The notes under the pieces are model-generated. The model was not told where the DNA came from, did not search any database, and saw nothing but the letters and a program-made list of their open reading frames with translations. Shown here piece after piece: positions 1 through 64,000 of a stretch of 64,000 nucleotides of DNA. This DNA comes from Geosiphon pyriformis uo1. Lineage: Eukaryota > Fungi > Glomeromycota. How positions within the stretch are numbered: the first letter of the stretch is position 1; every line of letters starts with the position of its first letter. Where the stretch lies: contig JAAOMT010000134.1 in NCBI GenBank assembly GCA_016748015.1, positions 440,757-504,756 on the forward strand, in the 5' to 3' direction. The translations under genes were made by a program, and so were the position numbers.

Positions 1-3000
1 CAATGGTTTGAATGGTTTCCGAAGTTGTCTTTGATTTAATTTTTTCTAACGCAACTTTTTGCTCTTCACGTGAGTGCCAAGCCAAGCCGCCAATAGTCGT
101 AGCGACACCAGTAGCAAGTCCAAGTCCAAGAATAGCACTCTTTGAGAACCATGACTCTCTTTCCTTTTCCTCATTCTTTTTTGTTATTTTTTCCTCTAAA
201 TGAACTTCATTGACTTTAGCTGCGGTTTGAGCAACTTCTTTATGCGTTACCTTCTCTACCACAAATGTTTCAGAGACCTGCAAAATTTCTTCCTCTAATT
301 TGGCGTCTTTGATCTCCAAGCTTAGGTATTTTCGGGCTTCGTCATATTTTGTTTGCCAGTGCGAATCGTGAACAGAAGCCTTCTTCAGATATGCAAGTGT
401 GACGGCAGTTGTCCACCATGAGGCGTTTGCGGATTTCTTGAGCCGTTCACTGGTCGCATATTGCTGGATGGAGGTCACTAAAGTTTCAGACGATGAGACA
501 TCCAATTTTTCAGAAATCACTTTATTCAACTCAAAGGAACCATCAGTTTTCTGTGAGGAGAGGATAATGTCAGTGGTTTCAAGGGTAGTTTTAGAAGCGA
601 CATCATTCAGGACAGCTTTTTGAGTTTCTTGAGATTTGGAGGCTTTCTTGATAACTTCCTTCTGAGTAGCTTTCTCAACTACGAATTTATCCGAAACTTG
701 AAGGATTTCCTCCTCTAATTTGGCATCACGAATTTCGAGACTCAAATACTTGCGAGCTTGATCATATTGGGATTTCCAATTAGCTTCATGAGCAGTCGAA
801 GTTTGCTTCAAATAGGCGAGAGTAACAGCGGTTGTCCACCAGGAAGCCTTTGAAGATTTTTTAAGCTTTTCACTAACTTCATATTTTTGAATGGAGCTAA
901 CTAAAGTTTCCGAGGAGGAGATGTCCAAATCTTCGGATACGACCTTGGTTAAATGGAATGAGCCGTCAGTTTTTTGGGCGGACACGATGCTCTGGGTGGT
1001 TTCCGCTGTTGTCTTGGATTGTATCTTAGCAATGGCAGCTTTTTGTTCTTCATGCGAATGCCATGTAAAACCACCTATAGCCGCCGTGGCAGCCGTGGCG
1101 ATACCTAGGCCGAGAACAGTACCCTTAGACAACCAGGATTCGCGTTCTTTCTGTTCTTTTTGTTGATTCAATTTTTGACCGAGATGCTCTTCGTGAACTT
1201 TGGTCGCAGTTTGAGAGACAGTTTTGAGGGTGACCTGTTCAATTACATAGGTATTTGATGCTCGCAGAATCTCCTCTTCCAATTTCGTGTCTTTGATCTC
1301 AGCGCTAAGATATTTTCGAGCCGCTTCGTATTTGGCTTTCCAGATAGAATCATGCGCAGCAGAAGTGTTCTTTAGGTAAGCAATAGTAATGGCCGTCGTC
1401 CACCATGAAGATTTAGCAGATTTCTTGAGCGTTTCGCTAGAAGTGTATTGATTAACTGACGCTATTAAATTATCAGACGAGGAAACGTGAAGTTGATCCG
1501 AAATCACTTTGTTTAATTCAAATGAGCCGTCAGTTTTTTGAGAAGAAATAATGGACTGAGTGGTTGCAAAAGTTGTGTCCTTGGAAATTTGCTTCAAAAC
1601 AGCTTCTTGAGTTTCCTTGTGCTGGGACGCACCAGTGACAATGACTTTTTTGGTAATTTTTTCAACAACAAACGTCTCAGAAATGTGCAAGATTTCTTCT
1701 TCTAGTTTTGCGTCATTGATTTGTGAACTAAGATACTTTCGGGCTTCATCGTGCTTAGCTTTCCAGACAGAATCATGAGTCGAGGAGGTTTTTTGAAGGT
1801 AAGCAAGGGTAACTGCAGTTGTCCACCACGAGGCTTTTGCTGAATTTTTAAGCTTTTCACTGATCTCATACTTTTGTACTGAAGCAACCAGTTTTTCGGT
1901 GGATGAAATGTCGAGCTGCTCGGCGATAACTTTACTCAATTCAAAAGATCCATCAGTCTTGTGAGATGACACAATTTTTTCAGCGGTCTCGACACTTGTT
2001 TTTTTCTCCACCTCTTGCAGAGCGGCTTTCTGTTTCTCGTGCGAGTGCCAAGCAAGACCTCCTAGAGCAGCGATACCTCCAGCAAGACCAAGGCCGGTAT
2101 ATATAGCTTTCTTAGATAGAGAAGATTCCTTTTGCGTCTCCTCGTCTTTTGTCACTTTTTGGATCTCTTGCTTTTTAGTATCTAGATGTTTTTCGTTCAC
2201 ATTGGAAGCGGCACTGGAAACGGCTTGATGAGTAATTTGTTCAACGACAAATTTTTCCGATACCTGTAGAATTTCTTCTTCTGCTTGGGCATCGTTAATC
2301 TCGGCGCTAAGATATTTCCTTGCCTGGTCATATTTCTCTTGCCAGTGCGAGTCATGAGTATATGAAGTTTTCTTGAGGTATGCAAGTGTGACTGCAGTCG
2401 TCCACCATGATGATGACTTTGAGGATTTTGTTAATTTCTCAGTAGTAACGTATTTTTGAACCGATGACAAAAGTGTTTCAGTAGAAGAGATGCCAATGTG
2501 TTGTGATACTGATTTGCTCAATTCAAACGAACCGTCTTGCTTTTGAGTTGAAACGATCGATTGAACTGTTTCAACGTTGGTATGTTTTGCAATAGCTTCA
2601 ATTACCGCTGTTTGCGTTTCTTGAGACTGGGAAGCCTTTTTAACGAGTGCTTTTTGGGTTGCTTTTTCAGCGAAAAACCTCTCAGAGACTTCTAGGATTT
2701 CTTTTTCTAAACGAACATCTTTAATCTCGTTGGTGAGATATTTTCTCGCTTGATCGTATTTGGCTTGCCAAACGGAATCATGAGCTGCTGAGGTATGTTG
2801 AAGATAGACAATAGTAACGCTAGTCGTCCACCACGAAGCTTTTGCAGATTTTTGAAGTTTTTCACTGATATGATATTTAGAAATTGACGATACAAGTGCT
2901 TCAGTAGAAGATACATCAAGCTGCTCGGCAATCACTTTGCTCAACTCGAAAGAACCGTCCGTTTGATGCGACGAAAGAATCTTTTGAGCAGTTTCTACCG

Positions 3001-6000
3001 TTGTTTCGTTCTTAAGATCAGTCAGAGCAACCTTTTGCTCTTCATGAGAGTGCCAGTCTAAGCCATGACCACTTATAGTTCCAACTCCTACAGCACCGAG
3101 GGCACCCAATGCTACCTTAGAAATTTGTTCCTGTTTCTCTTTAGCCTGCGTTTCTTTGATCACCAAATGTTCTTCGTGAGCCTTAGAGGCAGTGTGAGAA
3201 ACAGCTTTCTGGGTTACCTTTTCTACAACGTAGGTCTCAGACACTTGAAGAATTTCCTCCTCTAATTGAGCATCGTTGACTTCGAGGCTTAGGTACTTTC
3301 GGGCTTGATCATAATTGGCTCGCCAAACCGAATCATGCTCCTTTGCAGTTTGGTTGAGATAGGCGATTGTGACAGCGGTCGTCCACCAGGATGACTTTGT
3401 GGATTGTTTTAACTTTTCACTTTTAGCGTAACTTTGTATCGAAGTCACCAAATTTTCAGAAGAGGAGACATCAAGCTTTTCGGAGATTACTTTGCTTAAT
3501 TCAAACGAACCATTAGACTTTTGGGAATTGACAATAGTTTTGGTAGTATTGACGTTGGTATGTTTGGCGATTTCGTTAAACACAGCTTTTTGAGTATCCT
3601 GAGATTTGGAAGTTTCCTGGATAACCGCTTTTTTAGTCACCTTTTCCACGACAAACGTTTCCGACACCTTCAATATTTCTTCCTCCAATTGAGCATCATT
3701 AATTTCGACGCTTAGGTATTTCCTCGCTTCATTGTACTTTGATTGCCAAACAGAGTCATGAGCTGACGCGGAATTCTTGAGATAAGCAAGGGTAACAGCT
3801 GTTGTCCACCAAGAAGATTTTGCTGATTTTTTTAGTTTCTCGCTAGACTGGTAATTAGAAATTGAGGACACCAGTGTTTGCGAAGACGACACGTCAAGCT
3901 CTTGCGATAATACTTTGCTCAATTCGAATGATCCGTTCTGTTTCTGCGAAGTGAGGATAGTTTGCGTGACATCAACTGAGGTCTTTGATTGAAGCTCATT
4001 AATAGCGGCCTTTTGCTTTTCGTGCGAGTTCCAAGCAAATCCACTGCCAATAGCTGCGATTCCACCAAGGCCAAGGCCAACTAAAGCACCTTTCGATAAT
4101 AGAGAATCACTTATCTTTTTTGATTCTTCTTTCTTTGAGATTTTTTCTTCGAGATGAGCTTCCTGTGCTCGAGCCGAAACATCGGTGATAGTTTTGTGGG
4201 TTACTTTTTCAACAACAAATGTCTCCGAGACGTTTAGAATCTCTTCCTCTAACTTAGCGTCCTTAATCTCTGTACTAAGATAATGCCTAGCTTTCTCATA
4301 TTTCTCTTGCCAATGGGCATCGTAAGCAGATGAAGTTTTCTTTAGGTAAGCAAGAGTGACAGCGGTTGTCCACCATGAAGATTTGACAGATTTCTTTAGC
4401 GTCTCACTAGTAGCGTATTTTTGCACCGACTCTACGAGGACTTTATCAGAAGAAATTCCGATGCGCTCCGAGACCACTTTACTTAATTCAAAAGAGCCAT
4501 CATTCTTTTGAGAAGAAATAACGGATTTGGTATCTGAAATTGTTGTATTTTGAGCGATTTCATTTATGACTGTTTCCCGAGTTTCTTTAGTCTTCACAGC
4601 ATTATCCACAATAACTTTTTGAGTTATTTTTTCGACGACAAAGTTTTCAGAGACGTGGAGTATTTCTTCTTCCAATCGAGCATCTTTGATCTGAAGGCTC
4701 AGATATTTCCTAGCTTCATCGTGTTTGGCTTTCCATACAGCGTCGTGAACTGACGTGGTTTTGTTTAAATAGGCTAGGGTAACAGCTGTGGTCCACCATG
4801 AAGTCTGAGCCGACCTCCGAAGCTTCTCACTGATTTCATATTTATGAATGGAGGAAACTAAAGTTTCAGAGGAAGAAACATTGAGATTTTCAGAGACTAC
4901 CTTACTCAAATCGAAGGAACCATCATGTTTTTGTGAGGAGAAAATGTTCAAAGATGTTTCCTCATTAGATTTAGATTGGATTTCGGTCAGAGCAGCCTTT
5001 TGTTTTTCGTGAGAGTGCCAGGCGAGACCACCTACGGCAGCAGCAACTCCTGCAGCCCCGATACCAAGTATTCCCGCTTTTTTCTCCCAGAAGTGAGTGT
5101 CCTTTTGATCTTTCTCATTAGTTTTCTTATTTTTAATATTTTCCAACACCGATTGCTGATTCTGTTGGTTTTGAACTACTGACTTTGTGACCCTTTCAAC
5201 CACGTATTTCTCCGAGACTTCAATCACTTGCTGTTCTAACGTAACGTCTTTGATTTGTTGACTCAAATAATGACGACCTGATTCGTAGTGCTTGCTCCAA
5301 TGAGATTCATGATGACCGAGCACCTTTTTGAAATAAGCGAGCGTTATGGCCGTTTTCCAGATAGAAATGTCGAGCTCTTGCGCTCTTTTGTGAGTAACCC
5401 TGGCTTGTAGTGATTTAGAGATGTTTTCAGTGTCTTTAATCGAAAGATGTTGAATGATAGAGTGTTCAAGTTCAAAAGACCCATTTTCTCTTTGTGCTTT
5501 GATAATTGTTTGAGTTTTTTCAATTGTAACATCTTTTCGAACGGATTCGATTACAACCGCTTTCGCTTGTTGACTTACGACTTGATGTGTAGCCTTTTCG
5601 ACAACAAATCTGTCGGTTGTTGCGAGCAGTTCCTTTTCAAGTTCAGCATCTCCAATCTGAACACTCAAATATTGTTTTGCTCGTCCGTATCTCTCTCTCC
5701 ATTCCACCTCATCATTGGATCCAGCAATTTTCAAATAGCTGAGGGTAACAGCCGTTGTCCACCAAGAAGCTTTTGCGGTTTCCCGGAGCCTCTCACTGTG
5801 GGCATAGGCTTTGACGGACGAGATTAGTGTTGTCGAGGAGTTGACGTCCAGCTCTTTTCTCAACACATCATTGACTTCAAAAGATCCATCTTCTCGTTGA
5901 CTTGAGACGACCGATTGAGCGATTTCTTTGGTAACACGTGATTTGACTGTTGAGACGGCATTCTGATGTTGAACTTGAAGGACTTTCTGAGTTCTTTTGG

Positions 6001-9000
6001 CAATTACATATTCGTTTGTCGCCTTGAGAATTTCTTCTTCTAGCCTTACGTCATTGATTTGTGTGCTCAAATACTTTCTGGCCCGTTCATATTTCTCGTT
6101 CCACTCGATCTGATTGACAGACGAAGAAGATGTTTTGAGATAACTAATGGTGACTGCGGTTGTCCACCAAGAGGCTTTAGAGGATTTCTTGAGTTTTTCG
6201 CTAATGGCGTATTTCCGAGCCGAGATGATTAAAGTTTCAGCAGAAGAGACGTCAAGTTCTTTAGAAATCGATTCGTGGAGCTCAAATGATCCATCTTCCT
6301 TTTGCTTCGATATCACAGATTGGATCGTTTCGGTACTGGTTTGTGACGAGACTAAAATGCGAGCAGCCTGTTGTTGGGTCAATTTCTCGGCACGAATCGT
6401 CTTGTAGGTAGTTTTTTCCACTACAAATTTTCGCGAAGCTTCCAAGATCTCCTCTTCCAATTTTACGTCGTTTATTTGGGTGCTTAAATATTTCCTTGCC
6501 GATTCATATTTCTCTTTCCAGTGCTCTTCGTGCGCGGATGAGGTGGTTTGCAAGTAGCCGATAGTGATGGCCGTTGTCCACCATGAGGCCTTTGTTGTTT
6601 TCTTAACTTTCTCACTTACCGCGTAAGATTTAACAGAGGTGACTATGGTTTCAGAAGAAACGTCGAGCTCCTCAGTTATAATTTTACTCAGCTCAAAAGA
6701 ACCATCGGATTTCTGAGAGGAAACTATAGATTTTGTCACTTCCACGGAGGTTCTGGATTGAATCGTCGCTAAAGCTACACGCCTTTCACTGGTCTTTTGC
6801 TCTTGGATTACCTTTTGTGTTGATTTTTCATTTACGAATTTTGACGACGCTACAAGAATTTCTTCTTCTAATCTAGCATCTCCAATTTGCGTGTGAAGAT
6901 AATTTTTACCCGCTTCATATTTTTCACGCCAGTGTGTCTCGTGGGCGGATGCATTATTTTTCAGGTAGCTTAGAGTAACGGCTGTCGTCCACAAGGAAGC
7001 GTTTGTTGATCGTTTGAGCTTCTCGCTAATTGCGTAAGATCTTACAGCGGTTATCAATGTTTCAGATGAGGAGACGTCAAGTTCTTTGGACACAGTTTGG
7101 CTTAGATGGAAAGATCCATCTTGCTGTTGCGTGGCCACAACAGCCTGTGTAGTTTCAAGTGTAGTTCTAGATTGAATCTTTAGTAGAGCGTTTCGTTTTT
7201 CTTCCTTTTTTTGTCTCCTGGCAACCTTATAAGTAGTTTTTTTGACTACAAATTTGTGAGAAGCTTGCAAAATTTCCTCTTCTAACTTTGTATTTTGAAT
7301 CTGGAGGTGAAGATAATTACGTCCTGCCTCGTACTTTTCTCTCCAATGTTCTTCGTGAGCCGAAGCATAATATTGGAGGTAACTCAAGGTGACAGCGGTG
7401 GTTATCCAAGAAGATTTGACATTTTTCTTCAGTTGCTCGCTAAACCCATACGATTTTACGGAGGTGGTCAATGATTCAGAGGATGAAACATCAAGCTCAT
7501 GGGATATTATTTCACTGAAAGTGAATGAACCGTCTTTTTGTTGTGAAGTGATCACGGCTTGGGTAGTCTCAACGGACGTTTTGGATTGAACGGCAACTAT
7601 AGCAGTCTGCTTGGCAACCTTTCTTTGCTTCCGGATCACCCTATAAGTGGCTTTCTTCACGACCAATTTAGACGAGACTTTTAAAATCTCTTCTTCAAGT
7701 TTGGCATCGTTAATTTCCGTACTAAGGTATTTCCTAGCTGCTTCGTATTTTTCTTTCCAGTGTTCTTGATGAGCGGAAGCGTTATACTTGAGATAGCTTA
7801 AGGTAACAGCGGTAGTGTACCAAGATTCTTTTGCAGAATGCTCAAGTTTCTCGCTGATTCCATAGGATTGTAAAGAAGTGACCAAGGTTCGAGAAGATGA
7901 GATATCAAGTTCCCGGGAGATTTTCTCACTGAATTTAAATGATCCGTTCTGCTCTTGAGTTGCAATTATTGCTTGAGTTGTCGCAACGGTAGTCTCTGAT
8001 TGAACTGTTGATAATGCGGTTTGCTTTTCAGTCTTCTTTTGTTTGTGAATGGCTTTTGCCGTAGTCTTTTCCAAAACATATTTATAAGAAGCTTTTAGGA
8101 TTTCTTCTTCTAATCCGACATTTTTGATTTGACTACTGAGATATTTCCGTGCAATCTCTGATTTAGACCTCCATTCGGATTCGTGGGAAGAAGCCGTGAT
8201 TTCAAGATAACTGATGGAAACGGCGGTTGACCACCATGAGAGATTTGTAGATCTTTTGAGGCTTTCACTCACTACGTAACCATGAGTTGAAGTGATCAAT
8301 GTCTCTGAGGATACAGACAGATGTTCCGAGACTTGTTTGCTGAGTTCAAAAGATCCATCTTGTTTTTGTGCGGAAATAACCGATTGTACCGTGTCGATGG
8401 AAGTCTTTGACTGGATGTACGAGATCGCATCGCCTCTTTCTGTTTTTCGTTGTTTACGAATAATTCTGTTTGTAGTTTTCTCCAATACGTATTGGCTTGA
8501 GACTTTGAGCAACTCGGCCTCCAACTTCGCATTGTTGACTTGAGAGCTAAGCCATTTCAAGGCAGTTTCATAGCTTGTCTTCCAATGACTTTCGTGACGG
8601 GAAGCGGAAAGTCTAAGGTAATTAAGAGTGACAGCCGTTGTCCACCAAGAGACTTGCGCAGAGTTTTTCAGCTCTTGGCTTACAGAACCACCTGTACTGA
8701 TTGAAGAAATCAATGTTTCAGAAGAAGATACCTCAAGTTCTTTGGAAATTGTTTGGCTGAAATTGAAGGACCCTTCGGCTTTTTGAGAATTCACAATAGA
8801 TTGTGTAGTTTCAATCGTCGTCTTCGATTCCAAGTGGATAAGGGCAGTGGCACGTTGTTTACGTACAATCTTCTTTGTCGCCCTATCCAGGACGAACTTG
8901 TGGGCAGTCTCCATAATCTCCTCTTCAAGTTTAGCATTATTTATTTGACCACTCAACCACCTGTTTGCATGCTCATATTTTTCTTTCCAATAAAGTTCAT

Positions 9001-9650
9001 GTTGAGAAGAGGAAATCTTAAGGTAACTGAGAGTGACAGCGGTAGACCACAAGGATGCTTGCGTTACTGACTTGATGTTTTCGTTCAAACTGTAAGAATG
9101 AATTGAAGCTGTTAATGTTTCATTAGAAGAAATGTCCAATTTTTTAGAGATGACTTCATTCAATTCGAAATGTCCTTCTTCTTTATACGATGAGATAATA
9201 GATTGAGTTTTTTCAAGAGATTGTGACGTTTGAATGGCAATCTGCGTCAGTCTCGATTGTTTTTTAATAAACGTGGCGGAAGCTCGTTCAAGTACATAAC
9301 GATGAGATATCTCGAAGATTTCTTTTTCGAGTTCAGCATTGTTAATCTGCGAACTCAACCACCGTCGAGAACTTTCATAATCCTTCTTCCAATAGGATTC
9401 ATCATTGGCGGCTACAATCTGAAGGTAGCTGAGGGTGACGGCGGTGGTCCACCAGGTTTCTTTGGCAGAAGTCTTTAAACGTTCACTAACTCCATATGAA
9501 TGAATTGATGAAACCAATGTTTGTGAGGAGGATACATCAAGTTTCTTGATGATGGTCTCGCTTAGTTCAAAATGTTCTTGTCTCTTATGATAAGTAAGTA
9601 TCGATTGGGTTTTTTCGACAGTGTGATAAGTTTGAATAGCGATAATAGCG
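1..9650 (-). repeat. Coding tandem array of 21 full ~135-aa helical repeats: 11 plain units of ~400-415 bp, then 2-unit higher-order blocks of ~990 bp
   Basis: Anchor motif (plus-strand gtccacca = W-W-T, or variants) at about 411, 835, 1397, 1821, 2399, 2825, 3381, 3803, 4367, 4791, 5355, 5757, 6162, 6575, 6986, 7400, 7815, 8228, 8640, 9045 and 9447. Confidence 0.92.
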
Positions 9651-12600
9651 GTTGTCTGCTGTTGTTGCCGAGCTGAAATTTGTGTTTTTGATTCATTCAC
9701 AACACTACTTGATCCAACGGAGTGAGTTTGTGATTGCTGTTGTTCGTGTTTACTAAAAACTGCTGCTGCTGCTGCTGCTGCTGCGACGGCGTCATGAGTT
9801 TGCGATTGCTGATGTTCTTGTTGATCTGAAGTTTGTACTTGATCGAGTAGGTTTTCTTGTTCAATCGATTTACTTTTATTCTGAATGTCGGACACGAAAC
9901 TTTGATCGGCTGTGAAGGCCGATTCATCAACCTGATACCTTTCAACAATAAATTTTTTGGCACTTTCTTGTATCTCCGCTTCCAATCGAGCATCACCGTT
10001 CAATTGTTTTTGTAACCATTTAGTTGATTTTTCGTAATTCGAGATCCATTCATCTCTATAATCAATGGCGACCAATCTCCAATACCAAAGGCTAACTGCG
10101 GTGACCCAAACATTAACATGAACCTTGTTGACCTCTTCAGTGGTAAAATAACTCTTGAGATGGGTTGTGAAAGTCTCTGAATTTTCGAAGCCATAAAAGT
10201 TAACAGTGTTGTTGTCCAAAGAATATGCGCCTTCTTCGGACTGGTAGGCGATAAAACGATAAACATAACGAGCAGTAATGATCTTTCGTGTCACAATCTT
10301 GTTGGTGATTGCTTTTGAAAGATTTTTGAAAAAGGGAGATATATTATTAGAAATTGCAAATAAGGAGAGAAACAAAAGTTAATTCTATACATTAATCCGA
10401 GATAAGAAGAATGTAGAGATACCTTTGGTTATGAAGAGTTCTTGTCCTTCCTCAAATTCTGTAACGTTGAATCGGTCTACGATAAATTTTTTGGTGATTT
10501 CGAATAAACGATCTTCAAGATCAATATCATAAACTTCTCGGCTTATCCAATGCTCGCTCTTCTCAATGATTTGAGTCCATTCGCTACGATGTTTCCAGAA
10601 TAAGATTTTCAGATGAGTGGTGACTAGAGCAGTTGACCAGACGGATAAATCCAGGCTAAGCAAGCGCTCCTCATGTCCAACATATTTCCTGAAACTGGCA
10701 TCAAGTTCATCTTGAGATTTGAAGTTGAAAAATCGCGCCAGTCTATCGGAGAATTCGAAGGACCCTTGGCTTTCACGTAAACTGATGAGGGTGTAAAGGT
10801 GGCGAGAGGTTATCGTATCCTTATTGAGGACAAAGCCTTCTTCCCAAGTCACGCCAGTAGCAAAGAATTGAGCGTCGAAATTTAATTGTCCTTGCGTATC
10901 TTTTCCGGAAACAGATTGGAGATTCACCCAGTGATTTTCTATAACTTTTGCACTATCAAATGATTTATCTTCCAGTTGGATGATTAGATCATTGGAGTTG
11001 AGCACATAGTAACCAAGTGAGACATCAGAAACGAAAAGACTAGAGTCAAAAATCTCTAGTGTTATTTCCTCGCCAGCATAATGAATAGGGACATAATGAA
11101 CTTCGTCAAACACCGGATTCACAGTTGAATGCACGGCTAGTGTACGAGCAATTTCTTTTGTGTCTCCGCCAAGAACTTTGACATAAGGATCTGTATGACC
11201 GTTGAAAAGGCCTTCAGGCTTCTGAAGATTTTTGGCTTGATGCAGTTTAATTTTGATTACTCCAATTACATCATCCTGATCAGGTAAGGTAACAGGGGCA
11301 GCATCAGGAGCGGGAAGATCTTCAACAACGGTATTTAAGGTAGATTTGAAAGATTCATCTTCTCGAATAGTTTTCTCGTCTACTTGATACCTCTTAATGA
11401 CGTATTGTCTAGCTGCTTCGTAAACCTCTTTTTCAGTCTGTTCGTCTTTGACTTGTTCCCTAATCCATGTTGAAGATTTTTGATAAATGTTTGCCCACTC
11501 GCTGCGATGATCTACTAGCACGTAACGGAGATACCAAATCAAAACGGCGGTACTCCAAACGTGAACATTAAGTTGAGCAATTTTTGAATTGGAAGTAAAG
11601 TGAGCGGAGAGATGTTTGTGTGCCTCCTCAGTAGAAGTGAAACCAAGTGACTCTGCCAGCTGGGTATCCAATTCAAATGAGCCTTGCTTCTTTTGATAGG
11701 AGATAAAACGGCGGACGACACGGATGTTTACTTGACGACGGGTAATAATTGTCGTTGTGGTTTTGACTAAATGAACACAATAATAATAATCAAACGAGAG
11801 ATACAAAAAGATTTTGAATGAGTCAATATGATTCATGTAATAATAAAAAGAAATGGAGGAGGGGAGGGAGGAGGAGGAGGAGGAGGAGGAATTATCGATT
11901 ATTATTTTTATTTTTTTTTACCTGTAGTGTATAACTTCTCTTCGTGCTCTTTATCTTGGAAACTGGTGATATTGAAGCGTTTGATGACATAACTGTTAGA
12001 ATATGCATACAACTTCTCTTCAATATTAATGTCATTAATGTTTTCGTTTAGCCAAGTTTCACTCTTGGCATGGAAAGTCAACCATTCAGACCGATGGGTC
12101 CATAGTAATGCTTTCAGGAAAGAAGTGACGAGAACAGTTCCCAATATATCTTCATCCAGGCCGCGTAGACTCTGGTCAGATTGAAGGTGTACTCGGAAAG
12201 ACTCGATTAACTCTTGCCTTGAGGAGAAATTGAAAAGCTGTGACAATTGGTCATTCACTTCAAATTCACCATTTGGTCGCTGAAGAGTAATAATAATATA
12301 AAGGTGACTTTTGGAAATAGTGGTGGATGAAATTTCTTGATTCTGAGATCCAGCGAATCCACCCAAGGGTAAGAAATCAGCCGTGAGCTTCAATTGTCCC
12401 TTTTGGGATTTTTGATAAATTAATTTGACCCATTGGTCGAAATGTTTTTCTTGAATACGTCCATCAGCGCGACGAGAAACAAGATCTTTTAACTCCAAAG
12501 TGTACGTGCCCAGGAGGGTGTGCTTGAAAAATGCATTATAATCGTTAACGGTGAATAGGAATTTTTGCTGAAGGTCGTGAACTGGTACGTAAAAAACTTC

Positions 12601-12828
12601 ATTCCATCTCGGGTTAAGGTTGTTATACTGAACATTGGTTTCACCATATTGCCAGCCGGAATTTAAATCGGTGATAACAACATAAGGATCAGAGGCACCA
12701 CCTGCCCACCAGGAATCGGCTGAAGGCAATTTTCTGGCATTTTCAACGAAAACACGCACGATACCTATTGATTTCGGAGGATCTATAATTTATTTTGCAA
12801 AAAATCCGTTAAAATCATGTAGTAGTAG

Positions 12829-12905
<77 letters not shown>

Positions 12906-15378
12906 ATTGTTATTGTTGTGATCAGCAATTATCCATTTTTTTTGGTTTGTTTAAATAGTGGCATCTCAGATATATATATATATAAGAAAAACTCGAATCG
13001 CAAATTACCTATTCCTTTTCGAAGAATCAACTTCCTTGGTTTGAAGTCGATTTCAAAACTGTCATCCAATTTCACAGCCTCATCGTCAACTTTATAGTAT
13101 TCCTTGGCGTAATTTCGAATAAGTTGGAATGCATCCTGTTCTATTTGAACTTTTGCTTGGAATTGAGCCCAAAGCCAACCATAAGCTTTTTCGTATTGTT
13201 GAATCCACACGTCCTTATGATCAATGGCAACGAAACGATAATAGTGTAGCACCAAGATTGTAACCCACACATGAGTTTCGATGCCATTCAATTTGGGATT
13301 TTCAGAGTTATTCCTGACGATTTGGGTAATTTGTGAAGTTAGATTGTCTGCATTATTGAAAGAAATGATTTGAGCGAGCTCATCCGTGACAATAAACGCC
13401 CCGGACTTTGATTGGTAGGTAAATGATTGTCGAATATGTTGATGAGTTATATTTTGTCTGGTTATACCAGTCGGGACGATATCTATATTGTTGTTATTGT
13501 TGCAAAATCAATTTAGTTAGGGTTAGGGTTATGGGTTATTATTTTTATAATTATTGATGATGATGATGATGATGATGGGATTTGAAGGAGGGAGAGGAAA
13601 GATTCAGAGAGATATATATATATATTTCCAATTAACTTACAAATATCGGCAGCTTTGATATCGAATCGTGATCGAATAGTTTTTCTCGCGATAGAAATGA
13701 TGGCTTCTTCAACCTCCAAATCACCATTGATCTTCTTACTAATGTACTGTTCAGCACGATCGTAAACGGTTGACCAGTCTTTACGGTAGGTTCTTAGCAA
13801 ATATCTTAAAAACCAAAGGACCAGACTTGTTGTCCATAAAGTTTCATCGGTTTTTAAGATTCGCTCCTCTATCTTATGACGTTCAACATTTTTCTTAAAT
13901 AGGGCGATCAGTTCATCAGAAGTTCCGTAACCAAATAGTCTTGCCAATTCTTTTGTTGGAGGGAAACTGCCGTTTGTCGCTTGCAAAGTAATCAGGGTGA
14001 AAAGAATGTTGATGTCAAAAGGATTTTTCTTGAGATTGGTGAGGAAATTTGGACCTGGCTCAGGACCATTGACCAAGGGAAAGAATCTTGCTTTAAAATG
14101 AAGTTGTCCTTGAAGTGACAATTTGGCATTTCTGAAATGTTTTAAAAGAAAGATTGTAAGGAACAAGATTAAAAAAATTGATTTGCTCAAAAGTAAAACG
14201 TTCGGTTTTCCAAGTTTAAGGTCATCAAAATTTCTTTGCAGTGGGTAGGTAGGTAGGTAGGTAGGTAGGTGGGTGGATGGATGGAAAAACATGCATGCAT
14301 GCCATTTAAAGATAAATTATTCTGCAATTACTTACATATGAATTCCTTGTTCAGTGCCCTTATAGAAACCTTCCGACACCTCTTTGACGAGCTCCGTAGT
14401 AACTTCAAAAACGGTTGTACCAAGAGTTTTATCTCTTGTAAAAGTGTTTTCATCAAATGCCTCAATTGTGAATTTTTGGCCAATATGCGATATTGGAAGA
14501 TAGTAAAATTCGTTCCAGACCGGGTTCAAGTCGTTATCGATCGTTTTTGTTCTAATGAGTTGTTCCTTGCGATCCGATCCATAAACGACGATATAAGGAT
14601 CTGATTTGCCTATTTTTGCGATAATTGGGTAGGGAGGTCAATAGCTGTCACTACCACCACCACCACCACCACCACTAAACAAATATTTTATATCATTAAA
14701 CCATTTGAAATTTACCAGCTCCGGCCCAGTTCTCTACATTTCTCAAATCTTTGGCATTCAATATGTCCAATTTGACGACACCGATTGATTTGCCTGTTTA
14801 AAGAAAAAAAAAAAAAAAAAAGGTTACTCGATAGTATGTTTGGTGCTGAATTCTCGCGTAAACGCTATGGGACATGTTACCGCGGTTAACCACAGTAGCA
14901 AATGGAGGGGGTTGGTTAAGAGAAGGTGAAAAATTTTACCTGACGAAGGGGTTCCTTGTACACTCACAAGAATCCAATTAGCAGACTTATCTTTACCAAA
15001 ACCTTTGGCAGTAGAGTCAACCAATACCACATTGGAACCTTCTTTGGCGCTTCCTTTCACTTCCAAAACATATTTACTTTGACTTTGTAAGGCGAAATAG
15101 CCGTCTTTGGTAAAAGTCCAACGTTGATTTTGAGCTTGAGTTGAACTTCTCTTGTGGTGAAGAATGGTGCGACTGCCAACTTTTCCTATAGTATATCGAA
15201 AAGAAATTTGTTAGATATTACCACGTGATATAAATTAAAGTTGTAGTGTTCCGCGGATTTTATAAGGGTAACACAGAGAGGTTCAATGATGATCATTTAC
15301 GCGACGACAACAGTAGAAAAATAAAAAAAGTCATTGTTCTATCTATCTCACGCATACATACATACATACATACATACA

Positions 15379-15410
<32 letters not shown>

Positions 15411-15713
15411 CACACACACACGGTCAAAAAGTGAAAAGATTAAAAAAAAAAAGGATGAATTACCGTTTTCCACTTCTAAAACGAAATCAGGATTTCCCTT
15501 GTTGATGATCCAACCATTCTCATATCTCCAGAGTTGTGTGGGATCATGAGCGGTCTCACTTTTTTGTCTTTGAAGAGCTATCTTGGTACCGTCCTTGGGT
15601 GCAGTCCAGAAGAAACCTTTTTCCGTGTCAAGGACATAACTCTGGCCAACAGGTGAAGCGGCCGACTTGATATAAAGGTCCCCTTTGGGGAATTCGATGT
15701 TAGAGGATGTCAT
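1..15713 (-). CDS. Giant ricin-B lectin / 3x C2 / >=27x helical-repeat protein, 3' end beyond window. Exons 15713-15464, 15185-14940, 14793-14716, 14609-14336, 14131-13641, 13482-13009, 12782-11922, 11766-10423, 10311-<1
   Basis: GT-AG junctions found by hand. Exons 1-8 sum to 4018 nt (phase 1), matching the entry phase of exon 9. Hand translation of exon 9 at seven separate points falls in the same frame, and the ORF track lists no stop-terminated ORF in that frame over 1-10311. Total >4,770 codons. Confidence 0.88.
10860..11275 (-). other. C2 domain 3
   Basis: IGVIKIKLHQAKNL...TDPYVKV...TVNPVFDEVHYVPI...ITLEIFDS...DVSLG. Confidence 0.9.
12370..12775 (-). other. C2 domain 2
   Basis: RVFVENARKLP...ASDPYVVI...NNLNPRWNEVFYVPV...FTVNDYN...LLG. 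Confidence 0.9.
12830..12918. repeat. Compound (TAT)n(TGT)n microsatellite in intron
   Basis: Directly visible. Confidence 0.95.
14080..14790 (-). other. C2 domain 1 (tricalbin-like)
   Basis: IGVVKLDILNAKDL...GKSDPYIVV...RTKTIDNDLNPVWNEFYYLPI...FTIEAFDENTFTRDKTLG across exons 3-5. Confidence 0.9.
14965..15713 (-). other. Ricin-B / CBM13-like beta-trefoil domain (N-terminus of giant protein)
   Basis: Three sub-repeats YVLD...QLWRY, FVLEV...NQRWTF and YVLEV...ANW, i.e. the QxW pattern. No signal peptide visible at the N-terminus (MTSSNIEFPKG). Confidence 0.85.
15352..15421. repeat. (CATA)n / (CA)n microsatellite in intron 1
   Basis: Directly visible. Confidence 0.95.
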
Positions 15714-16945
15714 TATTCGTGGGCGCGTTTAAACGTGAATCGTTCAGAAAAAAACCTAAAAGAAACAAAAAAAGAATAAAGAGAAAAGAGACGAAAATGC
15801 CTCTTTTTTGAAAAAAATTAGAAAAACAAAAACACCCTCCGAAATACAAAGTTTCCGGTGCGAAAGGCCACTAAAGACGCGATCCTTGACGGTTTTTATA
15901 CTGTTACTATTGTCACTTAGTATGATAGATCAAAAAACTGGTAATTGGTCGTACCATAATTACAGGTTTAACAAGGTAATTTGCTAAATTTTTTCCCAGG
16001 AGGCAAACAAAGAAACCAACAATTCTGTTATAATGGTTTAGTATTAATCTCAATAAGAGCACGCGTATCCTGGGAAATTTCGGTTGACAATCTAATCATT
16101 TCGGCTGGGAATCACGGATAAGAGGGATCGATCAATAAATCAATAAATAAATAAATCAATCTCAATATTTACCAGAGCGAGAAGCTCCCCAAGCTGTAAC
16201 GAGACACGAAAAAAAAGTTGTATACATCAAAAATGAAGAAAAGTATAAGCCGGGCAGGGCATTGAGACAATGAGAAAGTCATTCAATCAATCAATCAATC
16301 AATCAATCAAATCATATTACACCGAAAATTTCAATGTTCTATAAATTTTTTATTTTTTTAAATCAAAAACTTGCGCGCGGCACTGAACAGGTATTAAAAA
16401 AATAGATATTGTTAAATTGTTTGGCGTATCTCATTAGCCGTGTGAGGTTGTTATCCTATCAGTTTTTTTGTTCAACAGAATCGTAGAAAAAGTTGCATCC
16501 CATCCCGAGGATTGAGAATTTTTTACTGGAAATCATTTCTTTTTTAAGGAATATTGTAAAACGAGTATTTAACTATTTAGAGTCTAGCTCCTAGCTAATG
16601 CGGATAGGATGTTTTAGGTTCTAGGCTTGACAAAAGTGGATAGACATTTGAGAAACAGGTCGGAGAAAGTCAAAAAAATAGAGTTGAATAAATTTTAAAA
16701 TTGGGATAACCACCAGTCATAAGTGAGAATTAGAAATTAAATTATCTTTTTCTTATTTTTTAGGGTGACAAAAAAATTTTGGGAACCTGATTTTTTTTTA
16801 TTTTTAACTTGTTGAATCCAGTTAATCTCACGGTTAAAGGAAAATTCGTAATTTTCTTCTTTTGACCAATGAAAAGGTAGTTTAATTAAACCTCTTTAGG
16901 CTTTGAAATTCTCACTAAAAGAAATCTCGTTTCGATCAGGATCTG

Positions 16946-17015
<70 letters not shown>
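16946..17015. repeat. (CT)n microsatellite
   Basis: Directly visible. Confidence 0.95.
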
Positions 17016-17017
<2 letters not shown>

Positions 17018-17401
17018 CGAAAATGATATTTTTTTCACTTTTTACATACACTGTCGTTTGAAATTTCAACTTCAAAAATTTGTGACAAAAATTATTAATT
17101 TCACACATCTTAAAAGAAAACCTATGATTTTTGATCCTTTCGTACTTACTCGGAGAGATTTTTATTAAAAGCCCTCTTTTTTTGATTGGGGAATTCTAAT
17201 CACAATGACTTTTTGATTATTATTATTATTATTATTATTATTTGTTTCTTATCAATTGGCACATACACACACACACACACACATACACCCAAGCGTTATT
17301 TAATAATTACATAACCCCTTTTTGTGTTTTCTAGATACTGATTCTTCTTTAAATTTCTGTGGCTTTCCATCCAATGATCTCTTATAATCTAAAGTGATTG
17401 C

Positions 17402-17439
<38 letters not shown>

Positions 17440-18930
17440 CATTGATTTACTCGACCACCCAAAAGATTTCGTTAAATTAAAAACCTTATGTCCTAAGTAA
17501 ATCCTGTTGATTGTCGGCGATGATATACTGATTTATTTTTTCGGTGATGAGATTTTTAGAAGTGATCAATCTTTCATCAATTGGGCAAACGATAAATTTG
17601 TGACACGAAGTCTAAACACACAAAGTAAAAGCCTAAAACACATAAACAAGTACCGAGAATTCACACGTCGATTACGAGAAAAAAGCATGTGCGTGACACC
17701 ACACATACTTTCTCCAAGCATCTTAATTTTAATAAAGATTTTCCTGTTCTTTTTTTTATATTTTAAAAAAAAAGAGTTGTCTTTTTTGATATCGTTCTAC
17801 ACTATGCAGATTTTTTTACCTTTGAAATGGCTTAGTGATCGAGTTTATTTTGATTAGATTTTCTCGGGTTTTAAGCCAAAAGAAATTTGAGTCTACATAA
17901 TATTTTTGAACCTTTTTTTTTCATTTTTCATTTTTCATTCGGTGCATTAGAAAAATTGGGGGAAACCATTTAAAATCCATCATCATCATCATCATTATCA
18001 ACATAACTACATTCACGCATGCTAATTTTTTGTTTTTGAAAATTTTCACCAATTTTGGCAATTCAAATATCAGTTTATCCCTAAATTAGTGAAAATCTTG
18101 AAGTTTCCTTTGCATTCTCACGAATAAAAATGTTTAAAGTTACACACAAATTTTTAAAGTTTAAACATCTGCAGGTTATATTTTAAATCTTGATCATAGA
18201 TTCATTTGGATCGAGATCATCCTTATCTTTAAAAGATTAGGAGTTAACTTTGAACTTTTAAACAATCAAGTTTTTTCATTTGCAATTCCTATCAATATAT
18301 ATATATATATATATATATTTATTTAGGGTGATTATTTCCAACGTTTTATTGGAATTTCTTGGCATTTATTAAAATTAAAAAAAAATAATAATTACAAATC
18401 AATGATAAAAAAATTTTTTTTTTTCATGTTTTCCTTTGATTTATCAATTTAAAAAACTTTAATGATGTTGATTTTTTGCATGAAATAATTTTAAAAAAAA
18501 AATGTAAAATTCTTCTTTTCAAAGATAATTTATAAAGACAGGGAGAAAACAACTATATTTATTTGTAAATAATGACAAAAGTTATTTTTGACTGGCACGA
18601 AGTGATTGGTTACATGTAAAAAAATATATATAAGTATATATTATTTAATTGTATTTTCTTTAAAATTGATATTGTTGATTTCGGTAAAAAAATTTAATCA
18701 ATCTTTTTGACCAGTAATAAGAAGTAACAAGGTTATCAACATTATTCATGATATTTTTAGTTATTTATTTATTTATTATAATATTATTTTAAAAATTTTT
18801 CTTTAAAATTCGATTGTATAGATTTTAAAACGTATCAGTGTTTTTTTTAACCTTTTGAAAACTTTGAATTTACAAATTTTATTATTGTGTACCAAAGAAG
18901 GTTGACAGAACAAAGGAGTATAAAATTTCT

Positions 18931-18977
<47 letters not shown>
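18931..18977. repeat. (GAT)n microsatellite
   Basis: Directly visible. Confidence 0.95.
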
Positions 18978-18979
<2 letters not shown>

Positions 18980-19136
18980 AATGTTTTTTTTTTATTGAAA
19001 TGATATGTGGAATCTTAAATTACATATGTTTCGTTTGAATCAAAAAAAAATTTTAAACACATATAATACAATATAAAATATCCCAATATTATAATAGAAA
19101 AAAAATAATAATAAAATTCGAAATCTAGTACTTTTT

Positions 19137-19293
19137 TTAACAATCATGAACGGTGACACCAAAATATGGACCATCATGATGGGATTGGAAAGTTTGTTCA
19201 AAGAATGGGATTGAGTTTGAACATTCCTAGAAATAAAGAAAAAACTTTTAGGATTAGTAATTCAAATCATTTTTTAATCTCAGATCTCAAATT

Positions 19294-19345
<52 letters not shown>

Positions 19346-20047
19346 TTTTATTACCTTGTTCTCTTGACCATCACATTTTAAAACACAACAATTCATGTCA
19401 TTGGCATCACTCTGAATCCAAATTTCACCAGAACTATGTTGATAACCAAATAATCTGGGAGGAATATGCGGTACAAGATCGACGGTATGGATAATACGTG
19501 ACATTAAAATTTTTGAGTCAACATAGTTTGCAAATTCAGTGTTACCAATACGTGGTTGTCCATAAGTATAAACGAAATAATTTTGATTTGAAATTAAAGA
19601 TGAAATTCTTTGTTTCAGGTCGAGAGCTTCCAAAACAGCGATGGCTTTAAACAAAAATAATAATTAAGAAAAAAGAATTTTAATATTTTTCATTTGAAAA
19701 AAAAATATTTCAATTTCAATTTCAATTTTTAAACATACTTACCACCACCTAAACTATGTCCGACAATCGCCAAGTTGAATTTCGGATTTTTATTCAACAA
19801 AGACTGAACTATTTGAAAAATTTCTTCTTTTACAGATTGAAAAGCGTTCAAGAAACCTTGATGTACTTTGGCACCTTTAACTCCCGGATATTCGGTTAAT
19901 AAGATATTAATAATAGTACTGATATCTTTGGCTTGATTCAATTGAGTACCACGAAATGCAACTACGATTAAATTTTTAGCATCGTTGATTGCTATGTAAC
20001 CTATGATATATATATATATATTTTTTATAAAGGGATAAAACAATTAA

Positions 20048-20092
<45 letters not shown>

Positions 20093-20617
20093 TAAATTCA
20101 AATCATTTTCATTTCAAAAATATATATATATATATATATAAATTTTACCTTGAGTATCACTATTCTGAGAATTAATCAACTTCTCAATTCGTGTTCCCGG
20201 AGTTGATTCACAACCAATACCACAATTCCAATCAGCAATTACCGAAAAATCACAATAAGCAACACTAGCATACTGCATAAAAGTGGCAAGATTACTAAGT
20301 GTCTCTTGAGAAGTTATTCTCATGGTAAAATATGATTTATCATGTGACATAATATCTGATTCTGGGTGTCGTTTTGGGTGTCGTGATTGATGATTATAAG
20401 AAGAAGAAGAAGAAGAAGAATAAGAAGAATCTGATAGATACACGTGAGATATAGATGGAAATGGAATCGATCTTTTCAATGGGTATAAAAATGCCTTTAC
20501 GTAATTATTATTATTATTATTATTATTATTTTTAACATTAGGTAAAATAAATAAAAAAAATAAAAAATTTATTTTAACAAAATTCATGATAAGTGTAACC
20601 AATGAATTTTTATTCAT
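19137..20617 (-). CDS. Secreted class-3 triacylglycerol lipase (Rhizomucor/Rhizopus type). Exons 20617-20149, 20000-19743, 19644-19355, 19226-19137
   Basis: YASVAYC...WNCGIGC, IVVAFRGT, KVHQGF, the GHSLGG nucleophile elbow, YTYGQPRIGN, DLVPHIPP and C-terminal CSNS...H...YFG. Hydrophobic N-terminus plus propeptide. Start codon choice (20617 vs 20587) is uncertain. Confidence 0.92.
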
Positions 20618-20774
20618 TTTTTGCTGATTTTTGAGTGAAATATTTTGTTTAAATAATTTTGCTATTTTCTTTTTTTCTTTTTCTTTTTCGAATGTCATTT
20701 TCCATCATTTATAACAACCTCTTTTATATTAATATTTTTACTCATATTCTCAATGAATTCCTCCTTCTTTCTTC

Positions 20775-20816
20775 TACTACTATTACTACTATTACTACTA
20801 CTACTACTATTACTAT

Positions 20817-20843
<27 letters not shown>
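20775..20843. repeat. (ACT/ATT)n microsatellite upstream of lipase
   Basis: Directly visible. Confidence 0.9.
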
Positions 20844-20847
<4 letters not shown>

Positions 20848-21059
20848 TCCTTCCGAAATTCAATTGAAAATTTACAATGAATGAATTAGTTTGATTCTTT
20901 CAAATAATTTTTTCAAGTTTAGAAACTGGTAACAATTATAAAGGATTCATTGAGAATGTCATAATATTACCGAACTTTGATTATATCTCCTTTAACTCGT
21001 GATTTTATTAAAATGCTAAATTCCATCATTAAATTTTTTTGCTCCAAAAAATGGTTTTT

Positions 21060-21142
21060 CCATTCATCCCCTTTCCATTTATCAACTCCCTTTCAATTCA
21101 TAAACTCCCTTTCCATTCATCAACTCCCTTTCCATTTCATCA
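21060..21142. repeat. ~19-bp minisatellite CCATTCATCAACTCCCTTT, about 4 copies
   Basis: Directly visible imperfect tandem units. Confidence 0.7.
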
Positions 21143-21312
21143 ATTTTACTAGATTAATCTTAAATTTTTCAGGTATTTTATAAATTCTTTTTCCGACTAT
21201 TTAAACTCTCTTAAAGGGTTCAGTCACTCCTTTCAAAATTAACTGTGAGAAATTTTTCAAAAACTTTATTCGAAAAAAATTTTTTTTTTACTCGTATAAT
21301 TTATAATATCTG

Positions 21313-21354
<42 letters not shown>

Positions 21355-21400
21355 TATTGTTAAAAATTATATTAAATTAATAAAGTATTTAGTAAAAATA

Positions 21401-21655
21401 TTGTGAGATGACGTGGTTGGTTTGGGTTTCTACGCGTTAGGTCACTTGTCATACGCCGGCTCACGTCACCGTACAAAATTTTTTTCTAACAAAAGTGATT
21501 TTGCTGATTATTATTTGATTCGTGATAGTTTAGAGGTTACGGTTAGCATGTCGTAGTGTAGCCTTGACTGGCTCGGGTGGCTAGTCACATGTAGAAAAAG
21601 CGTGAGTCGCAATCCTTGAACTTTATGTAATATTTAACGATTGGGCTACACTTTG
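21401..21655 (+). mobile_element. SINE-like non-autonomous element: own CpG-rich head plus LINE-derived 3' tail
   Basis: 21553-21652 is the reverse complement of the LINE 3' UTR motif at 57174-57290 (GTAGTGT...TGGCTAG.CACATGTAGAAA...CGTGAGTCG...CGATTGGGCTACACT). The upstream 150 bp does not resemble LINE ORF2. Confidence 0.6.
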
Positions 21656-22259
21656 TAAAAGCATTATAAAATATATATATATATATACATATATAATAAA
21701 TATCAAACTGATTAAATTGAAATTGGAATTTTCAGATAAATTTTTTAAATAATTAACTAAACAATTTTTAAAGTAAAAAGTAATGTTTAAAATAATAAAA
21801 TCTGTTATCAAAAAAAGATTAATTAAATTTATAATAAATTCAATTATTCTTTTTTTTTTTTTTTGATTACTAAAATAAATTTTAAAATAAAAAAAAATGT
21901 GAAAAAAATTTTTTTTACTTTTTTAAAAACTTAAATTAAGTATATTTTTAATACAATTACTAATTTTTTTAAACAACTTTAATATATACAATATAAAAAA
22001 AATTCATTTTTTGTTATTAATAAAAAATAATAAAAAACTAAATACAAAAATAAATATATATATTAAATAAAAAAATTTAACTAAAATAAAAATAATAATT
22101 AATATTTATTGATTTTTTTGATTTTTTAAATTTTTTGATTTAAAAAGTAAAATATAATTACTATCTAATAAAATATAATAACTAAATACAGTATTTTAAA
22201 TTAAATATATTTTATGTATTTTTTACATATTTCTTAATAAACATAATAACAATTTTCTA

Positions 22260-24100
22260 TTGTTATTAAAAAATTTTCTATCTTTTTTTAATATTGTTAA
22301 TGCTATTTTATTATTAATTCTGTTATTAATAAAAGTTGGTAAATTTCTAATAAACTAATTTTTTTTTCGAAATATTTTTCTATATTTTAAATTATATATA
22401 TTATTACAGTTGAAAACCATAGTTTTTATTAGTAATTACATGTATTAGCCATTAATGTCACATAATTAGCCACTTTATTTTTAGATAGTAATTATTAACC
22501 TAATCAATAACCTAATTATTGATCTAATTATTGATTTAATCATTAACTTGATTAATAATCTGATTATTAACCTAATTATTGACCTAATTATTGACCTAAT
22601 TATTGACTTGGTTATTGACTATTTTCAATACTTATATAAGCAATGAGTTTTTTAACTGTAAAAAAATATAATTAAATATAAAAAATATAAAAAATAAAAT
22701 AACAATTATCATTTTAATCCTTCTTATATTATTTATTTCTCTTTTTTTATCTTTAAATATCTAAACATCTTGAAATAAAAGATTATTTGTTGGCATTTTT
22801 TTATCTTTTTTCTGATTTGTGTAATTGTAGTATTTAAAAATTATTAAATAAAACATAATTGAAAAACACATCTAATATCTAATATTAAATTCTAAAAGTG
22901 TTAATATAAAGCATAGAATTATATTAGTGTATTATTATTTGTTAATAAACTAGATTATTTTTCTACATTCAAATTTCTCTGTTATCTTTTAAAAAGAATA
23001 GCAACTGAGATATTTTATAAGACTGATCTTGTATATTAAATCTATATTCATTTAATTTGCTTTTTAAAGTTAAATTCTTTTTGATTTATTCTATTACTAT
23101 ACAATTTTGTTTTTCTTTGTTAGTTTGTTATTCTAACTTATAACAATATTATTAAATTTATAATAAAATAGCCAATTTTATGCCAATTATTTATTTAGTT
23201 ATTTTATGATAAAAGCCAATTTTTTTACAAAAAAATCTTATTTGTAAACTTTTTAAAATAATGTGTAATTATTTTGCTGTAAAAATAAACTTTTTACAGA
23301 AAATTTTAACTATAGACTTTTCAATAATATAAAAAAAATAAAAAATATATTAAAAAAATTGTCTTAAATTCAAATTTAAAAATTATTAATAATTACTAAA
23401 ATTAGTAATTAATTAATTTTAAAATATTAGTAAAAAATAATTAATTTCAAAGTAATAATAATTTAAAAATTTATGTTTTTTAAAATAAGTTTTATTTGAA
23501 TTAATTAATAAAAAATATTATTTTAAAAAAAAATATTTTCAATTAAAATAAGATTGATTTTAATTAAGATATATTTTTTAAAAAAAAAAAATTTTCTTTT
23601 ATACAATTTGTTATAATATTATTTTATGATTTAGCAGTTTTTTTTTAATTTTTTAGTAAACTAAAAATATATTTTGTCAAATTACAAGTTATTTTTATAA
23701 ATTATAGATTATTTTAATAAACTGTTAAATATTTTATCAAATTTTTAAATATTTTAACAAATTTTGAATATTATATAATTTAGTATATTGTATAATTTAA
23801 TTATTACAATTTGATTATATTTGTATTTTGTATAAATTAAATTATTAATTGAATAATAATTTGGGTAATTAAATATAATAATAAGTAATAAATTGAAATA
23901 ATAATATATGCTAATTAATAATAAAAATTTATAATAATTTTATGTTAAATAATATCTTAAATTTTGGTTGGTAATAATATTATTAAAAACAGTACTAAAA
24001 AATAAAAAAAATATTAAATCTGTTTTTATTTAATTAATCTAATTTTTAAAATTAAGTAATTTAATAAATTGTTTTGCTTTTAATATCAGTAATAATTTGT
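22260..24100 (+). repeat. Extremely AT-rich dispersed repeat relic, inverted homologue of ~55900-56810, with a ~740-bp insertion at ~22410-23150
   Basis: Colinear matches, e.g. TTATTAATAAAAGTT..TAAAT...ATAAACTAATTT (22323 vs rc of ~56760), TAATTAATTAATTTTAAAATATTA (23406 vs rc of ~56480) and AATAAATTGAAA...ATAATTTTATGTTAA (23887-23948 vs rc of 56066-56131). Confidence 0.65.
22490..22620. repeat. 12-bp tandem repeat, consensus ATTATTGACCTA, about 11 copies
   Basis: Directly visible; most variants are transitions. Confidence 0.85.
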
Positions 24101-24327
24101 TGAAAATAACATTTTGGACAATATAATTAATAATTAATCTTGGTTTATTTTAAAAAATATATTATTATTGTTATTATTTATATTAGAAAAAAAACTAGTT
24201 ACTATTAAAGAGATTTTATTTAAGATTTTATTTAGAATTACAAAAAAATTCAATATAATAATAGTAAATATAAGTAATTATTGGTGTTTTTTTAATTTTT
24301 TGGTTTTTTTGGCTATTTGTAAAGTGG

Positions 24328-25263
24328 TGTTACTCATAAAAAAAAAATAGATATGAAAAATAGCAGACCAATAAGAGAATAGTATTTAGTACGTAAACAT
24401 ATTGCTCAGCAATGTGGAGCAATGTCAGAAATTATGGCACATTGCTTAGCAATATAGAGCAATATTAGAAAACATGACACATTGCTCAGCAATATAGAGC
24501 AATGTTAGAAAATTAGAGCACATTGCTCAGCAATGTAAGCATTGCTCAAGAAATCATAACACATTGCTCAGAAATGTGAGTGATCTCATAGAACATCAAT
24601 TATGTATATATAGTGGTAGCATTAAAAGTAGAAAGAGAAAAATTCTTAGTTAAAAAAATTCTTAGTTAGAAGAATCCTTAGTTAGAAGACCTTTCCATTT
24701 AGATTTATCTAAGCAATCTTCCAAATCACAAATATCAATAAATAATTATTCATTATCTCAATCCACTCTCTACTATCAATGCTTCATGTTGATAGTAATT
24801 GATACTTAATCACACTGGAACAATAGCTCTTGATCACAGTTATTGACGGGATACTAACTTGAAATTGCTTTTTGTTAATTTTTTTATTTTCTTTTATTTT
24901 CTTTTATTTCTTTTGTTATTTCTTTGGTTTTACTAAAATTGATTAAGGATTAAGTGTTGAGATACAGATGTTATAGGAACTGGTAAAAAACCCATAAAAC
25001 AAGAGTAGAACACTTATAGATTTAAGGATAGCTTACCAGAAAAATTACTGGCCACCACACTGAGAAAAAAATTTGACAAAACTACAGTTTTGGGAAGCTA
25101 TAGATAAAACCATCAATTAAATCTCTGTTTATTATACAAAGGACTCAACTCTAAAACCTTCAGATACAATTAACATACCAGTATCACCAGCCTTGTCAAG
25201 ATATTAAGCACCAAGTTACGGATTTGTTATTTAATTTGAGACTCCAAATAATCATTAGTAACA
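24328..25263 (+). mobile_element. Solo LTR (936 bp) related to the Ty3/Gypsy LTRs at 27727 and 37099
   Basis: Ends TGTTAC...GTAACA with a perfect 4-bp TSD GTGG (24324-24327 / 25264-25267). Shares blocks such as GAACAATAGCTCTTGATCA, GGGATACTAA, GGAAGCTA and ATTATACAAAGGACTC with the full element's LTRs. Confidence 0.92.
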
Positions 25264-25264
25264 G

Positions 25265-25308
<44 letters not shown>

Positions 25309-27726
25309 TATAAACTATTTTTAATGTGTTATTTGAATAAAAAAACTTTTATTTAAAATTAAAAATAATGTTTTTAATAATTAAAAACTGTTTTTTATTT
25401 GTATTTTTCTTAAAAAATTATATTATTAAGAATTTTAAAAAAACAAAACTTTTTTTTTAAGTATTTTATCAAATTTTTAATTTACATAATATATTATTTT
25501 ATAAAATTATTATTATTATTATTTTTATTTTTATTATAGTTAATGAATGAGATCCAAACATCACCTAGAACTATACATCAATGAAATGATCTAAACTAGG
25601 CATAAATCATGTATTTTACCACATGTAACTAGTCACTCGAACCAGTCAGGACAATACTACACAACTATATTAACAGACACCAGGTTACTAATGTCTAAAA
25701 AAAATGAACAAGACTTGCAAAAGCCAAAAAAAATGCCAAAGGCTTCAGTAACACCAAGCAATTTAACCACACCAGCTGAAAATCTCGAAACCAAACCAGA
25801 AACTGGGATGACAAATGACCTGTCCGCTGAGATTAGGCCATTCTTTTCCATAAAAACACAATGCTTGGCATGAACCAACCAAATATTATTCCTAAAAGTG
25901 GAACATATAGAGCACACAAAATCAGTAATTTTAACACCAGCAATTTTGGGGTCATGGAAGACAGTAACAGCCTCTTGAAGCCAATCATTGAAAACAAAAC
26001 CCTTGTAAAAAGCCGAGAAAATCAGTAAATTTGAAGCACAGGTTGACATTAACTGCAACACAACTGAAAAGGGAAGAGAGAGCCCAAAAAGTGACTTCCA
26101 AGAAGACATACAGAATTCCAGAACCTAACAATGGGCCAAATCATCAACCACACAAAAAAACACATGATTAGAAACCTTTATCTCACCACAATACAGACAC
26201 AAAACACTAGAGTAACATTTATCATAAATGTGCCTCTGAACAGCCACAGGAAGCTGATAGTACAAAGCCTTCATAAAATAAGTACAAGTATTAGCTGTGA
26301 GCCTGCTAGTGAAACCAGTGACCATATGCAAATCAGAGTGCCAAACTCTAGAAGAGCTGAGCCAGTCAACATTCAAATGCAAACTACTAGCCAGAAATCC
26401 AGAACCAGAACTGATCTCTCGGTGCACATGACAAATTGCATAACAAACATCTCAAACAAAGTGTCTAAAATTACTAGAAACAACACCACCATCCATCAAC
26501 AAAAAGTGTCCATCCACACGAAAAGGGAGATATCAACCAGATAGAGAAGCAGCACCAGCAATGCTATTAGCATAATCATTCTCTGAAACACTGAAGTGGC
26601 CCTTGACTTTGTGTTAGCTAACTCTCAAATTCTTACTGTGAATAACATTCCGAATATGCCAATGCTCAACCCAACATTGATTGTGAAAATTAGAGCACAC
26701 CAGACTCAACTCAGACTTACAAGCATCTAAAGCTGCTTGACTATCCAAAAACAAATTAACAGAACAAGCTGCAGACACACACTCCAAAGCCAATGCTATA
26801 GCCTGTAACTTCACCAAAGTAAATAACATTAAACCTTGAACACCGACACCCACACCCAAATCAATGTCCTCAAAAAAAACAGCTGCTCCAGCTCTGCAAT
26901 CAACTGTGCTCAAATTCCTCAAAGAACCATCCGTATATACTGACAAACTATCAATGTTAACCTGAGAAAGACAATCGCAAACAGACACAAAATCATTAGA
27001 TTCACAAAAGTTAAAAGAACCAGCACCAACTGAGGCTGCAGAAGAAGAATGAAAAGCCGCAAGAAATACAACAGAAGGTCTGAACCAATCAAGAACCAGG
27101 CCATGAAAGTCCAGCCTCTTCCACCACTTGAAGGTGCACCAGCTAAAAACAACACCATGTTGATTATGAAGCTGATTCACAAAGGCAATACCAAAACGCC
27201 AGAGAGAAGGTAAAAACTTGAAAAACAAAGACTCACTAAGAACAACAGACATAAGAACCGCATCATGAAACTGAAAAGCATTGGTCAAAGAGCCACCCAA
27301 AGACAAATTGCAATTAAAGAGAATGTGAACCATACCAGCCAAGAAATTATTAAAAACACTGACGCAAATACGAGCAGGAGAGATCAGTGGGTAAATGGGC
27401 CGCCAACACAGAATCTGTAAATCATGTAACCTGTGACCAAACAAATGCCCCAAAATCTCACCAGAGTTTGCAAAACTAATAAGTAAAGCCACTTTACTCT
27501 CAGATTGACACTGTGAAAATGACTTTAAACCATAAAAGGAAGGATGGTAAATAGTATCACTAGGAAAATCCAGTAGGAGACCAGCTTTTAGTTTCAAGTC
27601 TTTGTAAATCAGAGCATCCCATTTATCACACACACCAACAAGAATATAGCTGAACTGCATTCTGTAACTGATTATGGAATGGAGAACTGTTAATACCAGA
27701 TACAAGAATTGCTTATCTAAAACCAC

Positions 27727-28537
27727 TGTTACTCATAGAAATATAGGAAATATATTAGCATAATTATTAGCCAATCAGAAGTAAGCATAGTAAATATGGA
27801 ATTCCAGGATTCTTCTCAGAAATTGCAGGATTCCAAGAATTTCAGGATTCCTCGACAAGGAATTGCAGGATTCCAGAAATTCCAGGATTCCTGTCATGAA
27901 GAATTGAGGAATTGAGGAATCTTAATTATATATATATAGTGGTAGTGTTAGAAACAGAAAAGACAGAATCGATACCACAGAATCCTTAGCCTAGAAACAA
28001 AAATCATCAAATAAATAATTATTCTATATCTCAATTCACTTTCCACTATCAACACTTTATGTTGATAATAAGTAATACTTAACTACACTGAAACAATAGC
28101 TCTTGATCACAGCTATTGATGGGATACTAATCTGCAAATCGCCTTGGCTTATTTTTTTCTTTCTTTATTTTTCTCTTATTTTTCTTTATTTTATTTTGAT
28201 TTATTATTGTGTACTAACCCATTGATTGAAAAGTGCTAATTACTGACATCAAAGATTGCCTGATAAAAGACTCCTGTGAGAAGGTAGAACATATACAGAA
28301 GATATGAATTACTTATCAGAGAATTGCTGGCCACCAAGCCAAAAAAAGAATTGACAGACTTGTGAGTCTAGGAAGCTACAGATAAAACAACTATTGAATT
28401 TCTGTCCATTATACAAAGGACTCCATCAAAACCTTCAGATACAACGCTCACAAAACCTCATCAATGGAAGTAGCTTCATGAGTACCAAGTTATGGGTTTG
28501 TTATTTACTTCAACAGCAGAAATAATCCCCTGTAACA
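27727..28537 (+). repeat. 5' LTR (811 bp)
   Basis: TGTTAC...GTAACA termini; direct repeat of 37099-37900. Confidence 0.95.
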
Positions 28538-28539
28538 TT

Positions 28540-28556
28540 TGGTGCTCCCTGTGAGG
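28540..28556 (+). promoter_or_regulatory. Primer binding site TGGTGCTCCCTGTGAGG, probably tRNA-Ile(UAU)
   Basis: Starts with TGG two bases after the LTR. Resembles the complement of the eukaryotic tRNA-Ile(UAU) 3' end (TGGTGCTCCAGGTGAGG, from memory). Confidence 0.7.
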
Positions 28557-28596
28557 TATAATTCTACAGAGAACCAGCACCAACCCAAATCTAAAC

Positions 28597-31500
28597 ATGG
28601 CAGAATCAGAAAATATAGGAGCAAACCATTTAGGATTCGTGAAATCCTTGTTTCAACAATACAGCCAACAATTAGGATTAAACAGTAATCATTACCCAGC
28701 CAAATCAGTCTTCAACTTTTACGTCAACAACAGAATCACTGAATGCTTAGGAGGAACAGTTAACATTGAAGCAGCAAGAAAAAACTTTTACACAGAATTA
28801 TTCCAATACACCAACTTACCAAAGAACTATAGTTTTGCACCAATAATCAGAGAAATCAACCAGACTATTGAAAGGTACACTCAACAACAATTTCCCATTA
28901 TCTATGCAGACAAAAGTAAAGGAAGAATACAAACACCAGCAGCAACACCAAAAGAAATACAGTTACCTAGTTGGAAAAAGCACAGAATAGAATCACCAAC
29001 CACTCCATCATATTACTACACATCTGGAAGCACCATCAACATCTCATCAGCAGACGCATCCACCTCAAATACAACATTAACAGTTGGAAGATTCTAGTTC
29101 CAAAGCAAACAATAGAAAGAAGATTTACTAGGGCCATACGAAGTGTATTTTGAAGGATTTAAATCATGATCACCAACTCCATCAGGAATTCGATCACCGC
29201 CGCCTCAACTGGACTTTGGAATCACTACCCCGTGGGAACTATCTGAAGAAAAAAAGGAAGAAAAATCAGAAGATCAAGAATTTACTTACCAAAACCCGAT
29301 CACTGAAAACTCGGAAGTTGAAACCCTGAATTTTCAAGCTCAGCAAAGTCTAAATCTAGATAATTTGGAAATCGAAACCCCGAATCATCAAAGGCAGAAC
29401 AATCCAAACCCTGAATTAAGTAATCAGCAAAACTTACCTCTGGTAATTGTCATCAATCAACCGCCAATTAATCCAGTAGCCGAATCCATACAACAGCCAT
29501 TTTAACTACCACCCCAACAACCAGTACAACAACAACCACTTCAACAGCCACCACAACAACAACCACTTCAACAGCCACCACAACAATCCAACTTAGATCC
29601 AATGGCCTATGCACCAATCACAAAACTTGACAACTTTACTGGCAAAGAAGATAACGCACAAGTATGGCTGAATGATGTAGAGAAAACCATCACTGCAAAC
29701 AGATGGAATGATGTCCGAACACTTCAAGCCATTCCATACTTTCTAAAGAACACCACAGATGCATGGTATCAAAGTCTAGTTGTCAAACCCCAAAACTTTA
29801 ATGATTTCAAGATGGAATTTGTAAGATATTTCAGCAACAATAATAATATCAACAAATTAGCCAACCTTTTCACCACTATTAAACAAGGAGATACTGAAGC
29901 AGTTACCACTTACCTGGGACACTTCTATAGAAACCTACACCAGATCCAAGCAATTCAAGCTGACTATTTTACAGCACCACAGATTTTAAACCAATTTATT
30001 AGAGATTTGCATAGTAACCTCCTCCAGCGAATACGCCCAATGCATCCAGTTGACCTCCCTACCACAGTTACATATGCCAGAGATTTTGAAGCAGCTGAGT
30101 TAGAAGCCAACCACGCCCAAGCAGTAAACCTAGTAATGAATGGATCATCTGAATTGGACTCTAAACTGAAACAATTCAGTGAGTCAATTAATCAGAAACT
30201 AGAGGGATACTTAGCTGACAATTGCACCATATATCAAACACCACAATAATACCATAATTCAGGAAACATGAATCATTTCCAAAATCAATCACAGTCATTA
30301 TCCTCGACTGCACCTAGTCTACCGTGGCAGCTGGAAATGCGTGCCTGCCACAACTGTGGTAAACAAGGCCATATTCAAGTTAATTGCCATACTTATAGCA
30401 ATCAATGATTAGGAAATCAATACAGAAATCCCGATTGCTGGTTCCAAACTCCGAATCATTATCTGAATCAAGACCAAAACCAATATTAAACTATTTACCT
30501 ACCAATGACGCAACAACCAATCTATCAACTGCCAGTATATCAATCTTCAATTTATCAACAGCAGCCTCCAGTAATTTATCAGCCGCAGTCCCAAATAATT
30601 TATCAGTCTCAACCATCAATCCAAACACCATTCCAAAACTCAGCTATGATAACATCAGAAAACCCGAGACCCAGAATTGCTCAAAATTGGAGATCGGCAA
30701 TAGTTGTTCATTAACCAGTTCCCAGCTCTTTTCACCAGAGCTTAGGACCCCATTTTCGGAATTTGCATACAGGCGCCACCCAAAACCTGACTTCTCAACA
30801 CTATTTAAGTCTCCTGGTTACCTCAAAAGATGCCTCAACTAGCAACCAGAAACCCACTCAAAAACAACAAACACTTACCAGCAATATTCTGCCAGCAACA
30901 GTCATTAACAACAAATCACTAGCTGTCATTTTTCCATTTGAGATTGAAGAACTGTCAAGTACACCATTATTTAGTGGAGCCATTCTTAATGAAAAACCCA
31001 TCACCACAATGTACACAGATGCTAAGGTTGATAGTCAATCCATTAAATTGATTCTCAATAGCAGTTCAACAGGCAGTATCATCACACGACAACTTATGGA
31101 TCAATTAGGTTACCAAGTTGATTGAGCTGCCAGCGCCAGAATCATCACAGCTGATGGAGTGACCAAAACTCCAATCGGCAAAATCGACAACTTCCTTTTT
31201 GAAGTCAATGGTATTGTGACTCCCATTAAAGTTCTAATGATGGAAGCCACTCAATACCAAGCTCTCCCTGGTAATAACTGGATATCCAAAGTCAATGTGA
31301 TGTTAGACTAGAACATCCAGAAACTCCAGCTAATATATTAGGGCTGACACATACGTGTACCAGCCATGTGTGGCCATTTCAAGACTTCTCCAAGAGAGAA
31401 ACTATTGATCAAACTGGAGAAAGAGAAAAAGAAACCTACCTGGGAAGCGTACCAAGTCTTGTGGGCCAATGCTGACCACAATGAGCTGCCGTCAATACTC

Positions 31501-34500
31501 GCCTGGGATGACAATAACAACGAAAAAGAGGAGCAAGGAAAAGAACCTACCTGTGAAACCACTATCAATGCTGAGACCAATGACAAAAACCACTACGAGC
31601 TACCACCAGTACTATCATGGGATGACAACCCCAAGGGAAAGCAAAGAGAGGAACTTACCTGGAAAACCAATGATCTGACTTGGACCAATAATGAACAAGA
31701 AGAAGCCTCAAGTCGGAAATGAAACAAAGATAAGGGAAAAAGAAAAGAAAAGGAAGAAGGAACACCACCAATGACTGACAGTTATAATTTTTACCCCACC
31801 ACACTCCACAACAATCCAATTATTGATGGCCAAGACTGGTATGTGTCGATTGTGGCAAGAAACTGTCATCAATGGGTGCATGCTGTGGTGACGATGAGGA
31901 ATACCACACTGCAACAAAGTTTTACTGTTGTCCATGCTTACTCAAATGCTTTGGACGACCAAAAAGGCAAGAAAAATGGGATAACCAACCTTGTCTCACT
32001 TGTGGGGAGACCCTATTAGATGAAGGAATGTGGAACGACATCCCAGGACATGGAGGAATGTGTGACATGTCATGTCAATACACAATTTTAATAAGCGACT
32101 GGATAAGAAGAGGAATCCCAATAAAAGCGGCCTGAAAAAGAGCCATGCAGTGACTGGACAGTTGTCCACACGACGATGATGAATTGTGGAGAATGATAAT
32201 TGCCAAAATAGAAGGAGCGACACCTGAAGAGATCAAAGAAATCAAAAACAACCCACCAGAACCCATCGAGCTTGACTGGAATGCAGAGCCAGCCATAAAT
32301 TTTCTGGAACCCGAAGAGTTCTATGAACACTACCAAAACTTGGCATCCACTAGAGAAGAGCAAGAACAACAGCTAGCACAATTGAATACAAGACTGTGTC
32401 ACCATTGTTTAATTTCCAGTGACTTTGAATATTGTGATGATTGTGACTTTTTTTACAATCCACCACCACGCATGATCTACTTGATCCCTGAAGAAAAGGA
32501 ACCAATCAGCAGCTGTGCATCGGAATCAGAATTGCTGATCAATCACGATCCAGACTCCGACGATGATAACAAAAACATCAGTTTCAGCTCCATTTAAAAT
32601 AACAATGACAATAAAAACAATTCCAACTCAGATTCAAACTCCGATTTAAACCATGAATAATACATTGCACTACCAGATCTCTTCAAGAAACAAGAGTTGA
32701 AATGGTATAGTGACAATGGGGAGGGTATTATACCAGAATGTGTGCATGATACGGATGCAAGATTTGATCTGAGATATCCAGGAAAAGATGCCATTAAATT
32801 GGAACTGCATTCACACATCTGCATTGATTTGAAAATAGCACTAGAAATTCTGGCAACAACAATGGTTCAATTAGCATCTAGAAGTAGTTTAGCAAAAAGA
32901 GGGATCAATATAAGAGGAGGAATAATTGACACGGGATATGTAGGAAATATCATCACTATGCTACAAAATGACTCAGAAAAGACCTACATAATAGAGCCCA
33001 ACAAAAAGATAACACAGGCAATATTCCTGCCTCTGGTTAGAGTAGTTCAGTTAGTATCAGTTGGAAAGAGAAAGAAATTAAGAATAACAGCAAAAAGAAT
33101 ACAGGAATTCGGATCAACAGGTAGAATAGATATACCAGTTAATATGGCGGAGGAAGAAATTGTTGGCCAAGGAGAAATTATCTCAACTGGTCAAGCTATT
33201 TCCATTCCACCATATAGCCAGTACATGTTAACAATAGAAAAGAAAGAAAAAGAGCAAGAACAAATTTTTGAAGCTGAAGCAAACCTTTGTGAATTAGGAG
33301 AGATTGGGTTGATCAATCTCCACATACCAGCCAAAAGCTATAGCAGCATAAAAATTCCCATCTACAACAACACTGGTAATGTCATCAACATACCAGAAGG
33401 AACCACCATCAGATATGTAACCACAGAAATAGAAGACCAACCACCAAACCTCATTCCAGACTTTTCACAACTTTGTGGATATGTTGACATCACATCACAA
33501 ACAATCTATGGACAAGATGAATGTTATTTGCTTCAACCAGAACAATTGAAACAAATGAACATGGGAAACTTAGATCCACTCCAATGTATGCAGCTTAAGA
33601 TATTACTCAACAATTTCAATGACATCTTTGCCAGCGAAAATGAGTTTGGCTGAACTGACATCATCCAGCATCAGATCAAGACTGGAGATGCAATGCCAAT
33701 CAAACAAAAAGCATACAGAGTGCCGCCAGCCAGCCACAAAATTATTCATCAAGAGATAAACAGAATGCTTGACAATGGGCTAATTCAACTATCAATAAGC
33801 CCATGGTTGTTACCAGTGGTACTCGTCCGTAAAAAGAATAGAAAAATCCGGTTTTGTGTAGACTACAGAAAACTCAATGGTATAACTTGTGGAGACAGTT
33901 ATCCAACTTCACGAATACAGAAATTATTCGACGCTTTCGGTGGGAACAAATGGTTCTTAACATTAGATTTGGACAGTGGTTACTGGCAAGTAGCCATGAA
34001 TCCAGCTGACAAAGAGAAGATGGCATTTACTACTAGAGAAGGGAATTTCGAATTTGAAGTGATGCCATTTGGCTTAACCAATGCCCCAGCAACTTTCTAA
34101 TGGCTAATAGAAATTGTTTATACTGGCTTATTGTGGAAATCAGTAGTTGTATACTTGGACAACACCAATGTATTCTCAAAAACGTTTGATGATCATCTTT
34201 ATCATCTTCAACAAGTGTTTGAAAGACTAAAAAGAGCAGGACTAAAGTTAAATGCAACAAAGTGCTTCTTCGGCAAGACAGAACTAAAATTCTTAGGACA
34301 CATAGTCAGCAAAAATGGCATTAAAATGGATCCAGAGAAAATAAAGATAGTAAAGAACTTTCCAGTGCTGACCAATATAACAGAACTGAAATCATTCTTG
34401 GGATTCGCCAGCTACTATCGACGTTTTATCAAGAACTTTTCCAAGATAGTACAGCCATTCAACCAACTGCAAAACAAAGACACAAAATATGAATGGACCG

Positions 34501-36401
34501 AAAGTCAACAAGAAGCTTTTGATATTCTAAAAAGAAAGCTTATACAAGCTCCAGTACTGATCTATCCAAATCACAGCAAACCATTTATCATCACCACGGA
34601 TACATTTAGCCAGACATTAGGAGCAGTACTATCTCAAAGAGGACCAGACAGCAGAGAACATCCAATGGCATATGCCAGCAGAGGTTTAACACTGGCCGAA
34701 AAGAACTATAGAACACCAGAAAAAGAACACTTAGCAATATACTGGTCAGTCATGAAATGAAAAAAATATTTGAACCAGAAGTTTGAGGTATACACAGATT
34801 ACAAAAAATTAACATCACTTCAAAAACAAGAATTTAGAGATGGAAGACAGTCAAGATAGAAAATGGCACTCACACCATATAAGTATACTATATATTATAA
34901 AAAAGAAAAAGACAATGGAAATGCAGACAGTTTATCGCAAATGAGACAAATCTAAAAACATTTCAACCCAAAAATATAACAAAACCAGAACAATACCAAC
35001 AGAAAAATACAACAAAAAATGAACATACAAAAATATCAATAATTGCAACATTATATAAACACTCAACAGTTCAAGGAGAATTTATCTCAAATGGAACGAA
35101 AGAGTATCAAACAACAATCAAAATATTTTATCACTTACCAAAATATACTTTATTGGAAAAATAGAAGGGATTCAGATCAACCAACCAGAGTAATTACGGA
35201 GCCAGAAAAAGAGACAATATTATTCAACATGCACTCAAATCCAACAGCAGGACATTTTTACAAAGAAGCAACCATGGAAAGAACCAGAAAGAGATACTAT
35301 TGGCCATCAATGTACCCAAACATCATTCAATATGTTCAAAATTGTGATGCTTGTCAGCGAAAAGGAGGAACAAAACCCAATGAACTATTAAGACCAATCA
35401 AAGTGGGACAACCATTTGACTGTATTGAAATTGATTTAGTCAGACCATTAACAATTACTAGTAGAGGAAACAGATACATAACAGTAGCTATGGACTATCT
35501 CACTAAATGGCCAGAGGCAAAAGCAATTCAAAGAGCAGATGCAGAATCCATTGCTGAATTCGTTCATCAGGATTTGATTTGTTGACATGGATGTCCAAAA
35601 AAATTATTATCAGACCAAAGAACTCATTTTGTGAACAAAACATTAACAGAATTGAGCCAAAGATTTGGAATCAAGAGACTATTATCATCACCATACCATC
35701 CACAAACCAACAGATTAGTAGAAAGATTCAATAGAACACTGTATGAAGCAATAGCTAAGCTCAGCCAAGAAAACCAGAACGATTGGGATTTGTTCATACC
35801 ATCAGTACTATTTGCTTATTAGACAATAAAACAAGATACTACACAAGCAACATCATTTGAATTAGTATATGGGAGAACAGCAACGTTACCAGTAGAGAGA
35901 AAAATTAATACATATTTAGCTGAACCAATAACAGAAGAAAATTTTCAAGAAACATTGCTGAAAAAAACATATGACTTAATAGAAACATTGGAAAACAAAC
36001 GAAAAAGAGCAGCTGATAATATTTAAAAATCACAAAAAAAACAGAAAGAAAGACATGATAGTTAACTATCAGACAAACCAATTGAATTCAAGATTGGAGA
36101 CAAAGTATTACTATATCGTACCAAAGCGGAAAAACAATGGAGTGGAAAATTTGACCCCAAATGGGATAGACCATTTCACATAGAAGAAATTCTAGGAAAT
36201 GGAGCTTACAAATTAAGATTGGATAACAAAATTTTAACCAAAGCAGCACATGGAGATCGACTGAAGCCATATCATGACATCACACTACTGTCTACCAGTA
36301 ATATTCTACAATTAAGAATACAGAGAATACTAGTCCAACCAGATAAAATTCCACAAGATCTGAAACCAATAGTTATTATTAACAACAACACGTTAAATTG
36401 A
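28597..36401 (+). pseudogene. Decayed gag-pol polyprotein
   Basis: Capsid region 29602-30200. CHNCGKQGHIQVNC knuckle at ~30346. Protease LILNSSSTGSII (degenerate DSG) at ~31050. RT RFCVDYRKLN, MPFGLTNAPATF and YLDN. RNase H TTD...LGAVLSQ...YASR. Integrase H..GH...CDAC, D..D..ERFNRTL, plus a GPF-like motif. Many nonsense codons. Confidence 0.93.
32730..33122 (+). other. Trimeric dUTPase domain within pol, between protease and RT
   Basis: All five motifs are recognisable: DARFDL (I), SRSSLA (II), GIIDTGYVG (III), ITQ (IV), RIQEFGSTG (V). Confidence 0.92.
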
Positions 36402-37083
36402 TCAATCAAAAGAATATATAAAGACATGGTAGACGCAACAGGAAATATCAGAAAAATGAAAATTACAAACAACATTCACACACTAACACAACAACTCTTT
36501 CAATTAATCCAACACCAGGAAATGAAGATTACAATCAACCAACAAACCATTCAATATCAAGATACTAGAAAGACATTGCAACTCAGAACACCGAAGAAAA
36601 CTGAAAATACAGTGGACAAAATCATGGCGAAAGTAAAATTAGCAATAAAAGAATCAACAAAAGACTCACTATATCAAGAGTTGACTAAAAAAACTTGGAA
36701 TTGGTAGATACAACAATTTCCAAGAAACTATTGTTATTTTTACTTGGAACAATACATAAATATCCAGAATCTATATACAGATAAAACAAAGTGATTATTT
36801 GACAAAAGAATACTACAACAATTAGAACATTTTGTGGGAAAGAACAACTTATCCACACAAACCCGAGCCATATACCGAATACACACAGCATTTCAGGATA
36901 AACTAGAAATATTGTTCAACAAAGCAATGGATATGGTCACCAGTAATCAATTGGGAAAAATCACCAATACTCAATTTGAAGAAGTACAAACCCAAATAAC
37001 ATAAGTAATTCTCGAAAATGAAATCTAGGAAATACTTCAAGAGAGAGAATTACATGAGTTGGATTTTGATGGAGCTCAATATT

Positions 37084-37098
37084 AAAAGGAGGGAATAA
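37084..37098 (+). promoter_or_regulatory. Polypurine tract
   Basis: AAAAGGAGGGAATAA immediately before the 3' LTR. Confidence 0.85.
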
Positions 37099-37900
37099 TA
37101 TTACTCATAGAAATATAGAAAATATATTAGCATAATTATTAGCCAATCAGAAGTAAGCATAGTAAATATGGAATTCCAGAATTCCTCTCAGGAATTGCAG
37201 GATTCCAGAAATTTCAGGATTCTCCGATGAGAAATTGCAGGATTTCAGAATTCTAGGATTCCTGTCATGAAGAATTGAGAAATTTCAATTATGTATATAT
37301 AGTGATAATGTTAGAAACAAAAAAAACAGAATCGATACCACAGAATCCTTAGCCTAGAAACAAAAATCATTAAATAAATAATTATTCCATATCTCAATTC
37401 ACTCTCCACTATCAACACTTCATGTTAATAATAAGTAATACTTAACCACACTGGAACAATAGCTCTTGATCATGGCTATTGATGGGATACTAATCTGCAA
37501 ATCGCCTTGGCTTATTTTTTTCTTTCTTTATTTTTTTCTTATTTTTCTTTATTTTATTTTGATTTATTATTGTGCACTAACCCATTGATTAAAAAGTGCT
37601 GATTACTGACATCAAGGATTGCCTGGTAAAAGATCCCTGCAAGAGAGTAGGACACATACAGAAGATACAGATTACTTAACAGAGGATTGCCAGCCACTAA
37701 GTCGAGAAAAGAATTGACAAACTTGCGAGTCTGGGAAGCTACGGATAAAACAACTATTGAATCTCTGTCCATTATACAAAGGACTCCATCAAAACCTTCA
37801 GATACAATGCTCGCAGAACCTCATCAATGGAAGTAGCTTCACGAGCACCAAGTTATAGGTTTGTTATTTACTTCAACAGCAGAAATAATTCTCTATAACA
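37099..37900 (+). repeat. 3' LTR (802 bp)
   Basis: TATTAC...ATAACA termini (G>A decayed); colinear with the 5' LTR. Confidence 0.95.
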
Positions 37901-40900
37901 CTGCCTTTCTCAGAACCAAATTGGTAAAGAAACAAACATCCAAATGTGCCTTAGCCAAGCTAGACTTTGAAAGACTCTCAGTCGACAAAAAGATACCGAG
38001 ATACTAATGAGATTCCCCTCTATAGACAATTGAAATTAGTGAACCACTAATAAAAAGAGACAGAACACCGATCCTGCAATTAATTGGAATGGTCACAGTT
38101 TTGTCATTATTAATTAAAATAGCATTGACTCTAAAAAATTCACTAGCAATGTCAAAAATGTGCTGAGTAGCAGCCTGACTACCACCAACCCAAATAGTAT
38201 TATCAACAAAAGCACCAGCAGCAAAAAAGAAAGAAAGTTTAGTCTGAGACTCAGTGCAACCACTTTTAAAAACAAAATAAAAATTGAGCCTATAACCATA
38301 TACACTCCCTTGACACTTGACTTCACACAAAAGAAGATCATAAAATATGCACCACAGCAGAGGAGAAAAAACTTCTCCTTGGTTCAACCCATTAAACACT
38401 CAGTAACCATCAATCAAACCAAAATCTGTCATGACATGGTTGGTTCGGTTCTTATAAATACTACCAAAAAAGCAAACAAATTTACTACACATTTTGATTC
38501 TAACCAAACCCCTCTCAAGATGCTCTCAGCCAACTAAATCATATGTTTTCTGCATGTTCTGTAGAACAAGCCAGAGTTCTTAGTTCTTTTTCAAAGCATT
38601 CTTGATTACCGAGCCAACTGCAAAAATAGGAGACTGAATTGTTATACCCTTTAAAACTGAAAAATTGTCACCACGCAGAACATCATAGGAGCTGCAAACC
38701 AGTGAGATCCTATCTGAAAGAATCTTGGAGAGAATCTTATGAGCTGTTTCAATTAAAGCAATATGATGAGTATTTGTGAAAACACCCTTCTACTCATAAG
38801 GTTTGAGAATCATCAAAACTCAAGCCTCTTTTCAAAGACCAAACACTGACTCACAAGACAAACAAGAATTCAAAAGAACCAAAAACAAACCCAAAACTGA
38901 CTTATCACAATATTTCCAAAGCTCATTAGAGATACCTGAGAGACCAGCAGCTTTTCTGTCAGACAAACTGGAAACCACACAATGCAATTCATCAAAATCA
39001 ATCTTACTCATTACTCTAGAAAAAACATCATTAAAAACGTAGTCCAAAGATCTGTATTAACAAGACCAAATATCAGAGATATTATTAACCACTACACGTT
39101 TCCTGGTCTATCCTTCCATAATAGCATCTACCTTGGACTTTACCAAATTAGGTTTAAGAACCAACTTATTATTCATAACCAAATGGTCCAAAACCACTTT
39201 GTGAAAGAGACACTCCAATACACTTCTAATTGTATAACCCTTATTCAGTTCAAAACTTTCCATTCTATTGTTAATAGCTTGCTTAATGTAAGATTCCTTA
39301 GTGTGCTTAGACTCCAACAATTTTGAAAAGCAGTATAACCTTCTCGCTTTGGCCAGAGCAGAACGAATGTCATCAAATTTAGCACCAGAATGGAACATAG
39401 ATTTTACCAACAACACACTAGCAGAGTCAAGGTTGTCTTATGTAATCAAAAGTGAAGCAAAACTGACACTAGAACTCAAATGAAAAGCCTTTACCAGCTT
39501 GGAAACCAACAGTTCCAGCTTGTGAAACCTAGATGATACCCTATTGTGAACCATATCAAAATCTTTGAACCATCTTTTTTTGAAAATACCACCAGCTAAG
39601 AGAACCATAATTTTGTGAATGACATCCCACATAGTACCAAGATCAGAAAATTTCACAGCTTCACTAAATGTACCTGAAAACATAGCAGCATTAGCAGCCG
39701 TAGCATCCTTAAACTCAAGCCATTTAGCCTCACTGGCATTTTTGACATCAAATTTCCAATGATCTTTATTCACTTGCTTGCAAAAAGAAAACAAGTGTGT
39801 ATTCAGCAAACCATCCAGGTCCAGAGATACAGACACAGCTTGGTGGTCTGTATCAAAATAATTACCAACATCTGAAACACTGTGATGTACCAAAAAATTG
39901 ACCAGACTTGGTGAAACAAACACATAATCAATAGTCTTCATGACACCTCTAGAGTTTGTCCAAGTAGACATCTTAACGGCTGGGCTTCTAATCAAAGAAT
40001 TAACCAACCCCAACTCAAGACACTTTTTAAAACTCGCACACTTCTGAGAACCATCTTCATTAAAATCACCACCAAAGATAACAAAAGAAAACTCATTAAC
40101 AGCCTTAACAATGAGAGAGTTGATCTCACCAGTCTGAGAAAACCAAACCACCAATGAAGCACCAGCATAGAACTTCAAAATAGACACTAAAAGTTTATTC
40201 TTGAAAAACAACCTAATGGATAGGAGCCAACCAGGCACTTCAAAGACCTTGCAGATGTGTTTAGCCAAAAAAGAATTCATGATGATCATCACACTAGCAC
40301 TTAGAGAACCAGAATCCAGACCAAAAGTAAAAACCTGAACACCATCAAATTTGTCGGCCAACCATGGGTGAACTCTCCTTTTAAGTTTTGACTCCATAAA
40401 AATAGAAACCAAATTGTTCATATCCTTGTGCCAACAAATAACATCATCTTGCTTTGCAGGATTGTTCAATCCACAAACATTGCACGTTGCAATTTTTTAT
40501 ACCAGACAACTCATTGAGAAAGAGATAGAGAAGGAGCACTACTTGCCAAAGCCAAACCATTTAAGTATGCTGAGAGACTCATAACCAAAGTAGAGAGACC
40601 TTCCAACATGTTTTCCAGTTTTACAATCTCAGGTGAGGCATTTGAACCCGAAACGGCAGCAGTCTTTTCACTAGTGGTTTCACTCAAACCCACTTCCATC
40701 ACTATATCCTCCCCTTGATTCTGTGATGGAGAAGTTACTGGCAGCTGACATCCAGGGCTAGGCTGGGAAACCGTTGGCACAAATGACTCCAATCTCTTAA
40801 CCAACTCACTAATTTGTTCTGTGAGGCTGACAAGACTGCTTTCAATATAAACTAGATGTGATTCTAAATCGTTCACTACAGGAGGGAAAGATTTACCATT

Positions 40901-42807
40901 TCTTAAGGAACCAAGTTGAGAATCGTAGCCAAGAAAACCACCCAAAGGAGAAAAGTCAGCCACTGATGCCCAAGTTTTCCCACCAAAAACCAAAGGGCAG
41001 AAGATAGGTGCTGATTTCTTTTCATAAATTTTTGCCAATCTAAATTAATCATAAGCCGAGAAAGAAGCCCTCTTGCTCTTGGAAATGGGAGAGACACCAA
41101 TTGATTTACAGAACAAAGAAGTATGGGCAAGAAAACCACAAGCAGAACACATAGGAGAAGACAAATATGACCAATGGAAACCAACACCCTTTATAACTGG
41201 CATAACAGCTACAGCCTGGTTCATATCTTCCTCTGAATTAAAACACACAGTAGCACAACATGTACGAGTGTAGTTGACAGAATTATGGTTGATGATACAT
41301 GTTTTCCTACCAACTGAAACAAAAAAATCTCACAAATCATGTGCATTTGTCTCTACAGAAAGAGTGTAGAATAATGCCTTGGATCTGTTTCTGGAGTTCC
41401 ATATTTGTTTGTCAATGTCAATTCTGGCCACATGAACTGCATCTTTCCTAATGAGAATAGACTACATAGATACCAAGAGATCAGTCTAATTCTGATCCTC
41501 CAATTCGACGAATGTCTTTTGCCACAAACCCACCAGTTGTATTTTGATCAACTTAATTATCCCAAATTCGGATACAGCAGTATGCACAGTCTCAATAAAA
41601 GTTCTTACAGAAATTTTTTTTAGCACAATTGCTCGATTCATATGATTGTAGCCAGGACGCTTGAGATCAGTGTTTATCACAACACTATGCTCATTTGCCA
41701 AATTCACCACAGCCATTATTGCCTTTTCAGAAATAAAAGTTGCATGGATAATACCACCAAATTTTGAAGGGGTAGAGGCCCCCCCAAAACCATTCACACC
41801 TGAAAAATTTTTTTGATAAAATTCAATTTTTTTTGAGAGAATTTCCCAGCAACAGCCACTAGATTGATATCCAAAGCGAAGGATTTGCGAACAGAAACCT
41901 GAACTAAAGGTTTGAGTGGAAGAAGAAATAAAAGGAGAGCAGACTTATCCAGAAAGTCACTATCATTAAAGCCGTCTTCAAAGTTGATTTTGCCCAGTGA
42001 TTTGTCCAATACTTTCTTGGTCTTAATTTTGAGACCTGAGCTCTTTGGTGTTTGGTTGGAGTCTTCACCATCAAAGATATTCCTTTCTTCATAATCGATA
42101 CTGGTCTTTTTAACAAGGCACTTTTCTTCTATGTTAATACTTTCAGACTCAGTAGTGTTACCAATCTCAGAAATCTGTGAATGATTATCAGTTGTTTTAA
42201 TAACACCTCTTCCTACCAAAACATTCTTAGCCAAAACACCACACTTCCTTTTTTTTCTTGACAGAACAGGTCTAAAACCATTATCAGCACCAGAATTTTT
42301 TGCAACCTTCTTTATAACAGCAATAGTAGGGCTGACAGTAGTCTCGAAATCAAAAAATAGTTTGGATTTGTCATATTGAATGGTTAAAAACTTCTTTCAA
42401 AAAAACTTATAATACTCTTTTTGGGAATTTTGGACGAAGGAGAGAAAGAAATTTTTAATTATTATTATTTAATAATACATAATAATAATTATTTTACTTA
42501 TATATAATTTTTTAATTTGTATAAATTAATTTTGTTAATATTAAATTTTATTATATATATAATTAATATTTTTAAATATATTTACTTTGAAATTTTTTAA
42601 AAGATTATTTAAAATATTAATATTATATGTATTAATTATTTGTTATTATATAATTAACTATTTTATTTTTAAATATTAATTATTAATTTAATTAAAAATT
42701 TTACAAATTTAATTCATTTTTTTGATTAAATTTTTCTTTTGATTACTTTTATTATTTCCAATAGTTTTTTCCTTTGTTATCTATTGATTTATTACTCAAA
42801 CTCGTAA

Positions 42808-43517
42808 GGAGACGAACATATATCACGTCATTATGAAAGGGGGGAGGGGGGGAATTCAAAATCTCATGTCTCACATGATTTTATATGGCATGTGATTTTG
42901 GATTTTTATTAGCCAATTAGATTATAGAAATGCAGTCTAATTTATGATACATAAATTGAACTTTTAGTATGCTGGATTTCCTGTGTTTACCATACGACTA
43001 TATCCAAATGCATTGCAAAATCTCTGGTGTTGATTTATGGGAGTTTTATAAATATAAAACTTGTTGTATTGCGGTGTAGTTAGGAAATCTTGCATATTAG
43101 GAGAGTTTAGCAATAAATGAAATCAAAAATACAATATCAAAGACGCGATAGATCAGGAAATAAAAGGCGCGAATAAAAGATGCACTAGATCAGGAAATAA
43201 AAGACGCGCTAGATCAGGAGATAAAAGACATGTTAGATTAGACACAAATTCGTGGTCATTTTTATATAAATAGGACAATGCGATAAGTTGAGATGTTTAG
43301 GCTAGTATATTTTTATAATAATTTCGATCATAAGTTTGATCATATTTATTATACAAGTTTGATCATATTATGCCATATATTTATAGTGCATGTATTTATA
43401 ATTGTGCATCATGCATAGCATATTATTATAATGTGAGATGGAATGTCTGATTGCATATCTCACCAGGGGGGGGGGGTCCTATAGTAATCAATAATGACGT
43501 GATATATGTTCGTCCCC
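42808..43517. mobile_element. PIF/Harbinger (Tourist-like) MITE, 710 bp
   Basis: 27-bp TIRs GGAGACGAACATATATCACGTCATTAT (42808-42834) and ATAATGACGTGATATATGTTCGTCCCC (43491-43517), 1 mismatch. TAA on both flanks. No ORF. Internal ~24-bp repeats at 43140-43240. Confidence 0.88.
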
Positions 43518-44452
43518 TAATAATATAGTTTAAATTCAAAATAATTTGTATAAATTAAAAGTTTTAATATTATAAAAACATATTTTTTTTTTAAATTATA
43601 ATTTTATTTTATTGGTTGCTAAAACTTTTATATTTTATTAAACATCCTATTTTCTATAATTTTCAATATTGAAATATTATTTTCAAAATTAAATGATCTT
43701 TATATTTATATTATATACAGTTATTTTGCATCTTGTAAAGTCTTTATTATTTTTTTCACAAAATTGTTTACTGGGTTAGACTTTAACTTACACAGCTTCG
43801 AGAAAAAATTGAATAACAGCTATTTTCGAAGCTGTAAGCCTAACAACTTATGTTTAAAAGCCTTTTAACACAGCTGTTATCATATTAAACTGTAACTAAC
43901 CAAAAGTTTTGAACCTGTATAAAAGCAGATGGTAAATAGTTTCATTTAGAAAATCACTTGACAAATCAGAATAATAATAGTAAAATCAATTAAATAATCA
44001 ATAAAATAACTTCATTTGATTAGCATTTCTTATTAGGCATAATTTAACTACATTTTTATTGATAACTATATTGGTTTTCATTATAATATTTTTTTACATT
44101 ACCATAAATTCTGGAAAGACCTAAATTGTATCTTAACGTTTTTGCATCAGGAATATAAATATACCCCACCGTACATTCTATAAAATTCACACAAAGTTTA
44201 ACCATCTTTGCCAATAACATTTTGAATCAGGTCTCAAATTAAGTTTTCCGATATCAATATGATTGATTTCAATCATCAATCATAGCTCTAACTCAGTGAA
44301 CTTTCTCAACCTTAAGTTTCAGTATTTATTGAATCGCATGATTGCAAAAAAGAATTAAAATCAGATTTCATCTCACAAGTACTAACACCTCAAAACCAAA
44401 GAACTTGAACACCAGGTCATCTCAATCGGATACGGTTTTTTCAAATCGAAAA

Positions 44453-47400
44453 ATGGAACTTCTCCAAAATCGACTTCATCATTTACTAAGGAATGCCAGT
44501 TTATTGGTAGAATCTGCCAAAGAGGAACATCATAGTAACAACAATAACCAGATGATGGATATTGAACAGAGGCTGATTCTCAGACTAGAGAATTATGATA
44601 AATTTGCAAAAAAGGATAATCTTATAGAGATTGACTCTACAAATTTTAATACAGAAATCACAAGGGAAAGTTCGCAAACTGAGAAACAATCAATCGCAAA
44701 AACTAACATGCAAAGATCTGTGAAAACAGAATTTGTTAGCAAATGTTTGAATACGTTAACACATTTGCAAAACACCTTGCAAGATATTAATGATTTGAAA
44801 GGTAGATGACCCAGAATATACTCATTATCAAATCTGAAATACATCTTGGAATGATCAAAAGATTTACATCAATTTAAATGTGATCTTTTATAGGAAGTGA
44901 TAATGGAGACGCTAGAGAGCTTCTAGGTGTAAGAGATCTGAGACTTGTTTACACCATGCTAGAAATTGTAACCAGTTGGGGAATCTATCCGTTACTAATG
45001 CCGGGTGTTGGCATCCCAATTTCTCAACGAAGCAGATCTGGATTCATGCAAAATGGTATGGGTTTAAATTATCAATTATATCCCTAGAGTCATTTGCGCT
45101 TGACTGAAAGCTTTATTTCATAGACTTATTTAATGATCTCAAAACTGAGAACCAACAAGAATATGGTGAAAATGTTTCAACGATACCACAGTTACTCCTT
45201 GTAAAATATAATCAATTGTTCCACCTCATGCGAACATTGTCCAAGATCGCTCTTTCTCCTCAATCTGCAAATACCTGCATCTATACCACCGTTTCTTCTA
45301 TAATATTCACGCGGTATCTTACAGATATGTATGCGGGATTATTACAATTGGCGTATGGACCCATTCCAACAAATTTATCAAACCACATCGAAAATCAACA
45401 AATTACTGGTAATTTGGTCAGAGTTCTAGACGATTCTACGCAAGATTGCAAATTTCATCCGTTTATGGACGTTTTTGATTCCAAAATTCGAGAGGAGAGC
45501 TTAGCACAGTTTCGTCAGGTTTTTGAGAGGTGAGAAAGTCTATGACTATTATCTCTGTCATGGAATCGGTAATAAAGGTAATCTTCTATTATCATAGAGC
45601 CAATGTGTATCGATCATTGGAATCACTAATGATGTTGTTGGGAGCATCACCACTTCATCCTGTCCCCAATTGGTTGAAAAGTGTATGTGGCCAATTGCTT
45701 ACATATCGATTACTACAACCTGGTGGAGTGCAACAAGTCATTGATTATATGATTGGAGGAGAGACTCAAGGTCTTGCTATTTTTCGTATAGATATTTTTT
45801 TGAAGATCACTTTCAATAGAATGAAACAAAGGGATGCTAACATGAATATTACTTATTCCAGTAAGCTTATCAAAACTAGAATCAATATCTAGATTATTGT
45901 TATCGGTGCCGAATCAAATTGGATCTCCCGAGGTAAGGACTTTATTGATAAATGAATGGGGTGTTTATTTTAATGTAAAAAATCATGAAACTCATAATAC
46001 ATCACGAAACCCTTTGAAAAGGAATATTTTTCAAAGCTATGTCCCCAACTTCTTTCAATCCTTCAATCAACACGAGATTCCTCTGTTACCTCATCTGATG
46101 CTAATATTGGAAAATTGGAAAAGTCACCATCGATCCAAGTCGCAGCGTTCACCATCGTCAGGTTGAATGCCAAGGATCCATCCTTGACACGCAAATTAGT
46201 CGTCGACAAGTTATTCAAGAATTTATGCAAATGGTGGAGTGGTCTTGATGAGGATAAATATTCCGATATAATTGATCAGCAATTTTCTCCAGGTGATCGC
46301 GACGATGAAATAGTATCTTTGAAGATATCAAATCTTTCGATGGATCCAACGGTGATTGACGAAATTACACTTCAATCTACCATTACAGTCGTACATCGAG
46401 TTTTAGTGGGTAGTGAACCTTCGCCTGATTTATTACAAAATTTTTTGGAGGATGCGATTGCTCCACTTTATCACTTTTATTCGCTCTCGATTGTCTCAAA
46501 GTCGTATTTGCGAGAACCTGTGTTTGATATATTATTGGCCTATTTCAGAATAGTGACAAACTCGGATGGAGTTGAGGCCTTGAAAGAAATTGTTTTTCGT
46601 AAAAGTAAGAGACACCCAATAGAGCCTAGGGAGATTGGTGAAGTAGGTGAAATTTATTTTGCACCAGGTCCTTCGGGAGGTATAGTTATGCGTGTAAGGT
46701 CGTGAGTATCCAGTCTTTAGATTCTTCCCAATTCCTAGATGATTCCATTTTATACTCTTCACTTAGAACAAAACAACAGGTATCTGAACCTACCACCAGT
46801 ATCGACGTCTATCGATTCATTGAATTCATGAAAACCCTCACAGATAATGAACTGACCGGCGAATTTTTCATGTATTTACTGAATGAGTATACTGCAGTCA
46901 AAGCCAGTATTGATCCCACGAATGATTCAAAACGGTAAGAATTATTATTCCGGAGCTTAGGGACAAAGGATTGTTTCCAGATTACCAGATTTTTTGCTCA
47001 TCATTTTCTAGGGTGTTAACAGTCATTCACCTTGTGCTAGAAATGACCGAAACTTTTGGTTCTAGTATTCTTCAAAAACCAGGCCAAGTGATTGCATTTG
47101 TGAACAATTTTTTAGAAAATTATCAAGCTAGGCCGAATTCCGCAAAGGCTCAAAAAGAAAGGAGGGCGAAATTTGGTTTGAGTGCTCTGGGTAATATCGT
47201 TGAGGAGAAAGAGTCATTTGATGAGTCGGATGAAAATCAAAAAGATGATAATGAGACATTGGTATTGACATTAACCGTCTTGACGTCTCTACTGGCCGGT
47301 AAACTTTTTTCTCATTAGAAAACTATAGATCAAAATATGATCCTTGCTAAATGATAGCTTTGGTCTTCTGTAGAGCATCAGACACTTTCCAAACAAGATA

Positions 47401-48600
47401 TGCATATTCTAAATCTTGTGTTTGCAAATCTTGACAAATGCGCGAAGCACAACTCGACTGAAATTCGTCAGATGGCACATGATTTACGTATAATGATCTC
47501 TGTTCGAAATGCTGCTCAAGCATCATCTGGCATCCAGCATGCTCACAAATCACAGCGGGAGGAGTCAATTGGAAAATACCAAGAAGCAATGGAAGCTTTA
47601 CAAGATGATATTTTGCCGGTGCGAGCTCGAGGGCTTGTCATTCTGAAAGAAATGATTCTTGCCAAAGATCCTTTCATAAATGAAGGTGATAATATCGGGA
47701 AAATCTTGGATATCTTCGTGCAAATGGTTCGGGATGAAGAAAGGTAAGCAGATGACTGCATAAATATTTGCCTAAGATTGTTTGAAATTGATAATATATA
47801 TATTTTGAATAGCTTTATATATTTGACTGCTGTTCGAGGTTTATCCTCTCTTTCAGACGTGTATGGAGAAATCATTATGCAAAAATTAATGGAGCTCTAC
47901 AATAATCCGAATGAGAACGTCGACCATCGGTTACGCATTGGTGAAGCGATATTACAAACGATACAACGATGTGGTGAAGCACTTGGAAAGTATAGTGAGT
48001 ATGGATCTAAGAAGTGAAATCAGATAAAACCACAAACTTTATAAAATATACTAATTTGTCAAGTTTGGGATCGATGAAAAGTTGCGACCTTGTTGCCACC
48101 TCTTTTCCACGTGCTTGACAAAGAAACCAACTCACATTTACGTGTCTCGGCGTTATCGATTATTGGCACCGCATGTGAAACGTCACCTTTTGCCTTGTCT
48201 ATGTGGTTTGAAGACGTGGTGGGATGGACATTGAATATAATAAATATCGAGAAAATAGTCGAGATTCGACGAGGTTAGTAGTTTGGTGTTCATGCCTTCT
48301 TTTTATTGAGAAATAATAGATATCTTCACATTCATAGCCTCTATCGTATTGTTCATATCATTGTTTCGTGCGTTGGCTGTGGAGACACTCCACCAAATCC
48401 CGGGAGATTTCTTGAAACGTGCCTATCGCACTTTACGATACGTCGAGGAGACCGACCAAGATGATTTGACGCGACATTATTCAAGAGTCGCTCGTAGTGA
48501 TTTGGATGTGATTGTTAGAAATGCTATGTCTGTCGATAATAATGAAAATAGTGTTTCTAATGATTCAACAGGATCGATTTTGTTTTTAGAAAGAAAATAA
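44453..48600 (+). CDS. RTP1: RNA polymerase II assembly/nuclear import factor Rtp1 / TANGO6 homologue (multi-exon ARM/HEAT protein)
   Basis: PNWLKSVCGQLLTYRLLQPGGV, EALQDDILPVRARGL, DEESFIYLTAVRGL, DHRLRIGEAILQ, LRVSALSIIG and VEIRR motifs; about 11 short GT-AG introns. Confidence 0.85.
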
Positions 48601-49361
48601 GCCTTGGATTTTTGGATTTCAAAGATATTTGCCAATTCCACAATGAAATATTTTGGTGTTTATTTTTAAATAATTAAAAATCGTTTAGTTCAAGGCAGGT
48701 TTGAGAAGCCTTTCTGATTTTTATATTCTTAAACCTAACTTCATTACTAAGGAGAAATATTTTGAATAAATTAATCTACAATTGTTCTAAGACATTGTGA
48801 ATTTAGTTTTCTAATAATAGCTCCAATATTAAAACAATGCATCAACTATCTAATTAAACGTTTAAACTCGAAGGATCCACTGAATGATCTACTTTCAACA
48901 CTTGAGAATGATATTTGATATAATAGAAACAAAGAAAATAGATTAGTTATCATCATAAACCGATGAAACATGGCCAGAAAACAAAATATGATATTCATGT
49001 TTTTTTGCTCAGGCATTGAAAATTAGGTAGCTGACTAGTTGACGTCATGTACATACAAACGAAGTGAGTGTAAACCATCTCGCATCATTTGCAGTATACA
49101 GCCAAATGCCAAAATCATCATTGAAACAGCTAATATCGGATATTTTTTCTACAAGATCTAGATTATGAACTGTAAGGCTGTAGTTACCTGTCTTTTTTTT
49201 TACCAGTTTTAGTTGTGGATAGAAGTTTATAATTAAGAAATAAGCTCTGGGAAAAAAAATTTATTTGAAAATAAAAAAGACAAGTTTACGTTAAATGTGA
49301 AAAAAAAATTTTCCACCGTTGGATTTTATTAATGAGATCCATTTTGAAAATCAGGTGATAA

Positions 49362-50640
<1,279 letters not shown>

Positions 50641-51119
50641 GCGTATATACAAAGAAAGAATAAGGAACGAAAGGTGTATTTAAAAAATAAGCCTTTTGAG
50701 ATTAGGAGTTAATCCTAACACATAGCCGGAAATCGCGGAACAGTGGGCGGATCTCAACATGTATTTATTTCGTAGCGTGATCCTATATTTTTAAAATTTA
50801 ATGAAGGAATTCTTTCATTCTCTAAAACATCCCGCACATTGTCACGGAAATTATTCTCGGGATTGTTTTTGTTAAGTTTTTTATGATCAATAAAATTTTT
50901 AATTTACAAAAATGTAAGTGATTTCTTGGAATAGAGGTTGTTGAGTTCCTCTTTCAGTGGTACTTGCCTACATTTTAACTAGAGGTCACTTTACCCGTGC
51001 CAAATTCACAATAAATAAAATTTTTGGGAATTTCAAAGAATTCTCTACCATTATTACGAAGGAAACTTGAACCAAAAATGCTCAGCTTAAATTTTCGCCA
51101 TATGATTGTCTCTGTTCTT

Positions 51120-53918
51120 TCAACAATCGTCTTCCATGACGACCGCCATAACGGAGTTTTTATCTTTCGCCTCACCATTTTCATGAGACGTGAAAGTAGG
51201 AGCTGCTTTAGGATCTAACAATTTATCTAACAAAAATTTCAAATCAAGGCCCACCTCACGCAGCTTTAAAAAGTGAAGTATCAGGGTCAGTTCTCAAAAA
51301 GAAAGCGAAAAATAAAAAGCGCAAAATACTCTAGAAAGTTCTTACAATATTACAATGATCTTTATTTATTTTCAAGCATTCATGAACAGTTCGTTCATCT
51401 AAGTCTTGCATGCTGTATACCTGTCGTCGAAACATACCGGCGTAATGAACCATTTCTTCTTTGGCCCATTTTACGAGACCTATCAAGAAATTTTCAAAGT
51501 GGGGAGTAATCATTCAAAATTAAGACTTTTAACACTTAATTACAAGTTTCCAAGAGTATAGAAATTTTACCAGAAGCCATTCGCATGTCTCTGAATGCTG
51601 CGTTATACCAATCACAAGTATTTTTGACCAAATGAAAATACACTAATGATAATTCATTAATATATTTTGGTATGTCACCTTCGAATTTTAGTTGCCTGCA
51701 AACAAAATTTATTAGACTGGGTAAATTTTAAAGTTCAAAATTTGAGAGGAGTAATATACTTGGTTTGTATTCGAATAATTTCGCTCCTTGCTCCCAAAAA
51801 CATTTGTCGGGCCTGTGATGATATGATTTCAAATTTACTTGGAAGGTGAATACAAAATAATACTTTTTTCTAAAGCAAGATATAATTAAATTACCTGTTC
51901 ACCATAACCAAGACGTAAGAGCCATCTGACACTTTTCTGTACCTGTGATTTTTTTATATTGGGATTTGTCAGATCGCGACTGATAGCTGTGGATAACCTT
52001 ATAACCCTTTCTTCCATTTTACGACGAATAGCATCAACTTTTGAGGGTTCAACAGATAAATTACTAAGAGCAGCCTTTGCTAATGTTAAGCAAGAATTTC
52101 AATTAGTAATTTTTGCAGCTTAGGGGGAATTAAATTCTTAACAAACCTCGCTCAATGTTTTCCACAGCATCGTCATACTCTCTTTGAGCAATATTTACAT
52201 CTAATTGATCAGCCAAGTCAGCTAGCTCTCGAGAATTAACAATTGAAACTTCCTTCGATGTAACAATAGGCGTTCTCGGAGTACCAGCACCCAACAAAGG
52301 TGAAGCTGGACTGCGACTTCTTTTTGGTATGCTTCGTAAAAGAGGGGAAAGTTGTTGGTTTTGCTGTGAGCCAGCGAATATAATTAGCAAGAAAATTTTT
52401 TAATTCAGTACATGAAGGCCTTGGTACTTTGATACTTACAACACTTATAATCGAGTCTAGCAATAATAAAAATGGTTATTTTTTTGATAAATACAAGTCA
52501 TTCATTTAAATCATGCCATTGGAGATAGCCTCTCTTACTTAAATCTGAAACAAATTCGCACCAGTGTTCCTTGCTTGATCGAGCCCATTTGCTTTTACTA
52601 CCATCATAACTTCAGCCGCACGTCGAGTCATACTAATTAAGTTCTTTTTTTCTTCCGGTTTATCTGCTTTGTAAACAAATGTATCTATGGGGTGTTTAAG
52701 GATCTTGATCAAATTTTGATTTTCTAAAAAAATGAACTGGAGATCAGATTGGTTGAAAAAGGTGATTCAAAATTTCGGGTTTTAAAAAAAAACGTACCAT
52801 TTGTATCCTTCATGTCAATCAAAGTAATTTCATTCAACCCCCAGCAGCGTTCTGCTATAAGTTTAACCCTCAAAGACATTGCTCGTTTCTTCTTGACAGC
52901 GACAAGCAAACAATCGTTCAATAAAAACATTTGAACACCTTGCTTTGGTTTGTTAGTAGTAGGATTGACCTCAACAAAGCTAGAACTCTCTCGAATAATG
53001 TGTCGCCCAGGCTCAAACGGTACAAGTCTCTGAAAAAAAAGAGTTTGAATAATAATAAAATCAAGAGGAAATATTGTGGGTTATTTTCAACCTGTGCTCC
53101 CTCAACCCCTTCCCATAGAGCTTGAATTTGTGCTTTCCATATTGATTGTAAATCAGCTGCGTTATTTGAGACAGGTTTTCGTCCTCTCGGTATTATTGGA
53201 TCCGATGTCACGGTAGTGACTGAATAAAATTATTATTCGTGAGATCCCAAATCCATAAGAAATGGATATTTGAAATTTTAAACCCACCAGTATCAACCGT
53301 AGTGGGATCTGTATTACTATCCTCACGTAAATTTTCACTCACGTTGCGCAATTGATTGAGCAATCCACGCAGCACAAACATGTCACTTTCCAACTGTAAC
53401 GTTGCCAGGTCAACGATAACAAAAAGAATATTTATTATTTTTTGATGCAGCAACGAATTGAAAATTTTGTCAAAAAATAGGTTCTTTGAGTAAGGATATT
53501 TGATATTTCTTTGGAGATAGTGACAAACTCGTTATAATTCTTATAAACGTTTCTTTGTAAATCACTAGCAGCTAATTCCTTTGATTCTCGCAGAGTTTCA
53601 TAAAACGTTCTGACCCCTTCTTCATTTGCGTTTGCTAAAGTCTTTTGTATATCTGGCCAAGCATAGGATCAAATAGATATTATTTAATCAAAAAGCCTTA
53701 TCATTTCGATTTTACTCAGGCTATCAAGGAACAAATGGCTTGCACTCAAAAACTAGAGCTAACATACATGCTTCCGGTTTGAACTCATCACCAGCAAACT
53801 CCACAATATCTACTGCGGGAGTTTCACCAGCTCTCACTTCATCCTCCATTGATGGAACCCCACTATTAGCACCATTTTTCCTTATGTCTAAATGTTTCTG
53901 TAGAGTACTACGATGCAT
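51120..53918 (-). CDS. EXO84: Exocyst component Exo84 (EXOC8)
   Basis: Vps51-like DLQRNVYKNYNEFVTISKEISKLESDM; PH domain FLLNDCLLVA...ERCWGLNEI; C-terminal VKWAKEE...FRRQV...LREVGLDL. Start codon is tentative. Confidence 0.88.
53396..53499 (-). other. U12-type (minor spliceosome) AT-AC intron in EXO84, 104 nt
   Basis: 5' end ATATCCTTA, branch-like ATCGTTGAC, 3' end GTTAC. Removal restores SKEIS-K-LESDM in frame. No GT donor is available at this position. Confidence 0.85.
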
Positions 53919-54175
53919 CTTCCAGGGAAAAGAATCTTAGGCAATCCCAGTGATGAAGATGCAAAGCTAGAGGTCAAAGGACTTATAGGGGAAAGAGAGT
54001 CTGGCCAGCTTGAGTCAAGAGATTGGCCTTTCCCTTTTTGGGTGAGGAGCAACTGAGGCACGAGAATGCATCAATATAACAATACATCAATATAAACTTG
54101 CCCGGGAAAGTGGTACAAATTATCATAGCTTCTAAATTCATTCCAATTGCAATTTCTTAGATATCCTCTTCCACC

Positions 54176-55191
54176 ATGAAACTATACTCCATTTCAGTAT
54201 TGACTGCTACCACCGATTCTCAAGTAGTTTGCCTTGCTGCCGAATATGACCTGACTAGCTTTGGTTATTTTCAGCGCAGCAGGTGAGAGGCAAATACTGG
54301 CAAAGTAGTCTTTGCAAACGAATTTGTATTCATCACAAGATTATCCTAAATTCACATTAAGCGTCCAAGAGTTCATGGGATTTTTTTCCAAGACAATAGC
54401 CGAAAGAACAAAGACGGGCCAAAGAGAAAGTGTTGAAGAAAACAGTATGTACATCTATTTTCCTTATATGCTTTTTTTAGGTGCATGAAGAGTTGAAAGG
54501 ATAACTTTTGGTATTCTCGACTAATGGAAAAGGATTTATTATCGAGCAATTTTTCAATTATTAGCCTTAATAGGTTTTTCGAAGAATAGATTTATAATTA
54601 TATTCACATTATCTTTTTGCAGATTATGTATTTTTTTCTCATGCTCGGATCGAAGGGCTTACTGGAATAATTATAGCCGATAGCGAGTACCCACAACGAG
54701 TCGCTTTCTCTTTGATAAACAAAATTTTGGATGAATTTCTCATCAAATTCCCAAAGGACACCTGGAATCCAAAAACTATTCATTTTCCTGAATTAAAGAC
54801 TCATCTTATTAAATACCAGGATCCAAAAGAAGGTGATCAAATAATGAAAGTTCAAGAACAGTTAGATGAGACCAAAAAAGTCATGGTACTAGATGGATTA
54901 TTTCAATCTTTTTATTCTGAAGATAATGAGTTTCTTGTATTAAGATTTTCATTAAATAACCGGTAATGGCATGTTCTTTAGAATAAAACAATGGAAAGTC
55001 TTCTGCAGCGAGGTGAACGACTCGACGATCTTATTGATCGAAGTAGAGATATTTCATTCCAATCTAAAGCTTTTTACAAACAGGCAAAGAAGGTAGGTGT
55101 CACTGCCCAATATATTATCCGTCTTTGTTGCATCACTAACCTGATTTATTTGGAACCCTTGCAGACGAATAGTTGCTGTACTATCTGTTAG
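54176..55191 (+). CDS. YKT6: Longin R-SNARE Ykt6
   Basis: MKLYSI...DLTSFGYFQRSSVQEFM.F...ERT, EYPQRVAF, IMKVQEQLDETK, LLQRGERLDDL and C-terminal NSCCTIC (CCAAX). Confidence 0.97.
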
Positions 55192-55649
55192 TGCTGTAGA
55201 TATCTTAAGTTTCTTAATCAGCTTGATAATGGAATCCATTTGTATTTATATCAACTTTTTTCTTCTGATAATTTTTAATTTGAAAGAATATTTTCTGAAA
55301 TCTGTGAATTATGGATGGATTTAAGCGAACACTACTAATTATGACTAGTTAACAGTGGTCTTCATCCTCGAAATTTTGTGTAGTTCCGTTAAGAACAGCT
55401 TGAAAAGTTGACTTTTCAAGAAAAAAATTCATTGGGTGTTGTTTACATTTTTAATTTTGTTATTAGTCAATATTTTATTATTTTATATAATACGATATAA
55501 CTTTTTTATTATATAAAATTATTAAATGTTAAAAAATCAATGCGTTAAATATTATTTTTACAATTGTTAATATATTTTATTTTATAATATCATTTTTTAT
55601 AGTTGATTTTTTGTTTTTTAATAATGCAAATTTTTTTTATTTGATTTAA

Positions 55650-57165
55650 CAAAGTGTAGTCCAATTATTAAAATTCTGAAATCTTATAAATAGCTATAAT
55701 TCACATATTTTTTACATATAACTAACTATTTGAGCTGATCTAAACTAAATTAAGTTGAATTTACAAAAGCAAACTTACTTAATACAGCTATTTTTTGCAT
55801 AATTACAACCAGATTATTATTACAAAAACCAAAACTGTTAATTATATAACAGTTTTATTTGTATCTGATTTGATATTAAAAGTTTAAAGCTTTTGAAAAA
55901 CCATTATCTTAACAAAATTCTTTTTATTAACAAGAGAATTTAAATTAATATTAATATATATTACTATTTATGTTATATTTTATCTTAAAATTAATAATTT
56001 TTTTACTTAAATTTTCAATAACTCTTTCAAAAATGCCAAAAATTTTTTGGTTTTAAGATTATTAATTAACATAAAATTATTTTTATAACTTTTAATATTA
56101 ATTAATATGTAATATTATTTTCAATTTATTATTTATTATATAGTCAAATTATTATTTAATTAATAATCTAATTTGTATAATAAATAAGTATAATTAAATA
56201 CAATAATCAAATAATATAACATTTAAAAATTTGTTAAAATAATTTGTAAATTATCAAAATATATATTTAATTTATAAAAATATTAACAAAAAAAAGTATT
56301 AAATTCAAAATAATATAATAATTAAATGTATAAAAAAAATATATTGAATTAAAAAACATATTAATCAATTATTTATTACAAATTAACAAAATAAATTTTC
56401 ATTTTTAAAATTTAAAACTTTTTTTATAATTAAATTGCTTTGAAATTTACAATTTTAATTAATATTTTAAATTAATTAATTATTAACAAATTAATTGATT
56501 TTAAGTTAAACAAAAAATATTTTTTTATTTTATATTTTTTTATTTTTTTATATTATTAAAAAGCTTACAATCAAATTTTTTTATAAAAATATTGATTTTT
56601 ATAACAAAATAATTATATATTAAAAATTTAATTTTTACTGCAAAAAATTAATTAACATAAAATTGATTATTTTATTATAAATCTAATAATATAAATAATT
56701 TAAAATATAAAAAATACTTTAAAAATAAATTAGTTTATCAAAGATTTAATAACTTTTATTAATAATAAAATTTACAATAATTTAACATAAAAAAACAACT
56801 AAAATTTTTAATAATAATACTAATTATCAAATTAAAAAAAAATAATACACAATTTTAATTAAATAATATAAAAAATATTTAAAATATTAATAGAATAATA
56901 CAAATTTTTTTAAAATATTGCAAATTTATTATATCAAAAATTTAATTATAAAATTAATAAATTTTGCTATTTTTAAAATTATATTTTTACAATATTTTAA
57001 TAATTTAAATAGTATTATTTATTTACAAAATTAGTTTAATATTATTAAACAAAAATATAAAAAAGCAATTATTATTTATTAAAAATATTTTAACCCAAAA
57101 TTTTGGTAGATTTAAGTTATTAAATCTAATTTATAATTTTTAACGTTATATTATTTATTTAACGC
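55650..57165 (-). repeat. Extremely AT-rich relic element ending in a deaminated copy of the LINE/SINE tail (55651-55755)
   Basis: AAAGTGTAGTCCAATTATTAAA...TTACATATAACTAACTATTTGAGCTGATC aligns to the rc of 21560-21655 with mostly C>T/G>A changes. The body is homologous to 22260-24100. Confidence 0.65.
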
Positions 57166-57284
57166 ATTTAACGAGTGTAGCCCAATCGCTATCTAGTACA
57201 TAGAACCAAACTAAGAGACTCAAACTAAACACGACTCACGTACTTTCTACATGTGGCTAGCCACTCAGGCCAGACAAGACAACA

Positions 57285-60200
57285 CTACACATCTATAACT
57301 ACCCACACACTACCACCCAGACCAGAAAAGAAACAAAAAGGCTTCCGACGACCAAAGCTAACAGCAAAAGAATTGGCCAAACCAAGCAATTTCACAACAT
57401 CATCAGACAAAACCGAAGACACACCACAAGGGAGCCCAGAAACAACACCAACATCACAGACCAGACCAGCCTTTTCCATCACCACCCGGTGGCTGGCTCT
57501 AGCCAACCATACCTTAGCACGATGTAGACCAACAACGAACCTGACATAATCAACAATCCTAGCAGTGGCCACTTTTCTATCCTCAAAAACATTGCAAGCC
57601 TCCTCATACCACTCCTCCAGCACAAACCCTTTGCACACCAAAGTGTACAGCCCAACATCAATAGAACATTGAAACAAAACCCACAACACAGCAGAAGCAG
57701 AGGAACCACCAGCCAAAGCTGACTAATGAGCAGAAGCCTCTGCCAAAATCTTACCACAAATGCCAGACTCATGAACACAAGTAAAAACGTGGTCAGAGAA
57801 CTTCACCTCACCGCAAAACAAACACAACACACTAGGGTAGCATTTATCATACAACCTCTTCCTAATAGCCACTGGCAATCTCCTATGCACAGCCTTCATA
57901 ACATAAGTGTGAAGCGATGAGGATGTACGGTTAGTGAACCCAGCAAGCATATGAGAATCAGGATGTCACACCTTCACCGTGACAACCCAGTCTATGCAAC
58001 CAATCATCGCATCCGGAACTACATCACAACCAGGCCCAGCTTCCCAATGAGCACAATGAATCGATTGAAAAATATTTCTGACAAAATGACGGGCATTACC
58101 AGAAACAGCAACACTCTCAGCAACCAAAAAATGTTCACGCACATCGGCACAAAGGGAAAAGGGAGACCCAGAGGCAGCCCCAGCAGCCAAGTCAGCTCTC
58201 ACATTACCAGGAATCCCAGAGTGTCCTTTCATCTTAACCCAACTCACACTAAGATCCTTATCCTTGACCAAATTGAAAATATGACGCCTTTCCAGCCAGC
58301 ATTGATTACGGAAATCAGGAGCAACCAAAGACATCTCAGACACACATGCGTCAATGGCAGCCTGGCTGTCAAGACGCAACACCACAGTACTTGAAGAAGG
58401 AACACACTCCAAAGCCAAAGCGACAGCCTGTAACTCGGCCATAGTAGATGACAAAAGACCACGAACAGCGACACCAATACTCATATCCAAGACCGGAAAG
58501 TACGCAGCAACACCACAGGTGACCTCAGCAGAGCCCGCATTCCTCAAAGACCCATCCGTGAAAACTTCAAAAGAGTCTGACCAAATGTCATGCAATCTAT
58601 CTTTAACCGCAGAAAATTCCCCAGACCTCAAAATGTCCAAACCAAGCTTTTCTGCTGAGCCAACAGAACCAGAAAATGAGTAACCCTGACCTTTCAAAAA
58701 CTCAGAAGAAACCATGAACCAGTGAGGCACAGGGCCACGTGGATCCAACCTCTTCCAACGACAAAAAGTTTTCCAATCCAACAAAACACCTTTCTTATCA
58801 AAAAGCCGATCACCAAAAGCAACACCAAAATGTTTAAGAAATTTGACCAAATCAAAATACAGAGACTTTCCAAGAACAGAGGACAACGGGAACCGACCAG
58901 GACTACAAAATACAGTGGGGAGGTTGTTCACCAAAGTAAGCTCATTGCCCAGAAAGATCTTTACCATCCCAGCCAAAAAATTGTTCACCGGACTAACACG
59001 CAACCTGACCGGAAACTGCAAAGGATCCAAAGGAGCCCAACCAAGAACCTGTAGGTCCAAAAACCTATGTCTAAACAAACGCCCAAGAATGCCAAAAGCA
59101 TTAGAGAACGCCATCAAAGCAGCAACCTTTCCTTCAGACTGCACCTGCTCAAAAGGCTTTAGGCCATACAATAAGAGATGATGCAAAGCAGCGTCAGGAA
59201 AATCACAGGGGAGACAAGCCTTGGACCTAAGACCCTTTCTAACCAAGACATCCCACTTGCGACAAACATTAGATGAGACAAAACTGAACTGAGTACGATA
59301 GCTAACAATAGGCTGCAAAACAGCTGACACCAGATACGAGAATTGTTTGTCTGTAATAGCTTTCTTAAACACAACATTAACGAAGAAACGTACATCCGCA
59401 TGAGCCTTGGCAACACTCAACTTGGAGAGCCCCTTAGTCGACAGAAAAATACCCAGATACCGATGTGCCTCCCCTTTCTTGGCAATAGAAATTGGCTGAC
59501 CACAAATGTTCAGTGAAGCAACTTTAACACCCTGATTAATGGGAATAGCCACCGTCTTTTCACTATTGATAGAAATGTCATTGATCACAAAAAATTCACT
59601 GGCAATGTTCAGAGCATATTGAGTAGAAGCCTGACAATTTCCAACCCAGATCGTATCATCGACAAATGCACCAGCTGAAAAATACGATGTCAAACCACTA
59701 CTGCCCTCAATTCTGCCAGATTTCGAAACAAACTTAGTATCAATCTGGTACTCACACAATTGTTCGTGCCTTTTAACCTCACACAAAAGCGGATCGTAAA
59801 AAATCCTCCAAAGAAGTGGCGAAAAAACCTCACCCTGGTCCAGCCCATTATGCACCTTATAACCACCAGACAAACCAAAGTCAGTTATCACCCTATTAAC
59901 TCTATCCTCATGAATACCACCAAAAAACCTTATGAACCTTTCACACATCTTGACACGCCACAAACTAGCTCTTAAATGATGCCACCCAACTGAATCATAA
60001 GCTTTCCGCATATCTTGCAAGACCAACCATAACTCCCTATCCTTCTCAATGGCATCCTCAATTACCGAACTGACAGCAAACACCGGAGATTGTGTTAACA
60101 TACCCTTCAGCACTGAAAAGTTGTCCCCCTGAAGAACATTGAACTTGCTACAAGCCATTGAAATACAGTCAGACAGAATCTTGGAAAGAATCTTCCTGGC

Positions 60201-62285
60201 AGTCTCAATCAAAGCAATGGGCCGAGTGTTCGTAAGAACTCCATCCCAGTCATAAGACTTAGGAATCATAGACACCCAAGCCCTCTTCCACAAAACAGGC
60301 ACCACACCACCCGACAAACATTTATTAAACAGTGCCAACAGGCACCCCAAAACTACTTCACCACTATGTTTCCATAATTCATTAGGAACACCAGACAAAC
60401 CAGCAGCCTTGCCATCAGGAAGACCACCAACAACAGAAAGTAACTCGCCCATACTNNNNNNNNNNNNNNNNNNNNAAATACAGTCAGACAGAATCTTGGA
60501 AAGAATCTTCCTGGCAGTCTCAATCAAAGCAATGGGCCGAGTGTTCGTAAGAACTCCATCCCAGTCATAAGACTTAGGAATCATAGACACCCAAGCCCTC
60601 TTCCACAAAACAGGCACCACACCACCCGACAAACATTTATTAAACAGTGCCAACAGGCACCCCAAAACTACTTCACCACTATGTTTCCATAATTCATTAG
60701 GAACACCAGACAAACCAGCAGCCTTGCCATCAGGAAGACCACCAACAACAGAAAGTAACTCGCCCATACTGATTGCACTCATAACACCTGAAAAAGCATC
60801 ATCCCGAACATAGTCCAAAGGTGCGTACTGACGAGCCCAAAGATCAGAAAGCACTGACTGCACAGAGCGTTTCCTCGTCCACCCCTCTATTATTCCATCT
60901 ATACTGGACTTCACCTCTTCAGGCAACAAAACCAAATCATCATCGACTATCAAGTGATCCAACACAACCTTGTGAAAAGGCTTTTCCAACACACTCCTGA
61001 TCATACTATCCTTATCCGAACAGAAATTATCCATGCGCTTCTTAATCGCCTTCCTAACCGAAGCTTCCTCAGCCAACTTTGACTCAAACATCTTCGACCT
61101 CCTGTAATCTCTATGAACCAATGACAAATGCCTAACAACAACATTAGATTTAACACCCGAGCCAACCAAATCCTTGAAAGCACGAGCCTTTGTGTCATCC
61201 AGAGTCGACCATTTACTCACAAGACAATCAGCGCCCAGCAAGTCACCAGAGCAAAATTTCTTGACAATCTTGACCACTAACAATTCCAGACCAAAAAACC
61301 TAGAAGAATGTTTGTTTCTCGAACACTTGAATTCACTAAACCAATGCCTCAAAAATGTCACATCAGCAGAATCCACCACAGCTCCCACCAGAACTGCCCA
61401 CATAGCATCCACATCACCACGTATTTCGGCACCAGAGAACACCTCACTCAAAGACAAAAGTTTAGCTGATGAGAGATCCTTAAACTTAGCCCATCCAACA
61501 CAGTCAGCATTCCTGATTTTGAACTTCCAACAATCCTTATTCGCCTGCTTGCACAAACTGTTCAATTGTACATCTAAAAGCCCACCCAAGCCGACTAAAA
61601 CCACAACTGCCTTGTGATCGATGTCAAAGAAATCCGAAACAGAGACAACTTGATGACCAGCAACAGCAGAAGACAAATTACCACCAACAAAAATGTAATC
61701 AATCGTTTTCCCAATCCCTCTCAAATTGCTCCACGTATAAGAATTAGCCAAATGATGACCAACAAATGAATTGACCAAACCCAAACTCAAACAAAACTTG
61801 AAACTAGCACTTCTATCAGATCCATTCTCATTAAGGTCTCCACCCAAGACAACAAAATTGCTGGAATTGACCGCCTTTGCAATGAGGGTGTTAACTTCAG
61901 AAGCCTGACCAAATCTAGCTCCAAAGGAGACACCAGTATACAACCCCAAAACAGTAACCGAGAGCTTGCCCTTAAACAGGAGCCAAACAGAAATAACCCG
62001 ACCAGGAATCTCCTCCACCTTGGATACATGACGGGCCAAAGAAGTGTTCATAACAATCGCAACCCCAGTACCCATGAAACCCTTATCCAAGCCAGAAGAA
62101 AATATTCACACTCCATCAAACTTATCCTTTATCCACGGCCCAAAAGAGGACCTCAACTTAGTCTCAGTGATAAAAGAAACCATATTTCCTGAGTTCACAT
62201 GCCAACGAACAACATCCACTTGTTTCGCAGGAACATTGATACCCCGAACATTGCACGTAGCAAATTTCCAAACCAAACCACTCAT
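57285..62285 (-). pseudogene. LINE-B ORF2: APE endonuclease - RT - RNase H - Zn knuckle, with in-frame stops at ~62106, ~57966 and ~57723
   Basis: ATCNVRG, FITETK, GGDLN, TIDYIFV, LQDMRKAYDSV, GLDQGEVFSP, AFVDDT, RYLGIFL, VFTDGS, AELQA, KGHSGIPGN and CLFC...HVFTC. Confidence 0.93.
60456..60475. other. Assembly gap (20 N) flanked by an identical 295-bp duplication
   Basis: 60161-60455 is repeated at 60476-60770. Confidence 0.95.
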
Positions 62286-64000
62286 TGAGATGGAGGAAAA
62301 GCCAACGAACCTGATCCAGAACACAGATGATCTAATCTATCCAAGACTGAGCGAACTAAAGCCTCAAGAGCCATCATATTCGATTCCAAACTGCCAATCT
62401 TGGCAGTCAAAACCTTAGAACTGCTCAGACTGAAATCAACAACCGACCCACCAACATTGGGAGAAAAAGAGACAGACGACAACAACATGCCATCCAACTC
62501 CAAACCTGGGTCCATATCTGAAACAACGGCAGTTGGAGACACCAAAGGAAGAGCTGAGGAAGAAAATGCCAATGGCATCAAGTCAACGAAACTTAACTTC
62601 TTTAAAATGAGTGAGACTTGGTCTGAGAGAATTTCTACAAAGCGTTCCAGCACAGCTAGGCGACCACTTAAATCAGCAGCACCAAACGAGGAGGAATCCA
62701 TTGAAAAAGCCATCGAACCAGAGACCAAACTGACACCAGGAGCACCTGAAGAGACAATGCAAGAGGAGGAACTGCCTGCCACTTGGGCCCACGTCTTCCC
62801 ACCAAAAGAAACTGGACGAGCGACAGAGGCCAACTTTTTCTTATATATCCTAGCTAGATGAACCCGATCCTGCTCAGAAACCACCCTTTTTCTTCAAACA
62901 CCAGAATACACACCCAAGGAACAATTGACCGAAACATGACCAAATTGTTTATAATGAGCACAACTGGCCAAAAAAAGACCAGCCCAATGCAAATTCACAT
63001 TCCTGAAAACTGGAACAGTACCAATAGCAGCCAATTTGGATGTCTCATCACCAAAACAAATTACAGCACATCTATCATGAACATATGAACTAGAGTTACG
63101 GCCGATATAACAAGTCTTCCCATCATATGATTCCAACAAATTAGAAAGATCATGAACATTAGTGCCAACTGGAAGAGTATAAAGTAAAACCCGATGCTGA
63201 TCCCTCGATACCCACGTTTGTTTATCAATATTTGCTTTTGCCACTCGGACCGAATCCTTTCCCATGAGCACAGACCATCTAACTGTGACCAAATCAGCCA
63301 TTTCAGATGATTCATATTCTACCAGGACTTTTTGCCAAAGACCAATAAGCTGCACTTTAATTGAAACAATCTTGCCAAACCTAGAAAACACCGTCTCAAT
63401 TGCCAATTTGGGAAGATCTACTGGAATTTCCTTGACGATCACCTCCCGATCTGAATGGCTGTTTACTTTTTTTAGATCATCATTTACCAATATTTTTTCA
63501 CAGATCGCCAACTCTCTGGCCTTAACCAAACTAGACTCACTTGTGAAAGTTGACCTAATGACTCCAGGAAATTTTGAGGAAGTCGAAGCACCCCCAAAAC
63601 CGTCAATTTTATAAAAAATCTTTTTGACCTTAAACAACTTATCACTATTTGACTTTCCAGGCACAGCTGACAACTCCACATCTAAAGCGAAAGATTTTAC
63701 TGGCTCGAAACGACGACACTCTAAACCACATGACTTGGGCGGCGGCAACTGATTGGACCCAACAAACGTGCGAGGAGGGAGCTCCAAAACACTATTGTCG
63801 TCGTTTTCCAGGTTGAAAGAAGGTTGTTTCGGCGGCCTGCCTAAGACATACGTCCTCGTCCTCGTCTTCCTCGGAGTAACGTCATCCATCAAGTCGTCGT
63901 TTCCAGAGGCGTTGGAATCGATGAAACTAGTTTCTTCGGCAACCAAGTTTTCCATATCCTCCAAGTCGGACACCTCGCTGATGTTGTTACTCTCGTTCTC
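62282..64000 (-). pseudogene. LINE-B ORF1 (RRM domains + degenerate CCHC knuckle), one in-frame stop at ~62894
   Basis: VIVKEIPVD...VFSRFGKIVSIKV...VLVEYES and CAHYKQFGHVSVNC; coiled-coil-like C-terminus. Confidence 0.85.

Follow-up and report, generated by a model that had tools for sequence, protein, structure and literature searches.

A single, expressed gene specific to the Glomeromycotina appears, in Geosiphon pyriformis, to encode a giant cytosolic protein of 7,917 amino acids (aa) that would act as a multivalent peripheral scaffold. This reading is given a probability of roughly 0.45, and Ca2+-triggered gelation or plugging is the most attractive setting for it. The gene lies on the minus strand, partly in the stretch of 64,000 nucleotides that was analysed (the window) and partly in the adjoining stretch L005. 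Its model has nine exons (23,754 nt), zero internal stops and a mass of 892 kDa. Length, stops and mass were computed from the joined exon model; domain, profile and fold searches were run exon by exon.

The order of the parts is a ricin-B lectin domain, three C2-Ra-Rb cassettes, a Q/H-rich linker with a poly-Ala run, 11 R units, a series of modules made of a G/A-rich spacer and two R units, and a weak CipC-like tail. R is a helical domain of ~135 aa. The whole gene holds 45 R units and 14 G/A-rich segments, the units of the head cassettes being followed by 39 more in the tail, where a short G/A-rich spacer stands after every second R unit over most of the length. The window contains 27 of the R units (6 + 11 + 10) and six of the segments, together with the ricin-B and three C2 domains, so that the architecture first read from the letters was borne out. 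In L005 there follow seven more spacer-R-R modules, then two further R units and the tail.

Gene model and transcript evidence

The features in the window are as follows.

15464..15713, minus strand: exon 1, ATG at 15711-15713; codes for the N-terminal half of the ricin-B beta-trefoil, including the QLW motif
14939..15185, minus strand: exon 2; codes for the C-terminal half of the ricin-B beta-trefoil, including the QRW and ANW motifs; RNA joints on both sides
14065..14792, minus strand: C2 domain 1, split among exons 3 (14715-14792), 4 (14336-14608) and 5 (opening part, from 14131)
13641..14031, minus strand: R unit Ra1, end of exon 5; profile A1, 112 bits
13009..13482, minus strand: exon 6 with R unit Rb1; profile A1, 108.9 bits
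12361..12782, minus strand: C2 domain 2, start of exon 7; Pfam C2, 68.3 bits
11922..12327, minus strand: R unit Ra2, end of exon 7; profile A1, 122.6 bits
11348..11766, minus strand: R unit Rb2, start of exon 8; profile A1, 134 bits
10856..11272, minus strand: C2 domain 3, middle of exon 8; Pfam C2, 51.8 bits
10423..10825, minus strand: R unit Ra3, end of exon 8; profile A1, 134 bits; covered by the 3.5-kb RNA contig
10312..10422, minus strand: intron 8, GT..AG, 111 nt; RNA joint at a depth of about 50
1..10311, minus strand: exon 9, part in the window; runs on to L005:579 (G000:C710:431335), about 19.7 kb in total
9902..10306, minus strand: R unit Rb3, exon 9; profile A1, 126 bits
9599..9886, minus strand: Q/H-rich linker and poly-Ala run, from the translation; without a Pfam family
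5144..9595, minus strand: 11 R units in an unbroken row, repeating every 134-139 aa (motif spacing); profile matches of 147-190 bits
140..5020, minus strand: five complete spacer-R-R modules, each about 325-338 aa long
5021..5077, minus strand: G/A-rich hydrophobic spacer 1 (Kyte-Doolittle)
4034-4090, 3068-3115, 2051-2098, 1064-1123 and 80-139, minus strand: G/A-rich spacers 2-6; eight more lie in L005

The minus-strand frame is open from window position 10378 to base 2 (3,459 codons). Followed into L005, the frame of the last exon is free of stops for 6,600 codons and ends at L005:579, 9.4 kb past the window. The coding part in the window amounts to about 4,775 aa, in agreement with the earlier estimate of more than 4,770 aa.

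Transcript evidence comes from the contigs of one small RNA run, in which 10948-14500 and most of exon 9 are uncovered. Spliced contigs confirm introns 1, 2, 3 and 8. The contig of exon 1 covers 15715-15463 and continues, after splicing, at 15184; further contigs link the lectin exons by splicing with the first C2 exon and show the joint 14715/14608. A 3.5-kb contig joins the exon of the third C2 domain (10823-10423) to the repeat exon (10311 onwards) and reaches about 3 kb into exon 9; two in-frame stops at 10379-10387 are spliced out with intron 8. This contig bridges the third C2 exon and the repeat part, in line with the single gene first proposed; given the uncovered stretches, alternative transcripts are possible. 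The intron 14335-14132 is predicted from GTAAGT..CAG and the reading frame, and those at 13640-13483, 13008-12783 and 11921-11767 are also predicted. These four introns, which have no RNA joint, are supported by collinearity with an orthologue from Funneliformis caledonium (P0167), which is collinear with all exons (its residues 453-592 with exon 6), shares the MTS..EFPKG start, and has the ricin-B and three C2 domains.

Misassembly or collapse of a tandem array, a pseudogene, and separate neighbouring genes for head and tail are all highly improbable explanations of the locus. The gaps in RNA contig cover would allow such an explanation, as would the fact that all database relatives are partial, but a stretch of 19.8 kb in a genome of 30-40% GC is free of stops. 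The head and the tail are joined by the spliced contig at the third C2 domain, and a Funneliformis CDS of 5,302 aa carries an equivalent head and tail within a single frame. Nor are the modules identical copies collapsed in assembly, since they differ from each other by 30-45% in protein and are saturated at synonymous sites. Across the 12 spacer-R-R modules (alignment A3), the mean column identity is 70%, pS is 0.755 (saturated), pN is 0.245 and dN/dS is about 0.15; these values mark the modules as ancient duplicates maintained by purifying selection.

Repetition also affects the domain searches. DUF736 (70 bits), Phage_holin_3_3 and FAF were obtained on exon 9 and rejected as repetition artefacts, because each score is a sum of many tiny repeated matches with no single passing stretch.

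The lectin and C2 domains of the head

The head of the gene carries a ricin-B lectin domain, with putative sugar binding. Exon 2 alone scores 24.4 bits against Pfam Ricin_B_lectin (PF00652); the domain is split by an intron, and for that reason the score stays under the cut-off of 29. In P0167 the score is 32 bits against the same cut-off. Exon 1 aligns with residues 1-90 of P0167 (51% identity) and exon 2 with residues 92-166, the identities ranging over 51-53%, and the (QxW)3-type motifs of the beta-trefoil appear as QLW, QRW and ANW. The N-terminus has no hydrophobic signal-like stretch, which agrees with the earlier view of a cytosolic protein lacking a signal peptide.

Among fungi, ricin-B lectins of the cytoplasm are known to serve in defence. 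A ricin-B domain without a signal peptide could point to a cytoplasmic protein directed against fungivores or invading microbes, in which the lectin, like other nucleocytoplasmic fungal lectins, targets foreign glycans upon ingestion or invasion and the rest serves as carrier or aggregator. A paralogue in Funneliformis geosporum (P0171), where R and C2 are fused to a MACPF pore-forming domain, is in keeping with this. However, a carrier of 0.9 MDa would be extravagant for a single lectin domain, and no toxin-like feature was found in the protein by Pfam searches; a role in defence is considered unlikely.

The three C2 domains score 60.1, 68.3 and 51.8 bits against Pfam C2 (PF00168; cut-off 22). 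Their solved relatives include synaptotagmin-1, -3 and -7, myoferlin, E-Syt2 and MCTP2, the best PDB match of the second domain being synaptotagmin-1 C2A (E 2e-14). When compared with the Ca2+ ligands of Syt1 C2A (D172, D178, D230, D232 and D238), the domains hold three to four of the five canonical acidic residues. The second domain, aligned to Syt1 C2A, has three of five, with N and T at D232 and D238. The first and third, read by eye, have E at D172, D at D178, D230 and D238, and N or S at D232. The equivalent of D232 is therefore N, N or S across all three domains, and this replacement, along with changes in some other ligands, makes the Ca2+ dependence of the C2 domains uncertain.

Extended synaptotagmins or tricalbins, ferlins and MCTPs likewise combine several synaptotagmin-like C2 domains in a cytosolic protein, but the Geosiphon protein departs from them. 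Extended synaptotagmins and tricalbins have an SMP domain and an N-terminal membrane hairpin, whereas here the N-terminus is not hydrophobic and SMP is absent; ferlins have FerA, FerB and DysF domains and a C-terminal transmembrane (TM) anchor, and here there is neither. Pfam gave no match to SMP, FerA, FerB or DysF in the exons of the gene, and the C-terminal 600 residues contain no hydrophobic segment, so the protein is without a C-terminal TM anchor. Behind each C2 domain comes an Ra-Rb pair, and these searches met that order of domains nowhere outside the Glomeromycotina.

The R domain and its spacers

R is, in predicted structures, an autonomous helical domain with the fold type of the C-terminus of VWA-type proteins. 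A single unit, characterised by the motifs QxxDGSF and WWTTA..YL, is modelled with a pLDDT of 92 and a pTM of 0.86, and one spacer-R-R module with AlphaFold2 (AF2) values of 84.6 and 0.76. The preliminary description had likened R to the C-terminal domain of VIT-vWA proteins and PARP4. This likeness held moderately for the fold and was not recovered by sequence profiles against the PDB. In the ESM Atlas, clusters with VWA domains superpose on R with TM 0.64-0.65 over 101-105 residues (rmsd 2.1-3.1), and a Chordata cluster (236 aa) ranks first on two counts, fold (TM 0.67) and language-model features (0.91). Residues 1570-1707 of PARP4 give Z 4.5-5.1, inside the noise range for helical models. 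The best VIA match, 9e5c_4t, is to residues 728-842 of a flagellar doublet protein of T. brucei (Z 8.8 and 8.2); the highest PDB fold scores (Z 8.8, followed by 5.9) fall in a range common for helical models. Among PDB sequences, profile A1 and the more diverse profile A2 gave chance-level rows or none, Foldseek against the PDB gave nothing at E <= 0.001, and R matches no Pfam family.

The C-terminal domain of VWA5A/BCSC-1, Dictyostelium Vwa1 and PARP4 is, like R, a helical bundle of about 130 aa. According to PMC10539598 and the title of PDB entry 9bw6, it is a protein-protein interaction module that binds the vWA domain or the vault shell. In those proteins it occurs once, whereas R occurs 45 times here, in a gene whose exons give Pfam matches neither to VIT nor to VWA; sequence similarity between the two was undetectable in PDB profile searches. 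VIT-type exons do occur elsewhere in the genome, at C595:634655 and C595:661371. A role as a vault tether was considered and set aside: the genome gave no match to MVP_shoulder or the Vault repeat, a weak negative because the controls were silent too.

A second likeness is to the alpha/alpha-toroids with 'QW'-type hairpins (the thioester domain of C3, C4, A2M and CD109, prenyltransferases and terpene cyclases), which share with R a QxxDGSF-type motif on a small beta-hairpin between helices. The Atlas search with R also returned squalene-hopene cyclase and prenyltransferase rows, and partial superpositions were obtained on C4Adg (Z 5.9), CD109 (Z 5.1) and GGTase-III (Z 4.3), all in the noise range for helical models. 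In contrast to the toroids, R has only one such motif and closes no toroid.

R is an undescribed domain, combined in the Glomeromycotina with C2, kinase and MACPF domains. Its profile matches 511 representative proteins at E <= 1e-3. All 24 of the organism-named clusters with R are from Glomeromycota; the other sampled clusters consist of metagenome or SRA sequences. Within the Geosiphon genome, 45 of the best 46 candidates scored with profile A1 are matches, all of them in this gene. Glomeraceae, Gigasporaceae and Acaulosporaceae share the architecture, and R adjoins C2 also in kinase and MACPF proteins. The named relatives are all uncharacterised, mostly partial Glomeromycotina CDSs, since fragmented assemblies cut the gene. 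The earlier remark that no protein of this architecture was known to have been described is upheld, in that none of the database relatives is characterised.

The G/A-rich segments were at first taken for periodic membrane anchors, a view now weakened. Those in the window lie at exon-9 aa 1768, 2097, 2422, 2761, 3086 and 3414. The segments comprise 16-20 uncharged residues of marginal hydrophobicity (Kyte-Doolittle 1.3-1.85), and the spacer in the AF2 module has a pLDDT of 27-35 and no stable helix, and is predicted to be disordered. The summed free energy of a spacer on the biological scale is +1.4 to +5 kcal/mol. In Gigaspora and Cetraspora the orthologous spacers form amphipathic helices, with a hydrophobic moment (muH) of 0.47-0.65, in Funneliformis the spacer is a polar stretch, and the grouping of repeats varies by lineage between R-R and R-R-R. 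The segments may be flexible spacers or shallow membrane- or self-associating elements, and TM spans are unlikely.

Glycine-zipper helices exist, and 14 segments of about 20 residues could be embedded in a membrane, in a polytopic protein whose R-R pairs alternate between sides or form an oligomeric array. The uncharged length and mean hydrophobicity of the segments speak for this, as do a weak match of one of them to TM1 of a phage holin and a G-rich hydrophobic stretch just before R in some other R-domain proteins (P0064, P0081 and P0131). Nevertheless, a polytopic protein is quite improbable: the segments are modelled below pLDDT 50 with no helix, their summed insertion energy is positive, a signal peptide is absent, near-identical R-R pairs would need to work in two compartments, and orthologues have amphipathic or polar spacers or long runs of R without spacers.

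At the end of the protein, the best Pfam match of the last 120 residues is CipC/DUF3759 (PF12585), at profile positions 15-83 of 92, with 18.1 bits (below the cut-off of 25; E 0.0026). CipC/DUF3759 proteins are small fungal proteins, whereas here the weakly matching segment ends a giant one.

Candidate roles in coenocytic hyphae

On the favoured reading of a peripheral scaffold, the C2 domains, possibly in a Ca2+-dependent manner, would dock the protein to membranes, and the weakly hydrophobic or amphipathic spacers may add to this docking. The lectin would bind glycans newly exposed to the cytosol, and the 45 R domains would provide length and many protein-binding sites. Membranes and organelles would thereby be cross-linked, and the most attractive occasion would be hyphal rupture, leading to Ca2+-triggered gelation or plugging.

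Alternatively, the protein may be a constitutive structural or tethering one, either an elastic rod like spectrin or titin or a tether between organelles and cortex. Its task would then be to keep the cortex, tubular vacuoles, lipid droplets or nuclei in order within giant spores and aseptate hyphae with fast streaming, and wounding would be of no particular importance for it. C2 domains with incomplete sets of Ca2+ ligands often bind lipids constitutively, and the sets in this protein are incomplete. The very long array of 45 folded helical domains, the apparent antiquity and purifying selection of the modules, the high RNA contig depth in an unselected run and the conservation of the architecture in the three families are all consistent with a tether; they fit a response to damage as well, and an N-terminal cytosolic lectin is harder to explain in a housekeeping protein. 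A purely structural role is possible, if doubtful.

A more specific proposal is that the protein is a wound-response gelation or plugging factor of arbuscular mycorrhizal fungi (AMF), analogous to the gellins of the Mucorales and built from entirely different parts: the Ca2+ that enters on rupture would act through the C2 domains and exposed glycans through the lectin, and the tail of R domains with its weakly hydrophobic spacers would cross-link organelles into a plug. In this form the proposal is rather unlikely. Gellins, as described in PMC12712441 and PMC10873517 (after Nguyen et al. 2021), are giant cytoplasmic repeat proteins whose repeats are beta-trefoils. The Geosiphon protein resembles them in that it, too, is very large, cytoplasmic and built of many repeats, belongs to an early-diverging fungus with coenocytic hyphae, and has a beta-trefoil and hydrophobic or membrane-active elements; cross-linking of organelles on wounding would be plausible for it by analogy. 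A gellin is a tandem array of about ten beta-trefoil Gll domains, whereas the Geosiphon protein has one beta-trefoil and an all-helical repeat; the presence of C2 domains also sets it apart from gellins.

AMF are open-pipe coenocytes without Woronin bodies, and gellins are undetected in them; how they survive rupture and how their streaming cytoplasm is organised is an acknowledged open question (PMC12712441, PMC12165283). If the protein has a structural housekeeping role, its interest is more modest: one more giant repeat protein, and with it a domain family not described before. The complete model of 7,917 aa is useful for annotation and proteomics, because the public records of the family are mostly partial CDSs. 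The gene defines an undescribed domain, R, which in these fungi is joined to C2, kinase and MACPF domains, and it offers a concrete, lineage-wide and expressed candidate for the question of how AMF withstand rupture and organise their cytoplasm.

Gene model, transcripts and neighbouring genes

The window occupies C710:440757-504756 in a 128-Mb genome (792 contigs). An open minus-strand frame runs from window position 10378 to base 2 and extends into the 20 kb of contig directly below the window (L005), ending at L005:579. The preliminary description had proposed a single giant gene with this frame as its ninth exon, and no stop codon interrupts its 6,600 codons. Seven shorter open pieces lie upstream on the same strand. 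The resulting nine-exon model (23,754 nt) encodes 7,917 aa with zero internal stops, and the predicted protein has a mass of 892 kDa, a pI of 7.1, 2 Cys and 43 Pro.

Transcript data came from the one public run that includes this stretch; it is stored as contigs, which plainly represent spliced RNA. Minus-strand GT..AG joints remove approximately 15463-15186, 14938-14793, approximately 14715-14610, and 10422-10312. One contig begins at 15715, two bases ahead of the ATG at 15713, and another of 3.5 kb (depth of about 50) runs from 10823 across the last joint to about 3 kb inside the giant exon. Since the latter spans joint 10422-10312, one RNA carries both the repeat exon and the third C2 exon. 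That the model is an artefact, or two genes, is very improbable. RNA contig coverage is absent over 10948-14500, where four introns were placed from GT..AG sites and frame. When the exons were searched one by one against relatives, each was collinear with P0167, the Funneliformis caledonium orthologue (a 5,302-aa partial CDS), with just a few residues lost per junction; the start codon and the four introns placed by inference both gain support from this. The RNA-confirmed intron 1 contains a (TGTATGTA)n-like microsatellite (window 15351-15430, minus strand), whose in-frame reading is a series of repeated MYVC codons.

The neighbours of the giant gene are ordinary:

Window 19280-20698, minus strand: class-3 lipase exons (Pfam Lipase_3, 51 bits), the next gene on the promoter side
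Window 29602-30249, plus strand: Ty3-type retrotransposon gag fragment (Retrotrans_gag, 34.8 bits)
Below the stop codon, outside the window: NPR2 and a cation-efflux gene

Domain architecture

Pfam places a ricin-B beta-trefoil in the second upstream open piece and finds C2 domains (52-68 bits, cut-off 22) in three further pieces. The layout first described for the window was recovered in full: ricin-B, three C2-R-R units, a Q/H/poly-Ala linker, 11 contiguous copies of the approximately 135-aa helical repeat R, five complete modules of hydrophobic segment-R-R, and a sixth hydrophobic segment. In a genome search with a profile built from 43 R units (A1), 45 R units were found among the best 46 candidates scored, and all 45 lie inside the giant gene. 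The whole protein reads as follows, Ra and Rb being the first and second R after each C2:

N-terminal head: ricin-B, then (C2-Ra-Rb) x3, then linker
Tail, first part: R x11, then (G/A spacer-R-R) x12
Tail, last part: Thr/Gln-rich low-complexity stretch between two further G/A segments, R-R, R, R, 120-aa tail

The best Pfam match of the 120-aa tail, CipC/DUF3759, is below the cut-off (18.1 against 25 bits). The Thr/Gln-rich insert (L005:2628-3320, big-exon aa 5700-5900), which is beyond the window and unique in the protein, contains 12 consecutive Gln and two copies of a 20-aa Thr/Gln-rich unit; close to the C-terminus, it disrupts the otherwise regular succession of modules.

Pairwise identity among the 12 modules is 56-68%, with synonymous sites saturated (pS 0.755), a pN of 0.245, and a dN/dS of about 0.15 where estimable. 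Judged by sequence divergence, the modules are old copies, each maintained by selection, rather than an assembly artefact.

The R domain and its relatives

No Pfam family matched R. Its confidently predicted fold is a helix bundle with one small hairpin bearing QxxDGSF (pLDDT 92, pTM 0.86), and Foldseek found no match to it in the PDB. The exhaustive aligner returned a T. brucei flagellar protein (Z 8.8), the C4 and CD109 thioester domains (Z 5-6), and the PARP4 vault-binding domain (Z 4.5-5.1), all within a range that helical models often reach. Clearer than these PDB-side searches is the Atlas search: two VWA-bearing clusters (bacterial, 789 aa; rotifer, 476 aa) align at TM 0.64-0.65 and rmsd 2.1-3.1, and a 236-aa chordate cluster ranks first on each of two measures, fold (TM 0.67) and language-model features (0.91). 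The suggested kinship with the C-terminal domain of VIT-vWA proteins is therefore supported as a likeness of fold rather than as established homology. R had no sequence relative in the PDB, even with a broadened profile. Outside the window, the genome carries a VIT-domain gene in two copies 26.7 kb apart (contig C595, 634655-635034 and 661371-661750).

An exhaustive profile search with R yielded 511 representative proteins at E <= 1e-3. Among 26 clusters looked up or bearing a source name, 24 come from named organisms, all 24 of them Glomeromycota (Gigaspora, Cetraspora, Scutellospora, Dentiscutata, Racocetra, Acaulospora, Entrophospora, and Funneliformis); the remaining sampled relatives are metagenome or SRA sequences. 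Almost all named relatives are labelled 'partial'. The head, with ricin-B and three C2 domains, is kept in Acaulospora and in Funneliformis. R units of Gigasporaceae have about three conserved Cys each, compared with two per 7,917 residues here.

Tyrosine-kinase-like proteins and a MACPF-DUF7431-C2-Rx5 protein also contain R, usually directly after C2, which makes R a mobile domain within Glomeromycotina. The MACPF protein, P0171 of Funneliformis geosporum (1,934 aa), is a paralogous architecture that joins a perforin-like pore-forming domain to a C2-R cassette like that of the giant gene. The P0030 cluster of Gigaspora margarita (with C2, R, and a tyrosine-kinase-like domain in P0030 at least) comprises eleven near-identical entries with consecutive accessions (KAF0474129-KAF0474139) on a single 292-kb contig, the sister entries being titled 'kinase-like protein' or 'c2 domain containing protein'. 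Both the architecture of the giant protein and the domain family R are new; the C2 and lectin modules with which they are combined are known.

Spacers, C2 domains and possible function

The protein has 14 Gly/Ala-rich segments, each of 16-20 uncharged residues, which had been taken for periodic membrane anchors. AlphaFold gives them a pLDDT of 27-35 without a stable helix, the adjoining R-R pair exceeding 90, and their 19-residue sums on the biological hydrophobicity scale are +1.4 to +5 kcal/mol. In Gigaspora and Cetraspora, the orthologous spacer comes after each third R and is an amphipathic helix (hydrophobic moment 0.47-0.65 versus 0.14-0.29 here); in Funneliformis, a polar G/S/T stretch forms the one spacer seen, and long runs of R are spacer-free. 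The conserved feature of the region is a short H-x-E-K..A-L motif leading into the next R. The low pLDDT, the positive sums, the differing orthologue spacers, and the absence of a signal peptide argue against transmembrane helices. A polytopic membrane protein, which would place near-identical R-R pairs on alternating sides of the membrane, is accordingly highly improbable. The segments may still serve in shallow membrane binding or self-association, since some small metagenome R proteins have a G-rich hydrophobic stretch ahead of R.

The closest solved relatives of the C2 domains are synaptotagmin C2A/C2B, myoferlin, E-Syt2, and MCTP2. Synaptotagmin-1 C2A has five acidic ligands. C2-2 retains three of them, while C2-1 and C2-3 have Asp at three of the positions and Glu at one more; in place of D232, the three domains carry N, N or S. 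On these residues, Ca2+ dependence is plausible but uncertain.

The initial observation is confirmed and enlarged, and its interpretation is partly supported. The protein is cytosolic, of 0.9 MDa, and combines a single lectin domain with three C2 domains and 45 folded helical units; its gene is expressed, evolves under purifying selection, and is conserved throughout the subphylum. The head may dock onto membranes via its C2 domains and bind glycans through its lectin, while the long multivalent tail would cross-link membranes or partner proteins, with the spacers supplying flexibility and weak hydrophobic contacts. We tentatively favour such a general scaffold, at a probability of roughly 0.45. 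A constitutive tether or cortical skeleton is an unlikely alternative but the foremost one, and a defence lectin protein is improbable. Within the scaffold reading, a specific role in wound gelation is rather doubtful.

The candidate function is experimentally testable. Gellins, the giant beta-trefoil wound-gelation proteins of Mucorales, were not detected in arbuscular mycorrhizal fungi (PMC12712441; PMC10873517), and a wound-gelation role for the giant protein, if true, would fill this gap.
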